A DNA stretch of 63,379 nt, filler included, from Hyphochytrium catenoides (taxonomy: Eukaryota > Protista > Hyphochytriomycota): NCBI GenBank assembly GCA_900088475.1. It is 9 parts of 9 records of this genome, joined end to end, with 100 filler letters (N's around TTAATTAATTAA, not from the genome) between each part and the next. Parts side by side here need not be neighbours in the genome. Positions count along the whole stretch, not along the records: positions 6,212 to 20,553 come from FLMG01004671.1; 8 more parts are not named here. One strand, written 5' to 3'. The position numbers and the translations under genes were made by a program. This document shows positions 1-63,379 of the stretch, in pieces; within the stretch, counting starts at the first letter, position 1, and the number at the start of each line of letters is the position of its first letter. The notes beneath the pieces are model-generated. The model made no database searches and had not been told where the DNA came from. It saw nothing but the letters and a program-made list of their open reading frames with translations.

Positions 1-178
1 GTACATGACGTGTCTCTTTGACTGCCCTTGACCCCAATGGTTTTTTGCCAGCGTGGCCGAGACTTTTGTCCCTCTTGCTGCGCTTATACTGCTGGACCTT
101 GCCTAGCATATTACTGACGGTATCTACTTCCCCTTCTCGTAATCTGTCCCCCTCTTTCCGTTGGCCATTTGCCATTAG

Positions 179-1232
179 GGGAGAGTTTATAACCATTGAT
201 ACTACGGACATTCTGTTCATCTGCGGAGGAGCTTTCTCAGGGCTTGAGCGCATCATCAGCCACCGCACAGCACGCGCTTCAATAGGGTTCGGTGCTCAGA
301 TGCGCCAGACTGCCCTACATGACTCTCTTGTGCAGGGTGCGCTCTTTGAGCAGGCAGAGCCACACGATCTCATCCAGTATGGACTTATCCCCGAATTTGT
401 GGGCAGATTTCCCATGCTGGTGAGATGCAAAGCCATGGGTGGTTGGCTGTTGACTGGACGGGAGCAGCTGTCATGTTAAAGAAGTGAAGGCGTTCGTTAA
501 GCAGTCGTTTGCACCTATTCTCTACTCTAACGCTCAGTATCTTCTGCTGCGAGAAGTCTGCACGTTCAGTACTGACAACTTTTATCTCCTTCAGGTCAGC
601 ACCTCAGGCTTGACAGTGGATGAGATGGTCCGCGTCCTCACCGAGCCTCGGAACGCTCTAGTCAAGCAGTATCAGGCGCTCTTTAGCATGAACGGGGTAG
701 ACTTCTTCATAGACAGGAAAGCGCTAGAAACTGTTGCAGAGCAGGCCATTAGGAAGAACACGGGCGCAAGAGGACTGAGGGCCATCCTTGAGCGGGTGCT
801 GTTAGACAGCATGTACACTGTCCCAGATGCCCATAACATTCACGCCATCTACGTTGATGAGGAAGCAGTCAAGGGAGAACGGCCACCTATCTTGCTGTCG
901 GGCGACGTCTCGTTGGAGGACTATGTCTCCAGTTCTATGGTAAAGGGCCTTCTCTGTCTTGGTCACACTTGTTGGCAGCGGGCTTTGGCTATCAGGACCC
1001 ACTATCATCACCTTTGCTGTCCTTGTAGCTCTCTTTATCCTTGCTCGAATTGCCCTCCCTCTGCGCAAGGCGCTACTCAATGTCCTTGCTATTATGAACG
1101 CGCTTCTCCAGGCCCTATCATAGAAGCTGACACTCCTTTTCCGCCCTTTCGCAGTCTTCAAGCAAGAAAGGGAAAGCTAACAAGGAAGAAGTAGAACCAG
1201 ATATGGAAGAGCAGGTGGACACGGGATTGTAA
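179..1232 (+). CDS. CLPX: ATP-dependent Clp protease ATP-binding subunit ClpX, 3' exons (5' end outside window)
   Basis: Exons 179-419, 595-939 and 1155-1232 join through GT-AG introns. They read [23 protein letters not shown]...[11 protein letters not shown]|VSTSGL...[16 protein letters not shown]...[12 protein letters not shown], which are ClpX AAA+ motifs. Stop TAA at 1230-1232. Confidence 0.93.
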
Positions 1233-2240
1233 GGCCAGTTCTGTCCTTTGTACCGTCCTTATTGTATGCAGAATCTCCGCACAGACCGGGAACAGAAGTG
1301 ATCTGAGGCAAAGGAGCAAGACAGGAGTGTAGCAGAGCAGAACCCACTTTCTATTCGCCCCCAGGTGATAGGCCTGCACTCCTCTAGTAGGGAGGCGCAC
1401 TTCGAGGAACAGCGCCACCGCCACCGGAGAGCGTTTAGAGGAAGAATGAGGAACTCTACATGACCCCTAGCGTTAGAGACTGGCTTGTTACTGAGAGAGA
1501 AGTGTGGGATGAAGAGAATAGGCCGTGACTCTTTCCACCTCAGAGTGTTCTTTCTCTCTTTTTTCTCGCTGTGCACCTTATAGCATGGACGCTCACTAGC
1601 ATAAGACGAATGAGAGGATATGGCTGTTTTGTTCTCGTGCTTGCTCTGTTAAAACGTTAGACAATATAGGGTCATGTCACCAGCAGATGAAGATCAACAC
1701 TCAGTAGAGAGGCAGGCACATGATTGATGATCATGCTAGGAGGTTCCCTAGCCATTCTGGATGTTAAGAGTACCCTCCTGGTATTACGAACGTTGCTTCA
1801 CAAGGTAGCGAATGCACCTGGATGCCCTCCATTAGAAGGAATGGGAGACTAAGCTCAAACTAAGCAGCAAAAATCTCCACCTCCCTGAGCTGTTCTTAGT
1901 GCTCTGTAGGCCCTAGGGGCCCTTTAGGAGCCATCGCCGCAGACAAAAAGTTCTAAGGACTATAGTGGATATCAGAGTCATCCAGACGAGCTACTCCTCC
2001 TCTTCGATAGCGTTGTGACCTCAGCCAGAACAGGCAAAAGAGTAGCGCCTCTCTCCTTTCATAGGCGACTGCCGTCGTGATAAATGTAGATCGATACTAA
2101 GAGCAGTCAGGAGAGAGCTTAGACGGCGAATAGTAGGAATGGCCACCTCAGCCACGTCTACCTTTTCACGTCTCAAACAGTACGACCAGGGCCGCTGTGG
2201 TCATCCAACACCAAGCTAAGGTTGAGATGTCCTGTGAGCA

Positions 2241-3915
2241 CTAAGCACACGGCTGATACTCTGTGTGCTTCTGATTCGCGATGTGTTCGTCACCCAGACT
2301 GCTCTGTCGTCTCCACAGGCTTCCGGTGTGTCTAACAAATCTAGGAAATGTCAAATAGAAGCAGGGGAGCTGGCACCTGCCAGTGATAGGCTAGGTAGAA
2401 GGACGAGACAGATATAGGGCATACCTGTAGCCATCTGCATTCATTCGCAGTGCTATCTTCGCTGTGTTCCTAGCATCTACAATCCCCGAGTGCGCCGTGC
2501 CCTCAAACTCCAAGCCTAGACTCTCTACTGCACCCTGAAGCCCTGCTCACAACGCACAGAACAAGATCGATAAGTCGGTGAGTCAGGCAAAATGTCTCCT
2601 GGCCAGCGGAGGAAGAAAAGAGCGCCCTGTAGGAACGGACACCGGCTGTCCCTCATCCTCACCTCCTCTAAACTCTCCCTTATGATACTTCCTCGCAAAG
2701 AGTTGTCGAAGGTCTATCCAGTTCTGATAGTACTCTGGCATGGAAAGGCCATACGCATCGCACTGTGCAGAAAGGACTCTGAGGTCTGCATCGCTCCACG
2801 TTACGAAGGCAAAGCGCGTGCCGCTCGAGGACTCATCATACTTGGTTTTGGTCCCTTCTCTCTTCTCACGTAAGGGACCCACATAGGTTGACAGCCATTC
2901 ATGAGCGCGGACTAACACCTCATTTAGCCCCGGTCCTGCACTGACTTGAGCCTAGTTCGGATGCCAAAGAGTTAATTATATCATGAAGCCTGGCCAGAAA
3001 CGAGATGAGAAGAGGTCCCACCTGCGTTATGCCTGTGAGCTTCTTGCAGAAGGTGGAGAGAGTGGGATTATACTGGGGCCGGCTGTATCTCTGGAATTCT
3101 CCAGCGATGTAGGGCTTCGGAAAGCGCTTAACCATCACAGCGGCAAACTCAATGATCTCCTGCGTGGGCGGGACCAGCGTGTTCCGTCTATTATCGCAGG
3201 TCCACTCAAAGTCCATGACGATTAGGTAGTCAAACTCCCTAGGAGGACGAGACAGAGCCAAGGCTCGCTTCCGTGGAGCGATATCTTTAGGGCTTGGATT
3301 CCGAAGAAACGACCAGGCAGAGGAGGAAGACGAAGCTCCTCGTCCTTTCCTGTCAACGTGCTTTCCCACGTCTGCAGAGCTTTGTTCCTCTTGACAAGAT
3401 GACGGCTCGCAAAAGCTGCGCAGCAGATTTGTCGCATGTACCGGCGCTGGTTGAACCGATGGGGTGGTGACTTCAAGAAGTGGCAAGGCTCCGCTTGATC
3501 TGTCTGAGGGGCCCTTACACGAGTCATTCAGGGTCGAGGCCTGCGACTCCGATGTTGCACTTTTCAAGGGAGTTGAGCTGTTCGTCTTGGCGTTTAGCTG
3601 AGAACACTGAGTCCCTTCCGGTGCAATCTCCTTCTGAGAAGTGCTGTGGAAGGAAAACGAAGGTATCGAATCGCTGGTGGCAGTAATTTGTCGCTGAGAC
3701 TGGTTACTTGCAGCCGCTGAAGACAAAGCTTGTTCCAGCAAGAGTTGGGTCTCAATCTTCTGGAGCAAGAGAGGGCTAGCGCCCACGGTTCGACTCCTCT
3801 TCAACTTCTCTAGCGCCAACAAACGGTTGGAATTGACGCGCTTTTTCTGCAGCTGCAGATCAGCGGCCTGCTCAACCGCAGGCAACGCACTGAGGCCGCC
3901 TTCTGCCGCGGCCAT
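2241..3915 (-). CDS. ERI1/ERI2-family DEDDh 3'-5' exoribonuclease with long Ser-rich N-terminal extension
   Basis: Exons 3915-3022, 2951-2663, 2542-2425 and 2340-2241, all GT-AG. Motifs: YLIVMDFEWTC, EIIEF, RPQYNPTLSTFCKKLTGITQ, FVTWSDADL, WIDLRQLF, GLEFEGTAHSGIVDARNTAKI. Confidence 0.9.
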
Positions 3916-4429
3916 GTTTAAAGGCTTTCGCCCTTAGAAAAAGGCTTTCTCGTCTGGTTAGGCGACTGCATCCAGGGCTTGATCTTTCGTCCTCTTGCCA
4001 TCCTTAGCAAGGCCAATTGGTCTACCTCTGATGTCTCCTCCACCTTACGGGGGGAGCTATAATTGTCGACCAAGGGCGGCCGACATCGAGTATAAACTGG
4101 GCGCTTACTTGACCTCTTTAGCTGCGTGAGAGGTTCTTAGAGATGGAGGAAAATGAATCAACAAGTTACATTGCGTTTATCTAGGACTAGGACATGAGAA
4201 GATAAGATCAATTTAGTGCGACCTAGGCGCTTCCCAGTTGACTTGCAAGCAGCCAGAGAGACAGAGAGGGAAGGCGCTGCAAGGAAAAGCACTGGCAAGA
4301 GCCGTCACGGCTTACGAGCCGCCCCCTGTCGGCAACAGGAGGGACATCAGAGGTTGACAGCACTTCACGCGAAGGTAGCGGAGGAGTTGGCGGTGTTTCA
4401 GCGCTTCCTGTCCCGCTGTAGGCTAACTG

Positions 4430-5045
4430 CTTAGTTCTCCTTCCAGCTTTGACTGAGAGCCATTCCCGGCTGCCTCTATCTGTTGCTGCTTATTGACGGA
4501 CGTTGCTGCTTCTTTGCTATTCAGTGCGGACACTCTTGGATGCGCGGGGCGGCTGCTTGTGATCTATCCGTCTTGTCCTCTACTCTCCGTTCCCTGGTCT
4601 CCGCTCCCGCCCATCAACAAAGCAGAAGAATGTTTGAAGCACGCGGGGAAATCAAATCAATCAAAGTCTCCTTGTCAGTTATCAGTCACTGCCCCAGTAA
4701 CAGTCGGGTCTTCCTCCAGATCTCAACTTTTCTTCTGACGGAGTATCAAAGTTCCCCTTCCCTTGGTCTCTCTTTGAACCTCGCTACATGCGAGCTGTGG
4801 TGGCCTTCTCGACCTCGTCTCTGGATGACTGTCCCCCGGCGATTGACTGAACGTGTCTCTCCATCTGGAGTAGTGCTTCTTGGGGCTCCTATAGGCTCCC
4901 CAGCCTTTGTTTCTTCCTTCTTGTCTTCCCTCTTTGCTCGCCTCCTTTCTATTGATTCTCTTCTCGACCAAGTTGAGGACCTCCAAGTTCGTCTCGCCAT
5001 TCTTCGAGCCTGCCTGAGCGTGGTCAAGATCAATCACCTGCCTCT
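4430..5045 (+). mobile_element. Degenerate non-LTR retrotransposon (CRE-like) reverse transcriptase fragment
   Basis: LGLSLNLATCELWWP...GVVLLGAPIGSPAFV...LAILRACLSVVKINHL matches the RT domain-7/thumb region of CRE/R2-group elements. The catalytic YLDD region is not visible. Confidence 0.65.
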
Positions 5046-5099
5046 GCCCAAAGAGCAGCATAATCTCCTTCATTCCAGCGAACCAGACGGTCCATCAAG

Positions 5100-5940
5100 A
5101 GTTTAGAGGTCTTCCTAGAGCGAGCATGCTTAGTGCGGCTTCCACCCCGAGCTGAGCTGTCCAACGTAGAACAGCTTTAAGGAACAGAAAGAGCAAAGAC
5201 CAGGATGAGAGAGAGTTAACCCGAACACAAGTATCCATGAGTCTACAGAGAGAAGCGGCGCAGAGAGGACGAGGAGCAGCCGGGACGTACGTAAGAGTAG
5301 GAATCTCGTTACGAGGACAGAGAGAATATCCCGCAGAGAGAATATCCGGCGAGGGACGAGAGAGAACAGAATGGAGGAGGTTGGACAGGAGGGACAAGAT
5401 GGGCTCCCAGAGGTGAGTTTGGGGGGGACGGAGAAGCAGCAGAGAAGGGAGCAGGTGGTCGAGGCCCAGCTGGAGCAGGAGAGGCGACAGCAGGCGCAGA
5501 CGCAGACGAGGAATGTCTGTCATTCACAGTCGCCGCGGAAAGAGCAGGCGCTGGAGAAGGAGAGGATAAGGCAGGAAGGGCTTGAGGAGGCGGCTGCCGG
5601 ACCAGGTGAGAAGAAGCCGAGAGGGGAGCGGAGGGACAGGCAGGTTGACTGGATGAAAAGCGAGGGCCAGGGCATTTGTGAGGACGACCTCTCCTGTTGT
5701 CTTGGGTAGAAAGAATAGCGCCACAGCCCGAAGGACAATATGCCCAATAGAAGGGAGGAAAGAAGAGATAGAGACGACATCCTCCGGCTTGTTACGGTGC
5801 CGAGCTCCAACTAAATGCTGAATAAGCGACACACAGTTGGATGAGAAGGCTAAGTCAGCGGCACAACCCGGCACAGGGCAGGATAGGCGCTGCTCAGAGG
5901 AAGAAGGAGCAGCGCCAGGGCCCTGCGAGCGACCTAACAT
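5100..5940 (-). mobile_element. Degenerate CRE-like retrotransposon N-terminal region (zinc finger and pre-RT region), frameshifted
   Basis: C2H2-like SCPVPGC...LIQHLVGARH, then a Pro-rich linker, then IPTLTYVPAAPR...SWSLLFLFLKAVLR, which resembles the conserved pre-RT block of CRE elements. Split over several reading frames. Confidence 0.55.
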
Positions 5941-6111
5941 TGAGACGGAGCGTCGCCCGAGGCAGGATCTCTGGCCGTAGCCACAGAACTCTCACGGCCA
6001 TCGAGCGATTCCTCATCCATAGGCTCCAGATCCCCATTGTGGGGAGTCGAGATTGAAGTAGGGTTCCCAAGATGAGGCTTATCATTAGGCGAACACCTCG
6101 AACGCTTACTC

Positions 6112-6211
6112 NNNNNNNNNNNNNNNNNNNNNNNNNNNNNNNNNNNNNNNNNNNNTTAATTAATTAANNNNNNNNNNNNNNNNNNNNNNNNNNNNNNNNN
6201 NNNNNNNNNNN
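6112..6211. other. Artificial scaffold-joining spacer (44 N + TTAATTAATTAA + 44 N)
   Basis: The same 100-bp design with stops in all six frames recurs eight times in the window. Confidence 0.97.
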
Positions 6212-7789
6212 CATCACTCCACCGCCAGGGTCGAAGAGAATTGAAGCTCGTGTACCATCGGGGTTCCCGTCTCCTATCCCGATGGCACGGAGGCTTCATT
6301 TCTTGGCCGGACGGCCTCCTCTCCTCTGAGACTTCTTCCATGCGGCAACGCACTCCTTCCACGCCGCCCAATAGTCCGCGTCGCCCGCGTCCCTATGAGG
6401 TTTATTAGGGCAATCGTCGGCGTCGGCACGATGCCCAGGATTTCCACACCCAAAGCACAAGGGGACGTTGGGGTTCTGAGGGCGGCCTGAGCCGTCACCA
6501 GCCGGGTGTTCTCCCAAAAGCCTCCTCAGTTGCGCCCTGTTTTTCTGGCTCAACTCCATTGAACGGAGCGCGTTCAGGTGATGAGTGGCGTTTGGAGAAG
6601 GAGTCTCGTTGGCACCCCGACTCTTCCCTCCTCTTCCGTAGGCTTGGAAGTGTACCTCCTCCAAGTCATATAGGCGGTCCAACATCTCATCGACAGACTT
6701 GAAGGTGTAGAACTCCACTGCGTCTTCTCATAGATATGAGGGACTCCAAAGGTGAGGTCATACAACCGCTGCATCAGCACCTCCTCCTTCATGCTGAAGC
6801 AGTTCAGGCGCAAGTTGTCGAACTCTCTAAGGTACCGTTCGACATTTTCATCCCGTTTGCAAGGCTGCATCAGGGAAAGTTGTCGGCGGGACCTTTCTTC
6901 CAGGAGATGGCACTTGTGCTTCTTCAGCAGTGCCTTGGCGAGTTCACTCCACGTTGCCTGCGTCCGGTTGCCCTTGTTCGCTCTTGACTGCAGCCATGCG
7001 TGGAGCCAGGATTCCGCCTTATCTTTGAGGTAACTCGAGGCAAGGGTGCCTCTGGTGACCCCGTCCAAATCCCCTTGGAGGGAGAGAAACTTGTCCATTG
7101 CCCGCACCCATTGAATGGTAGCGAGAGGAGAAGCAGTCGCACCACCGCGAAACTCCGTGGGCTTGTGGATCAGCTTCGTCAGATCCCAGTGGCTCGATGC
7201 CGGTTTGCTTCTTCCTTGCGAGGCAATCCCCATCTCCACGCCTTCGTCTGATTCCAAAGCTGCATCACTCTGAGGGTCTGCCTCGTCCGGGGTGGACAAG
7301 CCCATGCCTGTGATTAAGCGCTCTAACTTCACTGCACTGTGCGGGGCAGCAAACCCCGGGCGCTCATCAGCATCCGCGTAAACAACCTGCTTCTTCTTCT
7401 TCTGAACTGCAGCAGCAGGTGTGAACAATCCTCCCAACCAACTTTCCTTGGTTGGATTTCTTGTGTCACCACCTTCCCTACCTGCCTTCTCGGTGGGAGT
7501 CGACAAGACCAGCGGGGTCTTTGCCGTGGCGGGGACGTTGAACGTGCTGTCCTCGCTCTCGATCTGCTTGTCCGCGACAAGGAGAGACTTGAGATCCTCA
7601 AGATGGGCAGCATTCGGTCGCCTGAAGTTGGTCCTGAAGACCACTCAGGATCTTAGCCAGGGTCTGAACCCGACTTTCCAATTGAGCAACCTGTGCTCCA
7701 GAGCCGTCATCCGGCCAGCGCTGACAACCGACTGCGCGTAAGCCGGTGGAGGCGCGGATGAGGGCTGCGATGGGTTCAAGTCAGTCATG
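6212..7789 (-). pseudogene. Ty3/gypsy-type gag (frameshifted) followed by start of putative aspartic protease; truncated by scaffold end
   Basis: Capsid-like KPTEFRGG...QWVRAMDKFL...LASSYLKDKAESWL...VERYLREFDNL, zinc knuckle CFGCGNPGHRADADDC, then ILFDPGG after the gag stop. Frameshifts near 7700, 7620 and 6720. Confidence 0.85.
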
Positions 7790-8011
7790 TCTTCGACACT
7801 AATTGGGCAGTCACCAAACCTTTCCGTGACCCCGATTCACTAACCCGCAGTACTGTACTGAACGATAACACGAATTAACTCCTTGAGTTAGCCCGACAAG
7901 CTTGTAACAAACAACGGCGTCGACGGAGTGCGCACAGAAAAGTGGTTTCACAGCTGAAACCGAGGAGCTCGAAAGAGATCAACAAACCACAAGACCGAGG
8001 TTGTTAATCAT

Positions 8012-8023
8012 CATCAGCTACCA
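8012..8023 (-). promoter_or_regulatory. Primer-binding site of the LTR element (probably initiator tRNA-Met)
   Basis: Minus strand reads ...TACTACA|TGGTAGCTGATG. The TGG complements tRNA CCA and directly follows the CA end of the LTR. TGGTAGC resembles known iMet PBS sequences; the tRNA identity is inferred. Confidence 0.7.
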
Positions 8024-8768
8024 TGTAGTATGAGAATCTGATGCAGCTCTCAAGAGAGTGAGAGAGAGAGAAGGTGCTCTGTCTGTATTTTGGCTGGCCA
8101 GGCCTCAGTTCAGACAAGCACCACGTTAGCAAAGGGTCTTCTACTTCAGAAAGAAGTTTATTAACTCCGATATAGAGGGTAAGAGGGAATGAATCTCCCT
8201 TGCGAGAGAGTCAGTCTACCTGAGAATGCAAAGATAAAAGAGCAACATGCAAGAGAGTAAAGTCAACAGGCTATCCTAATAACATGCAAAGAGAAAGAGG
8301 GGAGAAAGGGAAAAGGAAGAGAGCATCGTTCGTCAGAGCCATCCGTTGCCAACTCTAGTCGGGACTACCCGTCCTGAGAGTACTCTCAAAGAGGAGAGGC
8401 TACCTCCCATAAACCGGTCCATCTGTGTTTAGTGTGCAGTCAGCAGGTGGTTAGCAGCCGTCAGAGGAGATATACATAATATAACACACTGTGTGCGGCT
8501 GACGAGAGACGCACGCCCAACGAGTGCAAAATGCATTCTTCTATTATACGCCCAGCAAAGGTACAGCTCCGTTTCGGCTCCGTGGGCTATGCAGCTTCCA
8601 CCCTGTTGGACATCATCATGGCGTTGACCGATGATTGCCCTGTCACTAGTGCAGCTGAACTCTTGAGCTTGAACCTCGGTAATATAGCTACGTACAGAAT
8701 AAAACCTGCACCCAACAAGCAATAACCTACTGCAGGCCAGCTCGTTTTGATGTCAATGCTCCTTCACA
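8024..8768 (-). repeat. Putative 5' LTR (TG...CA)
   Basis: The inner end is fixed by the PBS at 8024. The outer end is tentatively placed at TTCACA (8768). The second LTR lies outside the scaffold, so this boundary is unconfirmed. Confidence 0.5.
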
Positions 8769-10912
8769 GAGCTTGCAGTTAGTAGACTACTGTTTGATGG
8801 AGAACAAGAACAAGAGATGAGGATATGATGTACGTTGAAAATGAAGAGAGCAGCAAGAGAACGAAGTCGTAGGCCATGAAGGAGAAGAAAAGAAGAGCGA
8901 GGAAGCAGCAGGAAGTTCTTCAACTGGCCACCGACTGGGTCTGAGGAAAATCGACAGGAGGCGGCTGAGGGAGCACCGAGGAAGCCGAGAGTTTATCTTC
9001 TTCCTCTCCAATAATGGTGCGAGAGACGGCAAAGTCTTCCTTGATCCTCCTCTTGAACAATCAGAGCATATTAAATAAATAGAAGTAGGGGCGGAAGCAA
9101 CTTGAGGAGCAGGAGAAAGAGAAAATAAGAAGAGAGCGGAGAACAGTGAATAGCAGCGAGGAAGGTCGCGGAGGAAGGGGTCAATCGAATCGAACATTAA
9201 TCATACGGGCCGCCTCCTCGTTCTTCTTGTTTGCAGAGCCAAAGACACTTGTTTGATCCACCAAAACGATGCCGAAAGAAGCGTCATGGCGTTCGACGAC
9301 TGCAGCCGTCCGACGATCGGCTTGTTGGGCAGCCCAAACAGTATCTGCTACGAAGAAGGCTGCAACCGTGACAGATCTCCCGCCAAAAGAAGACTCCAGA
9401 AGAAGGACGTCAATCTGGTGGGCATCACAAGCAGCAAGATACTTAAGGCTTTTACGGTCCTCAACCGCAGTCATCTTGTCTTGCTTACTAGCAATAAACT
9501 GGCAAATACTTCTGGTGGAACATAGTAGCCAAGTGCTTCACGTTGGGATCTTTCTGCTTTGGTGCTTCCACAACTTTGCTGTCCTCTTCTCGATGGTTTG
9601 GCACCAACTTTGTTCCCTGTTGTTGACGAATTAGAGAAGTACAAAGCAGTATAAAATTATTAGCGGAATGCTGCCTACTGGGTGCCTAAAACATAATCAT
9701 GACCGCGGCGGCGTAGGCTTGATAGATGCTATGTGAAGTAGATAGACCAATAGTTGATGCTTCAGAGAAGTATTATGAGGCTCGCGGTTAGGGAGTTAAC
9801 TGTGTGCAGCAGCCTTGTAAAGCTTCTTCGCCAAAGTGATCGCGCTCCTCACTACTGATGGATGCTCTTCCCCCCCGGCATTATGGTCATTAATTGGTCT
9901 CATCGATTGGCGATGGCTTTATCATCTCTGCACACAAGAGTCTTCTTTGCCATTCATGATGAAGAAAATGCGCTTCATCAGAAGAGCTTGAATTGCATTC
10001 TTCCTCCTCTGCAGCAGTAGTTGGACCCTTCCTCCCTTGCCTGCTTGTTCCTTGTTGCCTGCTGGTCGACGAGTAGTCTGATGATGATCTCTGCGTTTCA
10101 TTCATGTTGTTCGCCTCCTCCTTCTTCAACTATTGTTATCATTGCTGAGGAGTTCACCGATGGCTCTCTTCCTGATCCAATAATGATTGTGGAGAGCTGC
10201 AGCAGGACAGCAATGAAGGAGGAGAGACCGACAACTCTTGTCCTCGTTCGGCTTCTACTACTTTTTTTCTGCTGCTGCTGCTACTTTTCCTCCTCCTCCT
10301 CCTCCTTACTTGCATCAATAAAGTTTGTTATTTTTCCCAGTATTATCCGAATAAATAGGGAGTAGGAAAAAAGAAATTAAGCGTTTTGTAAGGTTTTATT
10401 GAGATTTGTTTCCGCCAATATAAAAGAGAGACAACAGCGCTCGATCTGAGAGTCTCCTCCTCCAGGTGAGGAGGCGAGAGAAAGGTGACAGACAGAGTCC
10501 GTGATCTCTTGTCTCTTGTCACAGATCCATCGTTGTTGGCCACAGGCAGACAAGCAGTTCCAGAGTTCCAGAGTTCCAGAGACTGAGAAGGAGGAGAGAG
10601 CTTGGAGACAGTGCGTCACAAGCACAAGTCCATCGGTGGAAGGAAAGGGAAAGACGTAGATACCACCAGGACAAGCATCCTGTCGACAAGGTTGACAAGG
10701 GCGCTGGAGAAGCAGAAGAAGGAAGACGAGACTTGCTAGACCAGACAATGCGACAGAAGCGGATGTCTTCATTTCTTGAGCGAGACTGTCGATAGGGACG
10801 TCTGAACGCCAAACTCTTATCTCCTCCCTTGGCAGAGCCAGTGGACTGGCTATCTCCTTTCTTTCAGATACTTTGCACTGCTCTACTTCCTCATCCCCGT
10901 CTATCGGTCAAC

Positions 10913-12805
10913 ATGCCGCTCTCTGCCGCAGCGAAGCGGGCTCGCAAGCAATGGGACCAGACAATGGCTGCCAGCGGCATCAAAAACAAGTTCACGGAGA
11001 GCTTGAAGCCCAAGAAGAGATCTTCAGGTCAGAAGTTGAGATCTGGAGATCTCTTTCTCTGGTAGCTTCCCATTCCTCCTACCTCCTTCTATGTCCTGTT
11101 ATTACCTCTGGCTCTCCTTGAAGCACTATCCTTTGCTTTCTGATACTCGCGCTGCTTGAATATATGGAAGAGTGGTAAGGTCCTCGCCTATGGCTTTTCA
11201 GTCTCTTGCTGACGGTGGTTTCCATGCAGGGCGGTCCGTTGTTCTCAGTAAGGCCATGAGGGAAGTGGATGCAGAGACCCGACAGCAAGTGCGTCTCCTT
11301 TCCTCTATGTTTAGTCTCAATCTACAATCCTACGTCCTCCCCCTGCTTCCGTGTACGCTGGATGATCCTCTGCCAAGAAATGATCCTTACCGTGGCTGCT
11401 TCTTCTGCTCGTCACGTATCTCCTCTCCCCGTGACCCACATCTGTTCTCCCTGTTCCTCCTAACAGTATACTGCTCCGGTGTCTCTCTCCTCCTCTCTTT
11501 TGATTACTTACCGTTTCAATGGCGCGTGAAAGACTATAGCTCTATGAACGCTCCTCTTCTAGTTTGTGGCCGAGACTAGCCGCGTTCCCTAGATCTATTC
11601 ACTAACTTTGTACGTCTCCCTTTTGCCATAAATAAGTGGCCAATGACACTCCCTGTGTTCTCATCTGCGGGGTCTCACGTTGTCCTCTCTTCCTGTCTCA
11701 TTTCTTTTCCGTCTATCACTGTTATCTGGCTCTCTCATATCTTTCTGGAACCCCTGGTAGGTGCGAGACGCCCGTCTAGAGGCACTTGAAGCTGATAACT
11801 ATGTGGAGGTCGAGTTAGAGAAGGATGACGATGATATGTACCTTGAAGAGGAGGTAAGCCCATTATGAAGGTGTCCATACGTCCTTCTCTTTTCAGAACC
11901 TTATCTATCTTTCAAGGCTTCCAGTAACGAGCATCCTGTCTCCCTCTGTCCCTCTATTCTCTACACTTCTGTGCCGCTGGCGCTTCTGCAAGGAGGATGA
12001 GCCGAAACGGAAAAAGGACAAGACTCTGAAGCGTAAGCGAAACACAGCCGGCAAGCAAGGAACCAGGTAACTCTTCGCGATGAAGCTCAGTCATAGGGAT
12101 AAGGACAAAGGCTGTGCTACTCCTCTTCTCTTTGCCCTTGTGTCTGCTCAGGAGGCGCTCAATACTTCTCTGCAATAGTGTATAACTCTTAAATAGAAGC
12201 AATAGTACTACCGCAACCTTCTGTCTTGACAGCTCACTGTCTTTACCTTGCTAGGAGGCCAAGGAAAGTACGAAGCCTTAGACATCTAACCCACGACCTA
12301 TTGGTAGGTAGTGCCTGCGCAGCTCCTCTCACCAACATCCAGATAATTATTTTGCTTTCTCCGCTGTTCCCTCTTCATGCCCCTTTCCTTTGCCTTCGTA
12401 AAGCCAAGTGATAAAGCAGGGGGATCTCCAAGCAGGCCTACCTTCCTCTCCATCGCCGTCAAGCCTTCGATCTACCCCCCTCGTCACTTCTGCTCAGTCT
12501 GTGGATATCCTTTTCAACATCAACTGACTGTGCTCCTCCTCAGTCATCTCTGGCTCTCTCCTCTTTGATCGGTCTTGTATTCTTGCTGTTCCGCTCCCCT
12601 TAAACCGCATTTTCTTCGCCCACAGGGGCATCACTTCTCCCTATCATTGCTCGGCTTATCGACACCTATTAGTGCACCCTTAACTCTCTTCCTCTCTCTT
12701 ACCCTTGTGAGCAAATATTCGTGCACTCGCTGTGGGTCACGATACTGTTCCATTCAGTGCCAAGACCATCACATGGAGACGCGGTGCCTAAAGTTTGGAA
12801 TGTGA
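10913..12805 (+). CDS. ZNHIT1: Zinc finger HIT domain protein 1 / SWR1 complex subunit SWC6 (Vps71)
   Basis: Seven exons give ...VRDARLEALEADNY...PTFLSIAVKPSIYPPRHFCSVCG|LVSKYSCTRCGSRYCSIQCQDHHMETRCLKFGM*. The RLEALExDN motif plus the HIT zinc finger ending in HxETRCLK are diagnostic. Confidence 0.92.
12505..12702 (+). other. U12-type (minor spliceosome) AT-AC intron
   Basis: 5' splice site ATATCCTTTT, branch point CCTTAAC at 12678-12684, 3' end TAC at 12700-12702. Removing it restores the in-frame HIT finger (TGT GG|C CTT GTG AGC AAA TAT). Confidence 0.92.
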
Positions 12806-13811
12806 AAGTGGGTCATTGTCTATCAGTACCGTCCTGCCTTCTAACTTTGAAGAGGACGTGTTTCTTCTACGACAGAAGCACTGCGTTCTCACGCTTCAAC
12901 GCTCAACCATAACGGGCATGACTGCCCGCGGCTGGTGGCTTAGAGGTGGCCGTTTAATAGATTTATTATGAGCGAGAGCAATGAAGGGGTGGGTTCATCT
13001 TCTCTTGGCCAGTGCCAAAACCGGAGATTTCACTTCTCCCGGCTTCCTCTCTCTTCTCCTCCTCCTTTCAAGAAAGAGGAAAGTCTCTTGATCTTCAGGG
13101 TTGACGACTATGGCAGACGGCGGAGCAAGAGAGAGAACGAGGCAAAGTGTTGCAGATCAAGTGTGACCGGCTTAGCAGAGCTTAGTATAAAGCAATAAAT
13201 ATTTAGGTCTCGCCTCTGCTGAAAAAACACAGCCGATGGCTGCCTAGTCTGACTGCCTGGGGTTACAAGTCTCCGTGACCTCCTCCTTCACTTTGACTTT
13301 TCTACACTGCTGTCTACAAGGCGGTGCCCTTAGGATTGATGCACTATAATTGTCCAATGTGTGGAGCTGCGACAGAAGCACTGCGAGAGGAGAAGAAAAG
13401 GAGAGCAAGCCTCACTGTCGCCAATAGCTCTTCCAATCTCGCAACTCCTCCCCCGCTAGCTCCTGTACACGTCCAAAGCTTAACCTTAAGAGCAGGAGTT
13501 GCTGTTCCTGTGGAAAGCGAATCTTAGGAAGTGCCCAAATATGTCAAAGCGCGTACGGGGAAGCAGTAAAAAACGGAAGAAAGAACAGACGACAGAGCTC
13601 GTGAAGTTCAAAGAGGGAGAGAAGAGCCCAAGTGAGACTCGTGCTAAAGCAACGAGTTCGAGGAAGTGAAGGCTACGACAGGGAAAAGAGGCATAAGGCA
13701 TGTACTCTCTGACTTGCAACAGAAAGCGAAGGGCTAGAGATTGGAGCAGAGAAGATGAGAGACCATCCCCGACAAAGACTAGTTCTAGAACAGGGAGAAC
13801 AGGAACGATGT

Positions 13812-14955
13812 CTACCGCTGCGTCATGGTTGCCGCTAGCTGACAGTCTTCTATCCCTAGCGCTAGCGGACTAGAGAGTGAAGGACTGACGAGCTCAACTT
13901 CGGGAGCCTTCTGTGGCCCGGCCTCCAGGTAAGCCATGGAGATATCCTCTCCCATCTCTATCCGGCTGATGTCGTAGATCAGCTTCTGGTATCTGAGGTG
14001 TCAAGGAGTGGGACAACATTAAGCAACTAAAGTGGACAGGGAGAGAGAGAGAGGGAAACAGGAAGAGAGACGGACTAGACACACAGACACACAGAGACAG
14101 CCAGAAGGACGAAAAACAGGCGATAGCCTGGCAGCTAGCCAGGTGCCAAACTCTGTCCCGATGTGACTCTTCTCTTTTCCCTTAAACGTCACCCTGACCC
14201 CACCTCTGTCCTTTCTTTCACCAATCAATGCTTGAAGAATACTTCTCCAGTTCCTACTTCTCTTCCTCTCTCTCAATATGTCTCTGTCTTTCTCTCTCTT
14301 GATATCCTCTTCTTGTCCCTTCTCTTCCATTGTCCTTCTCGTCGTCTCACCTCTTCATGATGTCAGTAGGAGTCCTTCCAGGCAACATGCTTGCGATGTT
14401 CACCCAGCGCTGCGGACAATTTTCTTCATAGATTGCCAGTCCATTCTCAAATCTCTTCTCTTCTTCCTTTGTCCAGACAGACTGATCCACAAAGTCCACG
14501 GCGCAATGCATCGACAGAGGAGAGGCATCTCTGTCTCCTATTTCCATGTTAGGTCCCCTCTCTTCTCTTTCTCTCTCTCTCTCCTGGAGTCGCAAGAAGT
14601 ACTTGTGCGCGTGCAGCTTGACCTCCTCCTCGCTCCAATCTCCTCCTATGTACTCTTTGATAAGCTGCCACTCTTTCCCAGTCTTCCCTCCACCGAACCG
14701 CTCAAGCGCTTCAATGAAGCGGCTGTGTTCCTTCTCTGTGAGGCGCTGGAAGACATTCAAAGGATATGGACAGCCAACAGGAAGAAAGAGAGAAAGAGAG
14801 AGAGAGAGGAGTGAGGACTCTAAAGTATCCATGGGATAATCACGAAGAAAGATAGCGGCAGATATTTAGGTGGAGAACAGAGCCAGTGGCATAGAAGAGA
14901 AAAAAGCCCCGGCAGCGACGAGGAGAGAAGAGAGAGAGCAGACAGAGAGAGAGAC

Positions 14956-14987
<32 letters not shown>

Positions 14988-15486
14988 AGAGAAGAGCAAA
15001 CTGAGTAAGGGGCATAGAGTTAGTATATGCCTTACCCGTAGCTGGCCCCTTTGGGCGCTCATCCTCCTCCTCTCGCTCGACACCAGATCTCGGACAGCGC
15101 TGGCAGCTTAGGGCCACATCTCTGACAATGAAAGCCCCCGAGGAGCTGCCAGAAGAGTGATAAGATGAAGGCGTACGGCGTCCTGAAAGCAGAAGAGAAA
15201 AATGAGAGAAGGATAACTCCGTCTTCTAATCTGTGGCTGTGGCTCCGGGCTGTGAAGAGGTAGAGTTGAGCCAATCAGCGCTCCAGTCCGTACATCAGCG
15301 CTGCGCTCAGGTTTCCTTTCCCCTATTACTCTTTCTCTCTCACCTCTTTCCCTTATCTCTTTCTTTGCCCTACTCGCTCTCTCTCCCTCTACTGACTCTC
15401 TGTCTCTCTCTGTCTCTCTGTCTCTCTGTCTCTTCCTCCCTGCCTCTTTCTCTCTTCCTCTCTCTCTCTCTTTTCCCTCGTCGCGG

Positions 15487-15543
<57 letters not shown>

Positions 15544-15675
15544 GAGCCCAAGATGTAGCAGAGTAAGGAGGAAGTACGAGTATGACGGGAAGGAAGGGAG
15601 AGGGAGGAGGAAGAGAGACAGAGAGAAAAAACGGCTGTAACCTTTCGACAAATGGTACAAGGCGTGCCGGTTCAT
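13812..15675 (-). CDS. Two-repeat MYB/SANT DNA-binding protein (SHAQKYF-like repeat plus DIVARICATA-like repeat)
   Basis: Spliced product: KGPATEKEHSRFIEALERFG...EEEVKLHAHKYFLRL, then WTKEEEKRFENGLAIYEENCPQRWVNIASMLPGRTPTDIMKR|YQKLIYDISRIEMG. The 5' exons are less certain. Confidence 0.8.
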
Positions 15676-16328
15676 GGTCCTGACCGTACTGATTCAGGAT
15701 GGGATGGGTGGTCATGCTGGTAGCGAACCGCCATCAAATCTTCGATGACAGGTGACAGACTGACAGACTTTCCGTCACGACCACGCTCTGTCTCTCTCTC
15801 TCTCTCTACCCGTTGCCTATCGCTCTCGTCTCCCTCTCTCTCTCTCCTGGCTCTCTCTCTCCTCATGACACTCTTTCTGCATCCCCCTCTCTCTCTTTAT
15901 CTTTCTCATCATCTCCCTGTCTCTTCCTGTCCCTTACTATCACTCTCTCTCCGTCTCTCTCTCTCTCTCTCTCTCCCCTTCTCTGTCTCTCTGTCTCTAG
16001 CTCTTCTTGTCTTGCTCTCTTTCAGAAGCTCAGAAGTCTTAGTCTAGGAGTTTTGCTTCTCTCTTCTCCCAAACCACTGAGCTTCCCTCTCACCTAGAAC
16101 TTCTCCTCTTCCCCTTTACTAGAGAGTGACCAGGTCTGGGCCTCCGCTTGCCTACTTTTAACCTCTGGGAAGGTAGAGTCCACTCTTCCCTCTCTTGCCG
16201 GGACGTTGGCCAGAGCGCAGCCTTTACTACTCAGAGATCTCTTCAGCCTGGCCTTTCCTTCTCTGTCACTCATCAGCCTCTCTCTCCCCCTTTCGCTTCT
16301 AGGATTAAGCTCTTCCACGTCAAGCTCG

Positions 16329-17213
16329 ATGGAGCAACGTACAGACTCCCAGCCTTCTTTCGATCTATTCCTTCTTGCTGGGCAGTCCAATATGGCCGGG
16401 AGAGGAGGACTCTTCGAAGACGAGGCCAGCGGCAGACCTAGATGGGATCAATGGAGTCCAAGCAGTTGGACAGAGAAAGAAAAGTCAATCTGGCGGTTTG
16501 GACCGTCTGAAGTTTGGGAGATGGCCAAGGAGCCGTTGCATGGCGATGTAGACACGAAGAAGGTGAACGGAGTTGGTCCTGGCCTGGCTTTTGCTAACAA
16601 ACTGTTAGCGTTGGACCAAGAGGAGAAGGCTCAAGAGGGCGATGACAGTCAAGCAGGAGAGAGTCACAAGCGACAGGAGAGAGTGTTAGGGCTAATTCCA
16701 TGTGCCATTGGAGGCACGTCAGTGACCGAGTGGGATAAAGATTCCGCCTCTCCTCTCTCTCTTTATCAGAACACGGTCCATCGTACGCGAAGAGCCTTAG
16801 AAGCTCCCCTCATGATAGCGTCTCAGCCCGTCTACGGCCGCTTGAAGGCTTTGCTTTGGTATCAAGGAGAGAGTGATGCAGAGACTCTAGAAGATGCGCT
16901 GGCTTATGGAGAGAGATTATACTCCTTTCTCTCCTCTCTCAGAAAGGATCTAGCCCATCCGTTGTTACCTGTTATCCTCATTGCCGTGTCTTCCCTTCCT
17001 TTGGACATCACCCAGCACATAGAGGAAGTAAGACAGCAACAAAAGGAAGTGAGCAAGAGGCTGCCTCAGACGCTCTTGATAGAGACAAAGGGATACACCT
17101 TCCTTCCCGACGGGCTGCATCTAGACACCTCTTCCCAGTTAGACTTAGGAAAGAAGATAGCACTAGCGGTGAAGACCTTGGAGAGAGAGAGAGAAGAACT
17201 TGGATGTCTTTAA
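16329..17213 (+). CDS. SGNH-fold carbohydrate/sialate O-acetylesterase (SASA domain, CE6-like), intronless
   Basis: Motifs FLLAGQSNMAGRG, EPLHGDVD, GVGPGLAFA, GLIPCAIGGTS, LWYQGESDA and DGLHL. First ATG at 16329; the frame is open upstream past TTG 16206 with a hydrophobic stretch. Confidence 0.92.
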   Translation: MEQRTDSQPSFDLFLLAGQSNMAGRGGLFEDEASGRPRWDQWSPSSWTEKEKSIWRFGPSEVWEMAKEPLHGDVDTKKVNGVGPGLAFANKLLALDQEEKAQEGDDSQAGESHKRQERVLGLIPCAIGGTSVTEWDKDSASPLSLYQNTVHRTRRALEAPLMIASQPVYGRLKALLWYQGESDAETLEDALAYGERLYSFLSSLRKDLAHPLLPVILIAVSSLPLDITQHIEEVRQQQKEVSKRLPQTLLIETKGYTFLPDGLHLDTSSQLDLGKKIALAVKTLEREREELGCL

Positions 17214-17393
17214 CCGTGGCAGGAGCCATCGAGAGCTCCCTCTACGTAGTCACCGATCTCTGTCTCCCTCTGTCTTTCTCTCTCCTCCCCTACGGCACGC
17301 TCTCTCGCACTCTCGATATTTATCTTACTCTTCCCACATAGACGGATCGCCGTCCCATAAATAGATAAAAATAAATAGCAGCTGTATCCCTTC

Positions 17394-19844
17394 TTAGACC
17401 GCGTCCAGCACGTTGTCCGGAACTCTTGCTCTGACAAGTGCATCCATAACGAGGTCTACCACGCCAATCTTCCCTTGGGCGTCGTTCCAGACGTTCCCAA
17501 TCTCCCTCTTGAACGCTTTCCCGCCCCTCTCCCCGCTGCGTGAGACATGTAATGTTAGTAGCGCCGCAGGACATCAACCTCCGCTCAGAAACGGCTTTCA
17601 AATTGCTCCGTCTCTTTCTCTCTCTCGTTCCTCTTGATAGCCCATTATCTCCATGGATTAATTTAACCCTACTCCAAACCTGCCATGGACTCCAAAGAAA
17701 GCACTTTCTTCGAACACACGTCGCCACACCATATTCACCCTTAGACAGCTCCCCAGCCTATTCCACCTACCTGAAGAGCCCAAACAGCGGCTTGGCAAGC
17801 GTCATCGTTGAAACAGGCTCCCTCTCCTGAAAGTCTGAAGCGTAGTCGAGGTACCTCTCCACCACCTCCCTCCTGGAAAGACCAGGACTTTCTTTACCAT
17901 AGAAGACAGGGTCTACGCTTTTGAAGCCCCAAGGAGAGTTATAAGCGGCGCGTCCGACCATCACGCCGCTTATTTCGCGATGCTCTATCATAAGAGAGAA
18001 AGCAGATTCAGTGGCAACTAAGTGACAGGAGACAGTCATGCAACAAGGGAGAATCGCTTTCAGCTCGACGTCTATGTACCAGCGGGGAGTAGCAGATGGT
18101 GCTATAGACAGCGGAAGAAGCAAGAGGCAGTCCTAGAGGCAGATTGGTCTGCTGCGAGCTCTCTGAGCTCTCTGAGCAGCAGCACAGGGTGCTTCTACCC
18201 CCAACATAATAAACAAACATGCGAAAAATGATCTTGCCGACTTAGCCCCTCGGCCGTTGTCTAAGCGCTCCCCATACCTACCAGATAGAAGCTCTTGGGC
18301 ATGCTCCATTGACTTTATGCCTCCATTCAAATAGAACTCCAGATGAGGAAAGTCTCCTTTGAGCCTGAAGACGCGGTCGTACTGCAGTGGCGGGATGGAG
18401 CGGTTCTCCGCTGTTGAAAGCCCTTCCAGTAGGCATTTACGAGCATGGAGCGTGAAATGTCTGACGCCTGAGGCCGATACGGTCTCAATGAAGGAGCGGA
18501 GATACTCATAGCTACCGAGCGAGAAGGACAGACACGGAGAGGCAACGTGTAAGCACCTGGTGCCACGGTGGAGAAGCTAGGTCTAAAGGTCGGCAAGACA
18601 GGGCTGAAGTGTTCCGGGAGAAGTACAATCACAAAGAAAGAAATAATGATTGGTCTGCACCTACGAGTCAAAGTCATCCACTCCCAGCCTGCACTTCACC
18701 GTGACCTCTGTTCCCGGTAGCTCTCTTCTGAGAGCAGCAGTGATCTCTCTCACTCGTTGTGGCTCTAACATCAGCCGTGCGCCGAAGCAGCCGCCGGAGA
18801 CCTTAGGAGAAGGGCACCCGACGTTGAGATTGATTTCTTCAAAATGACAGAAAGCAGAGGCGAGCCGTGCAGCCTCTGAATGGAAAGCCAATCGAGGATG
18901 ACAGAGAGGGAGAGACAAAGGAACACGGGGTATGCCGCAGTTAGTTATAGCCACAAGAGGACGACATGGGGCAAGAGAGAGACTGAAGGCCCTTTAGAAG
19001 CGAGACAAGGACCGCTTTGGAGAGAAGAAGCTTCAATAAGAATCGCAAAGAAGCCAGATCTACCCAGAGCCTCTATCAAGCAGCAGGCTGCAGAGAGATG
19101 ATGCCGTTCTAGGGCGAAGAAGAGAGAAAGAGGAGCGGTTCGATGAAGTTAGGGCAAGCTTAAGGGAGAAGCAGGGTCTAGATCATGAAGCCAGAACGGA
19201 CCAAGCCTCTCCTCCGCACCGTACCGCTGAGCTTCTCTGGGTCTGATCCCCCGAGCTGCAACGCTAGAGGATGCTCAACCTCACTATGACCGAGGAATGG
19301 CTCCAGACGATCTCGCTGGAATAAGATCTGGAGAAGAGGAGTTGGTGCTTGAGAGACATCCATCAGGAAGAATAATCCAGGCCAAAGAGAGAGAGACAGA
19401 ATGAGAGAGAGACAGAGAGCTGAAGGTCAGGAGAGAAGGAAAGAAAGACATGGCGTCTTGAGTGGTGTTGAAGAAATAGGGAATAGTGGAGAAACACGAA
19501 GTCAGAGAGAGGAAGAGAGAGAGAGAGAAAGAGAGTGAGAAAGAGGAAGAGCGAGAGAGAGGAAAAGATGAGGATAGAGAGAGGATTTGGAGCAAAAGAG
19601 ATAGAGTGAGCGCCAGAATCTCAGGCTCGAGGCCTATAACGCCTCACCGTGTTGTCCACCACCATTTCTGTGTAAAGCAATGCATGTCTGGTGATGAGCC
19701 GCATCATGAAGCGATAGTGCCGGTCCGTCCAGTCCATCTAAAGGGGCCACAGATATAGAAGAAGAGAGAGAGACAGAAAGGTGAGAGTTCGCGTGCATAG
19801 AGAAGGCTGGCGGAGGGAGAGGAACAAGGCGACGGACGAGCACA

Positions 19845-19902
<58 letters not shown>

Positions 19903-19983
19903 GAGGAGAAGGAGGACGACACATGCATATAGCATACGACTTACCATGGGAGCCACGGAGAAGCGCCTCATGTTATCCGTCAT
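17394..19983 (-). CDS. dusA: tRNA-dihydrouridine(20/20a) synthase, DusA type
   Basis: Seven exons: FSVAPM|MDWTDRHYRF...LYTEMV, EHPLALQLGGSDP, EINLNVGCPS, VTVKCRLGVDD, HARKCLLEGLS...NRSIPPLQY, NGGI, GVMVGRAAY, ending VPDNVLDAV*. The start may extend upstream in frame. Confidence 0.92.
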
Positions 19984-20553
19984 TGGTGATTGACTGCCGG
20001 CGTCTTCCCGACTACTCTCAAGCTCCTCACGCCCTGATGTGGTTCTAGCAGCTGAACTCCTGCGACGCTTGCTTCTTTGCTTTGGCAGAGAAGGGACTCG
20101 TGAGTCCTGAGAGAGAGAGAGAGGACAGTCTTCGCCTGCTGTGCCTCTGCTGCTGCTGCTCTCTCCTCTTACTCTGCGGCAGACCGTGCTCCGTCGCTTG
20201 TGGCTCTTCCGTCTTTCCCAATCGCTCCTTGGAGTTCTTGTTTTCTTTCTTGCCTCTCTTCTCTCTCTCTCTCTTCCCTCTCCCTGTCTCTCTCTCGTCT
20301 CTCTCTCTCTCTCTCTCTCTCGCTCTCTCTCGCTCTCTCTCGCTCTCCCTCTCTCTCTCTCTCTCTCTTCTCTTATAAGAAGTGCCATCATCATCAGAAC
20401 ATCCCCAACCATCACCTCACTACCCGATCCTAGACCACCTTCTGGCCTCAGTAATAGTTCTACCAGCTCCCCTACCCCAATAATACGCCGCTCTGCTTGA
20501 CTTGACCCTTTCCTCTGTCTCCCTCGTTCTGTCTCTCTTGGTGTCCGTTAGCT

Positions 20554-20653
20554 NNNNNNNNNNNNNNNNNNNNNNNNNNNNNNNNNNNNNNNNNNNNTTA
20601 ATTAATTAANNNNNNNNNNNNNNNNNNNNNNNNNNNNNNNNNNNNNNNNNNNN
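20554..20653. other. Artificial scaffold-joining spacer
   Basis: 44 N + TTAATTAATTAA + 44 N. Confidence 0.97.
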
Positions 20654-21168
20654 AGAGAGAGAGAGAGAGAGAGAATGGGAATGAGTAACAGAAGAAAAGG
20701 GAGAGACAGAGAGGGTGTTTATGAGAGGAAGGAAGGAGAAGTGAAGGTAGAGTGGGCAGGAAATAGGGACCAGTCAGTACACGAAGATCTAGATAAGAAG
20801 GGAGAGGCGAAGCCAGGAGAGAGTAAAGCTTCTCTTGTAACTTCTCCTGTTGTCTGTGTGCCTCCTCTCTCTCTCTCTCTCTCTCTCTCTGCTTCTGCTG
20901 CTCTCTGTCTCCTCAAGTCCGCTCTTTGTATGTCCAATCTCCTTTCTGTGTCTCTTTCCAATCTGACCCTCCACTTCGACTCTTCTCTCTCTCTGTCTCT
21001 CTGGTGTCTTCTCTTCCTTCTCCCTCGCATCCCGGTCTCTTTGACTTCATTTTGTCTTCGTTCTTTCTCTTACTCTCTTTCTTTTTCTCTCTCTCTCTCT
21101 CTCTCTCTTTTCCCACCAATCCATCCCCCGCCATGCCTCTGGCAGACCCTCTGTGTGTCATGGGGTAC

Positions 21169-21266
21169 CTGGGCCATTCTCGTTGTTACTCCTGAGATTC
21201 TCTCTCTGATTCGCGTACCACTCGATCGTTTTTGCAGGACCGCCCTTGTCCAAGTACCTAGGGAAT

Positions 21267-21325
<59 letters not shown>

Positions 21326-22269
21326 TAGAGGGAGAGAAAACAGAAAGAACGGAGCAAGGGGTGAGAGAAAGAGCCAAAGTAGAATGAGGATCAACAACTG
21401 AATAGATAATCCTTGACCATGTGAGAAAGGAGAGAGCAACAAAGAGAGAGAGAGAGAGAGAGAGATTGCTGGGCATCGCCTGCCAAGACACTGAGCCAAA
21501 CGGAACTTTGCACGTAGGGAAAAGAACAAGAAAGCGAGGCAGGCCAAAGAGAGAGAGGATGCAATGAGTAGGGAACAAAGAGAGAGACACCACACAGGGC
21601 CATTCTCTGGAGAGGCTAGTACTCTCTCTCTCTCTCTCTCTTTCTTACTCTTTCCCAAGATCTCTGATTTGGTCCAGGTAGAGCTCCAGGAAGCTAACCA
21701 GCACGCTAATGGACTGGTGAAAGAGAGAGAAAAGTTAAAAGAGAGAGAACGACGAGGAGAAAATGCCAGGAGAGATGGCGAAACTGGCTAGGAAGTTGTA
21801 AGACCGAGAGCGCATACTCAGACTTCTAGGAAGAGAGAGAGGCAGAGAGACAGAAGCAGAGAGACAAAGAGAGAGCAAGAGAGAGAACAAGAAAGAAGAG
21901 AGAGAGGGGGAGAGAGAACCAAGCGACAGGTGGTGTAGCCCTGTCGCGCCACCAGGCTCGCTCGACAACAGCCAACCCTTCATTTCTCTCTCTCGCGCGC
22001 TCTCTTTCTCTCTTTCTCTCTTCCTCTCTCTCTCTCTCTCTCTCTGCATTCTGTCGTTTTCCGTTCTCCTCCCATTCCCTACCTTTTGCTGTGCTCTATT
22101 CTCCACGCAGCGGAAGAGATACTCAATGCTCCGCGGGAGCAATCCTCTAGAGTCCCCGTTGCCCCCGAAGATGCTGAAGCGTTAGGGCGAGAAGAAGACA
22201 AAGGATGCCAATCACTTAGACAGCGCAGGGATAGGCGGCTCATTCCAGGAGAAAGAAAGAGAGAGAGAG

Positions 22270-22312
<43 letters not shown>

Positions 22313-22624
22313 AGATTTTTCAATAGAGAGCAAGAGAAAGAAAGAAGAAGAAAAGAAAGACTGAGAGACAGAGTGTGAGAGAGAACGAGCTACAGAGGGA
22401 GAAAGCGCAGAGAAGTTGAGAGATGGGGAGAAAACCAGCTACAGAAGGGAGAGAGAGACAGAGAGAGAGAGATGCCAAAAGCTGCAGAGAGGTCATTGTA
22501 TGTCGTACGAGTAAGTCTTCCCGGAGCCTGTCTGCCCATAAGCAAAGCAGCAGCCATTCATCCCTCGTAGGCAATAATCTACCTGAGGCTTGGCCACCTT
22601 TCGGGGCAGATAAGTAAGGGAAAA

Positions 22625-22659
<35 letters not shown>

Positions 22660-22880
22660 GAGAGAGAGACAGAGACAGAGAGAGAGAGAACAAGAGAGAG
22701 AGGGAAAGGGAGGAGAGAGCCAGGGAGAAAGAGACGGGGAAGAGAATGGAGATGAGGAAGAGAGATGGACAAGCACGGAAAGTAAGAGAGAAGGTTTATA
22801 TAGGAGAGAGCGAGAAATTAGACAGACAGACAGTGGGACTGACATCCAGTAAAAGACAAGTAGAGACGCTATTCACGGCC

Positions 22881-22923
<43 letters not shown>

Positions 22924-23295
22924 ACAATGGACAGCGCAGAGAAATAAAGAGCGAGGAGAAATGATAGAAACCAAGAGAGAGGGCCTATCAGAGAGACAGA
23001 AGAAGGGTGAAGAAGGAGAAAGCGAGCAAAGAACGCACTGCGAGGAAGATATCCTCCTGCCCAGCGTTAGACATGAAGACTTTGTCGAACATAAACGCAT
23101 GCTGACTGGCGGCACCGTCCTGAGGAAGATGAGAGGAGAGAGAGAGAGAGACCAAGAGAGAAGCAGGGATTGATAGAGCGAAGGAGCGTGAGAGCACCGA
23201 GGGAGAGAGAACAGGAGAAAGAGGGAGAGGCCGACAAAGAACGAAAGAGTGAAAGGGGGGAGTCGAAAGGNNNNNNNNNNNNNNNNNNNNNNNNN

Positions 23296-23334
<39 letters not shown>

Positions 23335-23743
23335 GGAGGGAGAGAGGGGGGAGACCGACAACGTTAGGATTGGGCCTTAGGTGAGAGAGATGAGATTAAA
23401 ACCAAGGGGGGAGAGACGGTCTGGACCAAGGGAGGCAGAGAGAGAGAAAGAGAAAGAAAAAATTTGAACGAGAGAAGCAGCAAAACAGAATGGAAGGGGA
23501 GAGACTTGCGAGATGTGGGAAGATGCATCTGAATGTTGACGGCTCATCATCCCTTCTCTCTCTCTTATGCTTTCTCTCTCCGTCACTCTCTCTTTCGCCC
23601 TCTTTCGTGGGTCGGCCCTGCGGTTTCGCTCTTCTTTTCTTTCCCCGCTTTGTTCCTCTCTGCCTCTCTTCTAAACTCGCTCTCGCTGTCTCCCAACCTA
23701 TGATTCGTTGTCTCTCTCTCTTGCTCCCAGGTCCTCCTCTCGC

Positions 23744-23785
<42 letters not shown>

Positions 23786-23860
23786 NGCGCGGACAAAGAC
23801 TTTGACATTAGAGTTCTCGCTGCTGATCGTCGTGTAGTCATTCACCACCTTGTGGTCCAT
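21169..23860 (-). CDS. Kinesin motor-domain protein, 5' exons (3' part lost at scaffold end; gaps internal)
   Basis: NVKVFVR, FMFDKVF...QEDIF, GMNGCCFAYGQTGSGKTYS (P-loop), RGLLPRSIEYLF and VSFLELYLDQIRDL, joined by GT-AG introns. Confidence 0.9.
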
Positions 23861-23972
23861 CGCCAAGAGCTGGAGTAAGAGGAAGGGACGAGCGTTAGTA
23901 GGAGAGCCTGGCGGAGGGAGAAGAGGAGAGAGAGAGGGAGAAGGATGAGAGAGAGAGAGAGAGAGAAAGAAA

Positions 23973-24021
<49 letters not shown>

Positions 24022-26621
24022 AAGAGAGGGAGAGAGAGACAGAGAGAGAAAGAGGAGAAAGAGAGAGAGAAGCGGGAAAGAGAGGAGAGAGAGAGAGTGA
24101 GAGCTAGAAAAAGAGAGAGCTAGAAAGAGAGAGAGAGTCAGAAAGAGAAAGGAGAAATAGTGAGAGAGACAGAGAAAGGAAGCAGGAGAGAGAGGAGGAG
24201 GGAGCGAAAGAAGGAAAGAGAGAAAAAAGGAGGGGGAGAAAGAGAGAGAGAAAGAGAGAGAGAAAGGCCTTTCGTAGAACCTGTTCCTGTTTCTTCGCAG
24301 AGCTCTTCTTCCTTTTATCCTCTTCCCGCAGCTCCTGCTCTAGGGCCGCTGCTGGCGCCTCGTCTTTCTCTTATGACACTGTCCATGGGTCAGCTCTTTC
24401 CTTGTCTCCTGGGCATTCGAGAGAGAGAGCCTCTTGAGAGGGAGACTTCAGGGCGGACAAGAGCGGCGCTCTCACTCTCTTTCTCTCTGTATCCTTGCTC
24501 TCAGTGAGTGTCTTCCACTGTCTCTCCCGTCTTCAAGAAGCCGATGGCCTATCTTTCACTTCGTGCGGCGCCTGATCACAGCTCTAGAGACTCTGCCTCT
24601 TGTTTCCCAAGGAAATAGCCAAAGTTTGAAGGAAGTTGAGGCTTGTGAGAGTAAGAAAGCAGTGGCTGAATGTATCAGTGTCAGCGTCAGCGGGAGAAGA
24701 GGAGTAACTCCGGCGGGAGAAGGAGGCGTTGTGTCATTGGCATTTAATGCGGAGACGAGGAGAGTGAAAGAGAGAGAAAGGCGTGAAAGGAGGGAGAGGA
24801 GAGAGAGAGAGAGAGAGAGACAGGAGAGGGACAGAAGAGAGCGACAGGAGGGCAAGAGACAGGAGGGAGAAAGACAAGAGAGAGAGAGGGAGAGACAGCG
24901 GACGGAGAGCGAGAGCGAGAGCGAGAGCGAAAGAGAGAGAGAGAGAGAAAGAGAGANNNNNNNNNNNNNNNNNNNNNNNNNNNNNNNNNNNNNNNNNNNN
25001 NNNNNNNNNNNGAGAGAGAAAGAGAGAGAGAGAGAGGAGACAAGAGAATCGAGGAGGTTGTCTTTCATAAAATGCTTCTCATCTCTCTCTTCTTCCTTCC
25101 CCTTTCTCTCTTTACTCGAAACGACACGGAGCATGATAATCACTGTTCCGCTTGGATTGATTCTCAAGGTGATTTGAATTCCAAGCAATTTTATGTGAGG
25201 AGACATACAATTGGAATAAAGAATTTTGCCTTTAAGAAAGAAAGTGGAAAAGCCAGCTCTCTTCAGCAATTTTGTTCTCAGTAAATTCATTCCATTCCGA
25301 ACTACTAACATTTCTCTGTCATTTTATTATGATCAGGCAATTCTATGTGAATAAAAATACGATCCCATAAGAGATTTCTAGATTCAACGCGGAATCCCCA
25401 GTTACTTTTATTGGATATAATTAAATCTATTGAGCCCCCTCTTCACAACTTGTAATTGCCACACAAACACACTGTAGGAGTAACATACCAACAACTAAAA
25501 CGCCTTCGTCTATTCAGAATATTGGAGCAATTTAGCTCCAAATGACATCGACCAAACAGTTACGATTCTTGATGCGCCGACCTCAAACGTTTTCGTAGAC
25601 AAGACAGTGTGGAAAGAGTCCTGAGAAAAGCATCACGCCAGGCTCGCAAGAGAATACAGTAGGAAAGGGACAGCTCATTTTACAAAAAGAACCCTTACTC
25701 ACTTATTTAGAATGCAAATTACACTATTCTTGACCTCTTGCAAGAAGGAAGAAGGGAGAAGGGTTGTATTTTCACTTTCCCAATTTCTATCTCGCCTGGC
25801 TCTGTCTTGCGCGGTCTGGCAGAAGTCACTGTGTTATGCCTGCCCCAATATGTCTTCACGCAACTCGGTCTCAATCGCCATTTCTGATGGACTTTGCTCA
25901 CTTGGAATATCTCCTTCGGCTCGGATTCGGTCATAAAACAGCTTCTGCCCCTACCACGTTTGCTTTCTCGAGACTCGGGCTAGTTTCCGCTTACAGTATC
26001 TCTTTCACACGATTAGAATATCTCTACTTCCTAGAAGGGAGATAGGACAATACGTAACCTTGGCTCTGTCACGAGATGAGACGTCCACTGTCTTACCCGG
26101 TCTTCCTCACTCAGAACCTCCGTCTTTCATCCACATCACAATGATGGCGGTAAACAGATTTCGCTTCATAGAGTGGAAGACAGGCTTAGTGCAGATGCAG
26201 ATCTGATCTTCATTAAAGCTTCTCTTCAAGAGTCTCGCCGTCTACAGCCAAGGGATAGTACCCTAGGATCAGGTTGTCCCTTTCTTTGGGGTTGGGCGGT
26301 TATAAAGTGCCTGAGAAACAAGGACCGAGCTCCTGGACAAGCATCTTCTAACGTAGGAGTAGTGTGATACCTTCAGATCTCTATTCACTTCACTGAAGAG
26401 GCTGACATACTTCTACTGGCTTAGGGCCAGGTACAGCCTGGCCTTGTCAGCCCGTTTGCCTGCCCTTGTCCAGCTTAAAGGCCACACCTGCTTCGCTGTG
26501 CTATTGCAGCCTGAGGACCTGAACGGAACTAGTTAGGTGATTAGCCACCTTTGCAAGCAAGCCAATGACCTTCTAACGCCACCCAAGGTCGGTCCACTTG
26601 CCACGATCAAGATGCTGTGCT

Positions 26622-26721
26622 NNNNNNNNNNNNNNNNNNNNNNNNNNNNNNNNNNNNNNNNNNNNTTAATTAATTAANNNNNNNNNNNNNNNNNNNNNNN
26701 NNNNNNNNNNNNNNNNNNNNN
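26622..26721. other. Artificial scaffold-joining spacer
   Basis: 44 N + TTAATTAATTAA + 44 N. Confidence 0.97.
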
Positions 26722-29700
26722 AGGGGCTTCAGCACAAATGGACTTTTTCGTGTTGTCTGTGTGTCTGTCTGTGTGTTCGCTCCGCTTGAGTCGTTAGACG
26801 AAAAGCGTAGCGTTTGTGCCTCCCAAAGGGTAGGGGTTTTAACCCAAAAAATAACAAAAGCAAGAAGCAAAAGGACAAAAAATGCAAATGACGAAACAAA
26901 CAAACGCAATAATATAGACGGAGATTAGGGTGAACTGAATTAAATAGAACCATTGAAATCATGGGATTTTAAAGCATGATTGTTGAATAAAAAGGAGAGT
27001 AGGAGCAGATACCGACCATAAAAGCCTAAATCTCAAAACTCTTGTTTAGGTGCGATATTTTTCAACCCCCATAACGAAATGATGACATTATACCTAGGAA
27101 TAGGCCAACTTTTGTCGTTTCTCCTAAAATATCCAAATGGCGATTTATTTATATTGTGTGTCTGTGAGTGTGACTGTCAGTTCGTTCGTTAAGCACTGTT
27201 AAGTTCGTTCGCTCGGTAGTAGTAAAAAGGATATTCATGATACCGATAAGCCATAGCAATTACGAGCTATATGACCTTCAATATAATAGTACAGCAAGCA
27301 CCAAATTTCTGATTATGGATGTAAAACAGTTCCAGATACACGATGATGACCTGTGTTGACGTCCGTTATTACAGTACACAACCGTATTGCAAGGCTTAAT
27401 TTATTATGAAGAAGATACCTGCATCTGTTCGCTTCGCTTGAGTGTTAACGAATCTGACTGAGGCGTGTAGAAGAACCAAACAAATTGAACTTTTTCTCCC
27501 TGGGTCACCATGCCTTGCTTTTTGCTTGCATCATCTCCCCCCGATCGATGTTGACAGTAGGAGGCATGTTCAGAGCTTCTTCCTGCCTGTTTATTCTAGT
27601 GGTGTCATTCATTCACCTTTATAATTCAGTCACGATTTTTTAGAAAAAGATAGGAGTTAGGCTTACCCCGAAGAATGAAGACTCACCAATGAAGCGCAGT
27701 CTATTATTGGAAGAAAGTGACAACGTCAGGGAAGGATGCAGACACGAGGGAGAAGAAGAGAGAGCTGGCGGAGGTGGTGGGATTGCCAAAGAACGTCGCA
27801 AAGCAGATGAAGAAGAAGAGCGAGAGCCTAAGGATGATAAAGGGAAGGATAAACAACCAACTTCCTCCTCTGCCGCTGCAGAACGCATGAGGAGATACCG
27901 AGCTGCCCGGAGCGACGAATTGAAGGAAAGGGATCGAAGAGTAGCTACCGAGCGAATGAGAATCAAGAGGAATAGCCGCACGGATGATGAGAAGGAGAGA
28001 GATCGCAAATCTGCTGCAGAGAGGAGGAGATTGAAGAGAAACAGTCGCACGGATGACGAGAAGGAACGGGATCGCAAAACTGCTGCTGAGAAGAGGAGAT
28101 TGTTAAGAAACAGCCGCAGGGTGGAAGAGAAGGAGGTTCACTTCAGAGAATGATGCAGACACGAGGGAGAAGAAGAGAGAGTTGGCGGAGGTGGGGTTGC
28201 TAAAGAACATCTCAGTGCAGATGAAGAAGAGGAGCGAGAGCCTAAGGATGATAAAGGGAAGGATAAACAACCAACTTCCTCCTCTGCCGCTGCAGAACGN
28301 NNNNNNNNNNNNNNNNNNNNNNNNNNNNNNNNNNNNNNNNNNGAGGAGATTGATAAGAAACAGCCGCACGGATGACGAGAAGGAACGGGATCGCAAATCT
28401 GCTGCAGAGAAGAAGAGATTGTTAAGAAACAGCCGAACGGTGGAAGAGAAGGAGCGTGACCGCAAGATTGCTGCAGAGAAAATGAGGTTGATGAGGAACA
28501 GCCGCACGGCTGAAGAGAAGGAGCGTTACCGCAAAACGGCTGCAGAGAAAATGAGGTTGACGAGGAACAGCCGAACAAATAAAGAGAAGGAGAGTGGACG
28601 AAATGCTGCTGCTGAACAGAAAAGATTGTTGAATCCATTCCCAAAGAGGAGGGAAGTGCACAGAATGGCCCCGGTAAGCCAATGAAGACCATTCTCGCTA
28701 CCATTAACCACAAGTAGCTAACCCTATTTTCAACAGGTTACCACGTTCCAGCTTATGGATGAGTCTTCGAGTGAGAAGCTGCAGTGCGTGATCTGGAGCC
28801 AGGAGACTTTAAATCACTTTCAGGCCACCATTCTGTCAAATGAAGATGCCGATGAAGTTGAAGAGGATGGACATGAGGTGTTCTCGCTTACAGGTGTGTT
28901 ACCATCCTGGAACACATTTACAAACAAGATAACGCTCAAAACGACAAGCCTCACTTATGCATCGCGATAGTTGCAATAAATGCCACCAAGGCTTAATTAA
29001 TCTGAAGTAGATCAACTATCGGACAAGAACCCTACTTTATAGAAATATATTAACCGCAGTAAATGAATACGAAATTGAATTCGTATGTATGACAATAAAC
29101 AGCCCCTTTCCTTTACATCTCAGCTACAAAACGATAGAGAGAACAAAGGAATCGAGCGAAGCGGTTTGATGCCTTCCCAGCGGGAGGGCCTTGAGTTTGT
29201 GATCATAAATTTCACTATTTGGTTTTTCACTAATCACTGTTTGGGCTTTTTCTTTGGGTTGGCTCTTTGTGTACTTTGGTGATATGAAAGGGGTCAGAGA
29301 AAAAGCGAAAGGGCTTTTATGAACATAACTCGGATTTGTAACGCGAGACGTATCACCATAAACCGAGACACATCGCGTGCGTCCACGCGAAAGTTGTACC
29401 CTCATTTTACCTGAGACGCATCACCTACAATCCTGTATTTTTAGCTGTAGGAGCTGAAGGTGGAGGTGACATGTCACGCGACTCCTGTAGCATTCAAGAG
29501 TTGAGACTCACTCACTCACTCATCACTCACTCACTTACTCACTCACTCACTCACTTACTCACGCACTCACTCACTACGCTGCTGTAGGAAGCGTGGGTGA
29601 ACGAGTAGGGAGATCCTTTAGAGGAGAGTCTACCTAGGAAATACAGATAGAACTCCGAGTTCTCAGTTCTAGTTCTACATGTAGTAGAAGGAATGAAGAG

Positions 29701-29777
29701 CTCCTGATGTTACAAGTAAAGGAGTGATCCAAGCATCTTCTACTAATAATACAGCTGAAGGCTGTATTACGCGCTAG
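26722..29777 (+). mobile_element. Non-autonomous Helitron/Helentron-like element
   Basis: Lower-GC block with a GTCT/GTGT microsatellite (~26750), a 23-aa STPR-like repeat ORF, an (ACTC)n microsatellite (~29505-29575), and a perfect hairpin TAATACAGC-tgaag-GCTGTATTA (29747-29769) followed by CTAG|T. No Rep or helicase motifs seen. The 5' boundary is unknown. Confidence 0.55.
27689..28685 (+). pseudogene. STPR-like 23-aa repeat protein fragment, tandemly duplicated
   Basis: Unit RNSRTDDEKERDRKSAAERRRLK (23 aa) repeats in two blocks. A 417-bp duplication starts at 27735 and 28152, with TGA at 28151 where copy 1 has GGA. Confidence 0.65.
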
Positions 29778-29808
29778 TAACGTCGGGCGAGCCCTAGGCG
29801 AAGCCTAA

Positions 29809-30925
29809 GGGTCGTTCCCATCGAGACTTTTTTTGGTAGCATGAGCAGGGTAGCATGCTACCACTTTTAGCGGCTAACGACTCAAAAAAGTGGTATCATG
29901 AGTGCCTCGATGGGACCCACACTTTGGCAGAACTGGTAGCATGCTACCTTGGAAGGCGTCTCGACCGAACAAGATTTCGGAGTCCATCTCCCAAAAGTTT
30001 CATCAATCTCTGGCGGATTGTGTCCAGCTAATATTTTCCTTGACAGTGCTCCCCCAGGAAAGTCACGTAAAACGGTATCCTTCACATGCATTCTTTCTCC
30101 CTCCACCGCCCGCAGCAGCGGCGGCGAGGCCCTTTGTACACGCATCGTCGCACCAAAAAAGCGAGGAGGTAATAAATAACAGAGAGACTGAATTACTGTT
30201 CTGCACACAGCGGAGCAGCAAAAGGAGAAAGAGAGGCAGTAGTAGCCGATCTTCTTCGCCGCCACATACAATCGACAATCACCGCCGCGCTTGCTCACAT
30301 CATTATTATGGAGCCACCAAGAGCTGCTGGAACCAACAAGGGCAAGGTCGTCAATGGCACTACCACCGCCAGCTTTGGGTCAAAACAGAAGAAGAAGACA
30401 ACTCCAGCAGCCTTGGCAACATCTTCTTCAGAATCACTTGAGCAGCTGCTCCATCAAGAGCGAGAAAATAAGGAGAACCATCGTCGCATTAGTACAGCGA
30501 TCAACAGCAGCAATCCGAGGGGGAAGCAGCAAGCTTTTGATGAACATGACATAAGAGAGATGAAAAGCTCCCGCACTAACGGGGCATTTCTCGTCCTAAG
30601 CCGAGACATGGCCTCGTCTTGCTGAAGCCTGGTAGCCACCTTTTCTAGAAGTATATCAAAGGCTCTTGAAGATAGTCTCATGACTTTTGTGAGCTGGCCT
30701 TCGTTCACTAGCCTTTCCACCTCTGTTGCCCACGAAAGGCGAGGTCTGAACACCCCTTGGGAAGTCATCCCGGATAATGGCTGCTCCCAAAGCCTCAGTC
30801 GTTTTAGCCATCTAGCCTGCACCGCCTCCTCTTCCGGACTGAGATTCCATAGCTCTCATTAAATTATGCAGAGAATCAAAAACTCTTCTTCTTCCTCCTC
30901 CTCCTCTTCTTCTCGTCTTCGCTTC
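29809..30925 (-). mobile_element. Internally deleted PIF/Harbinger DNA transposon (one end visible)
   Basis: TAA at 29806-29808 then GGGTCGTTCCCA, fitting the Harbinger target site and terminus. Subterminal palindromes GGTAGCATGCTACC at 29849 and 29935. The minus-strand peptide LTKVMRLSSRAFDILLEKV (30580-30822) resembles a HARBI1-type transposase N-terminus. A convergent ORF starts at 30308. Confidence 0.65.
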
Positions 30926-31025
30926 NNNNNNNNNNNNNNNNNNNNNNNNNNNNNNNNNNNNNNNNNNNNTTAATTAATTAANNNNNNNNNNNNNNNNNNN
31001 NNNNNNNNNNNNNNNNNNNNNNNNN
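30926..31025. other. Artificial scaffold-joining spacer
   Basis: 44 N + TTAATTAATTAA + 44 N. Confidence 0.97.
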
Positions 31026-32104
31026 GGTTCCACATCCTTACATCCTTACAACAAACTCTCCTTTGTTGTTCAGTGGCCCTCCTCAGAGAGAGTGTGTCAT
31101 TGATTTGACCGCTGCTCTTCTCCCTTAGTATTATTTGCACCCCAACCCCCTCACCTTCCAGTCACTCTGGGATAGGGAGGGAGAGTACCGTCAGAAACCT
31201 TTCTCTGAAACCACCTTTTGGACTCCTGGAGTTCTACCTTAATGAGCTAATAAAGTTAAAAAAGTCGTGCTGAGATGATGGAAGAACCTAAGGCTTCTTA
31301 GCTTTTCTTCTCTTCTTCTGCCTCTTCTTCTTCTTCACCTTCTTCTTCTTCTAGAATTAGTCTGTTAGTAGTGATAGTAGTAGTTAACCATTCTCCATTA
31401 ACAACAAAGAAGAAAAAAGAATCTCTGAAACCAAAGAGCGCTTTCTAATCTTCAAAAAAACAGCCGTTGAGACTTTATTATGGTTTGCCTCACTGGCGGT
31501 GATCCCTCCTCTTCCTCTTGTGACACTACGGGACCTGCTGCTCCTCCGGGCTCGGCATCTGCCACTGCCTTTTCTTGCCTTTTTTCTTCTTCCTCACCCC
31601 GGTGACCCCTGCCGGTACCTCCTCCTCCTCGCAGCATCTCTCCCACCTGCTGGCAACGATGAGGTTTCTCTTCCTCTCTCTCTCGAATTATGGCGGAAGA
31701 GTCTCAGTCCCTCCTCCCAGGAATGCCACGCTGGCTCTTGCTTTCTCTTCTCACTCCTCTTGCGGCTGGGCGATTTAGTTGGTTTTGCATTAGGTGGACA
31801 ATGCCAGCAAATAATACCTTTCCCTACCACCCTTAAAATATATATGATCATCCGCTTTTCCTATCCAGAAGCAAAGGCTGACGTAGAACTCCTACCACCA
31901 GCAGTAGACAGGCCCTCGCTAAGAGAGACGTGTCCTGTTCTTTAGATGGGCGCAGAGAACTGACGCAGCCATCATATTGCTAAGCGCGAGGCTCCACAAG
32001 GGCTTTAGTGGCATCACTCGTTGTAGGTACCGGTAGAGAACTCTCTCTCTCTCNNNNNNNNNNNNNNNNNNNNNNNNNNNNNNNNNNNNNNNNNNNNNTC
32101 TCTT

Positions 32105-32138
<34 letters not shown>

Positions 32139-32859
32139 CCTTAAAACACACACTCGCCATTAAGGTCGACAGGGGCCAGCCCACCCGATGTGGCAGAACT
32201 CAATCCTGGCAGGAATGCTGTGTCCGTCCCCAAGCGAACCTCAGAACAGAGAAGAGGGTAATCCAAATCCACAGGAAACAGACGGTATCGTGGGAACAAA
32301 ACGGGAACGGCAGGAGAGAGAGGTGTCTCCAATCCACGCTTTCCTAGTTTTGGAACAAGGATGCTCAAGCTTTCAACAGCTCATATTTTCCCCGTCTCTT
32401 GCACCGCCTTGATCTTGGACTCACAGGTTATCTCGTCTCCTCGGCTTCTCTCTCTCTCTCTCTCTCCTCTTGGTCCCAGTATCTCCATCCCTTCCCTCTT
32501 GTCGCATGCCTATCTTTGTGAGCCTCCTGATGAGCTGCTTTCCTATCTTAGTGGGTCGAGTCGCAATGCTCTGCTGAACGAAAGGCCCTTCTCTTTCTCT
32601 CTCTGTCTCCCGTCTCTCTATCCATTTTCTCTCTGGCCCTCTTTTTTTCTCTTCCGCTCGACCTTGGCCCCGTCCACTCTCGTCGGTCATTGTAAGCAGA
32701 GAAAGTTCGGAGCAAGAGACAGGATGCTTGACGTCTAGTAGTAAAAGGGCCTGAGCGGATAGTGGTTGGAACCTTTGCCATCTCTAAAAAAATGTACCTT
32801 ACCGTCTCTTCTCCTCCCACTCTAGCTCCCTCTTTCGTCCTCTTTCTCTCTCTCTCTCT

Positions 32860-32959
32860 NNNNNNNNNNNNNNNNNNNNNNNNNNNNNNNNNNNNNNNNN
32901 NNNTTAATTAATTAANNNNNNNNNNNNNNNNNNNNNNNNNNNNNNNNNNNNNNNNNNNN
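32860..32959. other. Artificial scaffold-joining spacer
   Basis: 44 N + TTAATTAATTAA + 44 N. Confidence 0.97.
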
Positions 32960-33158
32960 TACTCGTCGTCTCGGTGATGGGGAATCTGACATTGGCTCCG
33001 ATGTTATGGATCGCCACCTCGATCGGACCAACACTCTCCTCCACCTCCGACACCAAGGCTACCACCTCCTCCTCTTTACGACAGTCCACGCCTAAGAGAG
33101 AGAGAGAAAGAGAGATAAGGGGGAGGGAGGGGGAGGAGAAAGGGAGCCAGGCAGACAC

Positions 33159-33193
<35 letters not shown>

Positions 33194-34175
33194 GAGAAAG
33201 GGAGAGAGGAGGAGGAGGTGCAGAGAGAGGACGAGAGAAAGGGAGGATACCAGACACTCAGACAGGATCCAGACACAGAGAGAGACAGACAGGAGTCAGA
33301 CACGGAGAGAGAGAGAGAAAGAGAAGAAGTTGGAGAGGAAGAGAGAGTTGAGGGAGAAAGTAAACCAAGCGAGAGAGAGAGAGAGGCGAGCTGACAAGGA
33401 TGTGTGCAGAACACCCATTGAGATAGACTCATAAAGAGCCGACAGCATATTGAGGACCAGGCGAGAGACAGAGAGACGAAGTGGGAGATTCAGGGGGCGA
33501 GAGAGAGAGAGAGAGAGAGAGTGAGAGAGCTAGGAGAAATAGAGAAGACGGACAGAAAGAGAATCCGGTGAGTCCTTGCCGGCCTAGATTCGTACCTCTG
33601 GGGTGGATGATCCCTCCCTCGCTCTGGATTTGATTTACAAGCGGCTCTGGTCCGTAGAGAGAGAGAGAGAGAAAAAGAGAGAAAGAGAAAAAGAGAGAGA
33701 GAAAGAGAGGAACGGCGGATAAGAGAGAAAGAGAGGAACGGCGGATGAGAGAGAGAGGTAGACAGAGAAGGAGGCAAGGATTCAAAGGGATCAGTTGTAA
33801 AGAGAGACAGAAAGAGAGAGAGAGGCACCGCGAAAGGGACACTTCCAGCGAAAATAAAGAAGGAAGAAGGATGAGGAGAGAAGAGATAGACCACGGGGAG
33901 AGTGAAGCTCACTGACGGAGTTTCTCTCCGTTTCTCCTGACGGCAACAATAGCAAAGTTCTCTCTTGCGAAGCGTCGGGCAATCGAGGCGCCATTGCCAT
34001 CTCCGGCGCCGACCACTAGCGCCACCGGACGCCGATGGGTAGACGAAGAAGAGACAGAAGAGAATGGTGCCGCGGGAAAAGAGAAGGAGGAAGAGAGAGA
34101 AGAGGAAAGAGAGGGACAGGCCCATCGGCCTGCAATCCGGGTACCAGGACGAAAGTAGAGCGATGCTGCCATCAT
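32960..34175 (-). CDS. Short-chain dehydrogenase/reductase (classical SDR), 5' exons, with putative organellar presequence
   Basis: Three exons: ALVVGAGDGNGASIARRFARENF...RRNGEKL|QPLVNQIQSEGG...RG|VDCRKEEEV...VGPIEVAIHNIGANVRFPITETTS. Truncated by the spacer. Confidence 0.88.
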
Positions 34176-34396
34176 TTTCTCTCTTTGAATGGTGATGTTT
34201 CTATTTATGTCGAAAAGTCCTTCTCTCTCTTCTTTCTGCTGCTTCGCTCCTCTCACTCTTTCTCTCTCTCTCTTTCTGTCTCGAGAGTCTTTCTTTTCCT
34301 ATCTCCGCCAGGGAGGATGGCACGTTACGATAGGAACTCTGCGAATGAAGGCAGAAAGAACCGCCGATGGAGAGACGGGATCGTTTTTGAAAGTCG

Positions 34397-34530
34397 GGAG
34401 GAGGAAGGACCAGAAGACGTGGAGGAGCTCGGCGGGGAAGTGGGAAGGATAAAGGGTGAAGAAGAAGGGGAGAGATCGTTAATAAAGATAACGGAAGCTG
34501 GAAGTAGAGGGAGAGAAAGAGAGAGAGAAG

Positions 34531-34571
<41 letters not shown>

Positions 34572-34577
34572 CGAGAA

Positions 34578-34626
<49 letters not shown>

Positions 34627-34713
34627 AAGAGAGAGACAGAGAGAGAGAGAGGGAGAGAGAGAGAGACANNNNNNNNNNNNNNNNNNNNNNNNNNNNNNNN
34701 NNNNNNNNNNNNN

Positions 34714-34749
<36 letters not shown>

Positions 34750-35446
34750 AGAAGCAATAAGAAGAGGAGGATGCAAGTTGAAGATCCACTGGACTTGTAA
34801 AATGACATCCTTTCCACTTGCCAAATCTTGCAAAATTGGAATTCAACTTTCACTCAATCTTTCTCTTCTTACGGTTAACCTGAGATGAAACATTCGAAAT
34901 CTTTGTAGTTGGAAACCTTGTGCAACATATTTGGTAAAATTGGTTGCATATTTGACTTTCACTGCCCTTTATTTGGCAGGAAGAGGGAGCGTTACCCGTT
35001 TTATTGTCAGAATGTCAGAAGCCCCTATGGCGCCTTCATTTCTCTCTTTTTTCTCTCTCTTCTCTCTCCCTCTTTGTCCCTCTCTCTCTCTGTCTCTCTC
35101 TCTGTCCTCCGTGTCTCTCTTTGTCTCTCTGTCTCTGTACCGCTCTGCTTTGTCTCTGTCCTCTCTCTCTCTTTGTCTCTCTCTCTGACTCTCTCTCTCT
35201 CTATGTTTGTCTCTCTTTCACTCTCTCTCTCTTTGTCTCTCTCTGTCGCTGTGTCTCTCTCCATCTGTCTATCTCTTTGTCTCTCTCTCTCTGTCTTTCT
35301 CTCTCTCTACTCGTACTCTGCCAACTCTCTCTTCATCATCATTTGTCTGTCCCACTTAGCCTCTTTATAAAGACCTTTTCCCTTTCTTCTTCTCACCCTT
35401 TCACTTCCTCGCGCAACTCCACCTCTTCTGGTCTCTCCTCCCCTTC
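34397..35446. repeat. Fold-back structure: diverged ~90-bp inverted arms plus complementary (AG)n/(CT)n tracts around an AT-rich spacer
   Basis: 34397-34490 (GACCAGAAGACGTGGAG...GGAAGTG...AAAGGGTGAAGAAGAA...ATAAAGA) aligns with the reverse complement of 35362-35446. Confidence 0.6.
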
Positions 35447-36063
35447 GAGCAGCATCATGAAGATGGCTTTTCCCTTCTTCTTGGTGGCTTGGCCTTCTCT
35501 TTCTTTCTCTCTACAGAGACATCTAAAAGGAAAAGAGAGAGTCTTCCATCCGAAGAGAGAAGAAGAGAGAGAGAGATTACGGTTGCCTACGTGCAAGAGA
35601 GAGAGAGAGAGAGAGCAACAGACAGGGAGACAGAAATTGGATAGAGAAAGGAAATGAGAGAGAGAGAGAAAGAAGGAAGAGGGAGATGGCAGCTCGTCAC
35701 ATCCACATTAATGTATGATAATAAATAAGGTGTGAAGTAGCAACTTTGCCACGATAAAATTGGAGAGGGTAAAAGGCCTCTCTCTCTCGATGGCCCCTAG
35801 TAGAGCTCTCAGCAATAGAGAAAGGCAAAGAGTCCGCAACGGGACGGGAGCCTAATGCTGAATAGTCTCTCTCTCTCTCTCTCTGTCTCCTTTTTTCTCT
35901 CTCTCTTTTCTGTGCGCTGAACATATAAATACACAGGTGTTTCTTTAGCTTTTGACAGGAGAATGACCATCATTTTGCGTAGAGGTCCCGTGAAATAAGA
36001 GTCCGGGGCGAAAGAGACGGAGAGAGAGTATTGTAGTTCTTTCCTTCTCTCTCTCTCTCTCTC

Positions 36064-36376
36064 TTAGACCCCTGCAATGAGCTCTACGACCACAAAGAGT
36101 ACTGCAGCGTTGGGAACAACCTTCAGCAGATGTGCGGCCATTCCTCCGTAAAGGCCGCGCATTCCTTCCTGTCGCGCGATGAGAGAGAGAGACTGAAACA
36201 TCCCGCGGTACCTGAAGAGAGAGTGGGAAGAGAGAGAGAGAGAGAGGGGGAGAGAGAGAGAGAAAGAAAGAGAGAGAGAAATGTGTCGAGATGTTAAGAT
36301 TTGTCCAAGAAGAGACTGTACGAGAGAGAAAGAAGGAAGAATGGACCGACAAGGAACACACACAGAGAGAGAGAGA

Positions 36377-36417
<41 letters not shown>

Positions 36418-37762
36418 GAGGGTTATAGAGAAAGGGAGCTCTCTTCCAGAAATAGCAGGGGAGTTCCATTCTGCGACTTACTTGGACGCTTCTCCTGGAA
36501 GAGTTTTCTGTTCTCTCAGTCGCGTGCGGACCACCTAACGACCCAGAGGGGAACATAGGTCAGAATAAAGAGAGAGAGGGGGGGAGAGAGAGAGGGAGAG
36601 AGAGAGAGGGAGTCAGAATAAGGAGGGAGAGAGTGGGTTAATGTAAAGAGAGACAGAGAGAGTCAGAGTTAAGAGAAAGACAGAAGATATATATATGTAG
36701 AGAGAACGAACAGAGTAGGAGACAAAAGAGAGAAAGAAGAAGGCTAAACAAGGTCAACGCGAGAGGGACACAAAGAGCAAAGAGAAAGTGGAGAAAGAGA
36801 AGAAAGGAAGGTGCAGAATGGGGATGATGGACCGCATGTGAGACAGAGAGAAAGACAGAGAGAGAGAGTGTGAGGGAGACAGGAGAGAGAGACAGAGAGA
36901 GAGAGACAGAGAGAGTGAGAGAGAGTGTGTGTGAGAGAGAGAGAGCAATGCATACAGTGTGCGAGAGAGGGGCAGTCTCTCTAAAAGGCAAGGTATGTCT
37001 TACCTCGTGTGGATATGTGGCCACTGAGGCCACAAGCTTGGCAGCTGCAGCAATGCCGAAGGTCCAGACATGTGAAGGATCCGACCCTGAGGAAGAGGAA
37101 AGAGAGAAGCAATAAGCAACTTGGAACATGGAAATGCAGAGACAAAGAGAGAGACGAGAGAGACGACGAGGGAGAGAAAGGGCCCCAGGCCAGAGCCCTA
37201 GAAAGGTGGGAACAAGGAGAGAGAGAGAAAGCCACCACCAATCAAACCATCGGAGGGACTCCGAGAGAGAAAGAGAGAAAAGACGGGGAAAGGAAGAACA
37301 AAGCAAGAAGGAGAAAACTGTTTCCTACAAGGAAACTCAGAGGCAGGCAAAAGGTAGGAGGAAGCCAGAAAAGGACAGAAAAGTTACGCATTATCCGTGG
37401 TAGTGTATGTATGCAGAGAAGGAGAGAATAAGGGAGAGGTAGAGAGAGAGAGAGCAGATAGAGAGAGAGACGTAAAGAGAAAAAAAAAATGGGGAGAGAG
37501 ACACAGAGAGAGAGAGAGAAAGGGCGAAGGGGGAGAGAGAGAGAGAGAGAGAGAGGGGGGAGAGATAGAGAGAGAAACTCACCATGGTTCTCTCTGGTCC
37601 ACCTCTTCAGTCTCTCATAGATAACAAGCTGCAGTGCTCCCTCTGACACTCCCCAGTACGAAGCTACCAAGCCCTTGTAAAACGCCCTCACGCCCTCTTT
37701 CCCATAGATCTGACTCGCGCACTCTGTAGATCGAGAAGCACATTATACACAAGTGCGAAGAC

Positions 37763-37837
<75 letters not shown>

Positions 37838-38674
37838 GGAGAGAGAGTGCGTGAGTGAGAGAAACAGAGTGAGAGAAATAAACGCAAGATAGAGAAGAGA
37901 GAGTGAGTGTAAGAGAGAAAGAGAGAAAGAAAGAGAGGTAGAGAGAGAGAGAGAGAGAGAAAGAGAAAGAACGGAAGGAAAGAAAGAGTAGGTACCGAAG
38001 GAAGAGAGAGCGCACGGAAGAGAGGGAAAGAGTGAGAGAAGAGATCGCCGATCGTCCTTACCTAGCACGGAAGAGGTCCCAGAGCGCGCGGCTGAGGATT
38101 GAAGCTGTAGCCGCGTCTTGACGACCCAGATGGGCGACATCACTGTTGCTGTTACACAGCCTACCCGAGAGAGAGAGACAAAGAGAAAAGAAGAGAGAGA
38201 CAAAGAAGAGAGAGAGAAAACAGGGACAGAGAAACTTAGAACGAACAACATCCTAGTTGAAGAGGGGATGATCAGTATGAATGTAGGGAGAGAGCGAAGG
38301 AGAGGGAACGAAGAAGAGAGAAGGAGTGAGAGGAGAGAGAAGGAGGGAGGAGAGCGAGAAAGAGAGAGCAAGCGCCCGATAGCAACACGGATGCTGAGAG
38401 ACTGGGCAGAGAAGAGAGATAAGAGAGAGAGAGAGAGAGGCGCTGGGTGCTGGGAGAGAGAAGGTAGGGAAAGAGAGAGAGAGAGAAGAGATAGACGACG
38501 ACAGGAGGGCGCCTAGTACCTGCTACTGCCCCGGCGATGAAGTTCTGAAGACCTCCGCTCGCGCTTTCTCTCTCTTTCCCTAGAAGCTGCTTCATGCGGG
38601 AATAAGCGGTAAAATAAACGGCTCGGGAAGGTGCCACGCCCACAATGTTAGGGATAACGCCTCGAAAGAGTCCT
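36064..38674 (-). CDS. RIM2: Mitochondrial carrier, pyrimidine nucleotide transporter type (Rim2 / SLC25A33/36-like), 3' exons
   Basis: GLFRGVIPNIVGVAPSRAVYF, PIWVVKTRLQLQ, EGVRAFYKGLVASYWGVSE, AAAAKLVASVATYPHE|VVRTRLRE and GLYGGMAAHLLKVVPNAA, all spliced GT-AG. The 5' end is lost in a gap. Confidence 0.88.
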
Positions 38675-38997
38675 NNNNNNNNNNNNNNNNNNNNNNNNNN
38701 NNNAGAGAGAGAGAGAGAGAGAGAGAAAGAGAAGGAGAACACGTCAGAAAGGGACATAAGAGACAAAAAGCAGGACGGGCGAGGAAGGACCCATCGAGAG
38801 AGAGAAGGTGCAATAGAAGGAGGATGATAGAAAGAAAAGCATGGTAGTGAGAAGATAGCAAACGAGAGAGAGACGAGACACTGCAGAGAGCTTAAGTTAG
38901 AAGGTACAAAGCAAGGATAAAAGGTCGCCGTAGGTTGAAGGTGCTTGTCACGATGTGGTAGGGGGAAAAAATGAAGAGAGAGAGAGAGAGAGAGAGA

Positions 38998-39097
38998 NNN
39001 NNNNNNNNNNNNNNNNNNNNNNNNNNNNNNNNNNNNNNNNNTTAATTAATTAANNNNNNNNNNNNNNNNNNNNNNNNNNNNNNNNNNNNNNNNNNNN
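38998..39097. other. Artificial scaffold-joining spacer
   Basis: 44 N + TTAATTAATTAA + 44 N. Confidence 0.97.
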
Positions 39098-39514
39098 GCC
39101 TCTTCGTCTCAAAGCGGTGATCGTCCACTGAGAGAGAGAGAGAGAGAGAGCGAGAGAGCGAGAGAGGGCGAGAGAGAGAGAGAGAGGCGAGAATAAGAGA
39201 GAGCGAGGAAAGAAACGCGAGGGCGGGGAGAGAAGAGAGAAACATAAGAAACAAAAGTCAGTCGGGAGCAAAGGAAAGGCAGCGACTGTTTAAAAGAGGG
39301 AGAGACAGAGATGGCGAGAGAGAGAGAGGGCGATATCTATAAATATATAGAGAAAGAGGAGAGAGAGAAGAGGAAGGAGGATGCCCCGCGCACGATGAAG
39401 AAGGCGAAGACCGCAAACCTTGCCCTGAAAGAAGAATGAAGGTAGAGAAGAGGACACAACGCGGAAAGCAGGAGAGAGAGAGAAAAGAGAAAAATGAAGA
39501 ACTAGCCAGGCATA

Positions 39515-39691
39515 CGTGAGCTTGTCAGGCGCAGTCTCTTCCTCGGGGAGGCGACATCCACAGAAGACGAAGACGTCTTTCCTTCCTTCAGGGCCTTCTC
39601 TAGGTTCTCTCTGAGCTGTCGGTTCTCCTGGCGCAGGCGGTCGTTCTCTGGACCGATCCAGAGGAGAAAGAGACCAGTCGGATGGAGAGAG

Positions 39692-39728
<37 letters not shown>

Positions 39729-40260
39729 AGAGAGAGACACCGAGAAGGGTAGGGACAGAGAGATAAAAGCGAGAGAAGAGCGGTATGTCATTTTCAGGGA
39801 AAGCAGTCGATGAGGTAGAGAAGGAGAGAGAGACGGCAAATAGACGAAGAGATGAGCAAGTACAAGAGATAGAAGCTAAAGTTCGACCGAGAAGGAGGGA
39901 AAGAAGAGAGAGATAACGTTGAGCAAGAGGCGAGAGAGAGACAGAGGGAGAGACGGTACCTTTTTCCAACATGAGAGAGTGGGAGCGCATTGTCTCTTGG
40001 AACCCGTCCGACCGTAGAAACTTATCTACATCCTCCTTCACCTGCAGCAGCCACAAGTCATGTTTTGTTGCTTTGCTTGCTCTCTCTCTCTCTGTCTCTC
40101 TCTCTGTCTCTCCCTCGCCCTCCACCCCACTCTTTCTTCTTGGTCTCTTCTTCATTCTTGCACTCTTTTCGCTTGCCTTACGTGCCTCCAACAACGTTAG
40201 CAACCTTCGTGTCTCTCCTTCTCTCTCTTCCTCTCGCCGGCCCCGCTCTCAGTTCTCCCT
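39515..40260 (-). CDS. Fragments of a hypothetical coiled-coil protein
   Basis: Exon-like blocks VKEDVDKFLRSDGFQETMRSHSLMLEK and ENDRLRQENRQLRENLEKALKEG flanked by AG/GT and CT-rich introns. No family recognised. Confidence 0.4.
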
Positions 40261-40342
40261 CTTTTGCTCTCTCTCTTATTTTCGGCGCCTCTCTCTTGTC
40301 GTTGAGACTCTTTCTGTGTTCCTCTCTCTCTCTCTCTCTCTC

Positions 40343-40442
40343 NNNNNNNNNNNNNNNNNNNNNNNNNNNNNNNNNNNNNNNNNNNNTTAATTAATTAANN
40401 NNNNNNNNNNNNNNNNNNNNNNNNNNNNNNNNNNNNNNNNNN
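40343..40442. other. Artificial scaffold-joining spacer
   Basis: 44 N + TTAATTAATTAA + 44 N. Confidence 0.97.
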
Positions 40443-42146
40443 GAGAGAGAGAGAGAGAAGATGACGGAGGGAGCAGAGAGAGAGGAAGGGAGCAGCGGGC
40501 AGAGCCCACAAGCCACACACGAGTCAATCGACCTCTATCTTGGGAGCCAGAGTCCGAATGTTAGAGGAGGCTCCTCTTATGAACTTGTTCCTCTAACAAA
40601 GGCTGAGGAGTGAGAAGAATAAAAGAAAGAGAGAGAAAGGACAGTACAAAGGAAAGTCTAGCAGCAGAGCAGATCTTTAAGAACAAAAGGAGGGAGATGG
40701 AAGTGGCTAGTCGGAGGAGGAGAGTAGCAAACGAGATGCACCGGAACAATAATGATCGGTAACAGACCTTTCTTGCCTAGTGATGAAGAGCAAAGAGGAA
40801 GGTGACGAGAGAAAGGCAGAAAGAGAGAGAGAGAAAAAGAGATATAGAGAGAGAGTGTGATATATATATATAGAGAGAGAGAGAAAGTGGTGAAGGAAGG
40901 AACAGATAGGAGCTGCAAGCAGAGAAGATGGGGTCAACAAAGAGCCAAAGTCTAATTCTATCTCATCCTCTCCCCGTCTCTCTGTTTCCACTGTCTTTCT
41001 CTCTCCTCTTCCCTCATCGTCGGCGGGGTCATCAGGCCCTCGGGGGGATGATGAGTTTCCTTCCTCAGACGCCCCGGGGACCCTCTACTCTTTGATATGA
41101 AGAGCCTACCTGCTGCTTGTCTCTCTCTCTCTCTCCCTTATCTTCCGCCTCTCTCCCCCTCTCTCGCCTCATATCAACTTGGTTGCCTTGTCTGGAGGGG
41201 TTTCCTTCCTCCCTTTTTATTATGATCCACTGGAGAAACCGCAGAATGAGCAGCGACCACGCTGGCACCGCTAGCCAACATAGACTTGTAGTCCTAACGA
41301 AGCTGGTGATGACAGAAGAAGAGGAGATGGACCGAGGAAGAAGCAGCAACAAGATGATGGGAGGACTACATGTCGTGCACGGCAGAAGAAGAGAAAAGGG
41401 CAAGAGAGAAGAACAGAAATAATGTGACAGAGAGAGGGGGGANNNNNNNNNNNNNNNNNNNNNNNNNNNNNNNNNNNNNNNNNNNNNNNNNNNNNNNNNN
41501 NNNNNNNNNNNNNNNNNNNNNNNNNNNNNNNNNNNNNNNNNNNNNNNNNNNNNNNNNNNNNNGACAGACAGACAGACAGAGAGAGAGAGATGTAGCGAGA
41601 GAGAAGACCAGATGCATCAAGACGACAGGCAGGTGCTAGAAGAAGAGAGATAGAGCTGAGCGAGATCACAGAGATAGTAGAACACTTAGCGAAAGAAGAA
41701 GACCAAGAGCCAGAGCGCAGATTGCTAGGAAGAGGAAAGAAAGAGGTTAAAAAGGAATGGAGAGAAGGCACCACGCAGTCCCCTTCCTAGCCTTCTCTGA
41801 GTGGGAGGTTCCGTTCAGGACGGAGAGGAAGCACACACGCATGGCGATGATGCAAGGCGAGGAGCGGAGGAGGTTGCCTGCCACAATAATAACGATTTTT
41901 TTATTGATGGCTGTATGGGTGGTGAGGCCTCCAGTGAGCTTACATTGACGCCGCCCCTTTGGGCAGTCCTGGTCCCTCTCAGTCTCTTCTGCGCTCTATG
42001 GTCCGGTTGTCTCCTCTATTCTACGGGTGTCCTAGGTGCCTGATCGTCTATATGCCTCTGTTGTCGCAGACCAACAGTGAGAAATGATATAGATTCAAGG
42101 AGAAGTAACGCCGAGCATCAAAGCTTCAGAGCAAGAGTGCGAGTCA

Positions 42147-42338
42147 GAGAGAAGAGAAGATGCAAAAGGAGAACAAGGAAAAGCACTGAGTGAGAGAGAG
42201 AAGAGAAGAGAAGATGCAAAAGGAGAACAAGGAAAAGCACTGAGTGAGAGAGAGAAGAGAAGAGAAGATGCAAATGGAGAACAAGAAAAAGCACTGAGTG
42301 AGAGAGAGAAGAGAAGAGAAGATGCAAAAGGAGAAGAG
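42147..42338. repeat. 54-bp minisatellite, ~3.5 copies
   Basis: GATGCAAA recurs at 42159, 42213, 42267 and 42321 within near-identical units. Confidence 0.9.
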
Positions 42339-42913
42339 AGAAGGATAATGATAAAATTGACCAATGTATTATGGGGTCCACGCTTCGCGGCGCATGACCA
42401 ATAACACAGACCAAGAAATTCCTCAGCGAGGAGAAGAGACGAAAGCGCCGTGAGCAAGAGAAGATCGAGAAAAAGCAGGCATTGGCCTGAAAGAGGAGAC
42501 CTTATCACCAAGAAGAGATGAACAACAGTGAAGGAGGAGTATTATCCCATCTCCATACTAGTTCCCTCTTCCCACTTGATACTATCTACGCTCTTCCTTG
42601 TCTTCTCTCCGCATTGGCAATGGATAGCTACGAGCTTGGTGATGATAGGATTCTGTCAGCAGCGCTCTCTTCTCATCATCTATTGCTCTAAGTAGCGGAG
42701 GAGCTGCAACAATGTCTTTGGCAACAGACACATCTTCTTCTTCTTCTTTGAAGAGCATATTATCAGCAGCAGTACTTTTCTCTCTCTTATGCCTTTCATC
42801 TTGCTTCTGTCTCAACCCTCCCCGCTCTTCTTCTGGTCATTGTCTTTCTCTCCCTCGTGTCCCCTGGGTAGCAAGAGGAGTTAATCAGTCAGCCTCCTCA
42901 GACTGCAATTGAG

Positions 42914-42973
<60 letters not shown>

Positions 42974-43576
42974 TCTTCTCTCTCTCTCCCTTGACTTCTC
43001 TCTCTCTCTCACTTTGGTTAGCTCTTTTATCAAAAATGAATGCCCGGATCGCTACCTATCAAATCCACATCGCACCTCTTTCTCACTCTGTCTTCTCGAA
43101 ATGACACCCCAAGCGCTTTTTACCTATGTTACTAGCTTCTACGGCTGTATCTCACCTGTTCTCGGTCTCGCCACTCTTTTCACTACTGGCTCTTTCTTTG
43201 ACCGTAGAAATTTCCTCATTTCTGAAGCGCCATCATCTGGCTCCGCTCCCTCCATAGTAATAGCGCTCATGACGACAGGAGAAACCCATAGATAGTACCC
43301 CGTGAGCCTCCCGTAATAATGCTTTTCCTTGTAACTACTGGTACTTTTCCCATTGTTGTTCGAAGACTTGTCCACAACTGCAGGGGGGGCTTCACTGAAT
43401 GAGTTCGTGGTATAATACCCTTTAGCTGGAGGTGAGGGTCCCTGCCTACCCTACCATACCGAGATTGGAAGCTACCTACGTCTTTATTGGCGTTTTCTTA
43501 TTGCTGTGAGGACAAAGATTGAGAGAATCAAGTTCTTTGAGGGGACCAAGTTCTCTCTCTTTCTCTCTCTCTCTCT

Positions 43577-43676
43577 NNNNNNNNNNNNNNNNNNNNNNNN
43601 NNNNNNNNNNNNNNNNNNNNTTAATTAATTAANNNNNNNNNNNNNNNNNNNNNNNNNNNNNNNNNNNNNNNNNNNN
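43577..43676. other. Artificial scaffold-joining spacer
   Basis: 44 N + TTAATTAATTAA + 44 N. Confidence 0.97.
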
Positions 43677-44019
43677 GAGAGAGAGAGAGAGAGCGAGAGA
43701 GCAAGGAAGGAGAGAGAGGGACAGAGAGAGAGAGAGAGAAAGGAAGGAGAGAGAGGGAGAGAGAGCTGTGGGAGGAATCTTGCATTCATTGGAAAGAGGA
43801 GAGGTCAGAAGCGTGGAACGCCGAGAGTGATGACTTTTGCTCACCGTAACATAGATTGATTGCAGAAGAAGAGAGAGACAGAGAAAGAGACAAACGTCAT
43901 CAGACAATCTGCGGTTGCCATAGGAATCCCAAGATAAGCTGCTGTCTTAGAGAGGAAGAGACGAAAGAGAGACATCAGATTGAGGTCTCCCGTCGCTGTT
44001 TCCTCCCTTTATCGGAGCC

Positions 44020-44280
44020 ATGCAGAGGAGCTTGATCACCACCGCGAGAGGCGCAGCCCGCACTGCAGGGCTAAGGTAAGGGAAGAAGTGTGTAAGGAGA
44101 AAGAGAAAGCGACACTAAGGTACCTCTCTCTCCCTCTCTCCTCTCTCTCTCTCTCTCTCTCTGCGCATCACCTTTTCTAGGCCGTCTGCAAGCGCTATCC
44201 GCCTGCTATCCACCAGTCCTCCCACCAGCACACCGCCGGAGAAGATGTCAAGCGACCGAAGGTTCCCAGCTGCCTTGGTC

Positions 44281-44311
<31 letters not shown>

Positions 44312-44880
44312 CTTTCTCTTATTCTCTTTGTTATACTCCTTATTCGTCCCTCAAACCTATCTGTGCAGGTATCAGCCTGTTAACCCTGTGCCAGAGGAAG
44401 TGCTGAAGAACATGAAGAGTCAGGAGATCTTCTCTCCTGGTTTTGCCATCAAGGAAGAGAAGAAAGAGGGACGCGCGATCTACCTCGATGCACAGGCTAC
44501 GAGTCCCATAGATCCTAGAGTACTAGATGTCATGCTGCCGTATATGACGGGTACAGCCTCTTTCTCAACGTCTATCTCTTCTGTTAAGGACTCTCCTCCT
44601 TCTTCTTCTTCTCTGGCTTCTCTTCTCATGCTATATCCTTTGCCTCTCACTCAATCATGGCTTTTCTTTTCATGGCTTTCTCTTTCTGTATCCAAAGGTA
44701 GTGCTTTGCAGCGTTGCCTTCTTCTCTGCTGACCATGAGCATTGTGGCTGTGTCTTCGATAATTGTCTGTGTCATTATGTCCCTCGGGGGTTCCGGATGT
44801 GGCTCTTTGTCTCTTGTCTATCGTTTTGGAGACAACGGACTGTCTGCATTCTTCTTATTCACTAACGCTCCTCCCTCTCT

Positions 44881-44922
<42 letters not shown>

Positions 44923-47515
44923 ATGTACGCTATTCCTTCACTTGCTTTTTTGGTTTGGGGACAGCCAAGTTTGGGAATCCTCATTCTAGGACGCACAACT
45001 ACGGCTGGGAGGCCGAGGAGGCTGTCGAGAAAGCAAGAGAGCAGGTCCGTGGAGGGAACATTCTCTATTCTCTGGTCACACTCCTCTTCCGCCTGCCCTG
45101 TCTGTCTCAATCTCTGTCCCTTCTCTTTAGCACGCTTTCCCTCTCTCATCCTTCTTCTCATGTCTCTCTTCCTGAGGGTCCTTCGCTGTCTGAACCTTGA
45201 TCTCTCTCCCTTCCTTCTGACCTATCTCTGCTCTCCCGCCGTCTGTCTCCGTCAGGTTGCGAACCTTATCGGCGCTAACCCTAAAGAAATTATCTTTACC
45301 TCCGGCGCCACGGAGTCTAATAACATCGCGATCAAGGGAGTTAGTCGCTTTCTCAAGGGAAAGAAGAATCACATTATCACCACACAGGTGAGGAAGTACA
45401 AAGAGCATCAGAGAAGAGTGCTCTGCAACGTGCTCAGGAGTGATAACACCACTGTGTCTGTCCCGCTCTTCAACCTGCATTGACAGTCTTTGCTCTTTTT
45501 CATCATCCCCTTCCTTTTCTTCTTCTTGACAATGAATTTTGACTTATTAAGGATTCTGCTTTCCCTTTTGTCCTTGGGCCCTTTGCCGATGCTCTGTAGA
45601 CGGAGCACAAGTGCGTGCTGGATTCCTGTCGATACATGGAGCAGGAAGGAGTGGCTGTGACCTACCTACCCGTCTTGCCCAACGGACTGCTAGACCTGGA
45701 GATGTTAGAAAAAGCGATCCGACCTGATACTGCCCTGGTGTCAGTGCTTGCAGTCAACAACGAGATAGGAGTGGTACGTGAGAGTGTTGAGTCTCGAGAC
45801 GGGGAAGGGTGACATCGGGAAGAAAGAAGAAGGGCGTGAGGAAACAGGAGAGATAATCTCCATACGTTCCTGGTCCCTACTACCGGTGGTGGAGACATGC
45901 CCCTTCAAATGCCCCTTCAAGTCTCTGCACGTCTCGGTGTGGTCTCTTTCTCACATTCTTTGTCTTTCTACCTTCAGCTTCAAAACCTGAAAGAGATTGG
46001 TCAGATTTGTCGCAAGAACAAGGTTTTCTTCCACACGGATGCGGCTCAAATGATAGGCAAGATGCCTTTGGATGTGAATGAGAGTCAGATTGACTTGATG
46101 TCCATCTCCGGACATAAGATCTATGGCCCAAAAGGCGTTGGCGCGCTCTATGTTAGGAGAAGGCCGAGAGTGAGGCTGGAAGCACAGATGTCTGGAGGAG
46201 GACAGGAGAGAGGGTTAAGGAGTGGTAAGCTGAAGGCTCACCTTACCTCTCGTTTCTCCGTTCGTCCCTTAAGATTCCTGCTTTTTCGTTGCGTCCTCTC
46301 ATCTGCCATTCTCTTGAGTCAACGGCCTATCTTGTACCACACCCATCGTGGTCTATTCCTCCATCGTTCTCATCTCCTTCCGTTCGATTTCTCTCTCTCT
46401 CTCTCGGCTTTTTTCTGCTCGTTTTTGCTCTCTCTCTCTCTCTCTCTCTTCTCCCTTCATTCCCACCTTCCTCTCTGTGTGCCTCTCTGTTCGTTGGTCT
46501 GTTGTCGCCTCTCGCTCTCGCTCTTAACTTTGCCGGTGTCCTCTCTTTCTGTGCTTCTCCTCGGTCCGTGTCTATTTTAACGCGAACCTACAGGAACTCT
46601 GCCGCATTTCCTCTGCGCTGGTCTTGGTGCTGCCTGTGAGATTGCCCAGAAAGATATGGAGTTTGACCATCAATGGATTCAATTTCTCTCGGACAGACTC
46701 TATAATGTAGGTAGACCGTGAATGGAAAAGATAGCAGATGAAGGAGAAGTGGCCGGGACAAGAGAGAAATGGCTAACAGCTTTCTAACTTCCTTTAGGGC
46801 ATCATGGAAAGGGTTCCCAACGTCATCCTCAACGGAGATAAAGAACAAAGGTATATTGTCTACTGAAGAAGTCAGACTCTCTCTCTCTTCTTGTCTCTCT
46901 TCTGGCGTTCTCTCTTCCCTCATCTCCTCTTTCGGCGTATTCGTGTCTTAGTCTTTGGTTGGCGGTAGGAGAATAGCATCACTCATTGTTGCTTGCTTGT
47001 TTCCTTTCTCTGTAGGTATCCCGGTAACCTGAACCTGTCATTCGCCTTCGTGGAGGGTGAGAGCCTACTAATGGCTCTCAAGAGTATCGCAGTCTCCTCA
47101 GGCAGCGCCTGCACCAGGTTAGCCACGCTATCCTCGTTCTGCCTCACTGTCTGATGGACAATTGAAGATCCAAGCCTATCTCTCTTCCCTCTCATTCTTT
47201 TCTGGTCCTCCTCTTCTCAATGTCTGTCGGCAACCTATAGCTCGTGGGTTAACCCAGCTCCTTGTTCCTTCTGCGTTATCCAGTGCCTCCTTAGAGCCGT
47301 CCTACGTCCTCCGCGCTATTGGAGTGGAAGAGGACCTCGCCCATACCTCCATTCGCTTTGGCATCGGTCGTTTCAGCACAGTGGACGAGATTGACCTTAC
47401 CATTGACTTGGTAGAGAAGAGTGTGCAGAGATTGAGAGAAATGTCTCCTCTGTGGGAGCTCCACCAGGAAGGAATAGATCTGAAGACCATTCAGTGGAGC
47501 CAAGACGCCCATTAA
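44020..47515 (+). CDS. NFS1: Mitochondrial cysteine desulfurase (IscS/Nfs1), complete
   Basis: Eleven GT-AG exons: Arg/Ser/Ala-rich presequence [69 protein letters not shown] (PLP Lys), SSGSACT|[10 protein letters not shown] (catalytic Cys), and LREMSPLWE. Confidence 0.97.
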
Positions 47516-48094
47516 GACTATATTTCCTCTCTACTCTCGTCTCCCTCCCCATGTCTATCCTACCCTCTTTCCTTCCTCTCTCTCCTGCGAGTGACCAGAT
47601 TATAAACCTCGCCTTACTTCGCGAGGGAGAGACCATAGCCTCTTAAATGAACGGAGAGAAGAGAGAAGCCTTCATATCGGTCTCTCTCTTCTCTAACTCC
47701 GGAGCCAATGACGACCACTTGGTATGATGAGTCTCATGTTCAGTGCTAGAAGTTAAAAGAGTATAAGGGCCTTCCAGCCCCTTCAATGCTAGGACATTGG
47801 TTTTACTTCGCACAGAGTCCCCATTGTCGAGTGGCTGTCCTTTAGATAGAACATTTCCTCTTCATTTACTGAGCTCTTTCTTGATTTCTCTCACTTCCGG
47901 TGTCTCTCTGTGCCTGAAAGTCTTCGGACACTGGTCCTTATAAGATAGCTATACACGGGTAGGCTCTCTTTGGAATGCGAAGACACACGTTAGTTCGAGC
48001 GATGAAGAGAGAGAAAGAGGAGCAGACACCGTGTTCTGAACGGCATGAGTCGTGAAGAAGGAATTGCAACGTGTTATCCTTAGGGCTTTTGGTC

Positions 48095-48621
48095 TTATTT
48101 TCCTCTTCCCCTGGCCCCTCTCCCTCTTCTCCCGCCTCTTCTGGCCATTCTTTGCTGCAGCACAATCTTCTCTACGTCTGAGTTTCTTCCTCGGTTCTTG
48201 AGGTCGTCGTGTAAGCTCTACAATGGACGTCATAGTCAGAAACAGGGGAGAAAATATGGAGGTGGAAGAAAGAAGTGTTCTCGTTTTCTCTCTCTAACTC
48301 TCCCTCTCTCACACACGCTAAATCTTGGAATGTCGTCTGTCTCTCTCATACTATACTCTCTCTGTCTGCGCTCCTCCCTTGGAAACTGGGGTCGTCGGTA
48401 GGCTCGTACCTGTAGGCGTCTCTCTTCTTCTACCCATCTGAGATATGCCTCTTCTCTCCTCATCCTCTCCAGTTCCTGCCGCTCCATCTCGAGTTGTTGC
48501 TGGCGCTTCCGCTTTACGAAGCACAAAAAGAGAGACACAAATACGAGGTCAGCAGACCCGCCCGCAGGTGGAGAGAAGGATCGAGGCTGAATAAGACGGC
48601 AGCAGCTGCTCAACAGGCTGG

Positions 48622-48658
<37 letters not shown>

Positions 48659-48660
48659 NN

Positions 48661-48708
<48 letters not shown>

Positions 48709-51700
48709 AGACAGATTATGGACCTCCATCTCCTCAAGTTCTCTCTCTATCTGTTTCTGCTGCTGTTCCTCCTCCCGCATAAACTTTAGCTCCTGCTTCT
48801 CTCTATAGATCCGCTGAGCCTCTCTATGAATTCTCTGTTGGTTCTGAAAGATCTTTCGCTCGGCTACAGTGATGAAGGAGACATAAGTGCAACGAGGTAG
48901 ACATAGGCCGAGGGGAGAGGCAGAAGAGAGGGGCCATTGCTCGGAGAGCAGCAGAGTATGAGGAAGAGTAATAGTCCTTGTATATGTTACAATTAAAGAG
49001 AGACGCAGGGGACGAGAGAGGATCAGCGGAGAGAGAGAGGATCAGCGGAGGGAGAACGGAAGGGGAACTCTCGACTACTAACCTTCCTCTTGTCGAGCTT
49101 TCTCCTTCAGCGCTGAATCAGCCAAATCTCTGGCTTCCTTCTTTCTTTGCTCCTCCAGGCATCGCCGTCTTCGTGTGATGAGGTTACCTATGCAGATGTG
49201 AAGTCAGGCCACAGAGACTAGTAGGGCGGTAAGATGATTCAGATTCCAGTCTGAAGAGACAGACGGAGAGAGAGAGACGACGCTTTGGAGACATGCAGCC
49301 GGGGGCAAGGAGGGAACGGAGAAAGACCTTGTTCGTCAAGGTCATAGACTCTCTTCAGCACTGTTCGATCAATGCCCGCTGGTGTGTACACATTCTTGAC
49401 CTTCTCTTGGCATGCCTGAGGTAGAGGTAGAGGGTGAGAAAAGAGATCAGATATCCACGCGATAACTACAACGAGAAGATGAATGGTAAGGGCTAGCAAT
49501 CTGAAAGAAAAAGCGAGAGCGATAAGAGAGAGAGGGTGAGAGAGAGAGAGGGGGGAGAAAGGGAGAGAGATGCGCAGAAGTCGCAGGACTGGATAAGTCA
49601 AAGGAAGGGTCAGCCATGAAGACAGGACAGAGTGTTTGGGACGTCATAAGAGAGAGGAGAGATGTCTTCAGTACGAGTTGCCATACCGCGATCGCTTGTT
49701 CCACTCTTCCTGGGTCGACCGCTCCCAAGGTAAGAGCTTGCTAGTACGACAAGAGATGGACACAGAGAAAGCGAGAGGCAGGCTTTAAGCGACGGGTTGC
49801 AGGGGAGCTAGGGCCAGGGGCCACATGAGATGCATATGGTCGGTTCAGCGTACATCTATAGAACAAGTAAGAAAAGGAGATTGAAGAGCGATAGCCAAGT
49901 AGGTGTCAGGAGCCTAGGGTAAGACGGACTGGAAATTGAGGAGGCTAAAGGTAGAGTTGAGGTGGACAGAGCCGTACCTGCCAATCCTGCATGGCAAGCT
50001 CTGGCTGCCCTAACCTATCATACGCGTCGCCTCTGACCTCATACAGAGCTGCCACCGAACCGTTCGCCCTGGGGAAGAAGAATTGTGTGAGGGAGAGGGA
50101 CCGGTATCTAGAGAGTGCGGGTGAGAGGACGAGAGGCATTAGAGTAAGCAGGTACTGGTGTGAAGCTGGGGGACATCTTCTTTACTCCTGACATGGAGAG
50201 TGTACAAGGCAACCGATGTACCTTATTCCCTCTGTAAGCTCATGAATGGCTTCTGGAATTCTCCCAGCCTTAAGGAGCAGCTTTCCACTGGCAAATCGCA
50301 CGCTAAGAGGGTCAAAGGTGGCCGTCAAAGCGTGATCCAAGTCCTGAAGAGCAGACGAAAGGAGAGAGAGGAGCTCTCCCTCGAGAGTGGAAAGAGATAA
50401 CTCTTTTTCCTACATTCAAGAAGCGTTGTTATTACGCAGATGAAAGGGACATAGACATAACGCATAGGAAGTCGAGCAGGCATACAGGGAGACAAGAAAT
50501 AAGGAGAGAAGAAGAGAGATAGGGAGAGAGACTCTTAACCTAGAGCTCATGGGAGCAAGCTTAAGGAAGAGTGAGTGAGATCCTTGGTATGGACAGAGAG
50601 ACTCCACAGTGGGAGCGATACCTTGAGAAGAGCTGTCTCTTTCTCCATCTCCTCCTTTAGCTGTTCAGCTCTTATTGCAGGGTCCTTTTCTTCTCCTTCG
50701 CCTTCCTTAGTCCCTTGAACTGCGGGGCGTGGGCGTTGTTCGGATCCCTTGCTCTTATCTCTGTTTCTCTTTGCTCTCTGAGCAAGAATCCGTCTAAGGT
50801 GGAGGAGGGATGAGATAAGTGTTGGGGAGGGGCTAGGTAGCAAACAGCGAGGACTCCTATGGCATGTTCAGAAGGGAAGGCCAAAAAGAGAGCAAGGAGC
50901 CTACGGGGAAGGACTCACACTTGCTGGCTCTTATTTCTAATCGAGTCCTCAAGTTCCGCTGCCCTGACGCTTTCTTCATCGATCTTTTGACGGCACTCCA
51001 CGTACTGGAGGCGAGTTGCAGCGTAAGAAGCCGTACCAGTCATGAGTCAAGAATATGTCTAAGCGCTGTTATAGTTCGGTGAAGGAGCGTGTTTGAAAAG
51101 GCCCAAAAAGAGGCCAGAGGCTAGGCGGCCTGGGATTTGAGAGCTGAAGCGCATCTGCTGTCCCTTCCTCACCTTTGCCGCCCTGGCTATTCCTCGGTGA
51201 AAGAACGCCGCCCCCAGAAGGGTCCGACCTTCTCCAAGCAGAGTCGTGGCGTCCAATGGGTCAGGAATAGCCTAAGGAAGAACTTGGGAGTTAGAAAGAA
51301 TATCCATTGTCTCTCTACTAGGGAGGCTAGGAGAGAGACGCATTGGACTACTCCTTCCGAGAGGAAGGGAACACTGGTAATAGTGAGAGTGAGACAGAGA
51401 GAGCGAGAACGTAAGAGCGACGCAAGTGTGAGAGAGATTGAGAGCCGGTGAGACAGGGCGAGTGCAGAAGGCAGATTTGAACAAGAAACCAGGAAGTACT
51501 GAGACAAGAGACTGTTCGTCCTACCTTTGAAAAGCAGGAAATTGCGGCGTCAAAGCGGTGGCGAAGGAGATGGTCCTGTCCTCGGCAGATCTCTCGCCCT
51601 ACAGAAAAGAGACAGACAAGCACGAGGGAAACCAGCGCACGGAGGGAAGGACGCGGACGGGGAGATACCATTATGATGAAGCAGGCAAAGCACACAAAGA

Positions 51701-54700
51701 GTAGGGTGAATGATGGTGGTCAAAGAACGAGCCGTCATCTGCAGCTCTAAATCTTCTTGCACAGCTTAATCGCGTCGAGCCTGTCCAACATAGAGATAAG
51801 CGCTCTCTCTTCCTCTGGTTAGTGGACTGAGCTGGATCACATCTTTTTCCCTCTGTCTCTCTGCCTCTCTCTCTTCTCCCTCCGTGTCTCTATATTTGAC
51901 TGACCTTCCCGTCCTTTCTCTATGCTGAGATCAATGTCGAGGGCGTCTTTAATAGGGTTTCCCGTCATATTGAAGTGAAAGAGTCGATTCTCCATAAGAG
52001 AAGTCATCTGAAGGTGAGAGGGATGCGTAAGAGAGAAGACAAATTACAAGGAAAGAGGTGCCTAACTCGAAGAGACAGGGGACCGAGGCAGACGAGGAAA
52101 CGAGAGACGATGAACACTAGGACTCAGAGGGCCGTACGACCCAAGAAAAAGAGAGAACGCAACCCAGAGGGCCCTAGGAATGGCAGAACGAGACAAAAGG
52201 AATAGTGCATGAGACTGGCAAGAAGAGTGAGAAGACGAAGGAGAGACACTCTTTACCTGCCGTGGGGTGGCGGTGAAGCGATTGAAAGAGAGATCCACTC
52301 TCTGAAGGTTCGGGAGAAGAGCCAAAGAGTCCGGCAGCGAGGTGAGAGCATTGTGGCTGAGATTCAAACTTTCCAAGGCCACCAGGTTGCCTGTAGGGGA
52401 CGAAAGCCATAGACGTGGAGAGAGAAGAAGAGAGAGAGAGAGAGACAGAGAGACAGAGAGTGAGTCTCAGACATAAGACGTACCCAGCTCATACCACTAA
52501 CTAAACAACATTATAAAGAGGGAAGAAGACTGAAGAACCTCACGAGTAGGCGGCGGCTAAGAGGAAGGGGACGGAGGCTGGAAGGTTTGCGTTTCTACAA
52601 GTCACTCAGTTGGCTGAAGGGATTAGGGGACTGGTACCACGAAATTGTTTGTCAAGAGTGAAAAAGAGATGGGCGAGAGAGGGGAAAGAAAAAAGAGAGA
52701 GAGAGGAAAAGACAGAGAAAAAGAGAGAGGGAAAGAGAGCAAAAGAGAGAGAACGAGGAGAAGCAAGAGAGAGAGAATAAGCGAGACTGACCAACACAAG
52801 GCTCTATTGTTGCAACCAGGTTGTGATCCAGTGCCAGTACTTTGAGGTGGTCAAAGGCTCCCACGCAGCGGGGAAACGCGGAGATAGAGTTGTACGACAG
52901 CGATAACTCCTCCATCTCTAAAGGAAAGTGGGAAGTGGGAGAGAATGAGGAGAAGGAGATAAGGAGGAAGAAACAGACCGTTAGGTTTAATGAGCTATCC
53001 CTAACAAAAGGAGAGAGAGAACTGGACAACACAGCGTTCATAGGAGAGACTTTTGCAAAGCGGCAGAGTTTAGAGAGCTTAGCTCCCGTTACCGCGTGCA
53101 GCAAGTGGAAGAGATAAGAAGAAGACACAGATCCTCGACCCTGGAGGTGATTGGGGATAGGCCTGGGAAGGTGAGGAGAAGAGGCGTGGGAAGAGGAGAC
53201 ACCTGTCAGACTGGCGAGGTCATCGGCAAGACTCTCCAGTTGATTGTGGTTCAGATTCAACCTTACCAACCTCTTGCATTCCTTCAAGTCTGTGGGCAAG
53301 CTGCATGGCATTAAGAAGGATAACGACATCAGCATGAACGCAAGGAGAAAGAGCATCAGAGAAACCGTCATATTGTTGGACTAAAGAGAGAGAGGAGTTT
53401 CAGAGACGTTGGCTTCTGAAGCGTGTCATGAACGGGAGAGAATGCAGCTCATAGAAAAAGCGAGAGGCATCTAGATAACGAAGTGAAAAATGGCAAGGGC
53501 TAGACCGAGAGAGACAGACACTACTAGAGAGAGTTAGAAAATAAGGAGAAAAAAAGGTCGATCGAAAGTCCCTAGATATTGCCGCTGCGAAATAGGTAGA
53601 GGCGGAGTTTCTGACTGACTTTGCTAACTCATTGTGCTGCAGATGCGCCTCTTTCAGACGCTGCAGCCTTCCGAACTTGTTCGGCAGTTGCTTGAGAACA
53701 TTGTGCGAGAAGTCAAGAGAGAGAAGAGGGAGAGTAGATAGAGAAGGTGGGAGTAGCTTGAGGCGATTGTTCGATCCATTAATGCTCTTCAAGGCTACAT
53801 ATACGGGAGAGGCAGGTAAGGAAAGAGCGGGTGAGAGTCAAACGAGACGCATCTCAATCGAACTAGAACAGGTCTAGAAAGAAATGACAAGGGCGGGCCG
53901 GTAGCGAGGAGAAGGGGACTGACTAGGTTTTCAAGATCGTAAAAGGGCTGTTGTCTGGAGTACTCAGCCAACAAAGGCGTGAGGATGTGGAAGAAGGAAT
54001 AGAAGAGCGAAATGCGAAGAGCAATCTCTCGCTCTATAGCCATCACTCTCACCCGAGAGCCCTTCCATAGAGAGAGGGAGAATGCTGATGCGGTTGTGCG
54101 AGAATGAGAGATGCTCCAAGGAGGAAAGGAGACAGATGTCGTCTCCAAGCTCTTCCAGCTTGTTATGATCGAGACACAGCTTGCGGAGAGCGGGCAGAGA
54201 CCCCAATCTGTGACACACCGAGAAGGGAAATAGCGAGGTCAAGGTGCAGAGTCGTCGCCAAGAATAGGGAGAGAGAGCGTTATGTTGTGCATACAAAGCA
54301 GGATAATGTTCATCAAGAAGCGATGCACCGTCTAGCCAAAATTGGCAACAGCAATGAGGCGAGAGAGTAGGATGAAGTTGCTAACTGACTCTGGTGGCAG
54401 TGCTTCTAGCTCGTTGTGCGAAAGATCGAGGACTGTGAGGGCCTGCATTGCTTTGACCTCAGGGGGAAGAAGAGAGAGCAAGTTCCAGGAGAGATCCATA
54501 TCTTGCAGTGAAGCCAGTCCAGACAGCTCTGCGATGAGGCAAGTTCAATGAATAGAATGAATGCCACCTTCGTAGATGACGATCGGAAAGAAGCTAGCAA
54601 AGGACAAGAAGAGTTATCAGGAGAGAGCATACAGAGCATTATAGATTGAGTCGGAATGGGAAGGTGAGCCAGCACAGAGAACGAATTGAGGGGAAGATTA

Positions 54701-55747
54701 AGAAGTGCGCGAATGAACTGTACCTGCCGGAGACAACTCCTTGATCTTATTTCCCTGGAGCCTGAGAGTGACGAGAGGGCAGCGCCCCAGCTGCTCCGGC
54801 AGTGCTTCCAAGAGGTTATGCGAAAGGTCCAGCAGAGACAAAGACTTCATCAGACCAATGCCAACCTGTGTTGCAAGGAAGCGCAGGGGCAAGTTAGCCA
54901 AAGGAGCGTGTAATAAGAAGTCGACAGAAGTGGACGAAAGCCAACGTCTTTGAGTGCAGCCCAGAGGCGTTTTTCAGGAGGGAAGAGAGGACACTTGGAG
55001 AGCTAAAGACTGACCGCGCGAGAGAGAACACGAGAGAGGAAGGAGAGTCTGATCAGTAGCGTAAAGAAAGGGGAAAGAAGAGACAGCATTAATGCTCTCT
55101 TATCATTTAAACATCCTCTCACCTCCCACGCTGCAGTCTCCTTCAGGAGTTGTAAGTCTCCAACGACAATAGGAAGAGAGGGAAGAAGATTATGTTGCCC
55201 ATACATTTCCTTCAAAGTTTTCAGTTTCCAGAGCCGCACCGGAAGGGTGCGAAGCTGATTGTGAGAGAAGCTGAAGGTTTCTAGCGCCGTAAGTCTCTCG
55301 ATGCAGACAGGGATATGCCGCAGATGGTTATGAGAAACGTCCAGCTATGGGAGTTAAGCAAAGGCAAAGATATGGAGGAAAGACAAGACCAAGAGAGAGA
55401 GAGAGAGGAGTAGATAAGAAACGGACCCAAGAGCACGGGAGAAGACAAAGATTACATGGACGACCACGAGAAGAGGAAGAGCGGTGTAGAGAAAGGAGGG
55501 GAGGACACGGGGTGTGAGATTACTAGCAAGGGAGCAGGAGAGAGATGAGGGACTCGTCAACGGAAGTGATTTGGAACTATGCGTAGGGAGGAGTAGGCCA
55601 GGGAGGAGCTTTGGATGTAATCTTAGAATAAAGACTGACCCGGTAACCGCAGAAATGCAAAATTCAGGACGGAATGAAGACTAAGAGCGAGAAAGAAAGA
55701 GAGAGGAAGAGGGAGAAAGAAAGCAAAAGAGGCAGAAAGAAAGCAAA

Positions 55748-55804
<57 letters not shown>

Positions 55805-58800
55805 AAGGAAGGTAAAGTCGAGGTCACGCACCTGCTTCAAAGACTTAAGATCTTGAATCGAGGACGATAAATGTGTGAGTTCGTTCTGTTTAAGAGAGAG
55901 CGACTCCAAGGAGCTCAAGTTCCAGACTCGAGAAGATATCTTCCTCGCCCCACAGCCAGAGAGATCCAACGCTTTCACACTTCCAGTTGCATGCTCAAGA
56001 TCTTCTGCAGCGTCTACCAAAGCCTGGCAAAGCCCACGGCAGGCAAGGAATGCGGACAACAGTAAGTGCTTGGGAATAAAAGAAGCACCGGGGAATCCAG
56101 GAAGAGCACGTCGAACTCAAAGAGAAGAGGACTCGGCCTATAAGACTAATGAGGAAGAGTTGGACACCATGAAGAAGCTGGCAGCCTAAGTTCCTACCTG
56201 AATCTTGGATCGAGGTTGCCGCCTTCCTTTGACATCTCTAGCTCTGGATGCTGATGTACCCGGTCGGTTCGGCCTCCCCTTCCCTCTACTTCCCGCACCC
56301 CCTTCTCTCTCTCCCTCTCCCTCGTTTCTTCCCTCCATTTCTGGTGGTTGATCCCATGTGAACTCTCCCGTCTCCACGTTATGATAAAAGTAGCTTTCTG
56401 AAGACGCGTCCTGAAACTCTTTCCAGCATCCTCTCTCGCGGATCAAGAGTCCTTGCCTTTCTCTCTCCTCCCAGTTGCTGCCCTGGATCGGTTGGTCAGC
56501 GTCATCCACGTCTTCTAAGCCAAGACCCTTAGGCTTGACCCTATTGGGCGATAAGGTTAGGACAGAGCGACGGAGAGAGTCATAACTCGTCGAGAGAAGG
56601 CAGTGGGAGCCCCTTCTGGAAGAGAACTAGCGGGAGAATTACGGGGAACGAGAGAGAAAACGAGGGAACACCTACAACTGGATCCGGTTCATGAGTGAGA
56701 CAACGATGTGACGGTCGGAAACAGAAGAGGGGTTACCTACCATGTGGAGGTATTGGTCATAGTGTTATAATAGTAATATGAGCCGCTCACAGGGTCAAAC
56801 ACTTTCTCCACTGTGCCCCGAATCAGCTTCAGCATCTGGCGTCGGGAGAGGATCTGCCTCCAGAAGCACTGGAGCTGCATGAGGGCGTCGGAGACAAGAA
56901 AGAGTTTAGGGTGGCTTAGGAAGAAGAGAAGAGGTGGTAAAGAGAGACAGAGAGATAAGGAGCGAAGATCGTCAATGGCTAGAAGAAGAGCCACTCTTTG
57001 AGTAGAAGCAAAGAGGGAGAAGGGTAGGTATGACTGAGGACAGGAGGAAGAAGAGCGTAACACATGATAAGCTTTGAGAAGCAGTCGAAAACATTAGGAC
57101 GACAGAGATGTTAGGGTCGTCAACCTCCTGGCAAAGACAATGGACGCTGAGTGAGGACACCAGGATAGAGAAAGGATGCAAGAAGAGGGAGAGAGTGAGT
57201 ACCCTTATTGCAGCAGTCTCTCTTGTCAGCGAGGACATTTTCGAGAACGACACAGGCACAGAACCCCTGGCCATTGACTGCCGCTTCATTGGTTGAGAAA
57301 GTGCCTGAGGTCTCGACCAGCTAGACTGGCCGGTGCTAAAGTTCAGGACGGAGTTAAATGCATGGTGGGAGGCCGACAATGATTGTGCAGAAAGACCCTA
57401 CCGCTGGTTAAAGTAGTATTTGTTCCCGCTCACTGGGTCCACCACTTCCTCCCAGACTTCATCAGCCCACCCATGAGACAACGTGCGACTGACTCCGCCC
57501 TGCCGACTGTCTTTGCCGGTCTATGACGCCAAGGTAAGTGGGGGAGACACAGACAGAAAAGCCGTTATGGTGGGGGCAAGAGAGAGGATTATTAGGAAGA
57601 GTACAGGGGAAAGAGGAAAGAAGCCCGAAGGCCAATGAGTGAGCCGTGAGGAGAAAAGACATTGCATACGACTATTGATGACGGTACAAAGGGTAGACAA
57701 GCGAAGATTTACGGACGAAGCGGGGAGAGATGTTCTGCTTACGTTTCTCCGCTCTGGAGCAGGAGTAGGAAAGGATTCCTCTAGCTCTTCTGTCCCTAAG
57801 AGCTTCGGCTTCTTCCTGGAGAGAGGAAGGACATTGAAGTGAGAGTCAAGAGAAACGTTAGCGAGAAGTGACAATGCAGTCAGACAGCAGCAGATAGAGG
57901 GAAGTGACCAGACAGCAGGGAGCGCTTCTCCGTATCGTTCTCATATAGCCTCTATTGCCTCTCCTTCTTCAGTCTTTTCTTCCCTTCCTTATCATGCTCC
58001 CTATCTAAGTTCTCTTTCTCTTTCTTCTCTCCGCGCAACTCTTGCCGCCTACCAGGTAGACTGTCCTGTCTTCTGGTTATAATAATAGTAAAGGCCTGAG
58101 CTTGGGTCTTCCACTTTTTCATAGATCCCGCGGAGCAACCGCCGAATCTTCCCTCTTGCCAGGACCTGGCGAATAAAGCCCTGGATCTGGAGAGACAGAC
58201 ATCAGAGAGAGAGACAGACAGACAGACAGAGAGAGATATACAGGATGAGAGAAAAGAGAGAGACAGAGAGAAAGACAGAGAGAGAGAGAGAAATTGACGA
58301 GAACCAGCAGATAAGCGAAGGCGTGAGAAGAGACTGCGATAGAGTAGAGAGAGTCTTCAGAAAGAACGCCGTCGGAGGAAGGAATAGGACATGAAGAAGG
58401 ACCAAGTAGATCATTGGCCCCTTTGCGATTTTGACGCTGATCGAGTTTAAGAGATTTCCCTGAGGAGAGGAAGAGAGAAAGAAAGAGAGACCACACATTA
58501 GAAGCAAGTCAAGAGGGATGACTATAGGCAACCTTGACAATAGCCTCATCCTCGGTCAGTGCAGCCTTCGAAAGAGTCATGCTGCCGACACGTGGCGGTG
58601 AGAAGGACGATATGCCCGTGCTAGATTGACCCACATTTGGCAAAAAGGAAAAGGGGAGAGCAGGAGTTAGCAACCAAGAGCAACGATTACGAGCGAGCAT
58701 AGAAAGAATGGAGGAGAGATAGGGGCAAACCGATAGAGATTGCGAGGTTAGAGTTCGAAAGGAGTTAGAGGCAGTTAAGTGACGCATATAGCCTACACTG

Positions 58801-60056
58801 TGTCATAGTAGTAGACCTCTCCTGACGTCTCGTCATAGATTTCCTCCCAGCCCTCAGGCGCTAGCTTTCCCGACGGCAGAGTGATGACAGGGCGGGATGC
58901 AGCCGGAGGGAGCTCGTACTGAGACAACATCAGGCTGACGAGGTTCAAAGGAAAAAGTCAGTAAGGAGGTAGGGAAGACAGAGGAGATCCAAATGAGAAG
59001 CATGGACGTAAAGATGGAGACAAAGCGCAAAAGGACAAGAAGGACGGAGCGTGGAAAGACCAGCAAGCAAGGAGAAGAGAGGAGAAGAGTGCTGGGCGAG
59101 AGAGATAAATGAGGTTTGACACTGATAGAAGAGAAAAAAGGGGCAAATGCGCTTCAGATATCACAGAGTGCTTCAGCAGGAGAAAAAAAACAAAGAGAGG
59201 AACAGAGGGGTTTGCACAAGAGAGTATGAAGAGACAGAGAGACAGAACGAGGAGAATTGGCGTTGGAGAGATACGAGAGAGAGTATATATATAGAGAGAG
59301 AGTAGAGAGGGAGAAAGAGAGAGATAGTAGGGAGAGAGAGAGCGAGAGAGGTAGAGAGACAGACAGAGAGAGAAAGAGATTAACAGAGAGAGAGGAAAAA
59401 GAAAGAAGAGAGAAAGCGAGATGGAGAGAGAGAAGAGAGAGAGAGAGCGAGACACGACCGACAGAAGCAGCACAGTTTCTTACTCCTGATTGTAATAGTA
59501 CGTATGGAGCTCATCGTCCAGAGCGGCTGCCCACCCAGGAGGGAGAGAAGGCTGAGGATACTGCAGAGAGAGCTCCCTCGTCCTAAAGGCGCCATCACCA
59601 AGGAAGCGAGAGAGAGTGAGAGAGCGAGAGCGAGAGGTGTTGAAGAAGAAAGTCTGTGTGTTGGCTGCAGAGAGAGAATGAGGGAGAGAACGCAGGTACT
59701 CGCCAAGACAGAAAGTGGTTAGGCCGGACAACAGATAAAGAGGAAGGACTAGAAGTATCACTGCTAGGGTGGCGGGGAGCTTATTAGGGCTAAGGGAAGC
59801 AGCGGAGTCACGAACAACCATGAGACAGAGCGGAGCAGTAGAGGCAGAAAGGACTAGCACCAACTGCAGGACGGAAGAGATGCCAACCGAGACAAGTGAG
59901 ACGTGAAGAGAGGACACTGGGGATGATGTTATGAGAAGAGAAAAGGAAGCCACAAAGAGAACAAAGACCGAACCTGGTGTTCCTGAACTGTGGCTTCTTC
60001 GTGCGAGGATCTACCTCTAGCACCCAGCCGGCTGCCAGGTGTACTGAGCTCTCCAT
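48095..60056 (-). CDS. Large multidomain protein: ~7 WW-like domains with 2 IQ motifs, ~20 LRRs, TPR-like repeats, charged coiled coil and RG-rich tail
   Basis: WW: LPPGWAAALDDELHTYYYNQ, EGWEEIYDETSGEVYYYD, WKEFQDASSESYFYHNVETGEFTWDQP. IQ: IQACIRQVLAR, LQCFWRQILSRR. LRR: LxLxxNxL units across 51950-56023. TPR-like: AAFFHRGIARA, ALYEVRGDAYDRLGQPELAMQDW. In-frame GT-AG joins link the blocks. The start codon is uncertain. Confidence 0.8.
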
Positions 60057-61638
60057 AAGGAGCTGAAGGGGCTGCGTATAGAAAGAGGCAGGAGCTATAG
60101 AGAGAATAGGGGATGAAATGTCGAGATAGAGGGAAAGAAGGAGGCAGTCTGGTCGCCGTCTGGAGGCGTCATTGCAGTGGCACTGAGCGTCCTGGCCGTC
60201 CTTGCTTTCTCTTTCTCGCTCATCTGTCAGGGACCCTTAAGCCCGAGCCGTAGACAGACGGAGAGAGAGCGGCCTTGAGAGTCATGGTCACTAAGACTCG
60301 ATAATACTTTCTTTGCCCAGAAGCCCACGTTGCTTCTCATGCGGGTTAGCATCTTCCTCTTCCCTCTTCCCGCAGTACAGGTAACACTGTCAGACTGTCC
60401 CNNNNNNNNNNNNNNNNNNNNNNNNNNNNNNNNNNNNNNNNNNNNNNNNNNNNNNNNNNNNNNNNNNNNNNNNNNNNNNNNNNNNNNNNNNNNNNNNNNN
60501 NNNNNNNNNNNNNNNNNNNNNNNNNNNNNNNNNNNNNNNNNNNNNNNNNNNNNNNNNNNNNNNNNNNNNNNNNNNNNNNNNNNNNNNNNNNNNNNNNNNN
60601 NNNNNNNNNNNNNNNNNNNNNNNNNNNNNNNNNNNNNNNNNNNNNNNNNNNNNNNNNNNNNTCCTCTTCTCTTTTTTCAAGCCCTTCTTCCTTCAACAAC
60701 TCTTCGCCCCATCCTCCTGGAGGACTCCTGGAACCTTTCAGGTCCAGGAGGAGGACTCCAGAAGACCACACTCCAGCTCCTGGGGAAGCACTGAAGCCAA
60801 ATGCTTCGAACTATGCAGAGAGACCAGAGCCAGTTTTTGAGATCTGTGCAGATCTGCAGACGCTGGACGATGAGATGATGAAGATTTTTCCTTGAGACAT
60901 TGATCTTGCCCCAGACAATGCTTTCGTTTTATTAACCTCATCCCGAACGGATCTTACAGAGTGATAGTAGCGCCAAGAAAATGATGACTTCTTGAGAACC
61001 TTCGGGAACATAGTCAATGGCCTGATGTTCCAGGTACGTACAGCTGTCAGCTGGGCCTGTGCTATTCTCTCTCGGCTATGGCAGAAGCCTGGCCCTTTTT
61101 GAAAAGTGCCACTGGGGATGTGAATGTGTACTGAAGAGTGGAAGGCTTTAGACATTCATCCACCGATAGGAACTATTTTATTACCTCCAGCTCAACATAT
61201 GGGTCCACTTACAGAAGAGAAAGGAAGAAGGAGCCAAAATGAGATAGAAGAGCAGACAGGCTAGTTAGTGATAGTATCAAAGGTGTAACCACTGAGCAAT
61301 AGAAGTGGATAAATTGCAGCGGAGTTTCTAGTGCTGAGTGTTTTCAAAGAGCTGACGCCCGCCCAACCAGTTCCGCCCGAAGCAGGCCAATGAGGACGAT
61401 CCCAAAGGCCTCTAGAGATTGTGGCATTGAGGGGCAAATTAATTCTTACATTTTTTGAGCTGAGTAAGGTGCTCTTATAAGAAAAGAGCTAAGAGTAGCG
61501 GGAAAACTGGATCAGAGAGTGTGGCGCCGCGCGCCCAAGCCACTCTTTCCTCATCCTAGTATACATATTATATATATATACTGCAGGCAATGATATTATG
61601 AACTCTTCTTCTTCTTCTCTCTTCTTTCTAGCTTTTTA

Positions 61639-63379
61639 CTAGGCGGGATTGATCCTTGCTTCTTTTGCCACAACCTTCGTGACAAGCGACCCTCCAGTGC
61701 TCACCGGCCGCGCCGTAGGAGCCGGTAGCTGGAGAGATAGGGCACTCGGACTTCTTCTTGCAGTTGCTGCTCCTCCTCCCCCGGCCCCAGGCCCAGCCGA
61801 TGTAGAAGACGAGGAAGAGGGCGACCGGGTTCTCCCCAAGAAGATTGTTCCTCCCTCCGACTTGATGAGAAAGCGGTTAAACGGGTCTAACATCATCTTA
61901 TACACCTCTTCCTCGCTTGGCTGGAACATCGACGTGTCAGGAAACCTTCCATCAGCGCACTGTGGACTCTTACACGCCTGCTCTACGGCCTGGAGAACCT
62001 TCTTCCGCGTGCTGTAGCTGATATTTACTTCGTAGACGGAGCGCTCCTCAATGAAGAGAGAACAGAGAGAACGAATGGCCTCCACACCTCTTGTTGTCGT
62101 CGCCTGGTTGTTCCTGATCTCTTCTAGCCTTTCTAAGAAGAGAATGTTCTCCACGCAATACTCTAGAGCCAGGTAGTGCTTGAAGTTCTCTCGGATGTCG
62201 AAATCCCTCTCTTGTTCAGCGTCAGAAGGAAGAAGTGCCAGTGAGTTGGGAGAAGACAAAGCAGCTCTTAGTTCCTGGCAATTGTGCACTTTCTTCACTC
62301 CGCTCCCGGTCACGTCCTTTGACCTTCCAGAAGAGGCTCCTCCAAGGTTGGCGGAGCGGTTAGTACTGCGAGAGGAAGAACTCGTTTTGCCCTAGTATCC
62401 GGTTGACGATAAGAAGGATTAGGGAATGAAGGGAAATGAAAGGAGAGAAGAGGGACGAGAAGAAAGAACAGAGCGCACAGGCCAAGGGATTGAAGAAGGA
62501 ACGGAAGATTCACCAGCGGCATTGAAGAAGAGGGCGAGGATTAAGCTAGAGCTTACCTTTGTCTGCTTCGCTGCTTTTACGAGCTGATAGATCCAGACAT
62601 AGAGATAAGTGCCGGAGAAAGAGACAGCCCAGATGAGCTGACAGGCCCAAGTCATATTGTTGAAGATATCTGCATCTCTCCCGGGCGTAGCGCCGCTCCA
62701 GAACTGCTTAAGCCAGTAAGGGAACTCCAAGAAGAGATAGAATCGTGCATTGAGCTTTCCTACGCGAGTCTGCAGGGCGCGGAACGGAAAAGCTTCTTTG
62801 ACGTCTTTCACCAGGAAAGCCATACGTTTCTGCAAGTGCACGACAAGCATTCCGCACACCACCTTGAAGACAAACTACATTCGGGAAAAAGAAAGAGAGA
62901 GAAGAGAGCAGTTGGGCAAGTGTTAGGGAGGAGGAGATACGGGAACAGCAGTGATGCTCCGTGGATTGCTTGCATACAGAGCGAAGACAATATGTGGAGG
63001 AAGACGGACACAAGGGAAGGATAATCGTTGCCATAGAGAGAACAGAGAATAGAGAGAACGTAACGAGAGAGTTAGAAGGAAGAGGTATCGCTTCATACAG
63101 AAGAGGCTTGCAAACATCATGCTATCGACTACTCAGCGGCGTGAAGAGCGACGCAGGCTGATAATAAGATGTAAGAACCAAGAGAGAAACTAAGAGAAGA
63201 GAAGAGGAGACCGCCGTGTCCAAGTAGAAGAAGGAGACCAAAAGCCGAGGATACTAAGACAGAAGAACAAGGGGGAGATGATCCCTCAAGAACAAATGGT
63301 CAAAGTGGTGGAACCACTTGGGCATGATCAGTAAGGAAGTAGATAGCGCCAGGTCTGTCTCCACATCGCAGCCTTCTAC
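61639..63379 (-). CDS. Membrane-anchored RGS domain protein (7TM-RGS-like), 3' part
   Basis: RGS box ENFKHYLALEYCVENILFLE...FIEERSVYEVNISYSTRKKV...EEEVYKMMLDPFNRF. It is spliced in frame (AAG|gtaagc...tag|GGC) to a hydrophobic exon 62557-62862 containing WACQLIWAVSFSGTYLYVWIYQLV. Confidence 0.82.

Follow-up and report, generated by a model that had tools for sequence, protein, structure and literature searches.

Minor (U12-type) introns and minor snRNAs have been documented in the oomycetes Phytophthora, Hyaloperonospora, Saprolegnia, and Achlya and in Blastocystis, and they are reported to be absent from ochrophytes and alveolates. U12-type AT-AC introns were described in Phytophthora sojae and P. 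infestans (Bartschat and Samuelsson 2010, PMC2846911), and minor introns of Saprolegnia were covered by Larue and Roy (2023, PMC10639083). Two AT-AC minor introns and one GT-AG minor intron are known from Phytophthora ESTs. The stramenopile Blastocystis possesses four minor snRNAs and hundreds of minor introns with a strong AT-AC bias (Gentekaki et al. 2017, PMC5608401). In the genome of Hyphochytrium catenoides ATCC 18719, genes have on average 3.64 introns, and introns average 208 bp in length (PMC5795050); that genome paper makes no mention of U12, our literature search found no paper linking Hyphochytrium with the minor spliceosome, and the literature searched held no mention of ZNHIT1 as a minor-intron gene.

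The window that we analyzed is a stretch of 63,379 nt made of nine parts of the H. catenoides genome joined end to end, and it contains a gene whose last intron closely resembles those of the oomycetes, the sister lineage within Pseudofungi. The 5' splice site, ATATCCTTTT, is identical to that of the Phytophthora AT-AC introns, the branch site is of the same TCCTTAAC type, and the branch A, 19 nt from the 3' splice site, is set about as far back as in Phytophthora U12 introns, whose branch-to-AC spacing is ∼16–21 nt. The host genes differ, in that the printed flanking exons of the Phytophthora introns do not match ZNHIT1, and the lineage here is Hyphochytriomycota. We assign a probability of roughly 0.88 to the reading that positions 12505–12702 form a genuine U12-type AT-AC intron, the last of five in a predicted single-copy, 172-aa ZNHIT1/Vps71 orthologue of H. 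catenoides.

Searches were made against the H. catenoides genome (61.0 Mb in 4759 contigs). The species-specific rps3 qPCR primers of PMC5795050 match contig C3234, with the forward primer at 926–945 and the reverse primer's complement at 1091–1110, and these positions yield the published product length of 185 bp, in agreement with H. catenoides as the source. A coccidian, suggested by the CT-rich introns, and a green or other alga were rejected as sources: SRS domains, AMA-1, and LHC proteins were looked for and not found, and a SASA esterase shares only ∼40% identity with plant proteins. The ZNHIT1 exons were searched separately and were joined only in coordinate and pattern tests, and P0006, an intron-free, transcript-derived 154-aa ZNHIT1 orthologue from MMETSP, served as the reference for exon alignments. 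The reading frame consists of 172 codons from six exons, all of them open, and the gene model with the signals of its last intron is as follows:

11190–11288, plus strand: exon 1, start ATG at 11190, MAFQ...VDAETRQQ, aligning to P0006 residues 8–26
11289–11760, plus strand: intron 1, GT-AG, 472 nt, GTGCGT...GGTAG
11761–11853, plus strand: exon 2, VRDARLEALEADNY..., aligning to P0006 residues 27–58
11854–11992, plus strand: intron 2, GT-AG, 139 nt, GTAAGC...GCAAG
11993–12066, plus strand: exon 3, basic KRKKDK region
12067–12254, plus strand: intron 3, GT-AG, 188 nt, GTAACT...GCTAG
12255–12303, plus strand: exon 4, RPRKVRSLRHLTHDLL
12304–12403, plus strand: intron 4, GT-AG, 100 nt, GTAGGT...GTAAAG
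12404–12504, plus strand: exon 5, ending ...PPRHFCSVC plus GG, which holds the HIT finger's first Cys pair; last residue P0006 C120 by BLASTP
12505–12702, plus strand: intron 5, putative U12-type AT-AC, 198 nt, phase 2 within a Gly codon
12505–12514, plus strand: U12-type 5' splice site ATATCCTTTT, matching the U12 consensus /RTATCCTT(T)
12677–12684, plus strand: branch-point sequence CCCTTAAC, a 7/8 match to the consensus TCCTTAAC
12701–12702, plus strand: terminal AC, keeping the reading frame and the orthologue spacing
12703–12805, plus strand: exon 6, remainder of the HIT finger, stop TGA at 12803–12805

Exons 1, 2, 5, and 6, searched one by one, are collinear with P0006, and exons 1 and 2 adjoin at its residues 26/27. 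Translation of exon 5 from 12404 gives PSDKAGGSPSRPTFLSIAVKPSIYPPRHFCSVC followed by GG; in exon 6, the C at 12703 completes the Gly codon, and LVSKYSCTRCGSRYCSIQCQDHHMETRCLKFGM and the stop at 12803–12805 follow. Exon 6 matched positions 12–29 of the 30-position Pfam zf-HIT profile (PF04438) with 28.7 bits against a cut-off of 24.7, so that the first eleven positions, including the first C-x2-C, must be supplied by exon 5. Its best PDB match was human ZNHIT1 (8x15_L, residues 124–152, E 2.8e-8), which ranked ahead of Hit1, ZNHIT2, and Vps71, and an exhaustive HMMER search returned orthologues only, none above 77% identity. Like human ZNHIT1 and yeast Vps71 (subunits of SRCAP and SWR1; PDB 8x15 and 6gej), the predicted protein carries a HIT finger ending in ...ETRCLKF/W at the C-terminus together with a conserved N-terminal helix and a basic stretch. 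These comparisons support assignment of the gene as a ZNHIT1/Vps71 orthologue with its HIT zinc finger at the extreme C-terminus, and by orthology alone the product would be a subunit of an SWR1/SRCAP-type H2A.Z exchange complex.

The earlier note had described a 198-nt intron with a U12-type start and with CCTTAAC about 18 nt before a terminal AC, and these features were confirmed, the spacing being measured at 19 nt. The intron starts with ATATCCTTTTCA and ends with ...CTCTTAC, and its 5' splice site matches the U12 consensus at nine of nine positions. The branch A, which is the second A of the motif, lies at 12683, and the 19 nt are counted from it to the last intron base. This spacing is long by animal standards. 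Excision of 12505–12702 joins ...HFCSVC-G to LVSKYSCTRCGSRYCS, and the in-frame fusion of CSVCG to the rest of the zinc finger proved exact against both P0006 and human ZNHIT1. Exon 5 ends at P0006 residue 120, exon 6 residue 1 corresponds to residue 122, and exon 6 from its residue 3 onward corresponds to residues 124–154; the split Gly is thus P0006 residue 121, with neither gap nor overlap. If the intron is retained, the frame runs into the predicted stop, a TGA at 12566–12568. The further claim that the other introns are GT-AG holds for the other four introns of ZNHIT1, intron 5 being the only AT-AC intron of the gene. A ATATCCTTTG at ∼14767 on the minus strand lies directly upstream of an acceptor of the Myb gene, lacks a suitably spaced branch site, and was read as a chance occurrence.

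These observations bear on the alternative that the segment is not spliced at all, the locus being a pseudogene or encoding a protein truncated after CSVCGYPFQHQLTVLLLSHLWLSPL, with the consensus motifs present by chance. We consider this very unlikely. All six exons are open and collinear with the orthologues, and the half-finger downstream of the intron is intact and 60–77% identical to them, features set against the one result that would suit an unspliced locus, namely that no deposited protein came up when exon 1 (region 5–46 of 11160–11576) was used for a word search. The ZNHIT1 locus is single copy, and no second copy was found in the genome. Chance also accounts poorly for three signals at frame-exact positions: on the basis of the base composition of the pyrimidine-rich intron (72 T, 70 C, 31 A, and 25 G), we estimate the joint probability of ATATCCTTT at a frame-preserving donor, CCTTAAC in the appropriate range, and AC at the acceptor to be ∼1e-9, and within 14.3 kb the pairing of ATATCCTTT with CCTTAAC occurs at intron 5 only.

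The earlier note had proposed that this organism retains a minor spliceosome, and Rfam covariance models for all four minor snRNAs found their loci in the genome. The scores were 55.9 bits for U12 (gathering score 53), 47.5 bits for U11 (gathering score 39), and 69.5 bits for U6atac (gathering score 33), whereas U4atac, at 47 bits and E 1.6e-5, fell below its gathering score of 53. Each snRNA is represented by one full-length locus with conserved functional motifs and Sm-like sites, the four lying at C2738:62297–62465, C1601:51116–51259, C215:48–177, and C1895:24516–24643, and the U6atac gene has a TATA-like box upstream and a terminal U8. The stem II pairing was informative for U4atac, as nucleotides 2–12 (CCGUCCUUGUC) are the exact reverse complement of U6atac nucleotides 38–48 (GACAAGGACGG) over 11 bp. 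Since both strands of this stem are changed in a compensating manner relative to the Rfam consensus, we argue that the subthreshold U4atac is genuine; its authenticity derives from this compensatory pairing and not from the Rfam score. The low score also fits a report that strict thresholds rarely recover U4atac from organisms other than opisthokonts (PMC11347168), and this rarity makes the Hyphochytrium U4atac useful.

The evidence for minor-spliceosome proteins was mixed. An SNRNP25-like ubiquitin-like domain, split over two exons on contig C3288, was found with both parts above the Pfam cut-off and with a weak match to SNRNP25 in the PDB. A CHHC finger on contig C4334 weakly resembles U11-48K and is a candidate only, whereas PDCD7/59K was searched for in the genome and not found. 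A second CHHC match to zf-U11-48K looks like TRM13 and not 48K.

The snRNA sequences also inform the question of which spliceosome acts on intron 5. A few animal AT-AC introns are removed by the major (U2-type) spliceosome, and the same might be true here. AT-AC introns of that kind begin with an ATAAGT-like 5' splice site and are not known to carry TCCTTAAC. Intron 5 instead matches the U12 consensus at 9/9 positions of the 5' splice site and 7/8 of the branch site, and it is predicted to pair with the genome's own U11 and U12: UCCUUU in the 5' splice site with the U11 5' end AUAAAGGGC, and CCCUUAACUC in the branch site with the U12 GAGUAAGGAAA (GAGUAAGG; −10.6 kcal/mol). The genome, moreover, keeps the whole minor snRNA set. 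What speaks for the major spliceosome is that U6atac has GCCGA where animals have AAGGA, the element that would pair with the intron 5 5' splice site, such that the textbook pairing of U6atac to that site is poor (−2.8 kcal/mol). The same [GU]CCGA sequence occurs in the U6atac of oomycetes, however, and this "CC variant," described in oomycetes, Acanthamoeba, Physarum, and others, leaves the pairing of U6atac with the 5' splice site unexplained (PMC2396436). Removal of intron 5 by the major spliceosome is, in our estimate, even less probable than retention of the segment, and we favor its assignment to the minor spliceosome.

To define the junction, we enumerated every GT, GC, or AT donor in 12440–12600 with every AG or AC acceptor in 12600–12780. 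No GT-AG pair in these ranges yields the complete Cys/His pattern of the HIT finger, and just three pairs of any kind do so under loose spacing: 12505–12702, AT-AC 12505–12684, and GC-AG 12532–12711. Use of another noncanonical junction is the least likely alternative of all, because the latter two pairs, although the sole others to preserve the C-x2-C...C-x2-C...C-x3-H...C pattern, insert six (12505–12684) or eight (12532–12711) extra residues between the Cys pairs that are seen in no orthologue, and the first has its acceptor inside the branch-site motif itself and the second a donor, GCTCCT, that is unlike a splice donor. Among the enumerated pairs, 12505–12702 alone gives the spacing C-x2-C-G-x4-Y-x-C that is common to all orthologues. 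Consensus signals, an exact junction, and the lack of a workable GT-AG alternative thus support the U12-type AT-AC reading put forward in the earlier note.

Applying the established model of minor splicing, we infer that intron 5 is removed in vivo by the minor spliceosome. The U11/U12 di-snRNP would recognize ATATCCTTTT and CCCTTAAC, U4atac/U6atac.U5 would then join, and excision would fuse GG|C into a Gly codon and restore the C-x2-C-G-x4-Y-x-C-x2-C portion of the HIT zinc finger. ZNHIT1 function in SWR1/SRCAP-type H2A.Z exchange may therefore depend on minor splicing, because failure to excise the intron would leave a protein without half of its zinc finger.

Additional U12-type introns were sought across the genome. 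The 10-mer ATATCCTTTT occurs 170 times compared with 140 for its reversed control, and GTATCCTTTT occurs 99 times compared with 129 for the control; neither U12 5' splice-site motif shows clear genome-wide enrichment, so minor introns must be rare here, and we expect somewhere between a few and a few dozen in all, the majority AT-AC. Of the 170 ATATCCTTTT sites, we examined 100 and counted as real-looking those where a branch site of consensus type was suitably spaced from an AC and the frames on either side were open. Three qualified, the ZNHIT1 site and two on contig C748:

C748, 12991–13368 (G000): AT-AC intron in a BRCC36 homologue, 378 nt, with ATATCCTTTT and TCCTTAAC; branch A 10 nt from the 3' splice site
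C748, 6844–7119 (G000): third U12-type candidate (L051), 276 nt, with open frames on both sides and no homologue for the junction

The BRCC36 junction is exact: in alignment with human BRCC36 (PDB 6r8f_A), the upstream exon reaches residue 105, and residue 106 opens the downstream exon, which contains the JAMM motif GWYHSHPH. As judged by this alignment, the genome thus has, besides that of ZNHIT1, a second U12-type AT-AC intron whose junction homology fixes exactly. Other sites were rejected: U12-like motifs at L021 and L022/L046 are not flanked by coding sequence, and L111, L102, L079, L114, and L063 were unconvincing as U12-type introns, motif pairs without coding flanks being among these rejects. 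Phytophthora likewise has very few minor introns per genome. Blastocystis and Hyphochytrium are both stramenopiles with four minor snRNAs each, but Blastocystis has hundreds of minor introns, compared with three real-looking ones among the 100 inspected ATATCCTTTT sites here.

Taken as a real minor-spliceosome intron, intron 5 carries a known system, as might be expected, into a lineage for which we found no report of it, since the sister oomycetes are already known to have the minor spliceosome. Nothing is overturned by it, and its interest is modest for specialists in intron evolution and practical for annotation. The data place a working-looking minor spliceosome in Hyphochytriomycota, which fills a gap between oomycetes and other stramenopiles, and they support its retention in the common ancestor of Pseudofungi. 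Ordinary GT-AG gene predictors will mis-model the homology-verified AT-AC introns of ZNHIT1 and BRCC36 in this genome.

Comparison of the intron position across ZNHIT1 relatives, as the earlier note had suggested, gave a divided answer. Of 65 environmental ZNHIT1 loci fetched, 58 read through C-x2-C-G with no intron there. Two other eukaryotic contigs have an intron at the identical position and phase, in the Gly codon after C-x2-C, but these introns are GT-AG:

GCA_020064105.1, JAITZM010027678.1 (L009): GTGCGT...CGCAG, same ZNHIT1 position, no U12 motifs
Metagenome contig Ga0247722_10018363 (L144): GTAAGT...TTTCAG, same ZNHIT1 position, CT-repeat-rich, no U12 motifs

Both share the position and phase of intron 5 but have ordinary U2-type boundaries, in contrast to the AT-AC boundaries here. 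Conversion from U12 to U2 is a well-known direction of intron type change. The common position fits an ancient intron whose type has changed and independent gains equally well. A tentative scenario, which we consider possible but rather unlikely, is that the ZNHIT1 intron is old, dating to a stramenopile or earlier ancestor, and was kept as U12-type in Hyphochytrium and converted to U2-type or lost elsewhere. If this were true, Hyphochytrium would offer a small, tractable, cultured system with a handful of AT-AC introns and a U6atac without textbook pairing, in which one could probe substrate recognition by a "CC-variant" minor spliceosome and the reason that AT-AC introns persist in genes for chromatin and DNA repair (ZNHIT1 and BRCC36). 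Two GC-rich metagenome contigs have a ZNHIT1 GT-AG intron located four codons further downstream.

Besides ZNHIT1, a second gene of the Hyphochytrium catenoides genome hosts a U12-type AT-AC intron, and a third candidate was found on the same contig (C748).

C748:12991-13368 (= excised locus L052:1292-1669), + strand: U12-type AT-AC intron of 378 nt in a BRCC36/BRCC3 homologue, ATATCCTTTTCA ... TCCTTAACTCCTAGCAC
C748:6844-7119 (= excised locus L051:1245-1520), + strand: candidate AT-AC U12-type intron of 276 nt, CCCTTAAC

BRCC36/BRCC3 is a JAMM deubiquitinase, and the exons on either side of the intron in its homologue meet at the position of human residues 105/106. The candidate intron, just 6 kb from that of BRCC36, has 12 nt between its branch A and the AC and is flanked by open frames (79 codons on one side, 64 on the other); these flanks gave no Pfam or PDB match against which the junction could be checked.

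Of the four minor-spliceosome snRNA loci found in this genome using Rfam models, two are described here.

L004:1501-1628, - strand: U6atac
L003:48-177, + strand: U4atac

In the U6atac, the AAGGA element that pairs with the 5' splice site is replaced by GCCGA, the "CC variant" already described in oomycetes and others (PMC2396436). The U4atac score did not reach the Rfam threshold; despite this, U4atac nucleotides 2-12 are perfectly complementary to U6atac nucleotides 38-48.

In two metagenome ZNHIT1 genes that are GC-rich (regions L010:300-450 and L012:1590-1670), a GT-AG intron lies four codons 3' of the Hyphochytrium position, after CSVCGFxS. It is an independent intron close to that position or else one that has slid.

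Other features were identified in the window, as follows.

6296-7644, - strand: two overlapping retrotransposon gag open frames (Pfam Retrotrans_gag, E 8e-9)
14347-14832, - strand: gene with two Myb repeats, DIVARICATA/SHAQKYF type (motif HAHKYF; match to Pfam Myb_DNA-binding, E 1e-16)
14800-16100 and 19300-20500: long microsatellite repeats, (CT)n/(GA)n and (CA)n
16206-17213, + strand: SASA/DUF303 carbohydrate esterase encoded by a single exon (Pfam match, E 1.5e-63)
~17770-19000, - strand: putative tRNA-dihydrouridine synthase (DusA-like) gene with several exons

The gag frames encode a CCHC knuckle (CFGCGNPGH) and lie in a region of raised G+C (55-58%); they represent the 5' portion of a Ty3/gypsy-like element truncated by the contig end. 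The esterase is closest to plant proteins named "probable carbohydrate esterase At4g34215" (~40% identity), so that this stramenopile, itself non-photosynthetic, has a plant-like esterase gene. The DusA-like assignment was judged by eye from translations that include NVGCPSPKV, FTLHARK, and GVMVGRAAY. On both strands, the microsatellite tracts read as open frames of SLSLSL and RERERE. CT-repeat-rich introns likewise occur in metagenome contig L144, which has its ZNHIT1 intron position in common with Hyphochytrium.
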